Both the position numbers and the translations under genes were made by a program. This document shows positions 1 to 64,000 of a DNA stretch of 64,000 bases, piece by piece (the stretch's first letter is position 1; each line of letters starts with the position of its first letter). Location of the stretch: NCBI RefSeq assembly GCF_006345805.1, contig NC_043004.1, positions 43,028,001 to 43,092,000 on the forward strand, in the 5' to 3' direction. The notes beneath the pieces are model-generated. The model was given only the letters and a program-made list of their open reading frames with translations, made no database searches and was not told the origin of the DNA. This DNA is from Octopus sinensis (Eukaryota).

Positions 1-104
1 TAATAATAATAATATAATAATAATAATATATAATAATAATAATAATAATGATAATAATGATAATAATAATAATAATAATAATAATAGTAATAATAATAAT
101 AATG

Positions 105-164
<60 letters not shown>

Positions 165-191
165 TAATAATAATAATGATGATGATAAGAA

Positions 192-253
<62 letters not shown>

Positions 254-313
254 AGAAGAAGAAGAAGAAGAAGAAGAAGAAGAAGAAGAAGAAGAAGAAG
301 AAGAAGAAGAAGA
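1..313. repeat. (TAA)n then (GAA)n microsatellites
   Basis: Visible directly: TAA-rich 1-186, GAA 187-313. Confidence 0.97.
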
Positions 314-363
314 ACGTTGAAAAAGACATAGGAATGAGAACCTAAGTTCGAAATTTCCCCAAG

Positions 364-408
364 ACATCTGATGACGGCTGGAGGGTATATCCGCCGAAAC
401 ATTTTCTT
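364..408 (+). ncRNA. Degenerate type-I hammerhead ribozyme (canonical C3-G8 core) in a PLE-type pLTR fragment
   Basis: acat CTGATGA c ggctg gagggtatat ccgcc GAAA ca TT; stems I and III are eroded. Confidence 0.6.
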
Positions 409-464
409 AACAACAAACAAGATAATGACAAGTGTCTGTCAAATGTAAATAATGTACAACACTC

Positions 465-925
465 TTAAGTACAAAATAGATCGGCTATGGAAAACGAAGA
501 AAGTGAAGTTCGTGCGAATTATTGTTGGTTCCTTGGGAACAGCCTCGGAAGGCATCAAATGGATTTTAAATGAAATTCGAATAGAGTACCCAGTAGAACT
601 GTTACATAAGATTTGAATCTCGCAGATATATTAATGAACGATTGGAAAAAAGAAAACACTTGCTTACTGATAGACATAGCTATCCATTCTGATCAAATTA
701 TTGTCCAAAAAAGCGAAGAAATTGTCCAAGTACAAAGAACTCGAACCTGAAGCATTGAAGATGTAGGACACGATGTTAAAAACAATACCAGTAATAATTG
801 GAGCGTTCAGCATGATAAAAAATCAAATGAACAAAAACGTAAAATTTATATCTGGATCTTCACTGTACAAACTATCCCCAATATAGCCCTGCGAGAAACA
901 GCCCTCATCCTCCGTATAACGTTGG
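465..925 (+). pseudogene. Two degenerate C-terminal fragments of RLE-type (R4/Dong-like) LINEs
   Basis: Broken frames read RLWKTKKVKFVRIIVGSLG and KKENTCLLIDIAIHSD..KLSKYKEL..KTIPVIIGAFSMIK, homologous to the C-terminus at 4353-4700. Confidence 0.65.
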
Positions 926-2744
926 TTTCCCCCTAGGAGTTCATTACTTGTCTGGACTCAGTCATTCTATCTTCCGATTTCTCGTCAGTGATCATGTTGT
1001 GTCCGATAATTACCAGTGTGAAGCGAGGATAACCTTTCAGAACATGTGGTATCTATGCACCGAGATTTTGGAATTTAGCCATTCAGAGAGATCGAAAGGT
1101 GGCGGTACCATGAGGGCGTCCCATCTAACCCTTCAATTGATCTTGTCGTCTGGAATGTAGAGACTCTGTAAGGATTAATCCCTCTTCCATACAGTGTAAA
1201 ATTATTTACGTGCAGCTCTTCCAGTAACCGCGACCTTGTTCTACACTGTATAGATGTTTCGAGCGGCTTTGATAACTTTGGTAGTTTTGGAACTCTGAAT
1301 CAAATGGCAGCAAAGCAAATGTTTCAAATTTCCATTTGTTTCTACTCAGTACACATTTGCAATACGTAAAACAAAACTTGGACTGAAAATATAGAACTAC
1401 AGAAAACTATAAAAGACTGCAAGGAATATATTTAATTCAATGCAAATGATATGTTTCGAGATGGACAAAGTTCGTGTTGTAAGCAGGAAAAATGGAATGT
1501 ACTTTTCGAACCCTGAATAACAGAAAATATCGACTGGTTATGATTGAGCTGTCCAAATACGAAAATGCCAAAAAATGTTATGCTGCAATAAAGTTAGTTG
1601 TCTATGTAATGCAAAAGTGATAACATGGCAGGAGAAAATTATTAGCTTGTTTAATAAAAATAAAGCTGTTTTCTTCTGGTTATACATTAATAATATATGG
1701 GCAGTATACCTTCGAAGTATAAAGCAAACTTAAAGACGTAAACAAAATTTCATTAATAAAATCTTCGCAAAAAATCACAAAACAACCTTGCTTCCAAACT
1801 TTATGAGATGTTAAGATTGTTTTTTCTTAGATTCATCGGAGAAGATATTTGAATGATCAGTTATAAGAAAATAACCCTGAAAATTATAAGATGTAAATAT
1901 ATGATAAAAAATGAATGTTAATATATTCTTTGATCAATGCTTTTCATAAAATTAAACGGTAGAGATATGGAAACAGAAAATGTCATGGTAGGTATATATT
2001 AAATAAAAACTCGATAAGAAATATTACTTCCGAATTCTTGATATTCATTATAAAAAGAAAAAAAAATCATCGCAAATGTTCATGATGTATTTCGTTGGAA
2101 ATCTATTTTTTTTGCTTATGTATTTGATCAGCAAAAACCTAGCCTTATATCATTTTCTTTTGTAGTGCTTCCTATAAAACTAAATCCATCGCATTAAATA
2201 TTCTGTTTGAAGATTATTGCTGTATTTTACCTTCCTTATATTTATATGTTCTACTTACTACCTATCTCTCTTAAATTCACCCGATTTTTATCTACGCATT
2301 TTATTCCCCATATATTTAATAGGATCAGTTACATATGTTTTATTGCTATCGGATAATCAAGTGCACCAATTATTATCACTAAAAGTAGGAAAACGTAGTT
2401 ATGATTTTCTCACGTCCAATTAATAGAGTTTTTGCAGAGTATATATGGAAAGATTGCACTCGTCTAATTAATGGTACATATATCAATAAGAAAGAATCTA
2501 TGGTGTAACGGCGGCAAAAAGTGTTATAAGAAGGCCAGGTTTCGTGAAAATTCTGCATTCTGCACTACGATAAACTTGACATGAACAGCAAAGCCACATT
2601 GTCAATTATTATTTTTGTCAGATAACATTCTAGTGATAAAAACAAAGCTCAGCCATAGAATAAACTCAATGTTTATAGACTACCATATAGGCCTTACTTC
2701 GGATTAGCATTAATCCAAATAAGGTGGTGATCTGTTATAATTGT

Positions 2745-2932
2745 TAGCTCACCGGACAAAATGCTTGGCGGCATTTCGTCGTGTACGTTCTGAGTTCAAA
2801 TTCCGCCGAGGTCGCCTTTCCTTTTAATCCTTTCAAGGTCGATTAAATAAATACTAGCAGAATACTGACGTCGATGTAATCGAATTACCCTCCCCGAATT
2901 TCCTAGACTTGTGCCAAAATTTGAGACCAATA
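2745..2932 (+). mobile_element. tRNA-derived SINE, 5'-truncated
   Basis: B-box-like gagttcaaattcc; body aligns by eye to 40877-41094. Confidence 0.7.
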
Positions 2933-3371
2933 TCAGTACAAATACTTATTACAACACCATTTTTCTAATAAGAAATATCACCTAAGCTATTAAAGAGGAG
3001 CAAATATGAAATATCTATAATGTTTGGCATGCTCGAATTCATGCAGCTGTGTTGTTATGCATAAACCACCATTTTGTTTTGTATTGCAGATTGGGTTATA
3101 TATTTGCGAGGCGATATTTGCCTGTTGACTGTTCTGGAATGAGTGAGATCGATTGAATCTACCTTCAATGTTCTTTTTGAGATCAACCAGTAATTAGTAT
3201 ACTGTAGCAAGATGGATTGAATGCTTTTCTTCCATGAAAGAACAAAGCATTTACTATCCTAAGCAATGCGGTGATATGAGATGTTATCGCTATCGAATTC
3301 ACTGAGACTGCAACCCCTTCAGCTTGAAGGACAGTATACTATATATATATATATTTATATATATATATATA

Positions 3372-3664
3372 TTAGAAGAAATGAGGTAATCAGAAGATCG
3401 GATGGTTCATATTTATAGATATTTATATATTACATTTTTTACATATATATATCATATCATTCAGATCATATCATTCAGATTATTAGCGCTTTCTCCCATT
3501 CTAGTGGGGATTTCAAATCAAAATATTTTTTTTTTTTGATTTGAAAACCCCACTAGAATGGGAGAAAGCGCTAATAATCTGAATATGATGTAAAAAATGT
3601 AATATATAAATAAATATCTATAAATATGAACCATCTGATCTTCTGATTACCTCATTTCTTCTAA
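3372..3664. mobile_element. Fold-back PLE-derived mini-element in (TA)n
   Basis: ttagaagaaatgaggtaatcagaagatc is reverse-complemented at 3637-3664; T-rich centre; HHR-like motif in each arm. Confidence 0.8.
3535..3580 (+). ncRNA. HHR-like motif, U3-A8 core
   Basis: tgat TTGAAAA cccca ctagaa tggga GAAA gcgc TA; palindromic stem III AGCGCU; weak stem I. Antisense copy at ~3481-3525. Confidence 0.5.
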
Positions 3665-3695
3665 TATATAATACCTGTACATCATCTCCAAACCT

Positions 3696-3796
<101 letters not shown>

Positions 3797-3927
3797 TATA
3801 TACATGTATATATATGTATGTGTGTATGTGTGTGCGTGCGTGTGTGTGTACATATATATGTGTGTGCGCCTCTGTGTGTGTATGTACATACATACATACA
3901 TATATGTATATATATATATATATATAC

Positions 3928-4149
3928 TACGGAGATGTACGTGCATAGCAAGTGATTTGATCTGAGATCGTGTGCTGAAACGAAAACAATTGCAGCGTGG
4001 GAGGTGTTTGTAAGCCATTTAAGAAACACACAAAAGCCGTTCGATTCACTTCAACAGTTAAGTTTAATTCGTCAAAACATTATTTTCGTCGTTTAAGACC
4101 CCGACCTGTTCACTGACAAAAATCCGTGATGCAGCACGGATTTTTGTCA

Positions 4150-4150
<1 letters not shown>
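3928..4150 (-). mobile_element. PLE-derived mini-element, same family as 49565-49907
   Basis: Near-identical to 49565-49780; ends in the hairpin ctgacaaaaatccgtg-atgcag-cacggatttttgtcag. Confidence 0.8.
4068..4120 (-). ncRNA. HHR motif, G3-C8 core (diverged copy)
   Basis: Minus strand: tttgtca GTGAACA g gtcgg ggtcttaa acgac GAAA ataatgt TT tgacgaa. Confidence 0.6.
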
Positions 4151-4184
<34 letters not shown>

Positions 4185-5476
4185 TTTTTTTTTCTTCTTT
4201 CAAATGTGCTTCCATTTCTTGCCGAGTGTCTTCCCGACTCCTAGGGCAAAGAAACTCATAGTATACATTGGTAGGCCATTAAACCAAACTCAGTAGTTAG
4301 TTAATTTTTTTTTTTTTTAAGTTAAATTAAAATACATGAGCAGCAACAGTTCTCACATCGACAATGCTCTTCTCAATACGTGTGATGTACCAGTTAAGAC
4401 AATCTTTTGCACTTCTTGCAGGGATGGTAAGCCAGGGATCATTCTCATATAATTTTCGGTTCCCTTCTTGATCATTCCTAGTGCTCCTACGATCACTGGT
4501 ATTGTAACCGCCTTGAGATGCCACATTTTCTCAATTTCAATGAGTATGTCTTTCTATTTTCTGAGCTTTTCAAACTCTTTCGCTGAGATATTATGATCAC
4601 AGGGGATGCTCATGTCGATCAATAAGCAAACTTTATTGTTTTGGTCTTTCACAACAATATCTGGTTTATTGGCCTTGATGGTTCGGTCTGTATGTACTGG
4701 AAAGTCCCACAGAATGGTTACATTTTCTCCTTCAGTTACAGCCTCAGGGTGGTGATTATACCACTTGTCGGCAGTTTTGATATTGTAATGCCGACTTATT
4801 AGCCAGTGGAGATATTGGCCAACTCTGTCATGTCTTAATTTATACTCCACTGGTGCTAAGACTTTACATCCAGAGATTAGGTGGTCTACTGTTTCAATCA
4901 TGTTGCAGAATCGGCATTTTGGGTGTGCTCCATTTTTGATCACATTGGCCTGGTAGTTCCGAGTTAATAGGCTTTGATCTTGAGCAGCCAGGATGAAACC
5001 TTCGCTCTCTGCTTTTAGCCCTGAGCTCCGTAGCCACTGATAGGTTTGCTTCTGGTCAACATCAGCTTGTTTGCTGCGGGTCACATATTTGCCGTGCAGA
5101 GGTTTCTCCTCCCACCTATCAGCCAATTGCTCGTGCGCTTTTTTCATTGCCATCATTTTCACCTTCTTTGCAACAATAGTTGCCGTACTTCCCTCGGGTT
5201 GTTCAGTTTGGGTATCCTGCACGAGATCAATAGCAAATTTTTTGCTTTCCTTTATGATAGAATGAAGCTTCTTTCGTCTCTCGTGATTTTCCACGAGCTT
5301 TAGCATCCAGTCATTCGATATTTCGAGATATATGGCCAGTCCAATTGTGGTTGTTTTGTAAGCTAGTTCAAATTGGATCAGGCCTCGACCTCCTTGGGCT
5401 CTGGGAAGGTAAAGGCGATATACGTCTGCCTTTGGGTGGTGCATCCTATTACAATTCAGCAGCTTGCGTATTTTTC

Positions 5477-5541
<65 letters not shown>
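4151..5541 (-). mobile_element. 5'-truncated R4/Dong-like non-LTR retrotransposon flanked by (TAA)n
   Basis: RT C-terminus, CCHC knuckle, restriction-like endonuclease and 3'UTR; (TTA)n at 4151-4182 and 5478-5541. Confidence 0.85.
4353..5444 (-). pseudogene. RT thumb, CCHC zinc knuckle and RLE endonuclease, interrupted at ~4554
   Basis: LYLPRAQGGRGL; CRFCNMIETVDHLISGC; RHD; KPDIVV..LIDMSIP..EKLRK. After the stop the homology continues KDILIEIEKMWHLKAVTIPVIVGALG..VLRRALSM*. Confidence 0.9.
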
Positions 5542-5542
<1 letters not shown>

Positions 5543-5664
5543 CAGTTGGGGTACGTAGCCCGCACTCATAACCACTACGTCAAATGTAAATATATATATA
5601 TTATATATATATATATATAAAATATATTATGACGGAATTATATTCCAAACTTACAAGGAAAAGT

Positions 5665-5796
5665 TCAATAATGAAAAATTAAATTATACCATTTAGAATA
5701 ATTATATCTAATAGAAAGATTAAATATGATAGAGCATATAAAACATATGATAATGATTAAGTAACGGGAAAAATGATAAATAAAACGTATATATAC

Positions 5797-5854
<58 letters not shown>

Positions 5855-5973
5855 AACGTTTTATTTATTATTGTGCACGTTACTTAATCATTGTTATATG
5901 TTTTATCGTATATTTAATGTTTCTATAAGATGTAATTTTTCTAAATACTATAATTTAATTATTCATTATTGAA
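5665..5973. repeat. Imperfect inverted repeat around a (TA)n centre
   Basis: aaaacatatgataatgattaagtaacg..ataaataaaacgt versus acgttttatttatt..cgttacttaatcattgttatatgtttt. Confidence 0.7.
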
Positions 5974-5998
5974 TTGATAAATGGTATTTTATCCTATT

Positions 5999-6091
<93 letters not shown>

Positions 6092-6130
6092 CATACATAC
6101 ATTTATATTTATATTTATATTTATATTCCC

Positions 6131-6174
6131 ATGTCTGATAAGCCAAGTCGGTTCCCTTGAGGAAACTATGACAT
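6131..6174 (+). ncRNA. Degenerate HHR relic
   Basis: atgt CTGATAA gccaag tcggttcc cttgag GAAA cta TG acat; stem I atgt/acat is intact, core is mutated. Confidence 0.4.
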
Positions 6175-6479
6175 CTTTTAAGTGTGATGAGTGTTTTTTT
6201 TTCGTTTTCATTTCCCTTCTATCTTTCTTTCGTTAGACATTTCCTTTCGTTGTGTCTTGGGCCTATAGTGGAACGTGGAGTACGTGTTAGAATATATCCT
6301 TGGGCTACTTTACGTATACATTGTATATTTTATCGGTACATGTGAATCTTTGCTGAACGCGAAGGACAAATCCATATTTACTTTAGGCAATACGCGTGTG
6401 TAAATTGATCTTATTCGTTTCTGAAAACTTTATATTCAGCAAACTATTTATCATCATATTCTATTGTCTGCTGCACTCC

Positions 6480-7040
6480 TTGTGCCAGAAGCTCAATTTC
6501 GCTCTTATTACGTTTGACTCGCTTAGAGTAAAAAAACGTCTTGCACGCATTTTCAGTTTCGTTCCCATTGTTTAACCCCTCTCCCTACAGCAAATGTGCC
6601 ATGGCCCGGAAACTGTGGTAATGTTACGGTGCAAAATCTGGCAGGGTGAGGTAACACTTCCAGCCCCTCATGCTCCTCAAATTTGTGCTTTATCCCATTG
6701 GCATTGTCTCCTGGGCTATTGTCCTGCTGCAGAAGTGCGAGCTGATAGAGGTGTCGACTGAGAGTGGTTTGTGAAGGTCCAAGATGTGCCTACAGAATAT
6801 GAGTGATTGTGCTTGTCTGGTCAACTATTTCAAACATAGATCATCACAACACATTCTGTCCCTGACCTAGGCTCATCTTCAAGGCTGGTGACACCTTCAG
6901 TGAAACCAATTATGTGCCACATGTTATTTGACACTTCCTGGACCTTCCTAATTATATATATATTTTGCTGCTGCCCTTGAACAAAATACTTTCTGTCCAC
7001 ATGAAGCTTAAAATGACTCAGATTGAACATTTTTCAAAAC
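6480..7040 (-). pseudogene. mariner transposase relic
   Basis: GVTSLEDEPRSG; LLQQDN; GLEVLPHP (cf. WEVLPHPPYSPDL). Confidence 0.55.
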
Positions 7041-7807
7041 TCATTGTTAAATTTGTAAAATAAAGAATAAATTATTAATGCTTATGCTTCATAACAAAAT
7101 AAAATAACAGGCTAAATTGCCAGGATAGGCCATTGCATCAATAAAGGTAACATCGAATCAAATGCTTTTGTTCGACAATGCATCACGGCCATAAGCAATA
7201 TCACCAATACTGAGAAGCAAGTAGAGGAGTGGCTAATGAGGATTAAAACATTAAGATATGTAAAATGCTTACAGCCATTAGAATGCGAGAAAAAGAGTGA
7301 AAGGTGGCTGTGTGCTGGATGATATAGGTAATGGACAGAGAGCAAGTAATGCAAGAAATGTAGACGACCCCAAAAATATACAATGCCTAACGCTAAGCTA
7401 CTTACCACATTCACCGAACATGGCTGTAATCACTGACCGTCAGACCAATCATTTATCTAATTATGTTATTTACCATACAATAAACTATGTTTCACCATCA
7501 ACATTGAGTAGACCTACTCAAAATGGCTTATGCCAGTGTCATATGTTAGTCTATAAATTATTACATTCTTATTAGGCATCTTACCTTTTTTTGAAAAGGT
7601 CGTAAGCCAAAGTAAATTCACAGCTTGAAAATACAAATACAGACTTTACGTAATTTAATTTACCTTGAAATCTTGCAGCAATTTGGAATTATGTACTGTA
7701 GGACGCACGTTATCCTTTTTATCCATAGTATAATACATGACAATCGTTGACATTGCTTCACAAAACATAGTACATTTTTAAAGCATGTTAGCACCAATAT
7801 TTTAACA

Positions 7808-7880
<73 letters not shown>

Positions 7881-7919
7881 AAATATTAGGGAATAAAACC
7901 AAACTTACAGGGAAAAATC

Positions 7920-7952
<33 letters not shown>

Positions 7953-10434
7953 CATATATATGAGCATACACACGCACATACATATCACTGCGAAAAGACC
8001 TGGTGTCTCCCTTGCCTATGACTTACTTTACAGGTGTTTTAACAGCAGGCTCATTGAGAACATATTCTCTATTGCCTAAAAACGTAACCGACACATGTAC
8101 TAACAACACACACCTTGTACGTATGTGTTCGTTTTTGCTTATATATGCATATACATACACAAATAGCTAATATACGTGTATGTGCATGTGTATGTATGTT
8201 TGTGTATATAAAAATGTCTTTGGCGTTAATAAACCTGCACAATTCTCGAAACCTACATCTGGTAGAATATATTGAGATATAAAGTAATTTACAGAGAGCT
8301 CCACTACTGAAGTATCTTCCGAATTTTCAGAGAATTGTCTTTTACACTTCGGAGCAACTCAGTTCTAAGTACAATTATTCTGGAAATACATCTGATTGCA
8401 TAGAATAATATGTATCTCTTAAACAATATTTCGCAATACAACGTTAAATAAATATAAATCGTAAAAAACATACGTGTATTTTGTTTCTGAATCTTAATAT
8501 TATAACATCATATATTTTCTACATACATGTTTGTTAATCACACCATTCTTGTATTACACATCAAGTACACTTACTATTCCCATTTCATTAACGGGTGTTT
8601 TCTCTCAGATTTTAAGCTCTGGGTCTTGGAAGTTGCTGATTCATATCTATAACGGTTTATTATTTGTTTCTCTGTTATTCAATGAAACTCATTTAGTGTA
8701 TTACCAACAAGCCTATTATTCCCTAACTGCATCAAACCCGTGATGACATTTCCGATACTGTATATTAAAACTGTAGCCAAATAGTATCTATAAACAAGCT
8801 ATATTAATTGTCATATCATCCTCATTTCTATTCAATCGTAAGAAGTAATAGTATGAATTATCTTCTATGTGGGCTGTCAAATTGATATACAATCAACCGT
8901 AAGCATTGAAAATTGAACTGATGAAGTTAACGCTACACGTAAATACAGATTGAGTTACAAGCTAACCGAATCTATCCAATTTGGAGAAAGTGTATTCTGA
9001 GTATATTTTAAATGTGTTCTTACAGCATTTACAGAAATTCTTGAAGAGATTATGTGGCATATTCATTGTATTGATTATTTGGCTAAATATTTTTATCAAT
9101 GATATCTCAAATGAATTCACATGTTCATGTTTTTATGCGTCGTGTTTCGTATTGTTATTGAAAACGTGTTATTATTGCCTCGCGAACATATTTCACGCTA
9201 TGATATACATTTCTTGTTAGAATAGATACTAAACATATTATTTGAAGTAAATTCCTTTCTAAGTTTTGGAGAAGCAATGTCGACAACCAGATAAATGCCC
9301 CTTCATTTGTTACTGCAATGTAATACAGTTTGACTGATCGAATGACTACGACATTGAGTCTACTTACTTATGCAGGAACTATACTTGGAACACAACTGTA
9401 ACGAGCATATGTTTTCTGACATTTATATTCTCAGAATATTATATTTACATTAGCAAAAGTAGAAGCATGTTTTACTTACTAGTGTGGATATTGTTACAAA
9501 TTTACATGGAAATATCAATAAATAATATCTTATATTATGTAACTCAATATATCTGACAGTTAATAATTATTATATGAAAACCAATTATACTAATATTTAA
9601 ATTAAAAACGTGGTATTCTAAAATAGTATTCAAATCAATTAACAGAAGATGGTATAAACATAAAATAGATTAATGGAAGATTAATGATAAATGTTTCATT
9701 TCTTCAAATTTTTAAACAACAACATAGAATATTTACAATTAAGTATAACATAGTTTATATTACATCATTTTACTTGAGTTGCATTTCCTCATTTAATTTA
9801 CCTCTTCTTTGCACGACAATATTACAGATGAATAAAACAGACAAAAACCAACAAGAAACAGAATACTTCATCGAGATAATACTAAAAATAGCATGAATGT
9901 GATTCGCTTATAAACATATATTATTATGGAAAACTACCGCTGAATTCGTGAAACAAAATACTGAATATGATAGGACTTGCTTTCAATGTCGAAAGAATTC
10001 ATTGATGTGTAAATATGTATCAAGTGTTATGAAACACGTCACTGGTACTTTAATAGTCATTTTATTTGAATGTTGTAGTATTAACATTACATAATTTGTT
10101 TTGATTGTATACAATGTAATGAAAACATGTTTACCATGATTAAAAAAATATAATATAGAAGATGTATTAATAAAATGTGTTTCTGTAGGAAGTGTAAGCC
10201 GATATTGGTCACTGTAGAAATACAAATAGAAAATTGAAACTCCTGATTGATCCATCGTTTTGTTCCTGCTTATTGTTGACATAAAGAAAGTGAGTTAAGC
10301 GTTGTTTTTAAAACCCCTCACATATATCTATAAAATACGAAGCAAATTAAAGAATCTAATGCAAACTCTGCTTGCATAAATGTTATTAATTGAATTGTTA
10401 CTAGAAATGTGTTCACTCTATAACTAAGGACATA

Positions 10435-10811
10435 CACTACCGTCAGAAATTAATTAGCACCCTTGATTTGCTCTTCACTCAAGGTATGTGCTGTCACCTA
10501 GTGGCCATATCTCGAACTATTGCTTTGTTGCGAGTTCACTGTTGCGCAGAACGATGACGTAACTTTGTTTGCAGAGCAGTTTGAGAGTCTACAGCCTTAT
10601 GATGTTGACATAGCAGTGCAACAACTTGGAGTGCGGATGCAGACAAATCTTCCTTTGTTTAATAGATATAAGCAGCGCCTCGCAAGGACCGAAATCACAC
10701 CATACTAAGTTTTCTCATCGCGTAAGACGTTTTGAACAGCTCATAGGTTAATTGATTTAACCTATTTAATGTAGAAATTTGAGAAGTGCTAATTAATTTC
10801 TGACGCGAGTG
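10435..10811. mobile_element. Tc1/mariner MITE
   Basis: TIRs cactaccgtcagaaattaattagcac / gtgctaattaatttctgacgcgagtg; TA on both sides. Confidence 0.85.
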
Positions 10812-11110
10812 TATATAAAACTGAGAATGTGTGTCTGTCTGTGTGTCTCTGTGTCTCTATGTGTGCATCACTGAAATTCGAGAACTACCCAACCGATTTC
10901 ATTCAAATTTTATACATGCATTGCAGTGCTATGGGTCAAACACAATAAAAATGTTTTGCCTAATGCAAGCCTGGATGAATCTCTTGTCTCTTATACAATT
11001 TCAGTATTATGCATCAAAAGTGAAAAACTTATATCACGATTGTATTGTGAGAAAATACTTTCAGATTCAATAATTTCACTATGCATATAATTTATACATA
11101 GTGAAACTAT
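10812..11110 (+). mobile_element. Possible non-autonomous Helitron/Helentron-like (DINE-like) element
   Basis: tatataaaa head, GTCT/GT microsatellite, then aaccgatttcattcaaatttt motif. Confidence 0.4.
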
Positions 11111-11158
11111 AATCTCACATATATACATGCATACATACCCCACATATGTATATATATA

Positions 11159-11208
<50 letters not shown>

Positions 11209-11296
11209 CATATGTTAGTTAGTTAGTTAGTTAATTGGCTCAAAATCAAATAGCAAGGCCATGTAGGGGGACATGGAGTTAAGTACAGGGTGGTGT

Positions 11297-12406
11297 TCAT
11301 GTAAAGAGTTCAGGCCACTTGAGGTCAAGGGAGGCTTTGAACAAAGCGGTCGTCGGCATCTTCACCATCTCGTCTGGCAGCTTGTTCCACGGATCCGCAA
11401 CCCGGACGGAGAAAGCTCCTCTCCTTCGATTGAGATGAAATCGTCGCAGGTAGAGCTTTTCGGAATGACCCCGCAGCCGACGCTCTGGAGCAGGAGTGAA
11501 GAACAGCTCTTTCGAGAGGTTACACTTTCCGCTTATGATGTTGTGGGCGAGAATGAGATCACCACGGCGGCGGCGTTTTTCAAGAGAATAAAGGTCGAGC
11601 GTCCTTAGCCTTTCTTCATAGGACAAATTTTTGAGACCATGAACCATGCGGGTAGCCAGCTTCTGGACTCTTTCGAGATGCTGTATGTCTTTGAGGAGAT
11701 AAGTAGAAGAGGCTTGAATCCCGTACTCTAATAGGGGTCTCACCAGCGTGACATAGAGTGGTAGGAATATGGCTGCTGTGAGCATTCCGAATGACCGTCG
11801 AATCAAGAACAGAATTCCGCGTGCTTTGTTGGCAGCATGGACGCACTGGGCCGAAGGCGAAAAGGAGGAATCCACCAAGATACCCAGATACAGCATCACT
11901 ATCATCGAGGATGCGCGTCACCAATTCTTCCATTACCAGTACGTTGGTCAAGCATGATCTCTTCGGCAGAAGCCGTGTTGGGAATCAGAGATAGAGGCTG
12001 TGTTTTGGAGGTGGAGCATCATACTTTTCTTAAGGATGGTTTCGAACATCTTGCTGATTATTGATGTAAGGGAAACCGGTCGGTAGTAAAGCGGGTCTTC
12101 GCGGCTCCCTTTCTTGAAAATTGGGCAGATTATCGCTGTTTTCCAGTCCGAAGGTATAACACCCGTCGCCAATGGCATATTGAATAGACGTGTTAAGGGC
12201 TCGCAGATGACCGGAGCCAACGCTTTGATAACTCGTGGGTGTATGCCGTCAGAGCCGTGACCCTTGTTGACATCGAGGCCTTGAATAACACGTTTGACTT
12301 CGTCCCGCGTGATGACCAATCGAAGCATTGGAGGTACCGATCTATCAAATGGAGGGGGTTCACGACCATCATCTTGTTTGAAAATAGTTGAAAAAGCCTC
12401 GGCAAA
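11297..12406 (-). pseudogene. LINE ORF2 RT remnant, frameshifted, catalytic core deleted
   Basis: GSDGIHPRVIK, PIFKKGSR..YRPVSLTS, QHGF, LTNVL..ILDDSDAV joined directly to LGILVD..LVRPLLEY..LERVQ..RRRRGDLI; no KAFD, PQGS or ADD motifs. Confidence 0.9.
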
Positions 12407-13699
12407 TTATTGGCTCTGTTGATAAGGGTCCTCAATCGATACGCCTGTTGAGTCTACCAACGTTGCAATCTGGTTGTTCAAGCGGGAATTCCGTTGGACA
12501 TGGGCAAAGAAGGTTTTTGGATTGCTACTGGCATTTGCCGCGATTTTGTATTCATAACTGAAGCGCTCTTCCTTTTCAATTTTCACGGCTCGGTCTCGTT
12601 GAGTTTTGTACACCTCAAAAGCTGCAGTCGAATCCAGATTTTTGAATTCAGCCCAAGCAATATCTCTGAGTCGACGTTCTCGTTTAACCTTCTTCGTCAC
12701 CCAGGGCTTGTGTTTCTTCTTGGGAAGCCCAACGGGAACTGCCTGGTCAGTCAACCAGATTACATATGCTTCGAGGGATGACCATAGTTCGTCAACTGAG
12801 GACAACGTCATCAGGGATCGCCAGTCCAGAAGCGCGGAAGCCTCGGTTAGAATTTCAAGATTAATTGCAGAGAAGACTCTACGTGGCAGCGAAGTAGTCG
12901 TGGGCGTACAAAAAGTTGTGTGCATGACGAACTTCAGGACCGCATGATCACTCTTGGCAAGAGGGGCGCACACAGATACGTCTGACACTGATCTTGGATA
13001 GCGGGAGAATACCAGATCCAGCATAGATGGCTGCTGCCCAGACCGATGCCTTGTCGGATATTCAACATGTTGCGATAGAAAACAATCTTCAGCCACGTCA
13101 AGAAGGGCCTGGCCGAACCGGGAAGATGTTGTACAAATTGATGCGGGCCAATCGATCGTGGGAGCGTTGAAGTCTCCTAGTACCAAACAGTCATGCGAAG
13201 CTGAAACGAATCTTATCGCTTCGAGTAAATGAACATCGTCCTGGGGGTCGGCAAGAGGCGGCCTGTAGACAGCTAACACGGGCAGGCAAAACTCGGATAG
13301 GCTCAGCTTGCAATAGACGGCATCGAATTTTGTTGTAGGTTGGGCATTAGTGGGTAGAATACCGCTGGACGGTTTGTGCTCAGACTTAACATACACAGCA
13401 ACACCTCCACCTCGCCTTTTTTCTCTGTCACATCTGAAAAGGACGTAGACCTGCAGGTGGATTTCTGAGTCCTTTACTGCTGGAGTCAGCCAAGTCTCGG
13501 TGATAGCTATCACATCCGGGGAGTCACGTATGGCCAGTGTAAATAGTTCGCTGAACTTTGGAAATAAGGAGCACGAGTTGGTATAGACGATGCTGAGCTG
13601 TGAAGTTTGAGGGGCGGGAGTTGGGGAACAAGCAGAATAAGGGGTATCAGACATAGCATCGTTGACGGGGGTATCAACTTCACTTCGATTTGCCCTCAC
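12407..13699 (-). pseudogene. LINE ORF2 apurinic endonuclease domain and linker, premature stop at 12407
   Basis: YTNSCSL, IAITETWL, GGGVAVY, VYRPP, LGDFNAP, LDLVF, SDHAVL. Confidence 0.92.
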
Positions 13700-14865
13700 T
13701 TCACTTTCCCTGTCAGCACTACAGCATGCGACCAGAGGTAGGACTTGATTATTTGTCCATCTTGGATGCGTAAACCCTTCTCTCCCATCTGTTTCCTCAT
13801 CTTTAGTTCGGATATTAGGTTTCTCCGGCGAATTCTCTCTCTCAGTGAGTATTCCTCGCGAAAAGCCATATTGGGGTCCTCCCAGGCATGCGTCTGAGCT
13901 CTGTTCAGAAAGGCTGAAGCCTCCCGATCGGAAGAAAAGATTACCCTTACTGGGCGTGGTCTAGTATCTGAGGTTGGGTTCGCTTGGAATCTTCCTAGCC
14001 GAGCGACCTTATTGATACTGACATTTTCGTTCACAGAGAACAATTCTCCAACTAAAATGGAAACAAAATTAATGTGTTCCTTTAGGCGGTTTATGCCTGT
14101 ATCACAGGTGGATTCAGCTTTACCATAAATTATTGCTGATCTTGAGTGGGCAAAATGTTCTCTACTATGAGCTGCGGTATTCGATTCTTCATTGGATGAT
14201 TTCGAAAGGGTGGTTTCATAGCCATCAGACTTATGTCGGCCTGTGGGGTCGATCGGAATGGGTTTAGTGGTCATAATTTTCCCGCCTGGTTTGGAACTGA
14301 ACTGCCTCTTCTTCGGTTTGGGGGAGCACCACTCCCCAGATGAACTCACATCGAGATCGTTCAGAATTGGTTGAGCAATGGCATTAATGGGAAGGACAAG
14401 TGAGGGAGAATCCAAACAGATTTTATCGTGATCAGGTTTCATAGCTAAATCTGCCCCCCTGGCGTTTTGACTACGTTTCTTCTTTTGGGGAGAACAACGG
14501 TCTTCAGGTGGGTTTGAGTCTACGCTCCTCAAATTAGGTTGGGGAACCTCCGGGACCGAAAAGGCAGATGAGAAAGAATCCGCACAGGAACGATCATGTG
14601 CAAAAACGACCGCCGGTTCCTTTGCCTTCTTTGGCCGCTTCGATTTTGTTCCCTTCGGTTTGGACGTCTCCAGGGAAGAAATCAAGGGTGACTCTGCGTC
14701 AATAGGAGACTGTTTATTCAGTAAAAGAGCAACAACAGACTTTAGGTGCTCGACCTCTTGTTTGAGCAACAGCAACTGCTCGTTGAGCTGACTATTGGTA
14801 GGACCATCATCTTGATGAGAAGCCCTTCTTGCAGATCTCAGTTTCGATCTGTAGGTAGCTGACAT
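13696..14865 (-). CDS. LINE ORF1 protein (coiled coil and RRM-like domain), 389 aa, open
   Basis: Heptad LNEQLLLLKQEVEHLKSVVALLL; RSAIIYGKAES..VARLGR..RPVRVIFSS..RIRRRNLISELKMR. Confidence 0.8.
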   Translation of the reverse strand: MSATYRSKLRSARRASHQDDGPTNSQLNEQLLLLKQEVEHLKSVVALLLNKQSPIDAESPLISSLETSKPKGTKSKRPKKAKEPAVVFAHDRSCADSFSSAFSVPEVPQPNLRSVDSNPPEDRCSPQKKKRSQNARGADLAMKPDHDKICLDSPSLVLPINAIAQPILNDLDVSSSGEWCSPKPKKRQFSSKPGGKIMTTKPIPIDPTGRHKSDGYETTLSKSSNEESNTAAHSREHFAHSRSAIIYGKAESTCDTGINRLKEHINFVSILVGELFSVNENVSINKVARLGRFQANPTSDTRPRPVRVIFSSDREASAFLNRAQTHAWEDPNMAFREEYSLRERIRRRNLISELKMRKQMGEKGLRIQDGQIIKSYLWSHAVVLTGKVK

Positions 14866-16092
14866 GATAGATGGTTGACTAAAAACAATCTTCTATGGGC
14901 TCTAGGACAAATCTGAGTTAAATCAGGAACAAAAAACAGTTGCAATCCTTGTAGGAGTAGGCAACAGCAGACAAAATCTGAGAGAGTTTGGGCTGAGCCG
15001 AATCACAATCCAAGATTGAAAGCAGACGGTGCAACGAGTCGGGAACCCTTCCTAATTGTCTGAAGCAGCTTTAGGATAAGGGATAGTAGGTCCAACTTTA
15101 GAATATTGATATGCATGTAAAATGTTCCACACGATTAAATATCATTTGACGTGCCATTTAGTACTTCAATAACTGCGTCTGCGCATGTTTGTATATGTGT
15201 GAATAATGTGTTTATGTGCGAGAAGGCACATTTTTTTGTCTATCGTTAATTTAGATTATTAATTTTTTCTTTTTTTCTCACGTTTTTCCCTTTAAAGTAT
15301 TTATTTTTAAAGTAATTTATACGTTGGAGGGAGGGCTGAGGGTGTGTTTTTATTGTAAATTCTCCCAACACAGAGAAAGAAAGGGATTTTTCGTTGGCGC
15401 CACCGGTATAATTCAGACACGGGGAAAGACATCTCGGTGTCATCGTCAACTTGTATGTTTCTAATTGTAGCGATAGTAGTAACAGCAGTAAATTCTGATA
15501 GCAGCAGTAGCAATAGTTCATAAAGTGAGATGAAAAACGATCGGTCAAAGAGAGTTCAAATTGTCTGCAATAGTGTTGATGGAACTTGCGAGCAGTGACC
15601 TTGACTTTGAGAAAAATCAAGGAGGGGCCGACTATAAACAGTACTTGTGAATAGAGTCGTGTACGAGCAGAGTGAAACTATAGAGAGTATTGTTTCTTTT
15701 CTTTATTTTTCTTCTTAATCTCCACGTGTTTAATACTGTGATTGCAATAAAAGGTATGTCTGCATATTTCGGGTAGTCAAGAAGAAAATAAAGGTTAGCT
15801 GGTGTTTACGTCCATACTTCTAGCGTGCATTTAATTGTGTTGTTACAATAAAGACATTTTTACATAATCTGATACTCAAGGAAGAGGGGACGGCAAAATG
15901 TTCACACAAAAAATGGAGATATTTATGATCCTAAAATTTTTGTCCCAAACTGTAGGTTTGGAACTCTTTAACTTATTTTGAGGGAAATTCAAATTACTCA
16001 CAGAAAATAGTAGATCTTCCAGTAATTACAGTTGTTTATCAGTAGTCCTGCTGGGTTGTATATGTTTTACTGTGTCTTCTGTGTCTATATAC

Positions 16093-16630
16093 AGGGTGGC
16101 GAATACTCGTTATAAATATCACCACCAGTGGCCTAGCATGTATAAAAAGTCAATAGACAACATATTCGTATTTCAAAATAGAAAATTACCCTTTAACAGG
16201 TAATTTGTACATGCTAGAAATAGCAGCCAAACACGGCCAAAAATCACAATTTTATAGCAAATTTCGAAGTAAATGAAAAATAAAAACCATTACCTTGTTA
16301 TATAACGGTTATACCATGGTTTCGAATTTCTTTAGCAAATAATATTGCTTGCCATCTGTTAATAGATAATTTTGCATGACCATATTATCTACCAGGCGAA
16401 TTCTCGTCAGTAACCGGCCTAAACAACTAACCTATAATTCAGAGACCAGATAACACGTATCCCATCATTATACACTATAGTTTTTCAAATATCGCACGCA
16501 GGCGCATTTACAGTCAGCAATAGATACAATGCCGAGCTGAAACTTCGAGAATGCTAAGAACATATTCATAAGGTACATATATATATAGGGTGGCGAATAC
16601 TGATGGTGATACTTATAACGAGTATTCGCC

Positions 16631-16689
<59 letters not shown>

Positions 16690-16806
16690 CTTATGAATAT
16701 GTTCTTAGCATTCTCGAAGTTTCAGCTCGGCATTGTATCTATTGCTGACTGTAAATGCGCCTGCGCGCGATATTTGAAAAACGGTAATTTTCGATTTTGA
16801 AATACG
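16093..16806. repeat. Nested inverted repeats of an unclassified element next to (TA)n
   Basis: 16093-16127 inverted at 16601-16635; 16167-16190 plus 16480-16576 inverted at 16686-16806. Confidence 0.8.
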
Positions 16807-16833
16807 TATATATATATATATATATATATATAC

Positions 16834-16875
<42 letters not shown>

Positions 16876-17149
16876 GGAAAGAGAGATGGTAGATTGATGG
16901 GCAGATAGACATATAGATATACATATATCCCAAAATGAGTTCAAACGAATATATAATCCTGGCGGTTACAGTGTTTCCTCTTAATTCCGATGTTTATGCA
17001 GCTTAACCACAACGGAACTTTAGTGATAGCCGGGGCCCATATTGAATCCGTAGCGGTATTAAAAACAATTATTCGCAAACTGTAGCTATTCAGTTGAGTG
17101 ATAATATATTTGTTTTGTGTGGTTTGGATGCCTAGAAATGGAAGAGGAG

Positions 17150-17950
17150 ACTGAAGATTTGTATGGTGTTGGTCGAATTGGTTTCATGTAAGTAACTCAT
17201 CTCACGTTCCTCGATCACAATAGTTTTAGTTGTAATGTTGAGTAAGTTGTTGATAGGGACAGGAAAATAAGTCTCCGATTGGAGGAATGCTAACAAGGCA
17301 GGTGAAGTTGGAAACCAGAGGCCGAAACAACCATATCAGATGGGTAAAATTGCCTGTGGCCATTTGGTGCCATGAAACCGGACGTTGGACATCTCGTTAG
17401 TGACTCGTTGGTTTCAGACTTCGAGTATAAGGATGTCTTTCTTGGAGTTCACCTGTACATGGTGGATTGATGACCAGCCGTCCGAGTCAGAAAATGTGAA
17501 GCTCATTGTATCGTAATTGAGGCTCAGAACTTCACAATTGGACAAATCAATCTCGTGAGTGATCCTCAGCAGAGCAGGTGCAACTGATTGGAATCGTGGT
17601 AGACAATGTCCGAACCCACCCATCATCGCAACATCCAGTTAACGCAGGTTAACAAGAGTTGTGATGTTTAGAGCAGCATCTACCCTGAGAGTGCTAGACA
17701 TATGTCTTGAATAATTGTCAAAGCTCATGAGAAAGAAAAAAAAACCTCTCAAATCTCCTGCGGCGACTAGTCGCTCGGCGCTTTCCCCAGCCGTGCACTG
17801 TATTCCTACATGTTGGATTACCTGCCTTACGGTTCTCCAAGCAAACTCTTCACCGCAGAGAAACGTCATACCATCTTCGACCGTCATTTAATGGGTCTAT
17901 ACATTCGACCTTCTTTTCTTCGATCTTGGGATGGGCGGTACTGCTCGAAT
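17150..17950 (-). pseudogene. Degenerate coding-like relic, possibly a LINE ORF1
   Basis: GC-richer island with two short minus ORFs (17414-17887) and a broken C-x2-C-like motif (PI*YGCFGL). Confidence 0.3.
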
Positions 17951-19549
17951 CATGATAGTTCCTTTCATCGTTTGGTATATGGACGATAAGCATTATGCTC
18001 AGTTACACTATATAAAATTTTAAAAAAATTATAGTGGGTATGTGACTATAAACTGAACATGTTTTAATATTTGTCCCAGTTTTTCATCACTTCTTCTTTT
18101 TCTTGTTCTTCTTCTTGTCTTCTTCTTTTATTATTTGGAATTTGGAATTTATAAATTCCCAGTCGGTATCAGAAACTGAGGTATATAATTTATGAAAAGA
18201 TTATGCTAGGGAAATAATTATTCGACTGTGGTCTGCTTGCATCTGAGAATTAATGAAACCTGGACGTATTTAGTTTTAATTCGAAATTGAATATATATTT
18301 CAAATGTCAAATTGCTATATTTTATTAATTCTCTCAATATGAAATTGCATATGTTACAACATGTAATAATGTTTGACTCCTGGCTCACAAAATGCCCAAT
18401 TTATTTGAATAATCTACACGCACTGGCGTTGTGCAATATATTGTAATATAAACTGTTATTATTAATTTACATTTCAAATGTTAAGCAACGACATTTAATT
18501 AATTCCAGAGCATACTGGTAATTGAAAATGGTTGATGAAATTTCACAATTATGCATGGAATATTATAAATATCAATGAATAATGAATGTATCACTTTCTA
18601 TATTATTAACTAGCCACAAAGAAATATTATTAGCGTTCCCGGCAAAATTAACTATTACAATTAAATATTAGCAGTAATACAGACAATTATTATTGTAGTC
18701 TGTAAATGAATAATTTTATATTCATCTCTATATATCGGTAATCTTTCATATTCTCACACCGAACAGAACACTACAGCATAAATAATATATGAATAGTCTT
18801 TTATGCATTAATTTACTTCTCTCTCTCTTTCTATCTCGTTGATTATAATGTTACTGGAAATATGCAACAGATTATTAATATATGTAGCGCGAGGCTCTTT
18901 ACTTCAGTTCCTTAATTCAACAGAACAAACTGAGGTCAAAGTCACCAAGGCAACTTCCCAATTTGTCTCCCTGCTATAGTATATAATGCATTTGAGTCGC
19001 AAGCAAGCATGAACCACGAATAATTTCTCTTAGAATATGCAGGATTGGGTAATTCTATGTAGAGTTATTAAGAGGATTAGTAATCTCAAACCAGTGCGAT
19101 GCATTTACTATGCATCACTCTTTTATCAGAGATAATAACATTACGGGATAAGAATCCAAATCATTAATACTTTTAGGTTACATTGCTTTCTTACTTATAA
19201 ACTGAAGCACTTGTCAATATATCACAGTACCATAATTATGAAGTTAGCTATCCGTTGTAGCCCAGGAGTAGAAGACTATATCACTAAAGAAAATGATTGG
19301 ACAATCGAAATATTTTCTAATCCTCTCAAGTAAAACAATTTAGAGAAAGACGTAAACTTACGTAGTATCTCACTCAGTTCTCCGACAAACAATTGTTGCT
19401 TCTCTTTGATGTTTTCATAGGGTCAAATCGGCATTCAAGATCAAAATTAAGAAAATTATTCAGGTGTTAGAAAACTTCAATGATGCATCGACCATAAGTG
19501 TTACAGTCGAAGATGGCATTTAATGGAATGTCATTTTACAGAAATGTCA

Positions 19550-19973
19550 GGATCCTTTCGGTTTGAACGACAGTTTTTTCTAGCGGTGTCATATGAAATT
19601 GTCACCCATAATTATGACCCTAGTATCGATCTATTGCATTTCAATCTGTTTTAGGGTTAGGGCTAGTTAGGGTTATGGGTGGGAGGAAGGGTGTCTTTTT
19701 TCTTCACAAATGTAAATAAACCCAATCTATTTCTTAAACGAGGGACATATTCATACGACACAGAATGTTGTTTACCTCAATGGACGTCACTGATTGGTTG
19801 AAATTGCAGAAAATGAAGAAACAAAAAGAAATATCTTACAAACTATGGAATTTTCTCAATAAAGCCAAGAGAAAAAGATGTTTTATATACACATTTTACC
19901 AGTATACGAAGTTTAGAATTTTTTAGCCACCTAGAAATTATGTTAAAAACTGCCGTCCAAACCGAAGAGATCC
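19550..19973. mobile_element. MITE with GG-start TIRs and 8-bp TSD (Merlin-like)
   Basis: ggatcctttcggtttgaacgacagttttt / aaaaactgccgtccaaaccgaagagatcc; flanks aaatgtca and aaatttca. Confidence 0.8.
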
Positions 19974-20847
19974 AAATTTCACAGGAGTTAGAATAGATTG
20001 CGTTATGCACACATCACTTTCTGGTGGCTCCTAAATTTATGGAACATCCCAGAAATGAAGGTTAACCTCGTAAATTAGTTTCGTATGAATTTCAAGAATA
20101 GTGTCATAAATGATACCTTTTCTTGACGATTTATTTGACGCCTTCTCCCATTTCGAATACAATGACCATGTGCATGTCTTAGCATCTTACAATTAATCAT
20201 ATATGCACACTACTGCAACTATGTCCATAGAGTGATTCTTCATCTGAAGATTTTGGTCAGATATTTTACCTGAAAACTGCTTGTAGAGCGTGCTGAAATG
20301 ATGACTGGCCATGTACTGACGAAGAACATGAAAAGTTACCAAAATAAACATTTATAGCAAAATAACTAGCGTCAACTTGAAAAGCCAAAAGCAGAATGTT
20401 GTAAAAATGTTGTACGTAAACAGAGAGAAATGGAACTTATATGGAACAAAATAGATAATTGTCAAAACTGTTTGGGAATTTCATCAAATCATGGATGCCT
20501 TATCTTCAGATTCGAAGGAAATATAGAACGAAAAGAAAATAAACTTAATAATTTTATTTATCTTAAGCATACGAACAAAAATTTGAGGGCAGGTTTAGTC
20601 GATACCAGTAATTGGGAGGTACTTTTTCCGACATCGAGTAGAAAAGTGTCATAATTGATCATGCCAAGATTGAACTCAGATGTTAAAAAAAATTTAATTA
20701 GCGTTCTAATCAATCCAATGTCCTCACAGCAAAACTTCAATATCAAAAAGATATAATATCGTTAATACTGCTGATTGTAGTGAGGTGGTGACGATAATGA
20801 TGATACAAATTAATCTCATACGATGCACACACACGCATATATATATA

Positions 20848-20900
<53 letters not shown>

Positions 20901-21133
20901 TTATATATATCAATAATTTAAGGCGATCCATAACTGAAGAGCTGTTTCAATCATTATACGTGATATGGAAATAATATGATCTGACTGACTTCAAGGAAAA
21001 TTTTTATATAGTTGTATATCCTACAATAACTTGTCTTACTTTTAATCTGCAAATAGTAGTAATATTTTAGAATTAATAGTAGGATGTTATTTACAAGGGG
21101 TTTTGTAACCTCAGTTGTACTTTGATGGTGAAG

Positions 21134-21240
<107 letters not shown>

Positions 21241-21371
21241 CAACAACAATTTAGATTAAAATGAATATGATACTTAATTTAGATGCACCAGAATTGTGTA
21301 TGGTGTTACCCATAAAAATATGCGGGATGATTATAATCAAAAAAATAAGCAACAAGAATGAATCCGGTAAT

Positions 21372-21457
21372 TTAGTACAATTGTTTCATACTACAACATT
21401 TTATTAAACGCTGTAAATATTACACCAGATTTAACATGCTGAGTAATCTTCAGCTAA
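21372..21457 (-). ncRNA. Type-I HHR, canonical core, long stem II
   Basis: Minus strand: ttag CTGAAGA t tactcagcat..(long)..atgttgtagtat GAAA caattg TA ctaa; stem I ttag/ctaa; palindromic stem III. Confidence 0.7.
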
Positions 21458-21858
21458 TTTATATAGGTTTTCCAATAATATAAAAGTTTTCAAATCAATT
21501 AATAACATCTAAGGGAAGGTAAATATACAGATAAAGATGTAGATATGAATCTTAGGAACATGAGGTAGTGCGGTTCAGATGCTAACTGACCAAAACTTTG
21601 TTTATAACTGCCTGCTGTAAGAAAATTTCTTTAGCTATAAGGATTAGGGTAAGGGTAGGTAAAGAATTCAAGTTAGTTGTAGAAAAGAGGAGGAAATTCA
21701 GGATATGTAAAAGATGTTCAGGTTGTCACTAGAACAGAAGTTCAATTTATGGATGTAGTGACAAGAAAATTAGGTCAGGGTAGAGAAATCATTAAATTCT
21801 TAGGAACATATGAGGTTGTAGGTCAGATACTAACTGACCAAAACCCTACTTGTATATA

Positions 21859-21943
<85 letters not shown>

Positions 21944-23568
21944 CATATGTTTGTTTGCGTGTATGTGTGTGTGTATATAGAAGTGTCAATGTTCAAAATT
22001 CAAACTCTTATTCAATGTGAATTTCCTCCCAAAAGTTTCATTTATTTGTAATATATAAAAGTACGATAGCAGAATAATTGATATAATGAATTCTAAGATA
22101 TATAGTGTTTACAGGCTGTGTATTTTAATACACTAAACTTTTACACGTATTTGAATGAAACTATAAGATTTAAATTAACAAATAATTCTTTCCACGGAAA
22201 AGACGGGAACTGCAATATGTAGAGCAAATGAAAAAAGAAATAATAAAGTTGTGCGTTATGAGACTGATTTAGCATTAACCTAGTCTCTGACATACGCTAA
22301 TGTACTGCGTGTATCAAGATGCTAGTGAATGGATAATTGTGGAGATGCATGTCCTGTACATTGTGGAAAGAAATGACGTTTTCTAAGCGTCGTTTTAGAG
22401 CGTTTCTCGTACCCAGATCTAGTGTGTGACAAAATGAGAAAAATATCGAAAAACGAGTTGCAATAGCACGATACTAAACTATGAAATCTGAGAGGATAAG
22501 ATTAGATTCCTATCAGCGTTGAGTGCACACAATTAAACGTCTGAAAAACAGGTTCTTATAGGTTTTCATAGTAAGCATAAGATATAACCGATACTTGATT
22601 TAATTGATTTAATTGGAAATTTCGTATTTGTTATTTACTTAGGAGATGCTGTAAGTTATAATTGCGTAACCCAATCAAAGAAAAAAATTAAAACTCAGTA
22701 TTATATAAAAATCTATATCTGAGGAAGATTATGAGGGTGATGGATGTTAAAATGTAGACGCATTATTTATTAACTCAAAATCCTACGATGTGAGAAGCGT
22801 GAGTAGGAATCGAATTAAATTCGGTGTATGCATATATATGTATACACCAAGAACAGTACAGAAACACACTGAAAGGTATTGCTCCAGCATCGACCTAACC
22901 TTTTGCTGAAACCGGTGGACGATAAAATATAAAAGATATCAAACATATCGTGGACGATATGTGAAGAGGATTTCAACGTGATTTATTTTTGAATTCTAAA
23001 AATTGTTTTCAAACGAAGCTTTTAATGTTACCATTTGTGCAAGCTACAAGCTACGTAACATGATAATAGTTCCTTTTTAACCGAGCTACATGACATTAGA
23101 ATCTTTGATGGAAAAAATTATAGTTGTATAACGACCATAGCATTTTATTTGATATGTTTTAAACTTTGAAGAAAATAATATTTTAACCAGCTTGAAATAT
23201 TTTTGCCGCATTAAAACTTTACACCATAACTTTGAGGAAGAATGTAGAGACGGAAGAATGTCGTCTCCAGTAGCTAACTGGAAATTCACTTTTCCGTGAA
23301 CTAAGATCTTCCAGTAGAGATAAAAAAATCAGCTTCTGACAAATATTTGTTTTAGAAATTTATCAAGGTGAGTTTTAGCGCGATGAGAAATAGATTACAA
23401 TGATTCATTAAACTTTTGAAAATCACATATTTCAAAATTTCCGTTTACGAATTTGGAATTTTATTAGTGATCTCGAAATAATCGGTGTAAAGATATCTAT
23501 ATATATATATATAAGAAATTAAAAAAGGAAAATACACACACTTACATAATTTTAATATAATGTTTAAT

Positions 23569-23603
23569 ATATCGACCGGTTTCGCTATCGCTATTCATGA
23601 TAT
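23569..23603 (-). ncRNA. Minimal type-I HHR, A3-U8 core
   Basis: atatc ATGAATA gc gata gc GAAA ccgg TC gatat; 5-bp stem I, 2-bp stem II, ACCGGU stem III, GUC site. Confidence 0.75.
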
Positions 23604-23637
23604 TATGTTTTACTTATTTGAATATATATTCAACATA

Positions 23638-23672
23638 ATATCATGAATAGCGATAGCGAAACCGGTCGTTAT
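23638..23672 (+). ncRNA. Minimal type-I HHR, A3-U8 core (second arm)
   Basis: atatc ATGAATA gcgatagc GAAA ccgg TC gttat. Confidence 0.7.
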
Positions 23673-23739
23673 ATTAAAAATTATATTAAAACAACTCACC
23701 ACGTGAGGATAATCGAAATTCCTCTTTTCTGTTATTACT

Positions 23740-23786
<47 letters not shown>

Positions 23787-23794
23787 ATATGTTT

Positions 23795-23834
<40 letters not shown>

Positions 23835-23968
23835 TGTGTGTATGAGAGAGAGCGTGTGTGTATGTGTTTGCGTTCTCTCGGCTTCGATAACGCTCAAATA
23901 TCCACGTTTTCTTACATGTAACCGGTGTAACTCCTGAGATATATCGTTGCTAGATCGACGATTGTATC

Positions 23969-24004
23969 GATGTGATCTCATTCTCCTGCGAATGAGATCA
24001 CATC
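23969..24004. repeat. Perfect 15-bp hairpin
   Basis: gatgtgatctcattc tcctgc gaatgagatcacatc. Confidence 0.85.
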
Positions 24005-24476
24005 AAGTCTTCCCCCTTTTCATCACCCATGACCGCTCGGAGATTCTCCTGATCTATTTCCAACACTTTCATTTGTTGATATCAATAACTTCGCTATAAA
24101 CACCCCATCCTATTGAAAACCTCATACTCCCACTCCTACACCAACTTCTCTCCACTCTAACCACACCACACTGTGTATCCAGTAATCTCAGTTTCAACGA
24201 CTCTTTCGGTTTTGCAGTGAAAATTGTGACTTAGAAGCACCGTTCCAACTCCTGGCTTCAGCTAAAAGGTATATACCCCACCATTATCAAGACAGTCCTC
24301 GACCGTACCCGTAACCCATCTGCCTCCGACTCTACCATCCTTAGCTACCATCGCGCCTCCTACCAATTCAAAGCACCATTTTACGTACTTTCCGCAAATT
24401 CCTATGCGACATCGTCCCATTTTTTCTCTTGTCACATTTCCATACATATCTTATGGTGAAAGGTTAAATACATATA

Positions 24477-24694
24477 CAGTAACCCCTCGACTATCGCGGG
24501 AGTTACGATCCAAAACCCCACACGATAGGTGAAAATCCGAGAAGTAGAAAAAGTACTGTACTTTGTATTATGTTTTATTATTATTATAATTTGAATTATT
24601 CTATTATAACTGCAAAATAACGCCACGGAGGAATCGACGTAAGCTTAAATAATTAACCGTGATAGGTGAACTGCGATATGACGAGGGATCATTG
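24477..24694. mobile_element. pogo/Tigger-like MITE
   Basis: TA|cagtaacccctcgactatcgc ... gcgatatgacgagggatcattg|TA; internal repeat of gataggtgaa. Confidence 0.75.
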
Positions 24695-25727
24695 TACCTT
24701 TTTTCTTACTTTTTTTTAATGGTTGTTTTTTTATATTTTTCTAACATATATATTTGTGTGGGTGTGCGTATTTACGTTTTCGTTTTCAAACGTAATTAGG
24801 TCAACACTTCGTTTTCCGCTTGCCTTGCTCAGTATGATAGAAAGTTGCATTCAGTAAAATTTTAATATTAATGTATCGGGCTTTGTAAATCAATTTTTTC
24901 ATAAGAGCTAAAAGTTGCAAGCCATAGATACAGTAATTTTTATGCATATATTTTGAATTAAAATGTTTCCTTAGTGACTACAGTTAAAATCCACAGCTAT
25001 TAACCATTTTAATTGCCATCTTATTGCAAGAGGAAAATGATTGAAAAGTAAACGATTAATCAAGATCCAGAAAACACGCTCTTGAATTGATATCCAGAGA
25101 CTTTACCTTTAACACTAGGACAATATGCATTTTATATTTCCGGTCTCAGTGTTCGAGTATAGTGAATATGAGGCAGTATGGGTTAATACAAGGTCATGAG
25201 ACTAGTGTGTGCGCACAACACTTGAGAATTTATGCAGCCTAGAAAGGAATATCAATTTATCTATGTATACATATTTTATAACCGCGTAATAGAAATGGAA
25301 TGCAAAATTAAATAATAAATATTCGAAAACATAAACCTGAAAAGTGAACTGAAATTTCATTAAAGTAATGATTGATTGTCAGGTAAAATTAATAGGATTA
25401 AAATAATAAAAAAAAACTGAATGAGTTCTGATTCGGAAGCAAATATCACTTATTCTTTATCAATAATATACTACTCATCTACACTTCTTGTTTATCTTTT
25501 CAAGAACATATTAACTAAATGTTGTTGTTTTTTATCAGAAACGAAATCCACTATGCCCCTAAGGCAATTGGTTGAATTTGCATATTAATTTATAATATAC
25601 TTGATATAACTTGTAATCAGTGCCCCAATTAACTGGCGACTATACGTCATAAACATACACACAGACGTGTTCATATGTATATATATTTCTATGTATATGT
25701 ATATATTCACACATACATACATGATAA

Positions 25728-25766
<39 letters not shown>

Positions 25767-25845
25767 GTGAAAAGGAACACACGAGTTGATATATATGAAA
25801 AAACAAGTCAAAATAGAAAATGCTAAAATAATTTTATAGTGAACA

Positions 25846-25889
25846 TTTCAGTACCGGTTTCGGTCATTTTGAGACCTTTTCAACTGTAA
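25846..25889 (-). ncRNA. Type-I HHR, U3-A8 core, in PLE pLTR
   Basis: ttacag TTGAAAA ggtc tcaaaat gacc GAAA ccgg TA ctgaaa. Confidence 0.8.
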
Positions 25890-26164
25890 CGATTAAATAA
25901 TTAAATTTAGAAAAATTAGAAGAAGAGTTTTTTTAAAGGAATATTTCTATAGTAGTGTTCAGATATAAGTGGCATTCTGCCTTTCTCTGACTCCCTTGTT
26001 TGCACTTGTGTGTTCGAGGTCGTTGTGAGTTCTTGGTAGGGTAGAAGAAGAATGCTGATGAGGGGAGGGGGTGGGAAAATCTGGGAGTGCCCTGATGGTC
26101 GTATTTTGAATGGTCAGTGGCGGCTAGCAGTCGCAGTTCAATTCAGGAGAATATTTCTTTGGCA

Positions 26165-27206
26165 TAAAAATATAGAAAAACTCATAGAATTCCAGGAAGT
26201 GTGAAACGGACTGGACGTAAACATCCAATTCCCGATGGAATATAGCCAGCAACAACTCCCCTTCCTCGATATCCTCATTAAGAAAGCTAATAATATAATA
26301 GAAACAGACATATATTATAAGCCTACAGACTCTAAGCAATACCTTCCATTCAATTCATGCCACCCAGACACACGAGGATGAATATCCCCTTCAATCTAGC
26401 AAAAAGGATATGCACTATATTCTCTAACGCAAACACCAGAGACACACGACTACAAGAACTAAAAGATACCCTTATCACCAGGAACTATCCACCTTCACTT
26501 ATTGACAAGTGCATTCAACGTGCCCTTCAACTTAACATCAAGGAACTGAGACATCCCAAATCAAAGAAAAACTTACAACCAAAAGCCTTACCATACATCT
26601 CCACACACAACCCTCTCAATAACGAAGCCTTCGGCACCATCCTCCACAACATACCCCTCCTAAAAAAAGACCACAGAATGAACACAATCCTCCAAACACA
26701 CACGATGATAAAAAGCAAGAGACAGCCTAAATCCATGAAAAGTCTCCTAACACAAGCCCGAATTCACTCTTCAACTCAGAAGCCGACAGTAAAAAAAATG
26801 TGGAAGACCCAATTGCGGGATATGCGACTATCTAATTGAGGGATCAGAGTTCTCCTTCAAACAGGGACAACGGTTTACAGTGAAAAGCAACTTCACATGT
26901 GCTTCGGAGAACCTAATATACTCACTAACCTGCTCCGGGTGTCAAGAGCAGTACATAGGCCAAACAAAAAATAGTTTGCGTAAACGAATGGCCCTGCACA
27001 GATCCCAGATAAAAATTCCCCAAAACAGAAAAATAGCTTTTAGCCAACACATAGATACTTGCGCCAACAAAAAAACACCAAGCTTCAGGATTTCCCCCCT
27101 CTACCAATTTAGGGACGATACAACCTCGAGACAACGAATAAGTAAAGAAACTCTCTTTATTACAAAATACAGGCCACTTCTTAACGGGTCTACGACAAAC
27201 AATTAA
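26165..27206 (+). pseudogene. PLE RT C-terminus/thumb and GIY-YIG endonuclease, frameshifted
   Basis: IQFPME..LPFLDILI..TDIYYKPTDSKQYLPFNSCHP; NIPFNLAKRICTI; Cys linker KCGRPNCGIC; NLIYSLTCSGCQEQYIGQTKNSLRKRMALHR. Confidence 0.92.
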
Positions 27207-27371
27207 TATACCTCAACTTTAGAATAAAAGAAATATACACACACAAATATTACATTCCAAAGAATCCATTACTAATCACAGCTATAATCACAGCTATAAT
27301 CCATAACATGCCAACTTCAAGTCATACAACACCTCACTACTTTCACCCATTCATATTCTCCCTTCTCTGTT

Positions 27372-27560
27372 TTTTCTTCTTCTTCGTCTTCTTCTTCATC
27401 ATTATCATTATCATCATCATCGTCGTCATCATCATCACCACCATCATCATCATCATCATCATCTTCTCCTTCTCCTTCTTCTTCTTCTTCTTCATCATCA
27501 TCATCAACATCGTCATCTTCTTCTTCTTCTTCTTCTTCTTCTTCTTCTTCTACTTCTCCA
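27372..27560. repeat. (TTC)/(ATC) compound microsatellite in the PLE 3' region
   Basis: Visible directly. Confidence 0.9.
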
Positions 27561-27929
27561 CCTTCTACCTCTTAACTTTGTCACTAATGCTTTTTAGTAT
27601 AACACCTACGCAAATTCCATAAAGAAGCCTTTCAATAGAAATATTCTCCTGAATTGAACTGCGACTGCTAGCCGCCACTGACCATTCAAAATACGACCAT
27701 CAGGGCACTCCCAGATTTTCCCACCCCTCCCCTCATCAGCCTTCTTCTTCTTCTACCCTACCGAGAACTCACAACGACCTCGAACACACAAGTGCAAACA
27801 AGGGAGTCAGAGAAAGGCAGAATACCACTTATATCTGAACACTGCTATAGAAATATTCCTTTAAAAAGGAAACCGGTACTGAAATGTTCACTATAAAATT
27901 ATTTTAGCATTTTCTATTTTGACTTGTTT

Positions 27930-27960
<31 letters not shown>

Positions 27961-28075
27961 CTTTATTTAAAGCAGCGAATTTTCTGCTGCTTTAAATAAA
28001 GCATATTACTCTACCACTAGTATTTGAGTACTCTTTTTTCCACCTTGTTTCACATTTATGTGTTTACTCCGGTGT
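27961..28075. repeat. Short fold-back relic between (TA)n tracts
   Basis: ctttatttaaagcagc gaattttct gctgctttaaataaag (16-bp stem). Confidence 0.7.
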
Positions 28076-28134
28076 ATATATATATATATATATTATACAT
28101 GCATATATGTATATATATGAATGTATATATATAT

Positions 28135-28179
<45 letters not shown>

Positions 28180-28360
28180 TATATATGTACATAGATGTTA
28201 TACATATGTATATGTGTACCTATCTGTCTAACTATATATCTATATCTATCTATCTATTTATGTTAACAAGCGTAATTTTTAAAGATCGAATCCTAGGTCC
28301 TAAATTATCCATATCTGAGCTGTACATTTATTTGTTCTTCCTACAGGTGCATGTGTATGG

Positions 28361-28393
<33 letters not shown>

Positions 28394-29333
28394 CGTGAGT
28401 GTTTGTGTGCATGTATTTACGTTTATCGCGCCAGTGCGTCACAACCGGGTTATCAGTTTGTTTACGTCACGTAATTTAATGGTTCTCTTCAGGAAACTCA
28501 CAGATTATGCACCATATTAAAATAAATACAGATATAGATTTCCTCACCGAAATGCTTTAAGCTGCTGCCACAGCATGTCCACTCTCCATTCTATGAAACA
28601 TGTAGAAGAATTAAAGAATAAAAAGAATTATACTGTAGGCCACATTGTGGGGAATCATTTTATTTCCTATTTTAATGCAATATAAATATGAAAAATATCT
28701 TTATTTAAATGGATACAAATATAAGCCTGATATATTTCTATCGTCCTGCTGAGTATCAATGTAAAAAGAACATATACTAAAAGAAAATTTGAACTATAAG
28801 AGCAAAGATGCGAAAGAGAATACAATGCACCATTTAATAAATGCATGAGATCATTAATTCAAGCAACTCTAATGACATATGACCGAATAATAGTGATTGA
28901 TTTAATCACTAAGCCATTCCCCATACGGTGGAAATTCAGTGTAATATGCAGTGTGTATAATATGAAGGCAAGTCTTCAAAGTTGATTGCAGAAGCGATAT
29001 GATATAACTTAAAACCATGAATCTCAGCGCTAGAATTTTGTAACCAGTCACACATACTAATTTAGAGATAAAAATAAATTTGCGAAGTCTGGCACGTTCT
29101 ATGAATATAAATGATGTTACGTATACATATATTTCATCACAAAACTATGTATTGTGTGGGGTTTGCTTGAAAACATGCAGATTATTGTCGCCTCTGTACA
29201 AAAGAGGAAATTATATATTTTACTATGAAACACTTTCTCTGGTTCGTCTATATGTACTGTTGCGTATACAACTATTATGAATACCAATGCCTGCACAGAT
29301 ACCATAACTTCCTTGATCAATTGTCATATCTCA

Positions 29334-29403
<70 letters not shown>
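29334..29403. repeat. (ACT)n microsatellite
   Basis: Visible directly. Confidence 0.95.
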
Positions 29404-31389
29404 TTGCAGCTGCTTTTGCCATTGTTAGTGTTTTACTACTGCGACCGCGAGATCGAAATAGCATACAATTTGTGTGAGGATTGCGAGAACGAACAATTTA
29501 GAACAAGAACAAGTATTGCATTATCGTGAGTCCACAAACCCCACTCGAGGACTGTAGTCTTCAAATCAACAGATGCACGTTTATAAGCATTCCAGTAGCC
29601 TTAACATCTCTTTCCTTCCCAAGAGGAGCTATAAAATGTCGATAGTGCAGTAACTTTTTGTTTAGTCAATTCTTTTGGCTTCGTCCATCATGCAACATAT
29701 TTCGCCATGGCAACTAGACAGCTTCACTCGCCTTCCTAAATTTAGGCGGCGCTGCTTAGCATGCGCTACATTCAACAACTGAATACCCCATTGCTCTACA
29801 ACTCAACCATTCTCGGATACTATACAAATGCATGCAGTATGGTTTCGACACTACCTGCGCATCTCTGTCGGTTTCGCCTGGCGACATCTCGTTCTCTGTT
29901 GCAGTTATTTTGATCCAACAATATCCCAACAATATCGGTGTGTTGTGAGATCCGATGTTGTAGTTTTCATTGTTTTGGTGGTGGTAGGGGCATGTTTATT
30001 TCTTTGTTTTATTTTTCTTAGTTCTATTATACTAAGCTAGTTAACTGGTTGTTAAGCATAATGGTTAATTCCTGACAAGGAGTATATTCGTAAATGCCTG
30101 CAGTTTTTTATCACTGATATTTGCATCGAATATTATTGTATATATATATTTTTTTTTAACTTGGTTATTTGAACACTATACTGGTGAGAATTAGATTATA
30201 GGATCAGATGAATGATATGTTTTGCAATTTGTAGGTTTGTAGAAAATATATATGATTTACATAACTGATATTTTTTAAGGTCATCTAAAACGAAGTGTAC
30301 TCCATTGTCAATTGAATTGCTTATTTTAGTTACTCAATTGATGAGTGCTTCAAATTATTTTAGTTTGTCAATACTTTCATTCCAAAAGATGAAGAAATCA
30401 TCGAGGTAACTTTTCCACTGTTCTTATTTTCCGGAATAAGATTTTCTCCGTCTATCATAATTCAATATATGCGACAACTACAAAATTATCCAACCAACTT
30501 TCAATGGCTTCTGATTAATGAAATACACGTGCAACGTCATTTCACCGACTCCAGGAATTCTTCCGCAGCTATTCTTTATGCAGATTAAACATTGTTCTTT
30601 TTATATATTTATATATATTTATATATTTGAATATTTAAACAAAATATATACGTTTAACATTAATATTTAATTTAATATTTACAAAACATATTTAATTGCA
30701 ATACTTTAAAACAGTTCTATGATTTTTATGAAACACGTACGTATGTTTTAGGACATGATTAATTGCACTAAGTCTATGGTACATATTCATTTATAGAAGA
30801 ACATTATTTCAATCAGTTATAGGTGTTTAAAACGGAAGAAAGGATAAATATGGCGGCATTAGCATCGCCATATTGTTATTTAAAAAGTAATTTTATAATG
30901 TTAAGAAATATAAGTATGGAAGAAAATTATCAACTTCAGAAATACATTAAATAATAACCATATTAGCTGAGCGATTCTCATTTGCATTCTTTTAATATTG
31001 ACGACTCGTACAAAATTATTAATTAAATATCGATATTCTATTTGGTTGAATAAATGTCTTAGTATACCCCCAAAATAACCTTAGTGAACGTGCATTTTCA
31101 AATATGTAAATTGTTTTTACTTATTGCAAAGATTTACGTGAATATATAATATATACCTCTCTATATTTAAAAGCACGTACGTATGCACACACACACAAAA
31201 AGACACACGAACATTAATGTATATATATACAGGTATATCCCCATCCATTATACTATATATAGATATATATAGATATATATAGATATATAATATATATATA
31301 TGAGTATATATATATATATGTGTGTGTATATATATATATCTATATATATATATATATATATATTTTACATATATATGTATATGTATATG

Positions 31390-31434
<45 letters not shown>

Positions 31435-32259
31435 GCACAAATACATGTATGTATGTATGTAAATATATATTATTTACTGTCACAATACTTTTCTTTAAAA
31501 TGTTACTAAGGCAAAATCTCAATATGTATATGAAAGGAAATTGTACTTTATCGTATAACACTGATTCAATAATTTTATTCTAAAGTGTTCCATGTAAATG
31601 TTATAGTGTTCATTTACAAAACGATTTTGATAAATCATTGTGTAATCTGTTTTCCTTTAATTCCTTAAATCGGGAAAGACAAGAAGAAATAAAACCATGA
31701 TATATTTGATAGAATTCAAACAAAATATGTTTACCAAAACATCTGCATTTGCATTACTGCTTGATAAATGATATACATTTCCTTTTAGCGGTTGGCACTT
31801 GCTAGGTGATATAGCATTTTGCTCGAGAGAAATGAAGCACCCAATGATATGACAGTGACAACTTAATTCTTCATTTGCATTTATTCTCAAATTTCACAAT
31901 AGACTATACTGGCAAAAACATGAAAATAATCGTGAAACAATTATCAAGAAGAAGAACAATATCATATGGGACAAATTTTCAACATTCTCTTAATGGATAA
32001 CATCACTTGATTTAAAACGTATCAAGTTTAATGGCTTTATACATTCTTCATTCTCTAGTTAATGATTAAATATTTGCAAAATATAATCGATTCCTCTCAT
32101 TAGTAAACCAAAACACAAAACTGCTTCTTTATATTGTAGAATCAAGTAGACAGTGAACACACACACATAAGAACACAAACACACATAAAGACGTGCACCC
32201 GCATATACACACGCACGGGTGTGCAGAAGCATTGATATACGAATTGACATATGGGAAAA

Positions 32260-32960
32260 TAAGATGTATATGTGCAAGTCATTCCCATTTGCATCGCTCT
32301 ATGTATCTCATCTCCAATTTCCTTACCAGAACTGCGAAATTTGACTTCACATGTCGACATCGCATATTGTATACCTCTCAAGTATTCCCACGTTTGAATC
32401 TGCAGCTAAGTCTTGTGGTCCCGTCATCGAAAATATGTAGACATTATCACAATGTCGTTTCCTTCTACTTCACATCAGACATGTTATTAGGAGCTTTATC
32501 TCACAAGGAATATCAACCAGTTCTTTACAGATGTATAGGTAAATTTACAACAACATACTAGAATATCACCTCAAATTCTTTTGCTTTCCAAAATTCTACA
32601 TCCAACCATTTGTTTACAGGCAGTTTAATTACAGTAAAAGACCTGGTTATGACCTATCAATTTCATTCAAATCGTATGGGGCGACGCTAGCGGCTACAGA
32701 CAGCAAGCATGTCAGACCCCTCTCTTAACAGAGATGCATCACGTTTAAAAACTCACTAGTCTAGAATAAGTGTACCAATTTCTCATTACTATCATTTTGA
32801 TTTTGTAATTAAATTCCAAATATCACTGGATGATCGAAAAACTTCTACCCGTGAATATCTCAATTCTTCTCTATTTCAGATATTTGGAATGAGATCAGAC
32901 GGCCGTATATTGTGAAAACAGACACCTCACAAGTTCCAGTCGGCCTCGTACACAACATGT
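32260..32960 (-). pseudogene. Possible very old RTE-like RT relic
   Basis: SSGKEIGDEIHRAMQMG resembles the post-motif-7 segment of RTE RTs; otherwise eroded. Confidence 0.25.
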
Positions 32961-33395
32961 TCAGTTTTTCATACAATCTTCATTAAAGATGTTTTATAAA
33001 GGCGATATTTTTTATGTATATGAAAAATGACATACTATTTAAAACACACATATACACATACGGATGCACACGCTTATGTATAAGCACACACACACATGCA
33101 GACATACACATTCATAATCGGTTCATACTGAACATTAGAACTATTAACTGTTTGACCAAATTGTTTAACATATGAGTTTGAAAAAAAACTAGTAAAAAAC
33201 GGCTGATCGATAAATTGGCTAACACAGTTATTAAATCATTAACAATAAAGAGCGGAACAAAGTGCGTGTGTTTATTATTACCGGTATAATGCCCCTCCCA
33301 AGATTCAATAGTATTTCTCTCAACACACGAATTCACATCAAGAATCTTGCAAACCAAATACAAATACGATCTATATAAATATACATATATATATA

Positions 33396-33453
<58 letters not shown>

Positions 33454-33467
33454 GATCGTTTGCTACT

Positions 33468-33630
33468 ACACACATTTTTTTCTCTCCTTGTTTTTTTCTG
33501 TATATCTTCCTGTAGAAGTGCGTAGGCTAGAAACGTAAAATACTTTTCTATTCCTGAGCGCTATACTAATACATTTGTTTGTTTGTACACCACCTGCCTT
33601 CGTCTTTTGTTTATTTTCGTAAATTTCCCT
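33468..33630 (+). mobile_element. PLE-type mini-element with HHR relic (CUGUAGA core, 33507-33540)
   Basis: ttc CTGTAGA a gtgc gtag gcta GAAA cg TA aaa; same family as 57876-58045; between (TA)n tracts. Confidence 0.7.
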
Positions 33631-33636
33631 TTATAC

Positions 33637-33667
<31 letters not shown>

Positions 33668-33691
33668 CGTGTGTTTCTGTGTATATATACG

Positions 33692-33779
<88 letters not shown>

Positions 33780-34193
33780 TGTGTGTGGTGTGTGTGTGTG
33801 TGTTTGTGTGAATAGGCCCAGTGCTCAGACCCTGAGAGTTGCTTTAAAACAGAAAGACATTTTATAAAAATGTGCGTAAGCCCGGGTTTTCTATGCGAGC
33901 AGCGAATCTATCTCTATTCTAAATTTCTACCAATGTGCAATTCATCATCCTATTTCCTCAGACACATTTGACAAACATACATACATACAATTGCTTAAAG
34001 AAAAGGGAGTGCATATATCCTGTTTCATTATTGTATGTTTTATACATATTGCGCGCTAAGGCGGCAAGCTTGCAGAATCATTATCACGCCGGACCAAATC
34101 CTTAGCAGTATTTCATGTCTTAACGCACTGTTACCTGCAAACATATATGTTTGTGTATGCTTATTCGTATATATATATATATATATATAATAT

Positions 34194-34515
<322 letters not shown>

Positions 34516-34562
34516 TATATATAAGGCTGTGTAGATTTTAGAACATCTATAGATAGAAGGTC

Positions 34563-34606
34563 TTATAGCTGTTTCCAGGATATTTATTATATTCTTTCAT
34601 CGGTAA
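34563..34606 (-). ncRNA. HHR-like motif, U4C core (CCGAUGA)
   Basis: tta CCGATGA a agaatat aataa atatcct g GAAA cagc TA taa. Confidence 0.5.
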
Positions 34607-34685
34607 CGTTGTCAAGAAATAGTTAATTTAGATAAGATATAAAATAGAGAGTGAGGTGGAGGAAAGAAAAGAAAATATATCCATA

Positions 34686-34728
<43 letters not shown>

Positions 34729-34731
<3 letters not shown>

Positions 34732-35202
34732 AGCAATAACCATATTAGCCATTTGGAAATGTGGCGCGAATTAGCAATATGACGTATCGTCTTTGCCGAA
34801 GAATTGTCATTTTCGTTTTTTTCCCATTGGTTAATATAACTGCTCATATAAAGATTCTAGAAGTTTCGAAAACAATGTTTGTCCTGGATTTCGATTCTTT
34901 TTGGTCAGGTTGAGCAGTTATAAAAACCCTGGATTTGGGGAGAGATTTTAGTGTTCGTTGGTGTCACATAACTCCACGTCACTCACTCTTTTGGAGGCAT
35001 CGGTAAATTTTTACGCTATGTCTACGTTAATCACAAATCTATTTTGATTTGTTGCTTAACGTATTAGATAGAAAGAAGAAATTTGCTAAGGAATTTAAAG
35101 TCGTTTTTCTTCACGACTAAGTTATCTTTCTTCTTGTAAATAATATGAATTGTTATATTTATATAATAAAAAATAATTAAAAAGAATATGTTTCTCTTCA
35201 CA
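34729..35202 (+). mobile_element. Possible solo LTR
   Basis: Starts TGTAG after (TA)n; TATAAAAA at ~34919; AATAAA at ~35165; ends CA; no TSD found. Confidence 0.3.
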
Positions 35203-35650
35203 TTTGTTTTTCAACTGAGCATAGATAAATATGCATTTCTGTAATCTTTGATTTATGTTTCTTATAGCGGTTTAAAGGACACGGTTAAAATATTAAACAT
35301 ACATGGTCGTTGATGTAGCGTTACATGCGTATATGTCTATATGACGATATAACTGCAGTTAGGGGTTTAGATATAATGATAACACTTGAGTATAAGTGAC
35401 GTTGAATCATTATATTCTCCCTTACTCAGAGAAAAGCCTAAATAAATAATATAACCTAAGAGAAAGCTTAAGGTAGAATAACTGAAAACCGCCGTAATAT
35501 ATATATATACAAGACTATTGTGGTTTGCGTGAAGCCTCATATATTGTTTGTTTAAAAATAATGATAATGTATTCTGAATGACACAGCAGTGCACTATGAA
35601 TAATAACAACAATAGACTATAATAACTTGAAATTTAATCATCCCTAGTCT

Positions 35651-35692
35651 GATATAATATTTCGGAATATAAAATCTCCTTCTTCAGATATC
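35651..35692 (-). ncRNA. Type-I HHR, canonical core
   Basis: gatat CTGAAGA a ggag attttata ttcc GAAA ta TT atatc; 5-bp stem I. Confidence 0.8.
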
Positions 35693-36775
35693 CCTAGGAA
35701 TTGATCGAGTCACTGCTATATTCGAGTTTCCAACATTTTTTCCCATCTCTGCACTGGTCTCACGGAGCTCCTTCTTGAATTCCTTGTGACAAGTGCATGA
35801 GGGCGGCCGCGTCTGAAGCTCGTGTGTGCTGGCACATCCGTAGTGCTGCTTTTACGTTATGTATCATTCATGCAGTTTCCTTTTTTTATAAATAATACAT
35901 GAGCATGTCATCAAAAGAGAACCTACACGCATCGAGAAAATACATTGACTGCCAAACTCCAGCCTGTTGTTAATTTGGGACCCTAGTCTATCTATGAGAA
36001 TAGCTTCCTTAATTCTTAGATTACCCAACTTTCTTTCATTGTCCTCAGTTGTAACAGTTATGCTCTTGTCGGTGTTCCGGCATCAGTCTAGATGTTTTCT
36101 GAAGGAGGAGGGTCTTGTGTTTAGATGTCCTTTGATGAGAATGTTTAACGGTCTCGTTGTACTACACAGATAAAACTGTTACATTTGTTACACTGTACTC
36201 TATACACAACATTTACCCGTTGGCATAAGTCTGTGTCACGGATGGGACAGTTTGCTAGTGTGCATTGATTTATGTCCCTAGCCCGTTTCCTTGCGAGGTG
36301 TTTTCTCAGAATAAAATGTAACAAATGCATCAGGTTTTATGTGGATAGCACAACAAGACTGTTACATGTTTGTATCGAAGAACATTGGAACAGAAAAGCT
36401 TCCTCCTTCAGAAAACATCTAGACAGATGACGGAACACGACCAGAAGCATAATCGTGACAATTGAGGCCAATGAAAGGAATTTGAATAATCTAAGAATTA
36501 AGTAAGCTATTCTCATAGACAGACTGTGGCCCCAAATTAACAACAGACTGGAGCTTGGCAGTCAATTTATTTTCTAGCTACATCTGGATGCTTTTAAAAA
36601 GGAAACTGCATGTATAATGCATAGCTTAGAAGCAGCGTTACGCGCTCACGCACATCTCCCGAGGAATTCTGGAAGAAGCTTCATGGGACCAGTGCAATGA
36701 CATTTCCGGGGAAAAATAGAGGAGAAAAAAACCATTGGAAAATCTATTATAGCACCGACTCAATCAATTCCTCGG

Positions 36776-36817
36776 GATATCTGAAGCAGGAATTTTTATA
36801 TTCCGAAATATTATACC
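36776..36817 (+). ncRNA. HHR copy with mutated core (CUGAAGC)
   Basis: gatat CTGAAGC a ggaa tttttata ttcc GAAA ta TT atacc. Confidence 0.6.
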
Positions 36818-36971
36818 AGACTAGTTAATAAAAAACGGTTATTACAGTCCCGTGGTGTTGTTACAGTGCAGTGTTGTGCCATTCAAAACATATTCTTATA
36901 TATATATATATTTATATATATATATATACATATATACATGCATTTATATATATATATGTATATATATAAAT

Positions 36972-37008
<37 letters not shown>

Positions 37009-38163
37009 TCAAATAAAATTACGTTTAATGATGTATTGTAGTACACATGTACAATAAGTGGTCAGGCTGATTTAGGACATAAAGCTCCGATTTGAACTTT
37101 GACTAAAGCAAAATGTATCTTAGTAGAAACCCAGTAAAATATGTCTATAAGTGTCTTATAATTAGAAAGATGCAATGAACAGGAAGACAAATCTTATCAA
37201 TTTAGGCATGGTATTTATCAATTAAGCATAATTGCATTGTTCTTACGTCGAGCAAAGATAAGCACTCCATTGAATAACGTCAGTATAGTGTGCTACTCTA
37301 TGAAAGAAAATAAAAAGAATTGATGAGGTAGTTACGAGATGCATTGACGAAGAGACGACGGAACAGGTAACTCCTGATATCCTTTATTAAGAATGTTCCT
37401 CAAGTTTTCCTCTCTGAAGAGAGTATAATCCGTTATTTTTATAGAACACTTACAATCGTTAGCTAAGGAATGCATCATAATCACAGATATTTTAGAAATA
37501 GTTGTAAGAGAGCAAGTGCAGACTTTCTTATTTCCCTATTTTTATAATATATTCTATTCCAACAACTCTATTGTAAAAACTATGCAATTATGGTGAAATT
37601 ATAAATCGTATACTCTAAATTAAAAATTATTTTCTTATTCCTTCTTTCTTTCTATTGTGTATATATACTTGTATTTTCTACATTTTAGCAGCGCAGTAAG
37701 TGATTTAACCCGAAAATAATTTAATATTTACATTTGCCTTCTATTTTAGTGATATTTATGTTAAACATTACCTGAGATAGTTATAATACATTTATCGTTG
37801 ATGCATTCGATTTTATTTCATTTTATTGAGAATTAAGTTATTTCAAGAAAACAGATCTTAAATCATAAACGGCATCTTCATTTGATTACATCTATTCCTA
37901 ATCTAGATTTATTGTAGTGCGAAATATGATATTGGTAAACTTTCACCTGAGGAAGTTGCTACATTCACATATTGGTTATGTGAATCTAACATTAAATTTT
38001 TCTCTTCCCATATTTCGACTTGCAAAGTGGACCCATTTTGTTAACAATAAATATTTAAGAAATTTAATTCGGTAAGAGCAAGAGAAACAAATGGAGAACA
38101 GTTGAAGCCTCGTGTTAATTAACAATAAAAATTGAAGAACAAAAGGAAGAAGGAAGTAGTAGA

Positions 38164-38231
<68 letters not shown>

Positions 38232-39059
38232 AATGAATAAATATTTATATATAAGATATATAGTATCATTATTAAGCAACTTACTAACAGCAACATATTT
38301 GTCAATGCAGAGTCAGGCATGGTTTAAAGCTGACAGGAAGCGAGATTGTTATTTCAATATTAAGAACAGTATTCCCAACCTCATGAAAATATATATCATA
38401 TTGCTTAGCATATGTTTGCCATTCAGAAAAGTACAACGATCGTTAAGAACTCAGAAGTATAGTGACATTCCATCTAAGAAATTCCTTAATAAACTATCAA
38501 CATTTCACTTTTATTGTAGGTCTGGATTGATCGAAATCAGAAAAAATATTTTGATAGTAGAGTTTGATACTTTATGCGCACTAGTGAAACAGATATTGAG
38601 CTAGATTATAAAACTAATATTTTACTTAATAAATAAATAAGGATATCAAATGTGCTAATATAATTCACAATATAAATGAATTCCACTTTGCTCACACTAA
38701 TTCTTTTGTAAGTTTTTAACATTTTCTGTACACCTCAAGAGCAATAAAACATTATTCCAAGTCTTTGTCACCAGAGATATAATTTCTTATTTTTCTAACA
38801 AATATTTAATCAGAAAGTAATATACTAAATATTCACCTGTTCATGATTTATATCAGTGTTATGCAAAATTTATTGTTTTGCAGTTCTTAAAACAATCTCT
38901 AACATCGAGTACTTCGCAGAGCCAGAATGACTCTGAAAGTCATAAATTTTCGTGTAGGTTTATATATTTTACTTTCAGCATTTTAGTTTTCAATATTACC
39001 ATTAAAAGTAGAACTACTTTTTTTTTCGTTTCGAATATTATTATTTTAAAACGTCTTCA

Positions 39060-39380
39060 CAGAACTTTCCCCCGAAATTGCTTTCAGTAAATATAGCGTT
39101 ATTAATAAACATAGGCCATTCCTATTGTATGAATATGAAGATTGCTTCTTATCACTGAGCCCATTAGTTGCGCCGCTGAAATCACCAATTTTGAACTGTT
39201 TTTTCCACTCATACATAGTTGTCTCCAAATATTTCGTAGGGAACAAATATGTTGTTTTTTTATGCATCACTCATCAAACGCAGTCCAAATAACGTTTGCC
39301 GAATAAAATGCAAACATGCATAGAATTAGACAGCTGGAAATTTATGATGAACCTTGATCGGAAAATCAAAACAGTGGTAT
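39060..39380 (-). pseudogene. mariner transposase N-terminal relic
   Basis: TTMYEWKKQFKIGDFS (cf. TVYEWFKRFK.GDFSLED). Confidence 0.45.
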
Positions 39381-40876
39381 TGTAACATTATGCCTCTACA
39401 AAGCGGCCCCATTGAAAAATCATTTTCCTTCCTATCAAATAGGTAACACATAGCCCTGGCATCAACGCAACCTTGTTGCATCGCATGTAAGAACATTCTC
39501 AGCATATTCCCTTTGCTTGCTATTTTTTACGCTGTTTCCAAATAGTGTTTCTTGGGTACTCGCTTCGTCACTGGTTTTTTAAGAAATAGTGTCAACTAAT
39601 TTCTCAATTGACTGTCACCGAGCATTTGCTGTTAACGATTATTTCTGTCAGTCCCTAATTTATTGCAAGTTACTTTTGAAGTAATGTACACTCTAAACCC
39701 TACCGTACACTGCAGGTATTGTACAATATGCAGGTAACGTCCTTGAAGTATGGATATGTAACATAATACACACCAACATATATTACGAAAACTATAACCA
39801 GGAAGAGCAGCCTGTTATCTACCTCAATGTCAAATTTAAAATGACCCGAAATTATATTTTATACTTCTAAACTATTCGCAAAACATTGAGCGAGACTAGA
39901 AGTCAGTGTCCATTCTTTCTCATGATTACCCTAACACAATCTCAGCGAGCATAGATGATATCATGCACGTCACATAATATATACAATAGTCAAAATGATC
40001 GAAAAAATTGTGTAAAAATTGGTCAATATGGCCTTTAGTTAAGCGGGAAGCCTCACAGCGCTACCAGTGTCAGTGCCCTGATCTTTATTTCTCCGGACCC
40101 TTTGTGTCTATTCGGATATGTAAAGTGACTTGACAAAAGGAATTCTAAAAACTGTTTAGGCTGCCATAAAAGTTATTCTCATAATCGAACTGAAGAAGTG
40201 TGTACCACACAACGGAAGCACTTGTTACCCTTGGGATTTTGAATCTGAGTTTCGTGTCTCTATTCGCACAAATCCATCCGACGAGACTTATAAATCGCAA
40301 TATCAACGTGACATAGGCCTACGTGCAGGCAATACGAAGGTTTTTGCTTACGCGCGCGCACATACACAAACAAACACACACACATATACATATACTGGAA
40401 GCATATTTCTAAATCCTACAAGGTTCACAAATAGGATCATTGCGTGGAAATCTTTTATTTGAGGGAGGTATAGAGGTGTCTGCAGCAAATATTCAGCGAA
40501 AATGGCAGATCCTAAAAATATGTGTATAAACGCTAATTTTTCTTAGATTTGCAAATTACATAAGGAATTCATATGATCCAATTAAACTTCGAGGGATCCA
40601 ATTTCTAAAATGTCTACCTGATCCAGCTTTATTGGACAACACTTCGTCGCTAGCATTTGTTAATTTTGTAATTAGTGACAAATGAATCCAGGCACTTCTA
40701 AGTATTGCAATTACTGACAATATGAATAATAGCGGTATTTTCAAGTATAATATTCTAGCCATTAAATTCGTGTGCCTTAGTTTCTTATTGTTATATTTCG
40801 CTTGTTTACTTACAAAGAATAGTGTAATAATCCAGATAGGGATGTTGTCTGTGGTTCAATATACTTCTCTCGTCTT

Positions 40877-41094
40877 GGCGGCGAGCTGGCGGAAACGTTA
40901 GCACACCGGGCGAAATGCTTGATGCTTGGTATTTCATCTGTCTTTACGTTCTGTGTTCATGTTCCGCCGAAGTCGACGTTTCCTTTCATCTTTTTAAGGT
41001 CGATAAATTAAGTACCAGTTGCGTAATGGAGTCGATCTAATCGACTAGCTTCCTCCCCCAAAATTCGGGCTTTTGCCTAGAGTAGGAAAGAATA
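40877..41094 (+). mobile_element. tRNA-derived SINE
   Basis: ggcggcgagctggcggaaacgttagc head; ggtcgataaattaagtaccagtt body. Related pieces at 2745-2932, 34060-34126, 41805-41927(-), 55040-55255. Confidence 0.8.
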
Positions 41095-41804
41095 TACTCC
41101 TCTCTTTTATTCGCAGAGAAGGAAACAGTGTTACTCTGGAGAGGTGTCAAATCTGTTTAATCTAACTGTAAAACTCAAAACAGTAATGATAACGTAAACT
41201 AAAAATTAGGACGCCTCGTAAACGTTCTCGCAAATTCAAGAACTTTGAATTCTATTGGCTAGCAGTCACCACAATACTTATGACGAGCAAACATGTTTTA
41301 TGGAAATATATATATCTTTATGGGAATATATATTATGGAAATATATCTCGTTCATATTTGATATGCCGAAACGATTTTGAAAGGATGTCAGTATTACTTA
41401 ACCAAAGAAGGCAGTAACCTAAGCACTCTTGATGTGGTTTTCATTGATGAAGGTAATATCTTTCCTTAGTACTTAGTATTACTTTCTACGTAAGCATAAG
41501 AACGACAGTGTCTTTCCCTTTAACGATTTACAGGTAAAACTTAAGTAATACTAGAACAAATACAATATGACGTTCTTCTATTTCTGTGCATATAGTTCAA
41601 GAGTTTTTCACTCAACTGCAGTATATGTACACAGTTTGTGCTGGTATCAATGAATTTGCAGGAATTTACATTTTACAATACTTGAAATATGTAATATGTT
41701 GCCATGTGAAAATGATACATAATATTTAGTCTTTTACTTTATGAAAAAAAACTATCCACATATATACATTTACGAAACAACAACACAATGTATTTTCAAG
41801 TTTC

Positions 41805-41927
41805 TTTCCATAGGAAAAAGGATGAAAGGCAAAATCAACCTCGAACTGAACGCAGAAAATATAGACGGACGAAATGCTGCTAAGTAATATCTCCGGCGTG
41901 GTAACGATTCCACCAGTTCTCCACCTT
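41805..41927 (-). mobile_element. Degenerate SINE, 40877 family
   Basis: Reverse complement reads aaggtggagaactggtggaatcgttaccacgccgg..gcatttcgtccgtc..gcctttcatcct. Confidence 0.65.
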
Positions 41928-43269
41928 AAATTAACAATAATCTAGCGAACAAAATATGTTCAATTTTGATAGATTTTAACATGGAAAACAGAATTCTTTT
42001 TTAGCATATTGTTGCAGTGTTCTACTGTTATCTTGAAGCTGATTATACATTGCATATTCTTAGGGATTAATTTAATTTTCGTTGCTCAGATATGAGAAAA
42101 AAAATCTTCCTTAAACACCATAACCGTTGTAATAATTTTCCAATAACCAAACTGAACATCAGTTGAAACATACCGTTTTTAATTCGACGATCAACACATC
42201 CTGAATTTCCGAGGGTAACGAACGCTGTACACTTTTTCGACAAGTGCTCTAACCCGGGGAACTGAAATACACAATGCTGACATATAACTAAAAAAATAGA
42301 ATAAGTAACAAAAAAAAACCATTAAATTGTTGACTAGATATGTAGCAAAAAAACATTTGATTTTAGCATAAAATTACGAATAGAAAACTTTAATATATGA
42401 CACTAAAATATAGAATAGAATCGGTGCAGAATAATATAAGAATATATTATAGAGACACTGCAAGATGATATTGTACTGTAATATACAGATACAATGTAAT
42501 AGATTATAGCAACGCGGAATGGGAACATTTAACTATACAATAGAAATGCTTAGGAAAACGTGGAACAGTAAATATCAATATTGAACTACACTGCAGAAAT
42601 ATGTAATAAAAACTGAATAATGTAAATTAGTACTATAATACTATACAATTATGAATATAATACGTAACATAGAATAGAGCGATTTGGGGAAATAAAAGGT
42701 GTTTTATATTATCAGAATTCATTTTAATTAGCGTATTTACAGTAGATGTTTTTTTTTCGTGCAAATTTATTTTTATATTCAAAGTATAAAGATGATTTTC
42801 GTCCAAAAATGGATGTGAGAGACACGGTTGTCATGGTAATCGTTTTTGTGGAACGTTAAATCTGACATAAACTTTTGAAAATTGTGCATGTCAAATGGAA
42901 AATATGACTTCTTTTAATGGTTCTTGGAAAGATATGTAGGTGTAATACCGAAAGCGGCAGTAATGACATGTTGCAGCGAAGAAATGATGCAAAAATCAAC
43001 CCTAGTAAAAACAACTGCTATGAGAAGAAACTACTAATCAACTACATAAACAGCACTGCTAGTTGCGATTGGAAAAATAAAACAAACATGTAAATAAATA
43101 AAGAAAATTAATGCATTGGGAAGTACAAGTTTTAACATTCTTCATATAAAAAAAGAATGATTGATATTGACATTGAAGATCATATATTGAAATCATCATC
43201 AGTAGCAAAAACGGCAAATCAATATCAAAACTATGAACAGCGACAAACTTTTTCTTGGTGTTGATTGTT

Positions 43270-43564
43270 CCTTTTCGAACCATGCCTGGCTCATAGCGCC
43301 GGTTTCCCAGTTTCTTGGCGTATAGGTTCCCCACCTGGACGGGACGCCGGTCCGTCGCAGGTGAGCTGCAAGGTGCAGGAGGGAAGAGTGATTGAAAGTT
43401 GTGGCGAGAGAGTCGGCAGAAGTTTCACCATTACCTTCTGCTAGAGCCGCATGGAGCTTAGATGTTTCGCTCATAAACACACACATTGCTCGGTCTGAGG
43501 TTCGAACTGGCGATCACTCGACCGCGAGTCCGCTGTTCTAACCACTAGGCCATATGCCTCCACA
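43270..43564 (-). mobile_element. tRNA-derived SINE, full length
   Basis: A box tggcctagtgg, B box agttcgaacct; body related to 51706-52008. Confidence 0.8.
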
Positions 43565-43949
43565 GGGACAAACGTTACATCAAGGGGAAAGAAGAAATGC
43601 TCTTGGTAAACATCAACAATAACAAAATATTTTCTAACGCAGTCACTAAATCGTCTAAATTTGCGTAGGGTGTCTTCTATTACAGAGACAAATACAGAAG
43701 GTGAATTCTAGAAAGTGATAAAAAGCTAAAGGACGTTTCATTTATGCATGTCTCTCGCAGGAAAGTTCCTTGATTCCAACCTGTATAAGAAACCTCATGG
43801 TCCATAATGTGATGAACCTTTATAGAAATGGTTAAACATTATTATATTAATATGATGGGGCATGTCCCGATCATCTATGATGGGAATTCAGCAGAAAGAC
43901 CAGGTGAAATATATCACTGGCAAATGTTAAAAATGTTGGCACGTACTTC

Positions 43950-44200
43950 AATTGGAAACCATTGAGATTACCGTCGTGCTAGTAAAGAGCATAAAATCAT
44001 AATGCTTGCATTGCAGTAGTATTAACACTTTCCTCCTTCGTAAGTCCATACTGAACATTAATTCCTGCCGTTGGGGTCGGGGATCATTTAGTAGATTTCT
44101 TCCACGTTTCCGATCACTACCACTGAAATGTTTCCAATGATTGTGTAATAGCAGTTGCCTAAAATTCTTTGATTTACTGAAAAACAATATTATGATATTT
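43950..44200 (-). pseudogene. Possible mariner relic
   Basis: WKHF..RGRNLLNDPRP (cf. GRTSLEDDPRPGRP). Confidence 0.3.
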
Positions 44201-46533
44201 GTTCCTAATTCTGTGCGTATTTTAAGAAGTAGTGGAAAAAAATATTTTTTCTGAATTTTGGATTATATATTATACTCAAAATTAAACCAGATCCAGCGGG
44301 TAAGAAGAATATGCAATTTGTGCCCCGCTGTACTACTGAGTATACATATTGTTGAACAGGAGAATTTGGCTATATATTTAAGAACTTTAAGTCATTATTG
44401 TGATGATAAATTTAAGTAATATTGACGTATCTGTTGGTATGTGAAATGTTAAATAAAAGCCAAAATTAAATGATATATCATCATTCGTGTACATGCAAAT
44501 TAATTAATTTCCTTGCAGGCACATATTTGGCAGATACTTTATATAACAAAATATAATTAGGAAAGTATTGAATTAAATTTTTGCGTTGAGACATTTGTAT
44601 TAGACTGTAGAATATATAGATATGATATATTGCAGGGTATATTATACATCATAAATTAAATATGTAAGAAAGAATTGCTTTGAATATCTATAGTGAATGA
44701 ATATACATATGAAGTACATATTACTCGCTAGAGTCTTCTGCAAGAAGGTTGACATGCCCATGTTATATGAGAAAGAGTAATTGTCAAAAAAAAAAAAATC
44801 ACAAATAAAATGAAAACACAAATCAAGCAATATAGCATGGAGTTTGAGATATATAACTCTATAATAAAATATAAATGAATAGATGTATGTACGAATGAAT
44901 ACATGAACACCTGAATGTCGCACATTCATCCTTTCAAATATTTTATTGAAAATAAGTGAGAGTTATGCTCGAGTAAACAGATAGGTTTAGAAAATAATTT
45001 CTATTTCTGAGGAACTGTATGACGGCAAATCTCGTAGTGTAAAGAAAAGAATTCAAAGGAAAGGGTTTTGAAGAATACTGATGAAAGAATCAGATGCAAT
45101 ATGCATTGAATATTGCATCTGGCGTTTGGGAATATATTGACACTGTAGATATTTTATATTCTATTTCGTAATATATATGTATAGTAATATTTTTTAAAAT
45201 GCGGATTTTGAAAGTGAGGTGTTTTTTTCCTCAAATAATAATTTCTTACGGCTTCACAAAGCCATAAATTTACATGCGTGTTGTATATTAGAATTAAGTA
45301 ACCGCAGTGTATACTCAATAAGTCTTTGTTCTTGTTTCTTTTATCTATGTTATCGAGGCGGCAAGTATGAAATCTCCTAGGTATTTCCACGGTGAACAAA
45401 TATATGTATTATAATGAAGCTGTCCAAACCTGTCCCTAATTCGCCTTCTATTTTATTACTAAGGAATCCGTTTTGGCTTTGTCGCAATGAGAAACATTTC
45501 TACAAATTTACAGTCTATTCACTATGTCTACGTATTTGATAGGCGATCCGCAGCATATTTGAGCCCGAAACATATGACATGCCTAAATATTTTTGATAGG
45601 CGCTCTATCGAATCAGCAGCAGTCCGTGTATCTGAACCTATCACAAATAATATCTTTAAAATCTTTTTAACCATGATATGTTTGGAACTCCAGTCAGCAA
45701 CGAATTAAACGATATGACGATTCTACAGGTTAATACTGCTGTAGGATTTATCAAGCCGGAATGTAAAAGGAATGTCTGTGCAAAATTTAAATATCCAAGA
45801 TTTATTGGATATGACATTCGACTGCACTTTTTCATCCCAACCTAGTGATTTTTACTTTCATGATATATGGATACATTGATTGCATCAGTTCAATATATCA
45901 CTTGCATTAATATCATCGAGCCAAGAAAAATGAAAGGGAAATTATATTGAAGTAGAATTTGAATCCAGAATCAAAAGAATTACACTAACGATATTCGTAT
46001 TTCCCACCTTCAAATAGTAAGTACATGAAAGCAAATGCAAAAAGCTAAAGGAAACTAGGCGTCCAGGATGCATGGTGAAATACCGAACAGGTATATATAC
46101 GCACATAAATTCAAATGTATATTTCCTTGGCACAATTTTACTGCGTAGCAATGCAGAAGTATACACAATGTATGCAATGGGAAAGCAAAATGTTAGATGA
46201 AGGGAAGACAATAGATATGATTAAAGAGATGAGATAAAATATGAATAGCGTGTGCATTTATTCATTGAAGAAAGGCGTTACAAGGTGATAAATACAAATG
46301 CGTAAGGAGAGGCAAAATTATAGGAAAATCCAAGTGGCAGTGAATGAAGAATTGAGATGATGTTCGAATATTCATATATTGCATTTCTATCATACCTATT
46401 ATTTGTAATATTCATTAGCACATTTATCTAGCAATATATCGATGAAATTAACTACAAAGAGTTTCATCGAAGCAGTTCTGCCTAAACAGAACATCTAATA
46501 TATGCCAGTTGATAACGCTAAATATACATATAT

Positions 46534-46593
<60 letters not shown>

Positions 46594-47727
46594 TATATAT
46601 ACATACATATATATATATATATATTATATATATATATAATAAATGTATTAGCTCATATTTTGTGCACTCCAAGGGTAACAACTAATAAATATTCTGGTAA
46701 TACATGCTATCAGAAAAAAGATGCAGAAAATGTGAGGTGGTAGAAACATTGATATTCCACCTAATCTCTTCATATGTTACGATTTGAAATATATCTCTGA
46801 TATTAATGATGTTCACTTAACTTTAAATACAGCCTATAGTGGTCTCATACTACTGTAATTCCAACCAATTATTTTCGTAATTTGACTTGCTTGACTGCGT
46901 CTGTAAATTGGAATATAATTTCGGTGTGTAAGTAATTATGAATATAATATGATGCAGCGTATCACATTATACTCATATAACTGAATTTCTGTATTACTGT
47001 CGTGATTAATGGCAAATAGAAATGTCTATAAAATATTGTTCATTTATTTATAAATAATGTAAATTATATAACAATGAAAAATATTGTGTGCTATTCAAAT
47101 TTCCAAATACACGAAGTTACTCCAATGTGACTGTGTAGCAGAAACAGTCTAGCTAAAAACTAGTTACAACTGGTGTCAGCAACATAAATTCACGAGTTCG
47201 AATTATCGCAGCAAAGATGATTCCTAAATAACCTTCTAAAGATATTTCACTTTGCATGCAGCATGTACACACTACTAATAACGTCGTAGATTAATGTAAG
47301 TAATGCTTGCTGAAATACTCGAGATATTAATTAGAAATGTAGAAATATTTTAGATATTAAATTTGAAATGGTTAACAACTACGCATTGATTTTGTGGAGA
47401 ATATAGCATTCTTTTTTTTAGTGAACAGAAAAAAGATAACAAACTGGTCATGCAAAATGTCAGATAATTGGAGGTTAGAAGAATACATCAGTATACATCT
47501 ACTACGTATTGCGTGTGTGCGCGTGTATGTCTGTGTGTGTCTGTGTGTCTGTGTGACTGTGGATCTGTGTGTGTGTACATATACTAGTGGAAAGCAAAAC
47601 TTATCCACACTGAAATTTACTTTAGGGGTGACTGCATACAGATCGCTCAATAGTGGGGTTCCTGTATCATATAACCAAGGTTTGATCTTGATCGCTCCGG
47701 CTTTCTTCGTTGTATTACAAAGGAAAA

Positions 47728-48424
47728 ATGACCGCTCAACTGGAAGTGTACAGCAATGTTGAACAGGGATCAGTGATCTGATTTCTCTTTCTGAAGGTGA
47801 ATCATGGGCTGAAATTCATTGCAGTCTTTTTGTACGACTCGAGACAGGAGTGTGTATGAGTAAGTCAAAATTTTAGAAATGGCAAGGAAAGTGTGAGACA
47901 CGAAGAAAATTCAACAAGATCGAGAGAGAGAGAGGTTGCGCGAACTGACGAGTGACCATCGAAGAACTAGCATGTTCTCTGCAAATCAGTTATAGTTCTA
48001 CATACAAAATCATCAACGACATGGTTCGCTTCCGTAAATCTAACCTAGATGGATGCCGAGAGTTTACTAAATCCTATAAGGGTACGTGCCTGGAGAAGAT
48101 CTGACAAAGCTTATTCGACTGCAAGAAGAACCTTCAAAGAAGGAACAGTCACTCCGAGCTAGAATCCAAAAGGCACACTATGGAGTGGAATAATTTGGAA
48201 TCTCCTGCCAAAAATAAATTCCTGTCTCAAGCGTCCGCAACAATGTCTGACGTTAACGGTCTTTGAGGATGCTAAAGTGCTTCTGCTGCAATATTGCCTG
48301 GAAAAGGCGTCTACAGGGACCAGTTACAAAGAAAAGCCGCCCAAGAAATTAGACCAGCAAATCACAGCAACCTGTGAGGTCTATGGATAAAAATCAAGTG
48401 TTAGTGTGGCACGGCAATGCTCGT
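47728..48424 (+). pseudogene. mariner transposase relic
   Basis: EQGSVI*FL..AEIH; FRNGKESV; RVTIEELACSLQISYSSTYKII; RWMPR (WVPR motif); ESKRHTMEW; LTVF*D; HGNAR. Confidence 0.8.
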
Positions 48425-48489
48425 GTGTGTGTAGTTATACGTGTATGAATGTGTGAGTATGTAAATATATGTATGCACATACATACACA

Positions 48490-48539
<50 letters not shown>

Positions 48540-48583
48540 ATAGTATGTGACAATTATTCAGTAGCCATGATAAAACTCCCAGT

Positions 48584-48614
<31 letters not shown>

Positions 48615-48859
48615 TATTATTATTATCATTATTATTATAAATATTGAATTTTTAAATGTCTCAGAGAGACATAAGCGGTGGTGGGGCGATATAGTGGTTG
48701 AATACTGTCAACTCAATGTGACAGTCTCGTAAGAGAATTACACCACCGACATTTAGCCCTAGGAAACATCGAGGTTTCCTGTCGGCTTTGACTCATTTTC
48801 TGTATCCTTATATTTGCAAAAGGGAGGCAATCACCCTCGCCAGCTGACACTAGCACCTT

Positions 48860-48970
<111 letters not shown>

Positions 48971-49345
48971 CGAACCTCATTCATATTTTGAATTCGGCGG
49001 TGCTAACATTGAATTTGATCTGTCTAATACCGTTAGGTAGAAAGATTTGTTCAACTATTCTAGTACCTTCGAATTATCGTGGAAAGCCATGCCAATGAAG
49101 AATATGGGTAGTAAAGTATAATTTAATATTCTTTTTTGCAAAACCTAATTGAGAAACGCGCGTCCATGGATAACTAGATATTGATTGATTTTCGTTGCTT
49201 TACTCTCTGCTTGTGTGAATTATCTTCAAGTATTTTGGTTTCTCCGGGAGAAGAAATAGCTAAGATTTTTGGCTGCTATTTCTAAACTTCGGTGTGTGGT
49301 GAAGCAAATCTTTGCTGAACCCTTTTTATTAGTATATATATATAT

Positions 49346-49458
49346 CACGTGATCACGTGACCGACCAGACCATCAAATGTTGTTACACATCGCTGGTCAC
49401 AATGCGTTTGCATTGTTTTAGCCTTCGAATGACGCCAACCCGCTGGCTAAGCGAGCAG

Positions 49459-49461
<3 letters not shown>
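49346..49461 (-). mobile_element. SINE 3' fragment, 51706 family
   Basis: Reverse complement matches 51890-52003 (ggcctgctcgcttagc..tgtgaccagc..ggtcggtcacg). Confidence 0.8.
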
Positions 49462-49500
<39 letters not shown>

Positions 49501-49511
49501 TATTCTGATAT

Positions 49512-49566
<55 letters not shown>

Positions 49567-49704
49567 CGGAGATGTACTCGCATAGCAAGTAATTTGATCT
49601 GAGATCGTGTGCTGAAACGAAAACAATTGCAGCGTGGAAGGTGTTTATAAGCCATTTAAGAAACACACAAAAGCCGTTCGATTCACTTCAACATTTAAGT
49701 TTAA

Positions 49705-49753
49705 TTTGTCAAAATATTTTCGTCGCTAAAATCGCGACCTGTTCACTGACAAA
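49705..49753 (-). ncRNA. Type-I HHR, G3-C8 core (opposite arm)
   Basis: tttgtca GTGAACA g gtcgc gatttta gcgac GAAA atat TT tgacaaa. Confidence 0.8.
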
Positions 49754-49773
49754 GTCCGAGATGCAGCACGGAC

Positions 49774-49823
49774 TTTGTCAGTGAACAGGTCGCGGATTTT
49801 AGCGACGAAAATATTTTGACAAA
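49774..49823 (+). ncRNA. Type-I HHR, G3-C8 core
   Basis: tttgtca GTGAACA g gtcgc ggatttta gcgac GAAA atat TT tgacaaa; 7-bp stem I, 5-bp stem II, AAUAUU stem III. Confidence 0.8.
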
Positions 49824-50727
49824 TTAAACTTAAATGTTGAAGTGAATCGAACGGCTTTTGTGTGTTTCTTAAATGGCTTATAAACACCTTCCACGCTGCA
49901 ATTGTTTATATATATATATATATCAGAATATGCATGCACAGGCATATATATTTGCAGGTGAGAAGTTAGAAACGTAGACAACGTCCAGGGAATTACTGTT
50001 TCTCATGGTAATGCATAATCTCAAAAGTATATTTTCGTATGGACCAAGGTAAAACTTATTACACGTATGGAAATTATACATAAGCTATTATTTAAAATTC
50101 GCACATATTTGGACTGTGTGTGAATACATGTCTACATCACCTAATCCTCGTCTATCATCTCGTGATTAGATCCACATCATTTATTTCGATCCAGGCTTTA
50201 GGACTTTCATCCAATGGATGAAAATATAATTCTACATTGTAGAAGTATATTCTAGCAGAAATAACAAAAATACACACCTGTCACAATTCCATGATAAGTG
50301 TATATTATGACCAAACTGTATTAATTCTTGGTAAAACGAACACCGGGTTTTTAATTTTAAAAAGTAGATTGGCTTATTAATATCTTCGTATGATACATTT
50401 TAAAACGTAACCTGTCATATATCACTAGTTGAAATCTTGATGGATATCTCCATCATAGTTTAAGATTTTCATATATTCGAAGTAAAAATAGAAATAGATT
50501 AACTCCGATATGTTTATATCGAAACTGAAGAAATAAATCTATATATCGAAAACTTCGTGCACCTGATTTGCCTTAAGAGATAAGAATTATATTTATGTGT
50601 TTCTTATTTTCGTATTATTGGAATTTTACATATCCTACAGTGTTGATGCAAATCCAGTTCGTAATCAATCAATTTATCATGAACATATATAAAGATGTAA
50701 TATTAGTTACATGCACACAGAGACATA

Positions 50728-50765
<38 letters not shown>

Positions 50766-51040
50766 TATATACATACATATAAATACATGTGGATACACTC
50801 AAACACTCCCACAGACACATACGCGCGCACACACGGGGATTTATATATATATATATATACAAATATAACGTCGTATATACACTAATGTAGCTCTCAACAT
50901 GTTTGATTAGAGTTATTTGCTGTTTGCATGTGTCTGCCTGCATGAATTTATATTTCATGGGCAAATAGGAGCCTCCGCTCCATCATATGTTCAGTCTTGA
51001 ATCATACTGTAAGTATATATACGAATATATATGAATAAAC

Positions 51041-51094
<54 letters not shown>

Positions 51095-51468
51095 GTACGT
51101 AAATATGAGGCAAACTTATTTATTTTCTACGTTTCGTGTTTCACCGCGAAAGAATTGACCACGTTAGGGTTCGCCACTCGCATTCTATCGTTACAACGTT
51201 ACTGATCCCCCCCCCCCCACCAGTGAGTGAGGAAAATACATTTAGCTGTCTTCAGTTTTATATCCATCAGCAGAAAAAGGTAAAGCATTTGAATTATTGA
51301 TATTGAATATGAATTTGCATCTGTAAGTCTTAGGTCTACAACTAAACAGTTTGAGTTTCATAAATATTTCGGTTCGACTCCTGAAGAACTTGTATTTTGA
51401 ACACTAAGCTATGGGAGTATAAGTGTGCGCGTGTATATACATATGAGAGTATGTATATATATATATAA

Positions 51469-51529
<61 letters not shown>

Positions 51530-51624
51530 CATATATATACATACATATATATACATATATATACATATATATACATACATACATATATATACATACATAC
51601 ATATATATACATACATACATATAT

Positions 51625-51691
<67 letters not shown>

Positions 51692-51705
51692 TATATATAT
51701 ATATA

Positions 51706-52008
51706 TATATGGCCCAGTGGTTTGGACAGCGCACTCGGAGTTGTAGGATCACGGTTTCGATTCCCTGACCGGGCGTTGTGAGTGTTTATTGAGTGAAAAT
51801 ACCTAAAGCTCCACGAGTCTCCGGCAGGGGGTGGTGGCGATCTCTGCTGTACTCTTTCGCCTCAACATTCTCTCATTCATTCTTCTGTAGGCCTGCTCGC
51901 TTAGCTAGCGGGGTGGCGTCATCTGAAGGCTAAAACAATGCGAAGCGCATTGTGACCAGCAATGTGTAGCAATATCTGATAGCCTGGTCGGTCACGGTGA
52001 TCACAGTG
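51706..52008 (+). mobile_element. tRNA-derived SINE in (TA)n
   Basis: A box tggcccagtgg, B box ggtttcgattccc; ends ggtcacggtgatcac. Confidence 0.8.
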
Positions 52009-54451
52009 ATATATATATATACATATGTATATATAAGATCCAAAGATCGAGACATAGGAAAGAATTTAGCTTCAAGCAAGCCATAGTAAATGTATTAAAA
52101 CATCCCTCAGGGACCAATTGATCCGGATTTTTTCGTATCATTTACGATAAGCTGAAAAGGAGTTCCTTTTATACTTCACGGTAGGTGACGAGAGTTTTGT
52201 ATGGGAATAGGAATACAGGAGTTAAGAAATGGGTACAGATAAAGGGACTTGATGTAAATATATTTTTTTTACCACTATGTCATATTTTCTTGTATTCTTT
52301 GAAATCCTGAAAATTGTTTTATATTCTTTGTCAATATATTGAAATATTCTAAGCAAAATCGATCTATTGAAAGGAAGCAGGACAATTGTTCGTCAACATT
52401 ATTAACAGATGAGTGCATACTTTTGTCCATTTACACTACGACGAGTAGAGCTTTAATTATAGTTCCACTAAAGATGAGAAAAAAAGAAAAGCTATTAAAT
52501 ATAATTCATATAAGTAAAACAAAACTGGAAGCATTTTCACTCTTAAGAAATTATGTACTGATTGTATACAAGGCAGCAAATCTCAGTATGATACGCATCT
52601 TCTTAATGAAACTTGCACACGTTGAGAGTATGCAACTGAAACACAAATTTGCATTGACTTGCATAACATATTTACATGACATGTTTTTTTCATGATATTT
52701 CATTAAATGATTAATCAGAGATTAAATAAAACGCATTTGATGACTTCATATTCAGAATAAAACGTCCTCGAATATTTGGGTTCACCGCGTTTGAAATACA
52801 TATAAAAAAATCACCTTGAAAACGAAAATTAAAGCATATACATAGTATGAAATTAATCGATCTTGTAATTGAAATACAGCAAAGGAAAGAGCATGCCAGG
52901 TAATTTAGAACATGCACTAATACTAATTGCACTGATGTCTTCAGAGTTTCTTACCTCTTTAATTTCAGAGGGGAGAGTTGCACAAAATGTGTTGCGAATG
53001 ATATCAAAATAGTTTTCATTAAAATCTAATGCATATTAATTAGATACACTATATTTGGAGGTGGCTGTGTAAGTGTGGTTTTCCTTAGCATATTATTTTC
53101 TTTCTTGTAGTGCAAAATTTAATGTTCTAACGATCTGAAAAGTGAATTTTGCAAGATCATGAACAGCGGAACAGGAATTAAACTAATAATGGAATTTAAA
53201 CCATTCTTTTTACGTATACAATATTAGTAAATTCATGTAATAAACTGCATTGGCAATTTTTAACATTCAACACTAACGTCACTTTTGTTATTCTATGTTA
53301 CTGAATAGTATTATCTTTTGCTATCACGAAACCGCAGTTGAGTTTTAATATAATCAACTATATGATTTTTGAATTAGTCGCGGTGCAAATGCAAAAAAGA
53401 AACCCATTGCTTATTCATATATTACCACCTAATTGTGTTATTCAAATTTACAATTCAGAATAGTACATAGAGACTAAGCTAATGTATTATGCTTCATTTT
53501 CTCGTTTCAACTTCTCTGTAGGAAATAGAATAAGACTGTTTCTGTTGCTCGATGTTTTAGTGCAAGTAGTAAGAATTTAATTATCAACAATATGGATCAC
53601 ATAGACCATTAGATTTGAACTTATAAGCACATGTACATCAAGAGTCGCTCATATATTCATGCTCGCCTTCCATTATTTCACTGAATATATTATATTTTTC
53701 ATATAGAGAAACGGAAGGTGTATTCAGTACATGTAGTCACCGGTGCTTCTTCGAAACTAGACTTCACACTGTCCCTGACGAAAATGTTTCTAACTTGAAA
53801 CGATGGTAGATGACGGCAACATACATTAGAGTTACATTAATATTGTTGTTACGTGAATAGAATTTCGGCGGAAAACTGTTACAAAATATACCTAAGTATA
53901 TATTTATGTATGTGAGTTGCAAATTCAATACTATCTGTAGTATAAAACACAAACTTCGGCGGTGGTATATCAGGTTCTGTACCCAGAATGTGTTCATCGT
54001 TAAATTTAAGCTGAAAGTAATTCATAGAGCTTTCAATTAAACATCTGAGTTATATTGAACAAAGACATACTTCGTGACATCTATGACAGCAAAAGGAAAT
54101 GTAATATTAAATTATGATAAAACAAGATATCCATAAAATACACACACATACACACACACACACCGAAACACACACCCACACACACACACACATATATGTA
54201 TATATATATATATATTATATATATATATATAGATAGATAGATAGATAGATGTATTATAAATGCATATGACTCTTTTATCCTCTCTCTCTCTCTAACTAAA
54301 TATGTATCTATCTATCAACCTATACCTGCCTATATATATACAAATGTATATATATATATATATGTATAAATATATATATACATATACATATATATTTATT
54401 TATATATATATAAGTGGGTATGTCCATGTATATATATATGTATGTATACAT

Positions 54452-54489
<38 letters not shown>

Positions 54490-54492
54490 GCA

Positions 54493-54537
<45 letters not shown>

Positions 54538-56039
54538 GTATATATATATGGATATGTATACACACACATATCTATATTATATATATATGTTTGATTATAT
54601 ATACACACAAATGTGTGGATGTCTCTCTTTGGTAAGATTATTTGGTTACAATGACCGGAACGTACAATTGCTTCGAAGAATATTAGAAGTTGTCCATGCA
54701 ATTCAGCATAATTTTCTGTGCACCTTTATTGATGGTTCATCTACAAGCTGGTTTGAAGTAAACTAAGTGAAATTATTTATTTGTAGCCAATTTAAGATAT
54801 TTAGTTATATATTTATGTGTTGAATTATGGAATACGCTGATCGGGCTCAAGCGTTAGAGCTGCGGAATAAGATACCTCTTTTTTTTTCAGACTCTATGCA
54901 TTCTGAATAAAGATGCCAGTGTTGATAATTCCTCCATAAAATCGCCCAAACTCTCTCTGTCTCTGCCTCTCTCTCATGAAAATTGCCAGCTTTGTGATTA
55001 TATCAGAAACTATTAAATGTGTGAGTTCGCATTATACGACTAGCTGACAGAAGCTTTAGATCATCCGAGAAAAATGATACATAAGATCAGTTCCGTGTCT
55101 GTAGCTTTTGAGTTCAAATTTCATCGTGGCCAACACTTTGGTTCATCCCACTCTGGGTGATAAATTATTCAACGAGTGAAGTATTAAGTTTCATGTAATT
55201 TTCTAATCCCTCCGTCCCAAAGCTGTTGGCCTAGTACGTAATTCGAAACAATAACCGTCATTTAATGCAACTGAAAGATGCGTTAATTCGAAATATGAAG
55301 ATACCCCGAAATTTATTTTTACTTTTAACAACGTATAATCATTTTGCTAGAGCAAGCAAGTTTTATGTTACTAATATTATTTATATTTATATAATTGCAA
55401 CAAAATTATGCTATACATAACCCTAACCCCAACAAGTACTGCTATCAGATAAATTCAGCCAGATTTTTCATTTCACAACTCACTGATTCAGATCATTCCA
55501 CTTTCTATAACATTCTATTTACCAATAGTAATTTTCCGTGTCCAGATACATAAAATTAATGTAATATATCAACTTCATGATATCTTTTCCTATATAGTAA
55601 CTGTGAATCATGTATGCAATAACGGAGCGAATGTTCTGAAAGTTACGCATATTTTTAATTGATGCAGATATATATATAAATTATATATAGGTAGATATAT
55701 AAAAAAGATAGATATATAAACAAAAATGTCTGTTGCAATAACAAAAATTTAATTTACCAGCATCGCCTATGATCAACATAAATAAAAGTCTAACTTATAA
55801 AAAATATACAATTTCTATTTCTGACATAATTTTTAAGTCCCGGATAACATTATAAATTGAGTTATAATATCGATTTATATGCTATACGTATATAAAAAAA
55901 ATTTATGTCCCTTACTCTGCATTCTCCTACTTGGGACACCAAAATTAAAAAAAAATTGGGTTTTTTTTTTTTGCATAGATCTTCTCCGAATTGTGTCAGT
56001 TTCATTTGTTAATGGGTTTCTCATGTATTTCAATTCCTT

Positions 56040-56200
56040 CTTCAGTGCATATTCTTCCTTCTGGTACTCCTGTGTGATCTTTTTCTTCTCGCACAAGAAC
56101 GATTTCCATCTCATTCTACTTATGAAGGATATTTTATTGGCTGATAGTTCTTTCAAGTATTCATTATTGGTTGGTATTTGTCCGTTACCGCAACAATATC
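56040..56200 (-). pseudogene. Probable N-terminal fragment of a PLE ORF
   Basis: QIPTNNEYLKEL..SFISRMRWKSFL resembles the IP....YL..L....FI.RMRWKA motif I recall upstream of PLE RTs. Confidence 0.45.
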
Positions 56201-56727
56201 TCCGCATTCCGAAAGATAAGCTGGTGACACGCAACTTCACAAGCGGACCTAATATAGAGATTAAAAGAAGCAAAAATAAAATATCAAATAGAAAGATCAA
56301 TAATGAATAAATTGCACACCCACTTGAGCCTTGGGGAAGCATTTTGCATTGCGTCAAGTAAAGAACATTTGGTAAGTTATATTCATGTTTTTTTTTAAAT
56401 AATTACTGAATCAACTATTGTTCTCTTCCATTTTCTTATTTGCAATATAAATTAATGGTAAAATGTATCTTTACATTCACCTATATAATAAACTAGGTAA
56501 TGTAATTTCAATGCAATAAAAACACTTGTGTATTAATAAATGGATATTCTACCAACAGTATATTGGATAGATATTATCCCTTGGTTGGTTGGATTCACAA
56601 CGCCTAACTTTCTTGGAGTTATATATATATACATGTATACATACACGCACACACATATGTATGTATATATATGCATGTATATATATATACATACACATTC
56701 ACACACACATGCATATATATCTAAAAG

Positions 56728-57047
56728 ACTCCGCCGGTTACGACGACGAGGGTCCCAGCTGATACGATCAACGGAACAGCTTGCTCGTGAAATTAACGTG
56801 CAAATGGCTGAGCATTCCACATACACGTGTACCCTTAACGTAGTTCTCGGGGATAATCAGCGTGACACAGAGAGTGACAAGGCTGACCCTTTGAAATACA
56901 AGTACAACTCATTTTTGCCAGCTGATTGGACTGGAGCAACGTGAAATAAAGTGTCTTGCTCAAGGACACAACGTGTCGCCGGGAATCGAACTCACAACCT
57001 TACGATCATGAGCCGAATGCCCTAACCACTAAGCCACGCGCCCTCAC
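56728..57047 (-). mobile_element. tRNA-derived SINE with CORE-like domain, full length
   Basis: gcgcgtggcttagtggttagg..gagttcgattccc; tgtgtccttgagcaagacactt. Confidence 0.85.
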
Positions 57048-57124
57048 CACTACATATATATAGATACACGCATACACACGTGCATCAGCGTATGTATGTA
57101 AATGCGCATACATATCCATATGTG

Positions 57125-57171
<47 letters not shown>

Positions 57172-57774
57172 TATATATATATGTGTGTGTTTGTGTGTGT
57201 GTGTGCGTATATGTGTACGTGTGTTTATGTGTGTGCGTGCGCTCGTATGTGTGTGTATATGTCCGTGCGTTAGCATGTATTTAAAACTATATGCGAACGA
57301 CCATGTATGGGTCGATTCTTAAAGAACAGCTATGAACAATCGAATATGTATCCAACGATGAAAAACAGTACAAAGAAATCAAATAGCAATCCCTTTAAAA
57401 TGGCAACCACTTTAACAGTAGCAGAGCACCATCCCACTACATCGACATATTCAAAGTAGTTTGTCAACGGACCTCCAGCAACAACACGCCTTTGATAAAT
57501 TCAATGGCTACTTCTAACTGCAGGCCACAAGAGACAGGAGAGATGCGCTTAAAGCCGAGAATTTGAACTTACGTGGACAATATTTACTCACCATCTGAAG
57601 TAACGCAACTAGTTCTCATAATGTGAAGAAATTGTTGCACAATCAATTACCTACATGCGCGAAAAGGTACGTTGCGTACAAACAATTCTAGTGATTGAAA
57701 ATAAATGTCCAACCGTAACCCTACTTGTTGATTCCCAACTTTTTGAACTATAGGTATGATTAGTTGTTTGTATA

Positions 57775-57820
<46 letters not shown>

Positions 57821-57823
57821 CAC

Positions 57824-57856
<33 letters not shown>

Positions 57857-57875
57857 CGTGTATATATATATATAG

Positions 57876-58045
57876 GGAGAGTTTACGAAAAAAACAACAA
57901 AAGACGTAGACAGGTGTTGTACAAAACAAACCGATGTATTAGTATAACTCTCAGGAATAGAAAATGTATTTTACGTTTCGAGCCTACGCTCTTCTACAGA
58001 AAGGGACACAGAAACAAGGAGAGAAACAAAGAGCGAAAAACAAGT
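57876..58045 (-). mobile_element. PLE-type mini-element, 33468 family
   Basis: Reverse complement aligns by eye to 33468-33630; adjacent to TA/TG microsatellite. Confidence 0.75.
57969..58002 (-). ncRNA. Minimal HHR with A6U core (CUGUAGA)
   Basis: ttt CTGTAGA a gagc gtag gctc GAAA cg TA aaa. Confidence 0.7.
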
Positions 58046-59670
58046 AAATGAAAATAATAAATTGTAATAATATTTAATCTCATAATTATTATTGTTTACA
58101 AAATATTTCCTCGTCATTGATTCTCCATTTAACGCAGATATATATATATACCCTACTATTTAGTCAATTAAAGTAATTTATAAGACTGGAGTAGAAGAAT
58201 GAGTTAAAAGTTTCATTTTATTCACATATACAAGTCCAAGAATCGAGCATAATAGCATGACTCCTGAAACATAGTTAAAAATGTGTTGAATAACACTGGA
58301 AATGTATTTGTCCAAATAATTCTTCACTATATCCCAATCCTGATGTTGCAACGCTCATCGATTTCCAGTACTGAATTTAACATTTTTTTAATTGGTGTAC
58401 ATTTGAACGTGTATAAATTGTGTTATTTCATCTACATGCGCAAAAACGAGCATAAGATTTTCCAATTAATAATTCTTCGTGCAGAGAAGTGTAATAGGGA
58501 AAAACTAAAAACTAACAAAAGAAAACAGAAAACGTATACGATAAATGAAAGAAGTAAATGTGATTCTAATTATATTTCGGATAACTATATCAAAATATTC
58601 GAAATAACAGTTTGGAAATAAATAGTCAACATATTAAAGTTATTTTATTCGAACCTTTCATATTATGTTTTCCGGTAATAATTTTTAATAATAAATAAAA
58701 AGAAGCTTTGCACACAAGCATCTGTAGATATTGCATAATTATATCAAACATTTTTTTGAAATATTTTCAAAATTGCTTAATTAAAATATTTAGAAAAATA
58801 CCGTTAGATTTGTATCATACAGGTGGAAGCATTGGCCACACAAATTAGAGATAGTACCTGAAATTACTTTTAGTTAATATTTCTACAGAATATTCGTAAA
58901 ATTCCATGAAAATATTCACATAAATATTAAAACATTGTATAAAATAACATGAAAATCAAATTACAGCAATTATATTTCTGCAAATATTTGCATATTGGGG
59001 TTATCACCTAAACTTGTACTCACGCAACAGATTATATGTATAGTAACACATTCATATCTATATATGTATATACTTATATATACGTACATACGTATACATA
59101 CACACGAACAAACACATAAATATATATATTTGCTTTCTTCCTGAGCACATCATACCAATATCAGTCCCACTATTTACATTTTGTTCAACTATTTTATGTT
59201 AGAGTCACGTGACGACTGAAACCTTGTTGAAACAGAAATTGATTATTTATAACAGTGTGTTTCTTACAGAAACCTAGCTCATTGATGCTCGGTTTATTAC
59301 ATGGTGTGACAAGGGATATCCAAGATATTTGCTGGAAAATGGAATGCTATTGGTCAAGGTGAGTTGCATGATGTTCAGTTAAGATCGACGAGTCAGTGGT
59401 AGCACTTCCCCTAGAAGCGGGATTTTCTCGGACAGCACGGTTGGACATGAATTTGCTTGCGTCTAAGCGTTGGCGGGATGGTAGAGAAAAGACTGCGTGT
59501 GTGTAAGTGTTTGTGTGTGTGTATGTATGTGTGTGTGCGTATGTGAGTGTCTGTCTGTGTACGTGTGTGTGAATACATGTGCGGCAGGGCATATGCTTTC
59601 TTGCATGTGCGAGCGCATTTACGATACATGTATGGGTCTGTGTGGCTAAGTGTCAAACCCCACCACATAA

Positions 59671-59733
<63 letters not shown>

Positions 59734-59789
59734 TGCATATGAGTATAGCATTTTATCATAAAGTTACACATCCAATGTTTGAACATTTT

Positions 59790-60440
59790 TCACTATTGTA
59801 ATCAGGAGCCATTGTTTCCTTCTAGTCTTACGACTTACACTCTGATTCAGGACCACTGCATTGACCAATACTTAGGCCATGTTAATCGGTTGTCTTCTGA
59901 CCTTGTGGACGATTTCTTTTTTAAACCTCTAACGTTTAGTAGCTTTACCTATAGCATGTATCCCCTTTTTGCGACCTGCTAAAATGTAAGTGTGCCATAG
60001 ACCTCATCTTCTGTTTGACTTACAAGCTCTAAACTATCCACATCCACTGGTAAATACCTCGTTCGTTCTTCCCCCATTCTTGTATTCATCTTCCTCGAAG
60101 ATCTGATACTTAGGTTATTTCCTCTCTCGGTCGTCTTTCACGCTCTATTATTTGAGCATTGTTTTCTCCAGGCAGTCTACCCTCATTGTTGGGTGAGAAA
60201 ACAGTGATATCATCCGGTCTTAATAACATCTGGGTGATGTGCACTGGAAATGTTATCTATTTTCCAGAACTGATTCGAGGAATCACAGTAGGAGGTTATG
60301 AGGCTTCTGGTTATGCAGGGGAATATTATTTCTTGGAGGAGAAAAATTCTTATTTTACAACAACGTTTATTTACCGACCTCCGGAGATATTTGTGAGAAA
60401 TCCAGATATACAATTAGGAAGTGGTAGACAGTGGTCGCTC
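59790..60440 (-). pseudogene. Possible degenerate RTE-like RT relic
   Basis: GC-richer island with a DDITVFS motif (cf. YADDIALLS). Confidence 0.3.
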
Positions 60441-61010
60441 TGACACCATCATCCTTTTAGCGCAATAACACGTATATGTACGTTTCAATGAATATATGTA
60501 TATGTACATTCGAACATATATGTATATCTATTTATATGCATGATATGCGTGCATGTGTGAATATGTATGAATTTGTACATATGCGCATATAAGTATGTCT
60601 ATATGAATATATCCAGAAAATGTACAAACGCCTTCACACTCATGCACGTGCATACACACATACACACACAGTTACGTAAAGAGAGGCACTCACAAATAAT
60701 CTGAAAATGATATGAATTTTCATTCAAACCATTATATACATGAACATATTTTGGTTCAAAACTATGTTAAAAAATATATCAAGCAAAACAGAAAGGTCCT
60801 TGCAAGTTGCATGGACTATACAGTAAGACTGCTAAATCTACCATATAATATCATAAAACAATTATGTTCTATTATCACACAGATTTTACTTTAACTTCTG
60901 ATTTAGGAGAAAGTAATTGAAAGAGATCAATAATGAAATAACTAATGAGATAAAAAAAACACTATATCTATCGGCCTTCGTAAAATGCACTCACTCACAC
61001 ACACACACAC

Positions 61011-61052
<42 letters not shown>

Positions 61053-61056
61053 TATA

Positions 61057-61095
<39 letters not shown>

Positions 61096-64000
61096 TATAT
61101 AATTATTACAAACTACTAAGGCTGTATTTATGGTTCCTTCTTACAAATAATTCCCTTTACTATCACTGGGAACCACTCGCTGTTGGTCTATGCATGCCAT
61201 TTATCAGCGACATTATCGTTACTACACACTATTAGAATATTCATTGAGAGAACATGAACCAACCTGATCGTATAATAGACACATACACACACAGACACGC
61301 AGAGACGGAGACGCCCACACCCACGCACACACATGCATGTATATACGAACTTGGAGATGTTTACTAGAGATAGAACATGAATATATGCCTAATTTTTTAG
61401 TGTTGGTAGCATCCTTCATCCCACAACGTGCGAGAACTAATGTATACTATACTAACTACACACACAAAAAATTATATCAGATTTACTTTGGTAAAAGTAA
61501 AACCATTTGACATATTTTATTAGTTTTACCACATGCAAATGTTCTAAACTAGAAGCTGTTAATGATCAATTATATCGTTAATTTGAAATTGCGATATTAT
61601 CATAACGCACCTAGTATACTTATGATTAGTTACTATTTACAATACAATTTCTACGAAAATTTTGAATTTCTTGACGTGTTATTGAAGTGCACTAACAATG
61701 TATTTAATTTGCTTATATTTTAATACGAAATTATTTCTTTGTAAAGTGCAGTCGACCTATATTTTGTTTCATTATATATCGACTTTAAAATGTGATTTTT
61801 TGGAGTTTGCTTCTTCAAGTTACCTGATTGAATTACTTGCAATTTTGAACATCAACCTACTTGATAATCTTCAATTATTTTACACACACAAACATAATTC
61901 AGTAATGTAACAGCATATCATTAATTAGACATTTATCTATATTGATCAAGTATAGTGTTAAGATATTAACTGCAACACTGTAATAATCTTAAATGAATTA
62001 TTTCGCTGAACAGAGTACCAGTTTCATTGCCACGATTGATCAGTAATGTTTACAAAAGTACGTGACTATTTTTCTGACATCTAAATTCTCAGTGACTGAA
62101 ATGATACGGGGACAACTCCATATCTGTAGCCTGCTAGGAAACTACGAACGACTGGTGTTTGTGCATCTTCCATACACGTGTCGTATTGTAATATAATCCT
62201 CTTTTACAAAAATAGAGAAGTCTAACTGTCGTTATCAGACATATGGTTAATCATTACGAACATGCAAGAAACAGTTACTATGCCTGTGTAGTTGAAGTGG
62301 GCTGGCTTTTGGGAAGTATTATCTCCCATATGGTGCTACGTTAGTCATAACCGAGAGAGGGTAATACAGGTTTTAGGGGTTTACAGCTGAAATGTTGAAC
62401 AGATTCACAATGTATTGCTTCTGCAGATAGCTTGAACAATTCACTTATTTTGAAAGCACTTACCTATACCTGTATATATATATATATATATATATATATG
62501 ATTCTAGATCATAACGCCTGTTTCGACGTATCATGCACCAGTAACTTCGGGTTTAATTTCTAAACGTACATAATTTTTCATTTCACTTTTCATCTGCACA
62601 TACGATCCCTTAAAACAGCGTCTCACCTGCAAGGTACCAGTGCATGAAAGGTCTTCTGAATTCCATTTTCTTTTTCACGACTTTTTCTAAAATGTAGGGT
62701 CACAAAGGATTCCCTGAAGTAAATTCAGTGGGATATAGCTCTATACTGTTGTTGATCGCGGTTAGCCGAATCCTGTGAACAGGCTTTATGCAGCATACAT
62801 ATAAAATTCTTATCTAAAATTTTCGAGTTCTAATCAAAAATGAACACGAATACCGATGTTCCATATGGTAGATTTGATACTTGTCGAGGCATCCTCTAAC
62901 CAGGACACGAATAGTAGCCTTTATACACAAATAAAGAACTTTTATTCAACAAGGCGGAGTTAAGCACTCATTCTCATTATTTCATATTCACACACACCCC
63001 CACGCCCACACACACGTACACGCCCACGCACACATACACGAACGCCCGGCCGCTGCGCACACACACATATAGTGAGAAGAAGAGTTAGGGTGGTAATGAT
63101 AATATGAAGATGGTACCACTTGCTTCTATGTACGTTTCAACATTTTGCTTGTTTAAAGCTTCCATTAGATCTTATAGTGTAATCGAATGATTAGCCACAG
63201 CTCATTACCCGGCAAGACATGTCGTTATGATGCAAAGATGTAAATCTCCTACATTTATATTCTATGTTATAATTTGTTATAGTATTAAGCATAGTAGTAG
63301 CTTACCCAATAAACTGGAAGCGGTTTTGATGATCATACTATCTGCGGAACACTAAAGTAAATGTATATGTATGTATATACAAACGATTGGTGATAATATT
63401 AATAATGTTGAGCAAATTTCTCTCAAAGCATTGAACAGCACGAAGCTAGAGTAGAAAACTCTTTCTCAGGTTACTTACATGGGGGCGCAAATAATATCAG
63501 CAAATTTACAAAGGGAATGTTAACCAAAGCTTGTTCCTGTTTAGGAATGAAAATAGGACGTAATATCGTATTAATATTTTGAGGTTTTTGCCAACATAAT
63601 TTAAGTGTTAGGGTTATATCACAGACAGATTATGTCTTCGATTTCATTAATATTGCCTGTTTAATATTGCTCAGTAATTGTTGCAAACTGTAAACAAGAA
63701 GTATGTAGCAACGCACATGATGAAAATGACATTTCTGTAACAAAGCTGAATAGATTTTAAAGATATTGCTTTTTAAAACTGTACTTCGAAGATTATGCGT
63801 ATATGAACGCAATTTAAATTCACCAATTTCGAAGAAATACAATGCAAATTGTAATTATGTATTTCATTCATCTCTATAAACTTCCATCTATCTTGAATGT
63901 TTCAAACTAGATGTAGAATTTGCACGTTCATTAACAACATAGTAAAATATAGGTACCGTATCATACAGCGAACATAATAATCAAACACCTAACTAAAACT

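What the first reader, a model, noticed from the sequence alone, without database searches (positions are those of the whole stretch)
23569..23672. 35-nt ultra-minimal A3-U8 hammerhead (AUGAAUA)
Seen: atatc-ATGAATA-gc gata gc-GAAA-ccgg-TC-gatat, with 5-bp stem I, 2-bp stem II closed by G10.1-C11.1, ACCGGU stem III and a GUC site. Both arms come from one insertion, so they are not independent evidence. Inference: a very small natural HHR with the rarest 3-8 pair, probably needing dimerisation through the stem III palindrome.
Basis: partly seen in the sequence, partly recalled or inferred. Interest (0 to 1): 0.78.

Follow-up and report, generated by a model that had tools for sequence, protein, structure and literature searches.

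The report
Retrotransposon hammerhead with flipped core pair
A tiny hammerhead-ribozyme motif in the end repeat of a Penelope-like retrotransposon carries an A-U pair where textbooks show C-G, is repeated in many hundreds of genomic copies, and likely cuts its own RNA slowly as a dimer, although this particular truncated, fold-back copy is predicted to be inactive.

Summary
The motif is real. A perfect 35-nt version lies on the minus strand (23569-23603); the plus-strand arm (23638-23672) has a stem-I mismatch. Both arms are the 3' end of one 5'-truncated, inverted Penelope-like element (Neptune-type linker) inserted in (TA)n. A3-U8 is the family state: with the core left free, 85 of the first 100 listed copies read AUGAAUA and none C3-G8; 13 of 13 copies found through the reverse transcriptase are A3-U8. 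Related families carry U3-A8 and G3-C8, one family holds both A3-U8 and G3-C8 (86 versus 8 of 100), stem I covaries, and G17 is avoided. This points to selection for the active hammerhead fold. RNAcofold predicts the dimeric hammerhead as the lowest-energy form of the left arm. Cleavage is untested, and one published mutagenesis found only the G:C swap active. 'Rarest' and 'ultra-minimal' do not hold in this genome. In this copy, read-through RNA would form a 60-bp hairpin. I found no report of a natural A3-U8 hammerhead, but could not read three key papers. Verdict: new variant of a known kind.

The parts
23569..23603 (-). Minimal type I hammerhead motif with A3-U8 core (AUGAAUA), 5-bp stem I, 2-bp stem II with GAUA loop, palindromic ACCGGU and GUC site; predicted cut between 23574 and 23573
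23638..23672 (+). Second copy of the motif; T at 23669 breaks stem-I pair 2; predicted to misfold
23505..23631 (-). Inverted 5'-truncated copy of the element's 3' end (pseudo-LTR), without tail; 96.8% identical over 126 nt to copy L019
23632..23692 (+). Direct 5'-truncated copy of the pseudo-LTR end, followed by an internal deletion of about 45 nt relative to L019
23691..23741 (+). PLE 'tail' extension of about 50 nt; in the near-full copy L154 the same sequence lies between the upstream motif and the ORF start
23494..23513 (.). (TA)n at the left end of the insertion
23743..23769 (.). (TA)n at the right end of the insertion; no target-site duplication can be told apart
23550..23691 (.). 60-bp inverted repeat formed by the two arms; predicted hairpin of -80.9 kcal/mol (z -18.8) that would pair each motif with its antisense copy

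Best explanation
The locus is a 5'-truncated, inverted insertion of a Penelope-like retrotransposon whose end repeat carries a hammerhead motif with an A3-U8 core pair fixed across the family, and in full-length elements that motif likely self-cleaves slowly as a dimer. Shown: the motif lies about 300 nt after the stop codon of an RT + GIY-YIG ORF; a near-full copy has two same-strand motifs flanking the ORF; the 3-8 pair and stem I covary; position 17 avoids G. Inferred: in a transcript running through two pseudo-LTRs, or between two RNAs, the ACCGGU palindromes pair into a 6-bp stem III and the stem-I strands swap. A3-U8 would stand in for C3-G8, because position 8 contributes its 2'-OH as general acid and needs a Watson-Crick partner at 3 to be placed (established mechanism; general acid per PMC6155905 passages). 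The cut after GUC would free a unit-length RNA starting about 140 nt before the ORF's ATG. The window copy is predicted to be inert: its motifs are on opposite strands and would fold back on each other.
For: Family state: core left free, 85 of the first 100 listed (196 in all) AUGAAUA, A3 in 100, U8 in 96, the other 15 single changes, 94 of the first 100 (269 in all), 13 of 13 motif copies in 10 of 12 RT-anchored loci. PLE context: (GIY-YIG PF01541 above cutoff, RVT_1 below). Covariation at 3-8: one family, first 100 of 135: A-U 86, G-C 8, G-U 2, A-C 2, other 2 (Fisher p 1.2e-8 on the 98; copies are related, so perhaps one event), 30 of 32 distinct rows paired (AU 21, GC 6, UA 3). Stem I: 82% paired against 23-54% when slid, several pair types per position; 24 stem-I types among A3-U8 rows, 0 of 10000 shuffles as good. 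Free positions vary (N7, loop II). G17: 51 hits (control 14) against 5747 and 1114 with H17. Tree: A3-U8 in all 19 rows of a ladder of old to young subfamilies. Dimer fold is the cofold minimum for the left arm, -13.3 kcal/mol.
Against: No cleavage data. In a complete double-mutant scan of one type III hammerhead only the G:C swap rescued; other double mutants in the motif had low activity (PMC9901934 passages). PLE minimal hammerheads cleave poorly even as dimers (PMC4209133). In an anole PLE, cleavage was not needed for insertion in vitro and no reads ended at the site (PMC11167929 passages). Short helix II lowers rates to 1e-2 to 1e-3 per min (PMC13725137 passages). The dimeric fold was the minimum for only some copies tested (left arm, L071, L080, L078; not L058, L062, L074, L077 or the right arm). 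No Rfam hammerhead model hits an A3-U8 copy. Most invariant columns of alignment A1 were imposed by the search patterns. No intact full-length A3-U8 ORF was among the 111 of 20248 candidates scored.
Confidence: 0.72

Rival explanations
1. The motif is a hammerhead homologue kept for its fold, not its chemistry: it pairs two element RNAs or presents a site for the element's RT-endonuclease, and cleaves negligibly.
For: Cleavage was dispensable in vitro for an anole PLE; 3-8 swaps other than G:C had low activity in one scan; stem II is 1-2 bp.
Against: A Watson-Crick 3-8 pair through A-U, U-A and G-C states and avoidance of G17 are constraints tied to the cleavage-competent core. G17 impairs minimal hammerheads (PMC3884650, search listing).
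Confidence: 0.18
2. A3-U8 is a decayed, inactive state that spread because the element does not need its ribozyme.
For: No intact full-length A3-U8 ORF among the scored hits, whereas U3-A8 sister families have open frames of about 780 aa.
Against: Two positions changed together, single-change states are rare, the state persisted through successive subfamilies while N7, loop II and stem I changed, and it occurs in two lineages.
Confidence: 0.07
3. The feature is a MITE-like or microRNA-like hairpin, and the hammerhead reading is coincidence.
For: A 60-bp inverted repeat; Rfam miRNA models hit it below their gathering scores (mir-3910, 57 against 95 bits).
Against: The arms are the 3' end of an RT-endonuclease element; most listed copies have no opposite-strand partner nearby; covariation follows the hammerhead structure.
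Confidence: 0.03

Closest known systems
Minimal type I hammerheads of Penelope-like elements (Cervera & de la Pena 2014, PMC4209133), including the Schistosoma U3-A8 variant
   Same: Located in the pseudo-LTRs; short stem I; G10.1-C11.1; palindromic stem III region; predicted dimer; mostly found as truncated solo or inverted copies; covariation at 3-8 already seen as U3-A8.
   Different: A3-U8 core, not reported in the parts I read; stem II of 2 bp instead of the long helix II; no extra nucleotide between A9 and G10.1.
Small dimer-cleaving PLE hammerhead variants (Lunse, Weinberg & Breaker 2017, PMC5785218)
   Same: By its title and the review passage in PMC6765202: short palindromic stem III, PLE association, cleavage as dimers.
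   Different: The paper was not held, so whether its alignments include A3-U8 rows is unknown.
Natural U3-A8 hammerheads (Perreault et al. 2011, PMC3088659)
   Same: [quoted passage not shown]
   Different: The passages read report U3-A8 only.
Neptune-type endonuclease-bearing Penelope-like elements (described in Craig et al. 2021, PMC8557442)
   Same: RT, CX2-5CxxC linker and C-terminal GIY-YIG; partial tandems, inverted 5'-truncated copy, one-sided tail, microsatellite targets.
   Different: The tail here is about 50 nt rather than 30-40; Neptune versus Nematis was not tested on a tree with named references.

Membership tests
Hammerhead ribozyme, type I | U4 G5 A6, A9 and G12 A13 A14 A15.1 core with U16.1-H17 site | tested here: met
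   G17 nearly absent
Hammerhead ribozyme, type I | Watson-Crick pair between positions 3 and 8 | tested here: met
   30 of 32 distinct rows paired, three pair types
Hammerhead ribozyme, type I | Canonical identity C3-G8 (CUGANGA) | tested here: not met
   A3-U8; 0 of 100 listed copies C3-G8. U3-A8 is an accepted natural exception.
Hammerhead ribozyme, type I | Stems I and II around the core, with covariation | tested here: met
   Stem I 82% paired with compensatory types; G10.1-C11.1 32 of 32, imposed by the patterns; second stem-II pair 20 of 32
Hammerhead ribozyme, type I | Stem III | tested here: inconclusive
   Cannot close in a monomer; predicted between two strands for some copies only
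Hammerhead ribozyme, type I | Match to an Rfam hammerhead model | tested here: not met
   No hit on A3-U8 copies; only the U3-A8 motif at 25833-25897 gave HH9, 19.7 bits, E 0.47
Hammerhead ribozyme, type I | Loop I - loop II tertiary contact | not tested
   Not searched for; minimal PLE hammerheads are described as lacking it
Hammerhead ribozyme, type I | Site-specific self-cleavage | not testable with these tools
   Needs an in vitro assay or raw RNA reads
PLE minimal hammerhead (PMC4209133) | Located in the pseudo-LTRs flanking the ORF | tested here: met
   L154 motifs at +3298 and about +7218 flank ORF pieces 3460-6921
PLE minimal hammerhead (PMC4209133) | Palindromic 15-16 region | tested here: met
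   ACCGGU
PLE minimal hammerhead (PMC4209133) | Long helix II and an extra nucleotide between 9 and 10.1 | tested here: not met
   2-bp stem II, no extra nucleotide
Penelope-like element, EN+ (Neptune/Nematis type) | RT followed by C-terminal GIY-YIG | tested here: met
   (635-aa open frame in L119)
Penelope-like element, EN+ (Neptune/Nematis type) | CX2-5CxxC linker and DKG motif | tested here: met
   CGRPNCGTC linker and EADKG seen in translations
Penelope-like element, EN+ (Neptune/Nematis type) | Tandem and inverted insertions, one-sided tail, microsatellite target | tested here: met
Neptune clade specifically | RT tree placement against named reference elements | not tested
   No named references were fetched; the label rests on the linker
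Non-LTR retrozyme | Small non-coding tandem repeats with a canonical type I hammerhead | tested here: not met
   The family encodes RT-EN; same-strand tandems were seen at L051 and L086 but most listed copies are solo or inverted

The most novel reading that the evidence does not exclude
One clade of Penelope-like elements in this animal has cycled its hammerhead through U-A, G-C and A-U core pairs while shrinking stem II to 1-2 bp, and the A3-U8 dimer cleaves usefully in cells, helped by the dimer geometry or by the element's own protein. Thousands of active hammerheads would then be invisible to CUGANGA descriptors and Rfam models, and the consensus should be written as any Watson-Crick 3-8 pair.
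Probability: 0.3. Interest if true: 0.72.

Novelty: new variant of a known kind. Interest (0 to 1): 0.5.

Why it matters
The 3-8 pair places the general-acid ribose of the hammerhead. Natural U3-A8 is known; I found no paper reporting natural A3-U8, and one complete mutagenesis found only the G:C swap active. Here A3-U8 is the fixed state of an estimated 1,000 copies in two element lineages, beside G3-C8 and U3-A8 relatives. That is a ready-made natural series for asking whether PLE hammerheads must cleave at all, which is still open, and how slow a ribozyme can be and still be selected. It also shows that searches built on CUGANGA or Rfam models miss whole families. The window copy itself is ordinary retrotransposon debris.

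Tried and rejected
A loose A3-U8 descriptor with free stem III gave 2939 hits against 2733 control, so no evidence for other stem-III types. Monomer folding does not give the hammerhead fold (z 0.73 and -0.83). MAFFT shifted the 3' strand of the G3-C8 rows and L076 by one column, so stem I was counted in ungapped register; only motifs with the 25-nt spacing were aligned, and L116 was left out because its 5' side is an inversion junction. Metagenome scan for the family motif: 0 hits. Sequencing runs: no RNA holder listed; only contigs could be laid, which cannot show RNA ends. Contigs from 4 of 4 runs under four organism codes cover the motif bins, and positions 3 and 8 are not among the 40 differences shown, but 108 rows were hidden, so this is only a hint of presence in related species. 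The bacterial promoter/terminator scan is not relevant to this host. miRNA and MITE readings rejected. The number of origins of A3-U8 and the direction of change were not resolved: deep branches are weak and no one-clade test or root was used. Papers not held: PMC5785218, PMC1986816 and a 2012 review. Supplement file 1 of PMC4209133 could not be searched, and I read part 1 of 3 of file 2; unseen alignments could hold A3-U8 rows.

Full report
OBSERVATION. The described 35-mer is the minus-strand arm at 23569-23603. The plus-strand arm at 23638-23672 is the same but for T at 23669, which breaks the second pair of stem I. The arms form a 60-bp, 97% inverted repeat. The 24-nt motif occurs twice in the window and never in 100 shuffles. 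No Rfam hammerhead model hits it; only miRNA models do, below their gathering scores. Four further loci, three of them A3-U8, also gave no hammerhead hit.

IT IS A REPEAT FAMILY AND A3-U8 IS ITS STATE. The own genome (2.72 Gb) has 245 exact copies of a 27-mer against 0 for the reversed control. With positions 3, 7 and 8 free there are 269; of the first 100 listed, 94 are A3-U8 and none C3-G8 (hand count). With all seven core positions free there are 196; of the first 100 listed, 85 read AUGAAUA, A3 is in 100, U8 in 96, and the other 15 are scattered single changes (hand count). As a sample not chosen by the motif, I took the 12 best RT matches: 10 retain the end repeat, with 13 motif copies, all A3-U8.

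PARENT ELEMENT. Copies with longer 5' sides carry RT and GIY-YIG pieces. Pfam gives GIY-YIG above cutoff and RVT_1 below it. L119 has a 635-aa open frame with a CGRPNCGTC linker, and in the least degraded copies the motif lies about 300 nt after the stop. By the passages of PMC8557442 the linker marks Neptune or Nematis elements; I did not place the family on a tree with named references. L154 is near full length: an inverted 5'-truncated copy, an upstream pseudo-LTR with a motif at 3298, an ATG at 3460, a broken ORF to about 6921, a downstream pseudo-LTR with a motif near 7218, a tail and (TA)n. Two same-strand motifs thus flank the ORF, and the predicted cut lies about 140 nt before the ATG. 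No intact full-length A3-U8 ORF was among the 111 of 20248 candidates scored.

THE WINDOW COPY. It is an inverted 127-nt piece without tail (23505-23631, 96.8% to L019) joined head to head to a direct piece (23632-23692, deletion of about 45 nt, tail 23691-23741), set in (TA)n. This matches the inverted, one-tailed insertion described for PLEs. Read-through RNA is predicted to fold into one long hairpin, -80.9 kcal/mol, z -18.8, and the two motifs are on opposite strands, so this copy is predicted to be inert.

COMPARATIVE EVIDENCE FOR A HAMMERHEAD. A descriptor with the ACCGGU palindrome finds 5747 motifs without A3 (control 24; mostly U3-A8 in the first 100), 1114 with A3 (control 4; 92 of the first 100 with U8) and 335 with C3 or G3 (control 14; about 35 C3-G8 and 19 G3-C8 in the first 100 by hand count). 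The spacer ranges differ between these patterns, so the totals compare only roughly; about 1,000 A3-U8 copies is an extrapolation. Among A3-U8 motifs, N7 and loop II vary. Stem I covaries: 24 distinct types, 74% Watson-Crick against 52% in shuffles, 0 of 10000 as high. In 32 distinct aligned rows stem I is 82% paired against 23-54% when slid, and the 3-8 pair is AU 21, GC 6, UA 3, unpaired 2. In one family defined by its flanks, the first 100 of 135 copies are A-U 86, G-C 8, G-U 2, A-C 2, A-G 1, U-C 1 (hand count; Fisher p 1.2e-8 on the 98). Copies are related, so this may be one event, but it is a double change with rare intermediates. Families use C, A or U at position 17; G17 gives 51 scattered hits (control 14). 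A tree of 54 natural endonuclease-region stretches (six duplicate loci and short or motif-less loci left out, L050 kept as a distant row) puts the window's lineage in a 19-row group (86/88) that is A3-U8 from old to young subfamilies, and a second group (100/100) with 2 A3-U8 and 6 G3-C8 rows; deeper branches are weak. Most invariant core columns were imposed by the patterns; the tests not imposed are positions 3, 7, 8 and 17, stem I and the RT-anchored sample.

FOLDING. The monomer does not adopt the hammerhead fold. Two left-arm strands have the dimeric hammerhead as cofold minimum, -13.3 kcal/mol, with pair probabilities of 0.44-0.73. The same holds for L071, L080 and L078, but not for the right arm, L058, L062, L074 or L077.

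MECHANISM. Most likely (0.72) the motif is a slow, dimer-dependent ribozyme that trims tandem or read-through element RNA to a unit starting just before the ORF. Location, covariation and the H17 rule are shown; dimerisation and cleavage are inferred. Against fast catalysis: in a complete double-mutant scan of one type III hammerhead only the G:C swap rescued (PMC9901934, passages); PLE minimal hammerheads cleave weakly even as dimers (PMC4209133); cleavage was dispensable for an anole PLE in vitro and no reads ended at the site (PMC11167929, passages); helix II of 1 bp or none gives 1e-2 to 1e-3 per min (PMC13725137, passages). A structural, non-cutting role (0.18) and neutral decay (0.07) are the rivals.

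WHAT IS KNOWN. Minimal dimeric hammerheads in PLE end repeats, including a U3-A8 family, are described in PMC4209133 (parts 1-2 of 4 read; supplement file 2 part 1 of 3 and a search). Natural U3-A8 and 2-bp stems II are in PMC3088659 (passages). Full-text searches for A3-U8 spellings found no paper using them for a hammerhead; a search joining hammerhead, Penelope and my recalled guess at the host gave only PMC8557442. Lunse 2017, Przybilski & Hammann 2007 and a 2012 review were not held and may cover A3-U8; I recall that the 2007 paper tested engineered 3-8 swaps, but no call shows its numbers. Other papers were seen as passages or first parts only and added nothing on A3-U8.

VERDICT. A real feature and a new variant of a known kind. 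The interest lies in the family, not in this dead copy. 'Rarest' and 'ultra-minimal' are overstated for this genome. Interest 0.5.

Noticed in passing
window 25728-27941: A second Penelope-like insertion of a U3-A8 family: inverted 5' copy with an intact motif at 25852-25883 (minus strand), RT-endonuclease pieces at 26157-27203 (plus), and a 3' end repeat whose motif has lost its 5' half near 27868.
   Followed up: partly
L130-L147: A young U3-A8 sister family (about 67% RT identity) with open frames up to 782-796 aa; its motif has an extra A in the GAAA box in most copies.
   Followed up: partly
L095-L097 and the list: A C3-G8 motif family with the same ACCGGU palindrome that often occurs in same-strand tandems about 355 bp apart, retrozyme-like; no link to a PLE ORF was tested.
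   Followed up: no
L100, L102-L104, L112-L114, L031, L036, L049: G3-C8 and U3-A8 families whose stem II is reduced to the single G10.1-C11.1 pair.
   Followed up: partly
L154 about 1993-3284: A mariner-like DNA transposon with terminal inverted repeats (label recalled, not searched) splits the upstream end repeat just before the motif.
   Followed up: no
L051 3118-4346; L086 1212-2029: Same-strand tandem copies of the A3-U8 motif, 544-545 bp and 427 bp apart, which could pair in cis.
   Followed up: partly
window 23539-23544 (minus strand) and family copies: A GTAAGT splice-donor-like hexamer about 30 nt after the predicted cut site in most copies; an intron was not tested.
   Followed up: no
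list; L070: Families with a U3-G8 wobble at the core pair.
   Followed up: no
L142 near position 95 of the oriented locus: A canonical CUGAUGA minimal hammerhead with a different palindrome, from another element.
   Followed up: no
window 11300-14892 (minus) and 4557-5579 (minus): Long open frames that look like non-LTR retrotransposon proteins; not searched.
   Followed up: no

What the first reader, a model, noticed from the sequence alone, without database searches (positions are those of the whole stretch)
49705..49823. G3-C8 hammerhead (GUGAACA) with perfect stems, present at two loci
Seen: 7-bp stem I, 5-bp stem II, one extra G after A9, palindromic AAUAUU stem III and a UUU triplet. The same core is in the separate insertion at 4068-4120, so it is a family trait rather than decay. 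Inference: a natural inverted-pair ribozyme with an unusual cleavage triplet.
Basis: partly seen in the sequence, partly recalled or inferred. Interest (0 to 1): 0.82.

Follow-up and report, generated by a model that had tools for sequence, protein, structure and literature searches.

The report
Swapped-pair hammerhead in Penelope retrotransposon
This is the end repeat of a young Penelope-like jumping gene, present thousands of times in this genome, and it carries a hammerhead RNA motif whose two paired core letters are swapped (G3-C8); it is likely a slow self-cutting RNA, but cutting has not been shown.

Summary
The motif is real (49774-49823 +, mirrored at 49705-49753 -). It is the hammerhead in the pLTR of a Penelope-like element (PLE). 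Copies with a 793-aa RT + GIY-YIG frame carry the same repeat at 98% identity. The core 17-mer occurs 6,349 times. The window holds a 343-bp head-to-head pair of short pLTR copies, one with the PLE tail, in a TA run. Sister PLE families in the same genome have U3-A8 or C3-G8 with compensated stems, so G3-C8 is a kept base pair, not decay. The UUU triplet is not unusual: the U3-A8 sister family and published minimal PLE hammerheads have U17. Against strong activity: nearly all copies came from uncut RNA, 33 of 40 TA-flanked short copies start with an extra G (likely the cap), and starts at the cut site are not clearly above a control. No natural G3-C8 hammerhead turned up in six paper searches, but the key paper (Lunse 2017) was not held. 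This scan noted G3-C8 motifs behind PLE RTs in two other genomes. Verdict: new variant of a known kind.

The parts
49565..49907 (.). Whole insertion: two short pLTR copies joined head to head, in a (TA)n run
   Evidence: same layout as the ends of ORF-bearing copy L319
49565..49620 (-). PLE tail, the 55-nt 3' extension present on one arm only; likely also part of the start of the PLE reading frame
   Evidence: 3' ends of 297 distinct matches: 153 at the tail end, about 95 at 54-61 nt before it; peptide likeness weak (E=0.086 among 120 proteins)
49705..49753 (-). Hammerhead motif of the tail-bearing arm (G3 49746, C8 49741, U17 49712; loop II one G shorter)
49758..49769 (+). 12-nt junction GAGATGCAGCAC: the 5' start of the short RNA plus one extra G; shared by both arms
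   Evidence: monomers begin here; G in 33 of 40 TA-flanked copies where the parent has C or T; variants in 47 palindromes
49774..49823 (+).
49824..49907 (+). Rest of the tail-less arm, ending at the first PLE 3' end
3928..4151 (-). Second, older insertion of the same family (91% identical): one full arm with tail and about 30 nt of the inverted arm
4068..4120 (-). Hammerhead motif of the second insertion (same core; 4-bp stem II; non-palindromic loop III)

Best explanation
The motif is the hammerhead in the pLTR of a young RT + GIY-YIG Penelope-like element, and it is likely a slow ribozyme that would cut after U17 only as a dimer or with the element's protein, kept by selection because G3-C8 preserves the 3-8 base pair. 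Shown: the link to the PLE frame, the copy number, the two 3' ends, target duplications, and the change of both partners of the 3-8 pair and of stem pairs between sister families. Inferred: a promoter inside the pLTR makes a capped RNA of about 205 nt that starts 24-26 nt before G3; the PLE protein copies it uncut onto nicks in both strands of an AT-rich target, once from the tail end and once from 55 nt inside; the two cDNA ends anneal over a 12-nt imperfect palindrome (8 of 12 paired) and are repaired, which gives the head-to-head pair seen in the window. Cutting is therefore not part of making most copies; its likely role is to process tandem or read-through precursors of the parent.
For: [quoted passage not shown] 549 copies carry the upstream junction. 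3-8 pair by family: U3-A8 20 of 21, C3-G8 32 of 33 (both picked by protein), G3-C8 26 of 29 (picked by junction). Double-sided stem changes between families at stem II pairs 3 and 4 and stem I pairs 2 and 3; the pLTRs align over both 3' ends. Sites with a minor letter above 10%: 0 of 42 in core and stems, 15 of 140 downstream (p=0.024; biased, see against). Stems I and II form with probability 0.70-1.0 in the natural monomer RNA, and two copies cofold as a dimer. In the anole PLE, C3G or G8C kills cleavage, the double mutant partly restores it, cleavage needs the protein, and uncut RNA is the template (PMC11167929). Target duplications of 9-14 bp in 10 of 18 non-TA sites.
Against: No cleavage assay and no raw RNA reads. 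Copies that start at the predicted cut are rare: 9 of 31 TA-flanked starts in a 23-nt window (6 exact, 3 compatible), while a control window had up to 4 of 31 at one start and 3 at a comparable TG start, so there is no clear excess. G3-C8, U17 and a 2-bp stem III each lower the rate (recalled, except the partial rescue above). A young sister family has A9C, which shows that this clade tolerates odd cores. Pfam gives no hit on the parent frames themselves; the domain call rests on motifs and on 55% identity to L259 (RVT_1 E=0.002, below cut-off), whose sister L166 hits GIY-YIG (E=7.6e-8). Many loci were picked by patterns that include the core. The cap origin of the extra G and the annealing model are inferences.
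Confidence: 0.6

Rival explanations
1. The motif is the pLTR hammerhead by descent but no longer cuts at a useful rate; its fold or sequence is kept for another job, such as binding of the PLE protein or acting as a downstream promoter element of the pLTR promoter.
For: Templates are almost all uncut (6,349 core copies; extra G in 33 of 40). No clear excess of starts at the cut. Catalytic mutants did not affect insertion in vitro in the anole PLE. The clade also carries U3.G8 and A9C cores. The motif lies 25-60 nt after the inferred start.
Against: The 3-8 pair is a tertiary contact of the active fold; three ORF-linked families each keep a Watson-Crick pair there with different letters, which a promoter element would not need.
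Confidence: 0.3
2. G3 and C8 are two chance changes in one source element that were amplified with it (decay carried along by a master copy).
For: All copies of a family descend from few sources; the protein tree does not resolve the base of the clade.
Against: G3-C8 persists through subfamilies that differ at N7 (A, C, U), loop II and loop III (AAUU or AAUAUU); two independent transversions that restore a pair are unlikely without selection.
Confidence: 0.08
3. The palindrome is a foldback DNA transposon (MITE) and the hammerhead is a chance likeness.
For: A 139-bp near-perfect inverted repeat in a TA run.
Against: Many copies are single arms; the ends are unequal; the same repeat ends RT-bearing elements; 0 of 30 shuffles give the motif.
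Confidence: 0.02

Closest known systems
Minimal type I hammerheads of metazoan PLEs (Cervera and de la Pena 2014, PMC4209133; parts 1-2 of 4 and supplement passages read)
   Same: In the pLTR; type I; extra nucleotide between 9 and 10.1; G10.1-C11.1; short palindromic stem III; NUH triplet, U17 included; pairs on opposite strands already noted there; U3-A8 variant known
   Different: G3-C8 instead of C3-G8 or U3-A8; the extra nucleotide is G where their consensus has H; stem I is 7 bp
Hammerhead of Poseidon from Anolis carolinensis, PAc (Frangieh et al. 2024, PMC11167929; parts 1-2 of 4 read)
   Same: Tail between two RT start sites; AT-rich target; both strands extended; uncut RNA is the template; engineered C3G/G8C partly active
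   Different: There G3-C8 is an engineered mutant; here it is the natural state. The parent here has a Cys-rich linker of Nematis-like spacing (by eye against Fig. S2 of PMC8557442)
Natural U3-A8 hammerheads (Perreault et al. 2011, PMC3088659; section 8 and passages read)
   Same: Both partners of the 3-8 pair change together
   Different: That section reports U3-A8 only, a double transition; G3-C8 is a double transversion
Non-LTR retrozymes (PMC7229834 passages; bioRxiv 10.64898/2026.07.22.740005 part 1 of 5)
   Same: Short, non-coding, hammerhead-bearing derivatives of PLE pLTRs
   Different: Retrozymes are head-to-tail tandem arrays processed by cleavage; these copies are dispersed single arms or head-to-head pairs made from uncut RNA

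Membership tests
PLE minimal type I hammerhead | Lies in the pLTR of an RT + GIY-YIG element | tested here: met
   (L319 and seven more loci)
PLE minimal type I hammerhead | Stems I and II around the core, G10.1-C11.1, extra nucleotide after A9 | tested here: met
   the extra nucleotide is G in 188 of 188 G3-C8 motifs
PLE minimal type I hammerhead | Short palindromic stem/loop III | tested here: met
   AAUAUU in 166 of 188 as the commonest class; not met in the copy at 4068-4120
PLE minimal type I hammerhead | Core CUGANGA | tested here: not met
   GUGAACA; the 3-8 Watson-Crick pair is kept, swapped
PLE minimal type I hammerhead | NUH cleavage triplet | tested here: met
   UUU
PLE minimal type I hammerhead | Self-cleavage after N17 | not testable with these tools
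   only an indirect genomic test, inconclusive
EN+ Penelope-like element (parent) | One frame with RT followed by GIY-YIG endonuclease | tested here: met
   motifs; homology; no direct Pfam hit on L319 or L318
EN+ Penelope-like element (parent) | Optional tail at one end; inverted 5'-truncated copy; TA-rich targets | tested here: met
Nematis clade | Groups with Nematis RTs in a tree | not tested
   no reference Nematis sequence in the tree; linker spacing alike by eye only
Non-LTR retrozyme | Head-to-tail tandem units, each with a hammerhead | tested here: not met
   dispersed places; two same-strand copies close together seen only in L178, L179, L320 and L065/L066
MITE / foldback DNA transposon | Equal terminal inverted repeats, no RT-bearing parent | tested here: not met

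The most novel reading that the evidence does not exclude
The G3-C8/U17 core is a naturally slowed hammerhead that lets a capped, pLTR-only RNA survive uncut and spread as a SINE-like parasite of its own PLE (core 17-mer outnumbers a 17-mer 42 nt upstream 6,349 to 652, against 2,700 to 2,012 in the C3-G8 sister family). One clade then holds a natural series C-G, U-A, G-C and U.G at positions 3-8, and the 12-nt junctions of the head-to-head pairs record two cDNAs annealing, a direct trace of how PLE inverted repeats form.
Probability: 0.3. Interest if true: 0.7.

Novelty: new variant of a known kind. Interest (0 to 1): 0.5.

Why it matters
A natural G3-C8 core would complete the set of 3-8 pairs known from mutagenesis and widen the descriptors used to find hammerheads (CUGANGA-based searches and Rfam miss it), so some PLEs said to lack a hammerhead may have one. 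The sister families give a ready natural series for asking what the PLE hammerhead is for, which is still open. The short head-to-head copies with a fixed start are the simplest case for testing how PLE inverted repeats and tails arise.

Tried and rejected
Rfam scan: no hammerhead family in the rows shown. GIY-YIG family search: the 30 loci fetched had no likeness to this repeat; they led to other PLE clades and, through L108, to the right clade. The PLE remnant in the window (26157-27206) belongs to another family. Pattern for copies without the inverted arm: 30 of 58 examined, no ORF next to them. Sequencing runs: no RNA holder listed on record, contigs only, so no RNA ends; in the four runs laid (coded organisms A-D) none of the 17 variable places fell in the core, GAAA or U16.1/U17, but depth over 49733-49770 was low. 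Cut-site test inconclusive; the binomial (10 of 32) was computed before L348 was dropped as a TA expansion and ignores microhomology, so I do not rely on it. A protein search with the 30-aa peptide was too short to run. PDB: no match to the parent protein. Sequence beyond the tail in older copies stops coding after about 55 codons and did not lead to a full-length element. A B-box-like GTTCGATTC on the opposite strand (49678-49686) suggested a tRNA-type SINE; rejected because of the PLE parent. The sequence before the short start looks like a branch point and 3' splice site; splicing as the source of the fixed start was judged less likely than a capped start, since it would need a constant 3-nt exon, but it is not excluded. 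Metagenome relatives: 8 loci, 5 close; the scan found a C3-G8/U17 motif in L340; C3-G8 in L338 and U3-A8 in L339 are by eye; none had G3-C8. Literature searches for a natural G3-C8: and look-ups found only engineered cases. Lunse, Weinberg and Breaker 2017 (PMC5785218) is not held, and file 1 of the supplement of PMC4209133 could not be searched; either may already show G3-C8.

Full report
Observation. The plus strand from 49774 to 49823 reads as a minimal type I hammerhead with 7-bp stem I, core GUGAACA, one extra G, 5-bp stem II, GAA, palindromic AAUAUU and U17 at 49816. The interval is the centre of a 139-bp inverted repeat (138 of 139 identical), so a mirror motif lies on the minus strand at 49753-49705. 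The copy at 4120-4068 shares the core but has a 4-bp stem II and a non-palindromic loop III. None of 30 shuffles of the window gave such a motif. Rfam shows no hammerhead family in the 150 rows listed of 190.

The repeat family. The left arm with its 55-nt extension had 1,093 first-look candidates in G000, the 40 scored being 97-100% identical; the exact core 17-mer occurs 6,349 times, control 0. The unit is about 205 nt. It starts at GAGATGCAGCAC and has two 3' ends: of 297 distinct matches, 153 end at the tail end and about 95 end 54-61 nt earlier. Most copies sit in TA runs; 10 of 18 non-TA sites show 9-14-bp target duplications. Copies are single arms or head-to-head pairs with the tail on one arm. 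These are the tail and inverted-copy features described for PLEs (PMC8557442, passages; PMC11167929, parts 1-2 of 4).

The parent. Three loci shared sequence upstream of the unit; that junction occurs 549 times. Of 24 stretches examined, L319 holds a 793-aa open frame followed after about 1 kb by the pLTR, with an inverted 3' UTR, pLTR and tail at its other end, 98% identical to the window arm; L314, L318, L321, L324, L325, L326 and L329 show parts of the same layout. The frame has RT motifs, a Cys-rich linker and a YIGET-type endonuclease. Pfam does not hit it directly; it is 55% identical to L259 (RVT_1 E=0.002), whose sister L166 hits GIY-YIG, and aligns weakly over 666 columns with a Pfam-confirmed PLE. 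The best named homolog is an RT-domain protein at 55%. The linker spacing resembles Nematis by eye; this was not tested by a tree with references.

Is G3-C8 kept by selection? Two sister families were found by protein search, without regard to the motif. One has U3-A8 in 20 of 21 motifs, with extra G, AAUU and U17; the other has C3-G8 in 32 of 33, with A9C; junction-picked loci of this family have G3-C8 in 26 of 29 and similarity-picked loci in 96 of 98 (counts include only motifs that still match the flanking letters). An older group has U3.G8 or C3-G8 with the same stem letters as here (18 matches). The pLTRs align, including both 3' ends. Among 254 parsed motifs the pair is G-C 188, C-G 32, U-A 16, U.G 9, other 9, with double-sided changes at stem II pairs 3 and 4 and stem I pairs 2 and 3 between families (sampling is not random). 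Older G3-C8 subfamilies vary at N7, loop II and loop III but keep G3-C8 and U17. A relative from a metagenome has C3-G8 with U17 and a palindromic stem III (L340). The protein tree leaves the base of the clade open, so the direction of change rests on C3-G8 being the general state.

Does it cut? Not shown. The natural monomer RNA folds stems I and II (pair probabilities 0.70-1.0) and two copies cofold as a dimer; a read-through RNA of the palindrome forms one hairpin instead. In the anole PLE the engineered C3G/G8C double mutant is partly active and cleavage needs the protein. The genomic record says templates were uncut: of 40 TA-flanked copies that include AGATGCAGCACGG, 33 have G before it, 6 C and 1 A, while the parent has C or T. 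I read the G as the cap copied by RT (inference). Starts at the predicted cut are 9 of 31 loci in a 23-nt window (my hand count of 90 rows; 20 loci fetched; one dropped as a TA expansion), against up to 4 of 31 at one start in a control window; TG starts after a TA run are favoured anyway, so this is inconclusive. No RNA run with raw reads was available.

How the palindrome formed. In 47 head-to-head pairs the 12-nt centre is GAGATGCAGCAC (3), its reverse complement (3), mixed forms (GTGATGCAGCAC 12, GTGCTGCAGCAC 3, GTGCTGCATCAC 2) or shortened forms (the sample is biased by the two query centres). This fits two cDNA ends, each copied to the RNA start, annealing with 8 of 12 pairs and being repaired; fold-back or template switching at the same microhomology is not excluded. 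Short copies dominate this family (6,349 core against 652 upstream 17-mers) but not the C3-G8 sister (2,700 against 2,012); two families are no proof of a link with the core change.

Comparison with what is known. It works like the minimal PLE hammerheads of PMC4209133 (parts 1-2 of 4; supplement passages), which already include opposite-strand pairs, palindromic stem III, U17 and U3-A8. It fails only the CUGANGA core. PMC3088659 (section 8) reports natural U3-A8. PMC8495972 and PMC3884650 (passages) mention G3-C8 only as engineered. PMC6765202 (section 11 part 2) reviews dimer cleavage. Searches found no natural G3-C8, but Lunse et al. 2017 was not held and one supplement file could not be searched. 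Two earlier notes of this scan describe G3-C8 motifs behind PLE RTs in other genomes; I did not check them.

Verdict. A real, conserved G3-C8 variant of the PLE hammerhead, in a short inverted pLTR pair of a young element. PLE origin about 0.97; slow but real ribozyme about 0.6. New variant of a known kind; interest 0.5.

Noticed in passing
window 25883-25846 (-) and 26157-27206 (+): A second PLE family: inverted pLTR with a U3-A8 hammerhead (palindromic ACCGGU, A17) in front of a broken RT C-terminus + GIY-YIG frame, 59-67% identical to the 781-aa family of L161.
   Followed up: partly
window 35687-35650 (-); inverted repeat 35915-36595: A canonical C3-G8 minimal hammerhead (AAUAU, U17) beside a 262-bp inverted repeat that may be an old PLE remnant.
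   Followed up: no
L229-L263 (G000, for example C29:2285209-2288340): A young PLE family with frames up to 1,044 aa whose hammerhead has C at position 9 (CUGAUGC) in about 2,700 copies; another odd natural core.
   Followed up: partly
L181-L198: An old family with a U3.G8 wobble in 12 of 18 matches.
   Followed up: partly
window 49500-49522 and 49909-49931: The flanks of the insertion are themselves a 23-bp inverted repeat that includes non-TA letters, perhaps target DNA copied in inverted form.
   Followed up: no
L319 and other long copies, just before the pLTR start: The sequence looks both like a branch point with 3' splice site and like an initiator; PLEs keep introns near the pLTR.
   Followed up: partly
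L272, L306-L313, L366-L377: An older subfamily carries an inverted copy of the hammerhead 5' part as a hairpin upstream, and about 1 kb of shared sequence beyond the tail.
   Followed up: partly
window 4554-5579 (-) and 11297-14892 (-): Fragments of other non-LTR retrotransposon frames, one with endonuclease and RT pieces (labels by eye).
   Followed up: no
window 16529-16732 and 23580-23661: Other inverted repeats around TA-rich centres; they give the spurious miRNA matches in Rfam.
   Followed up: no
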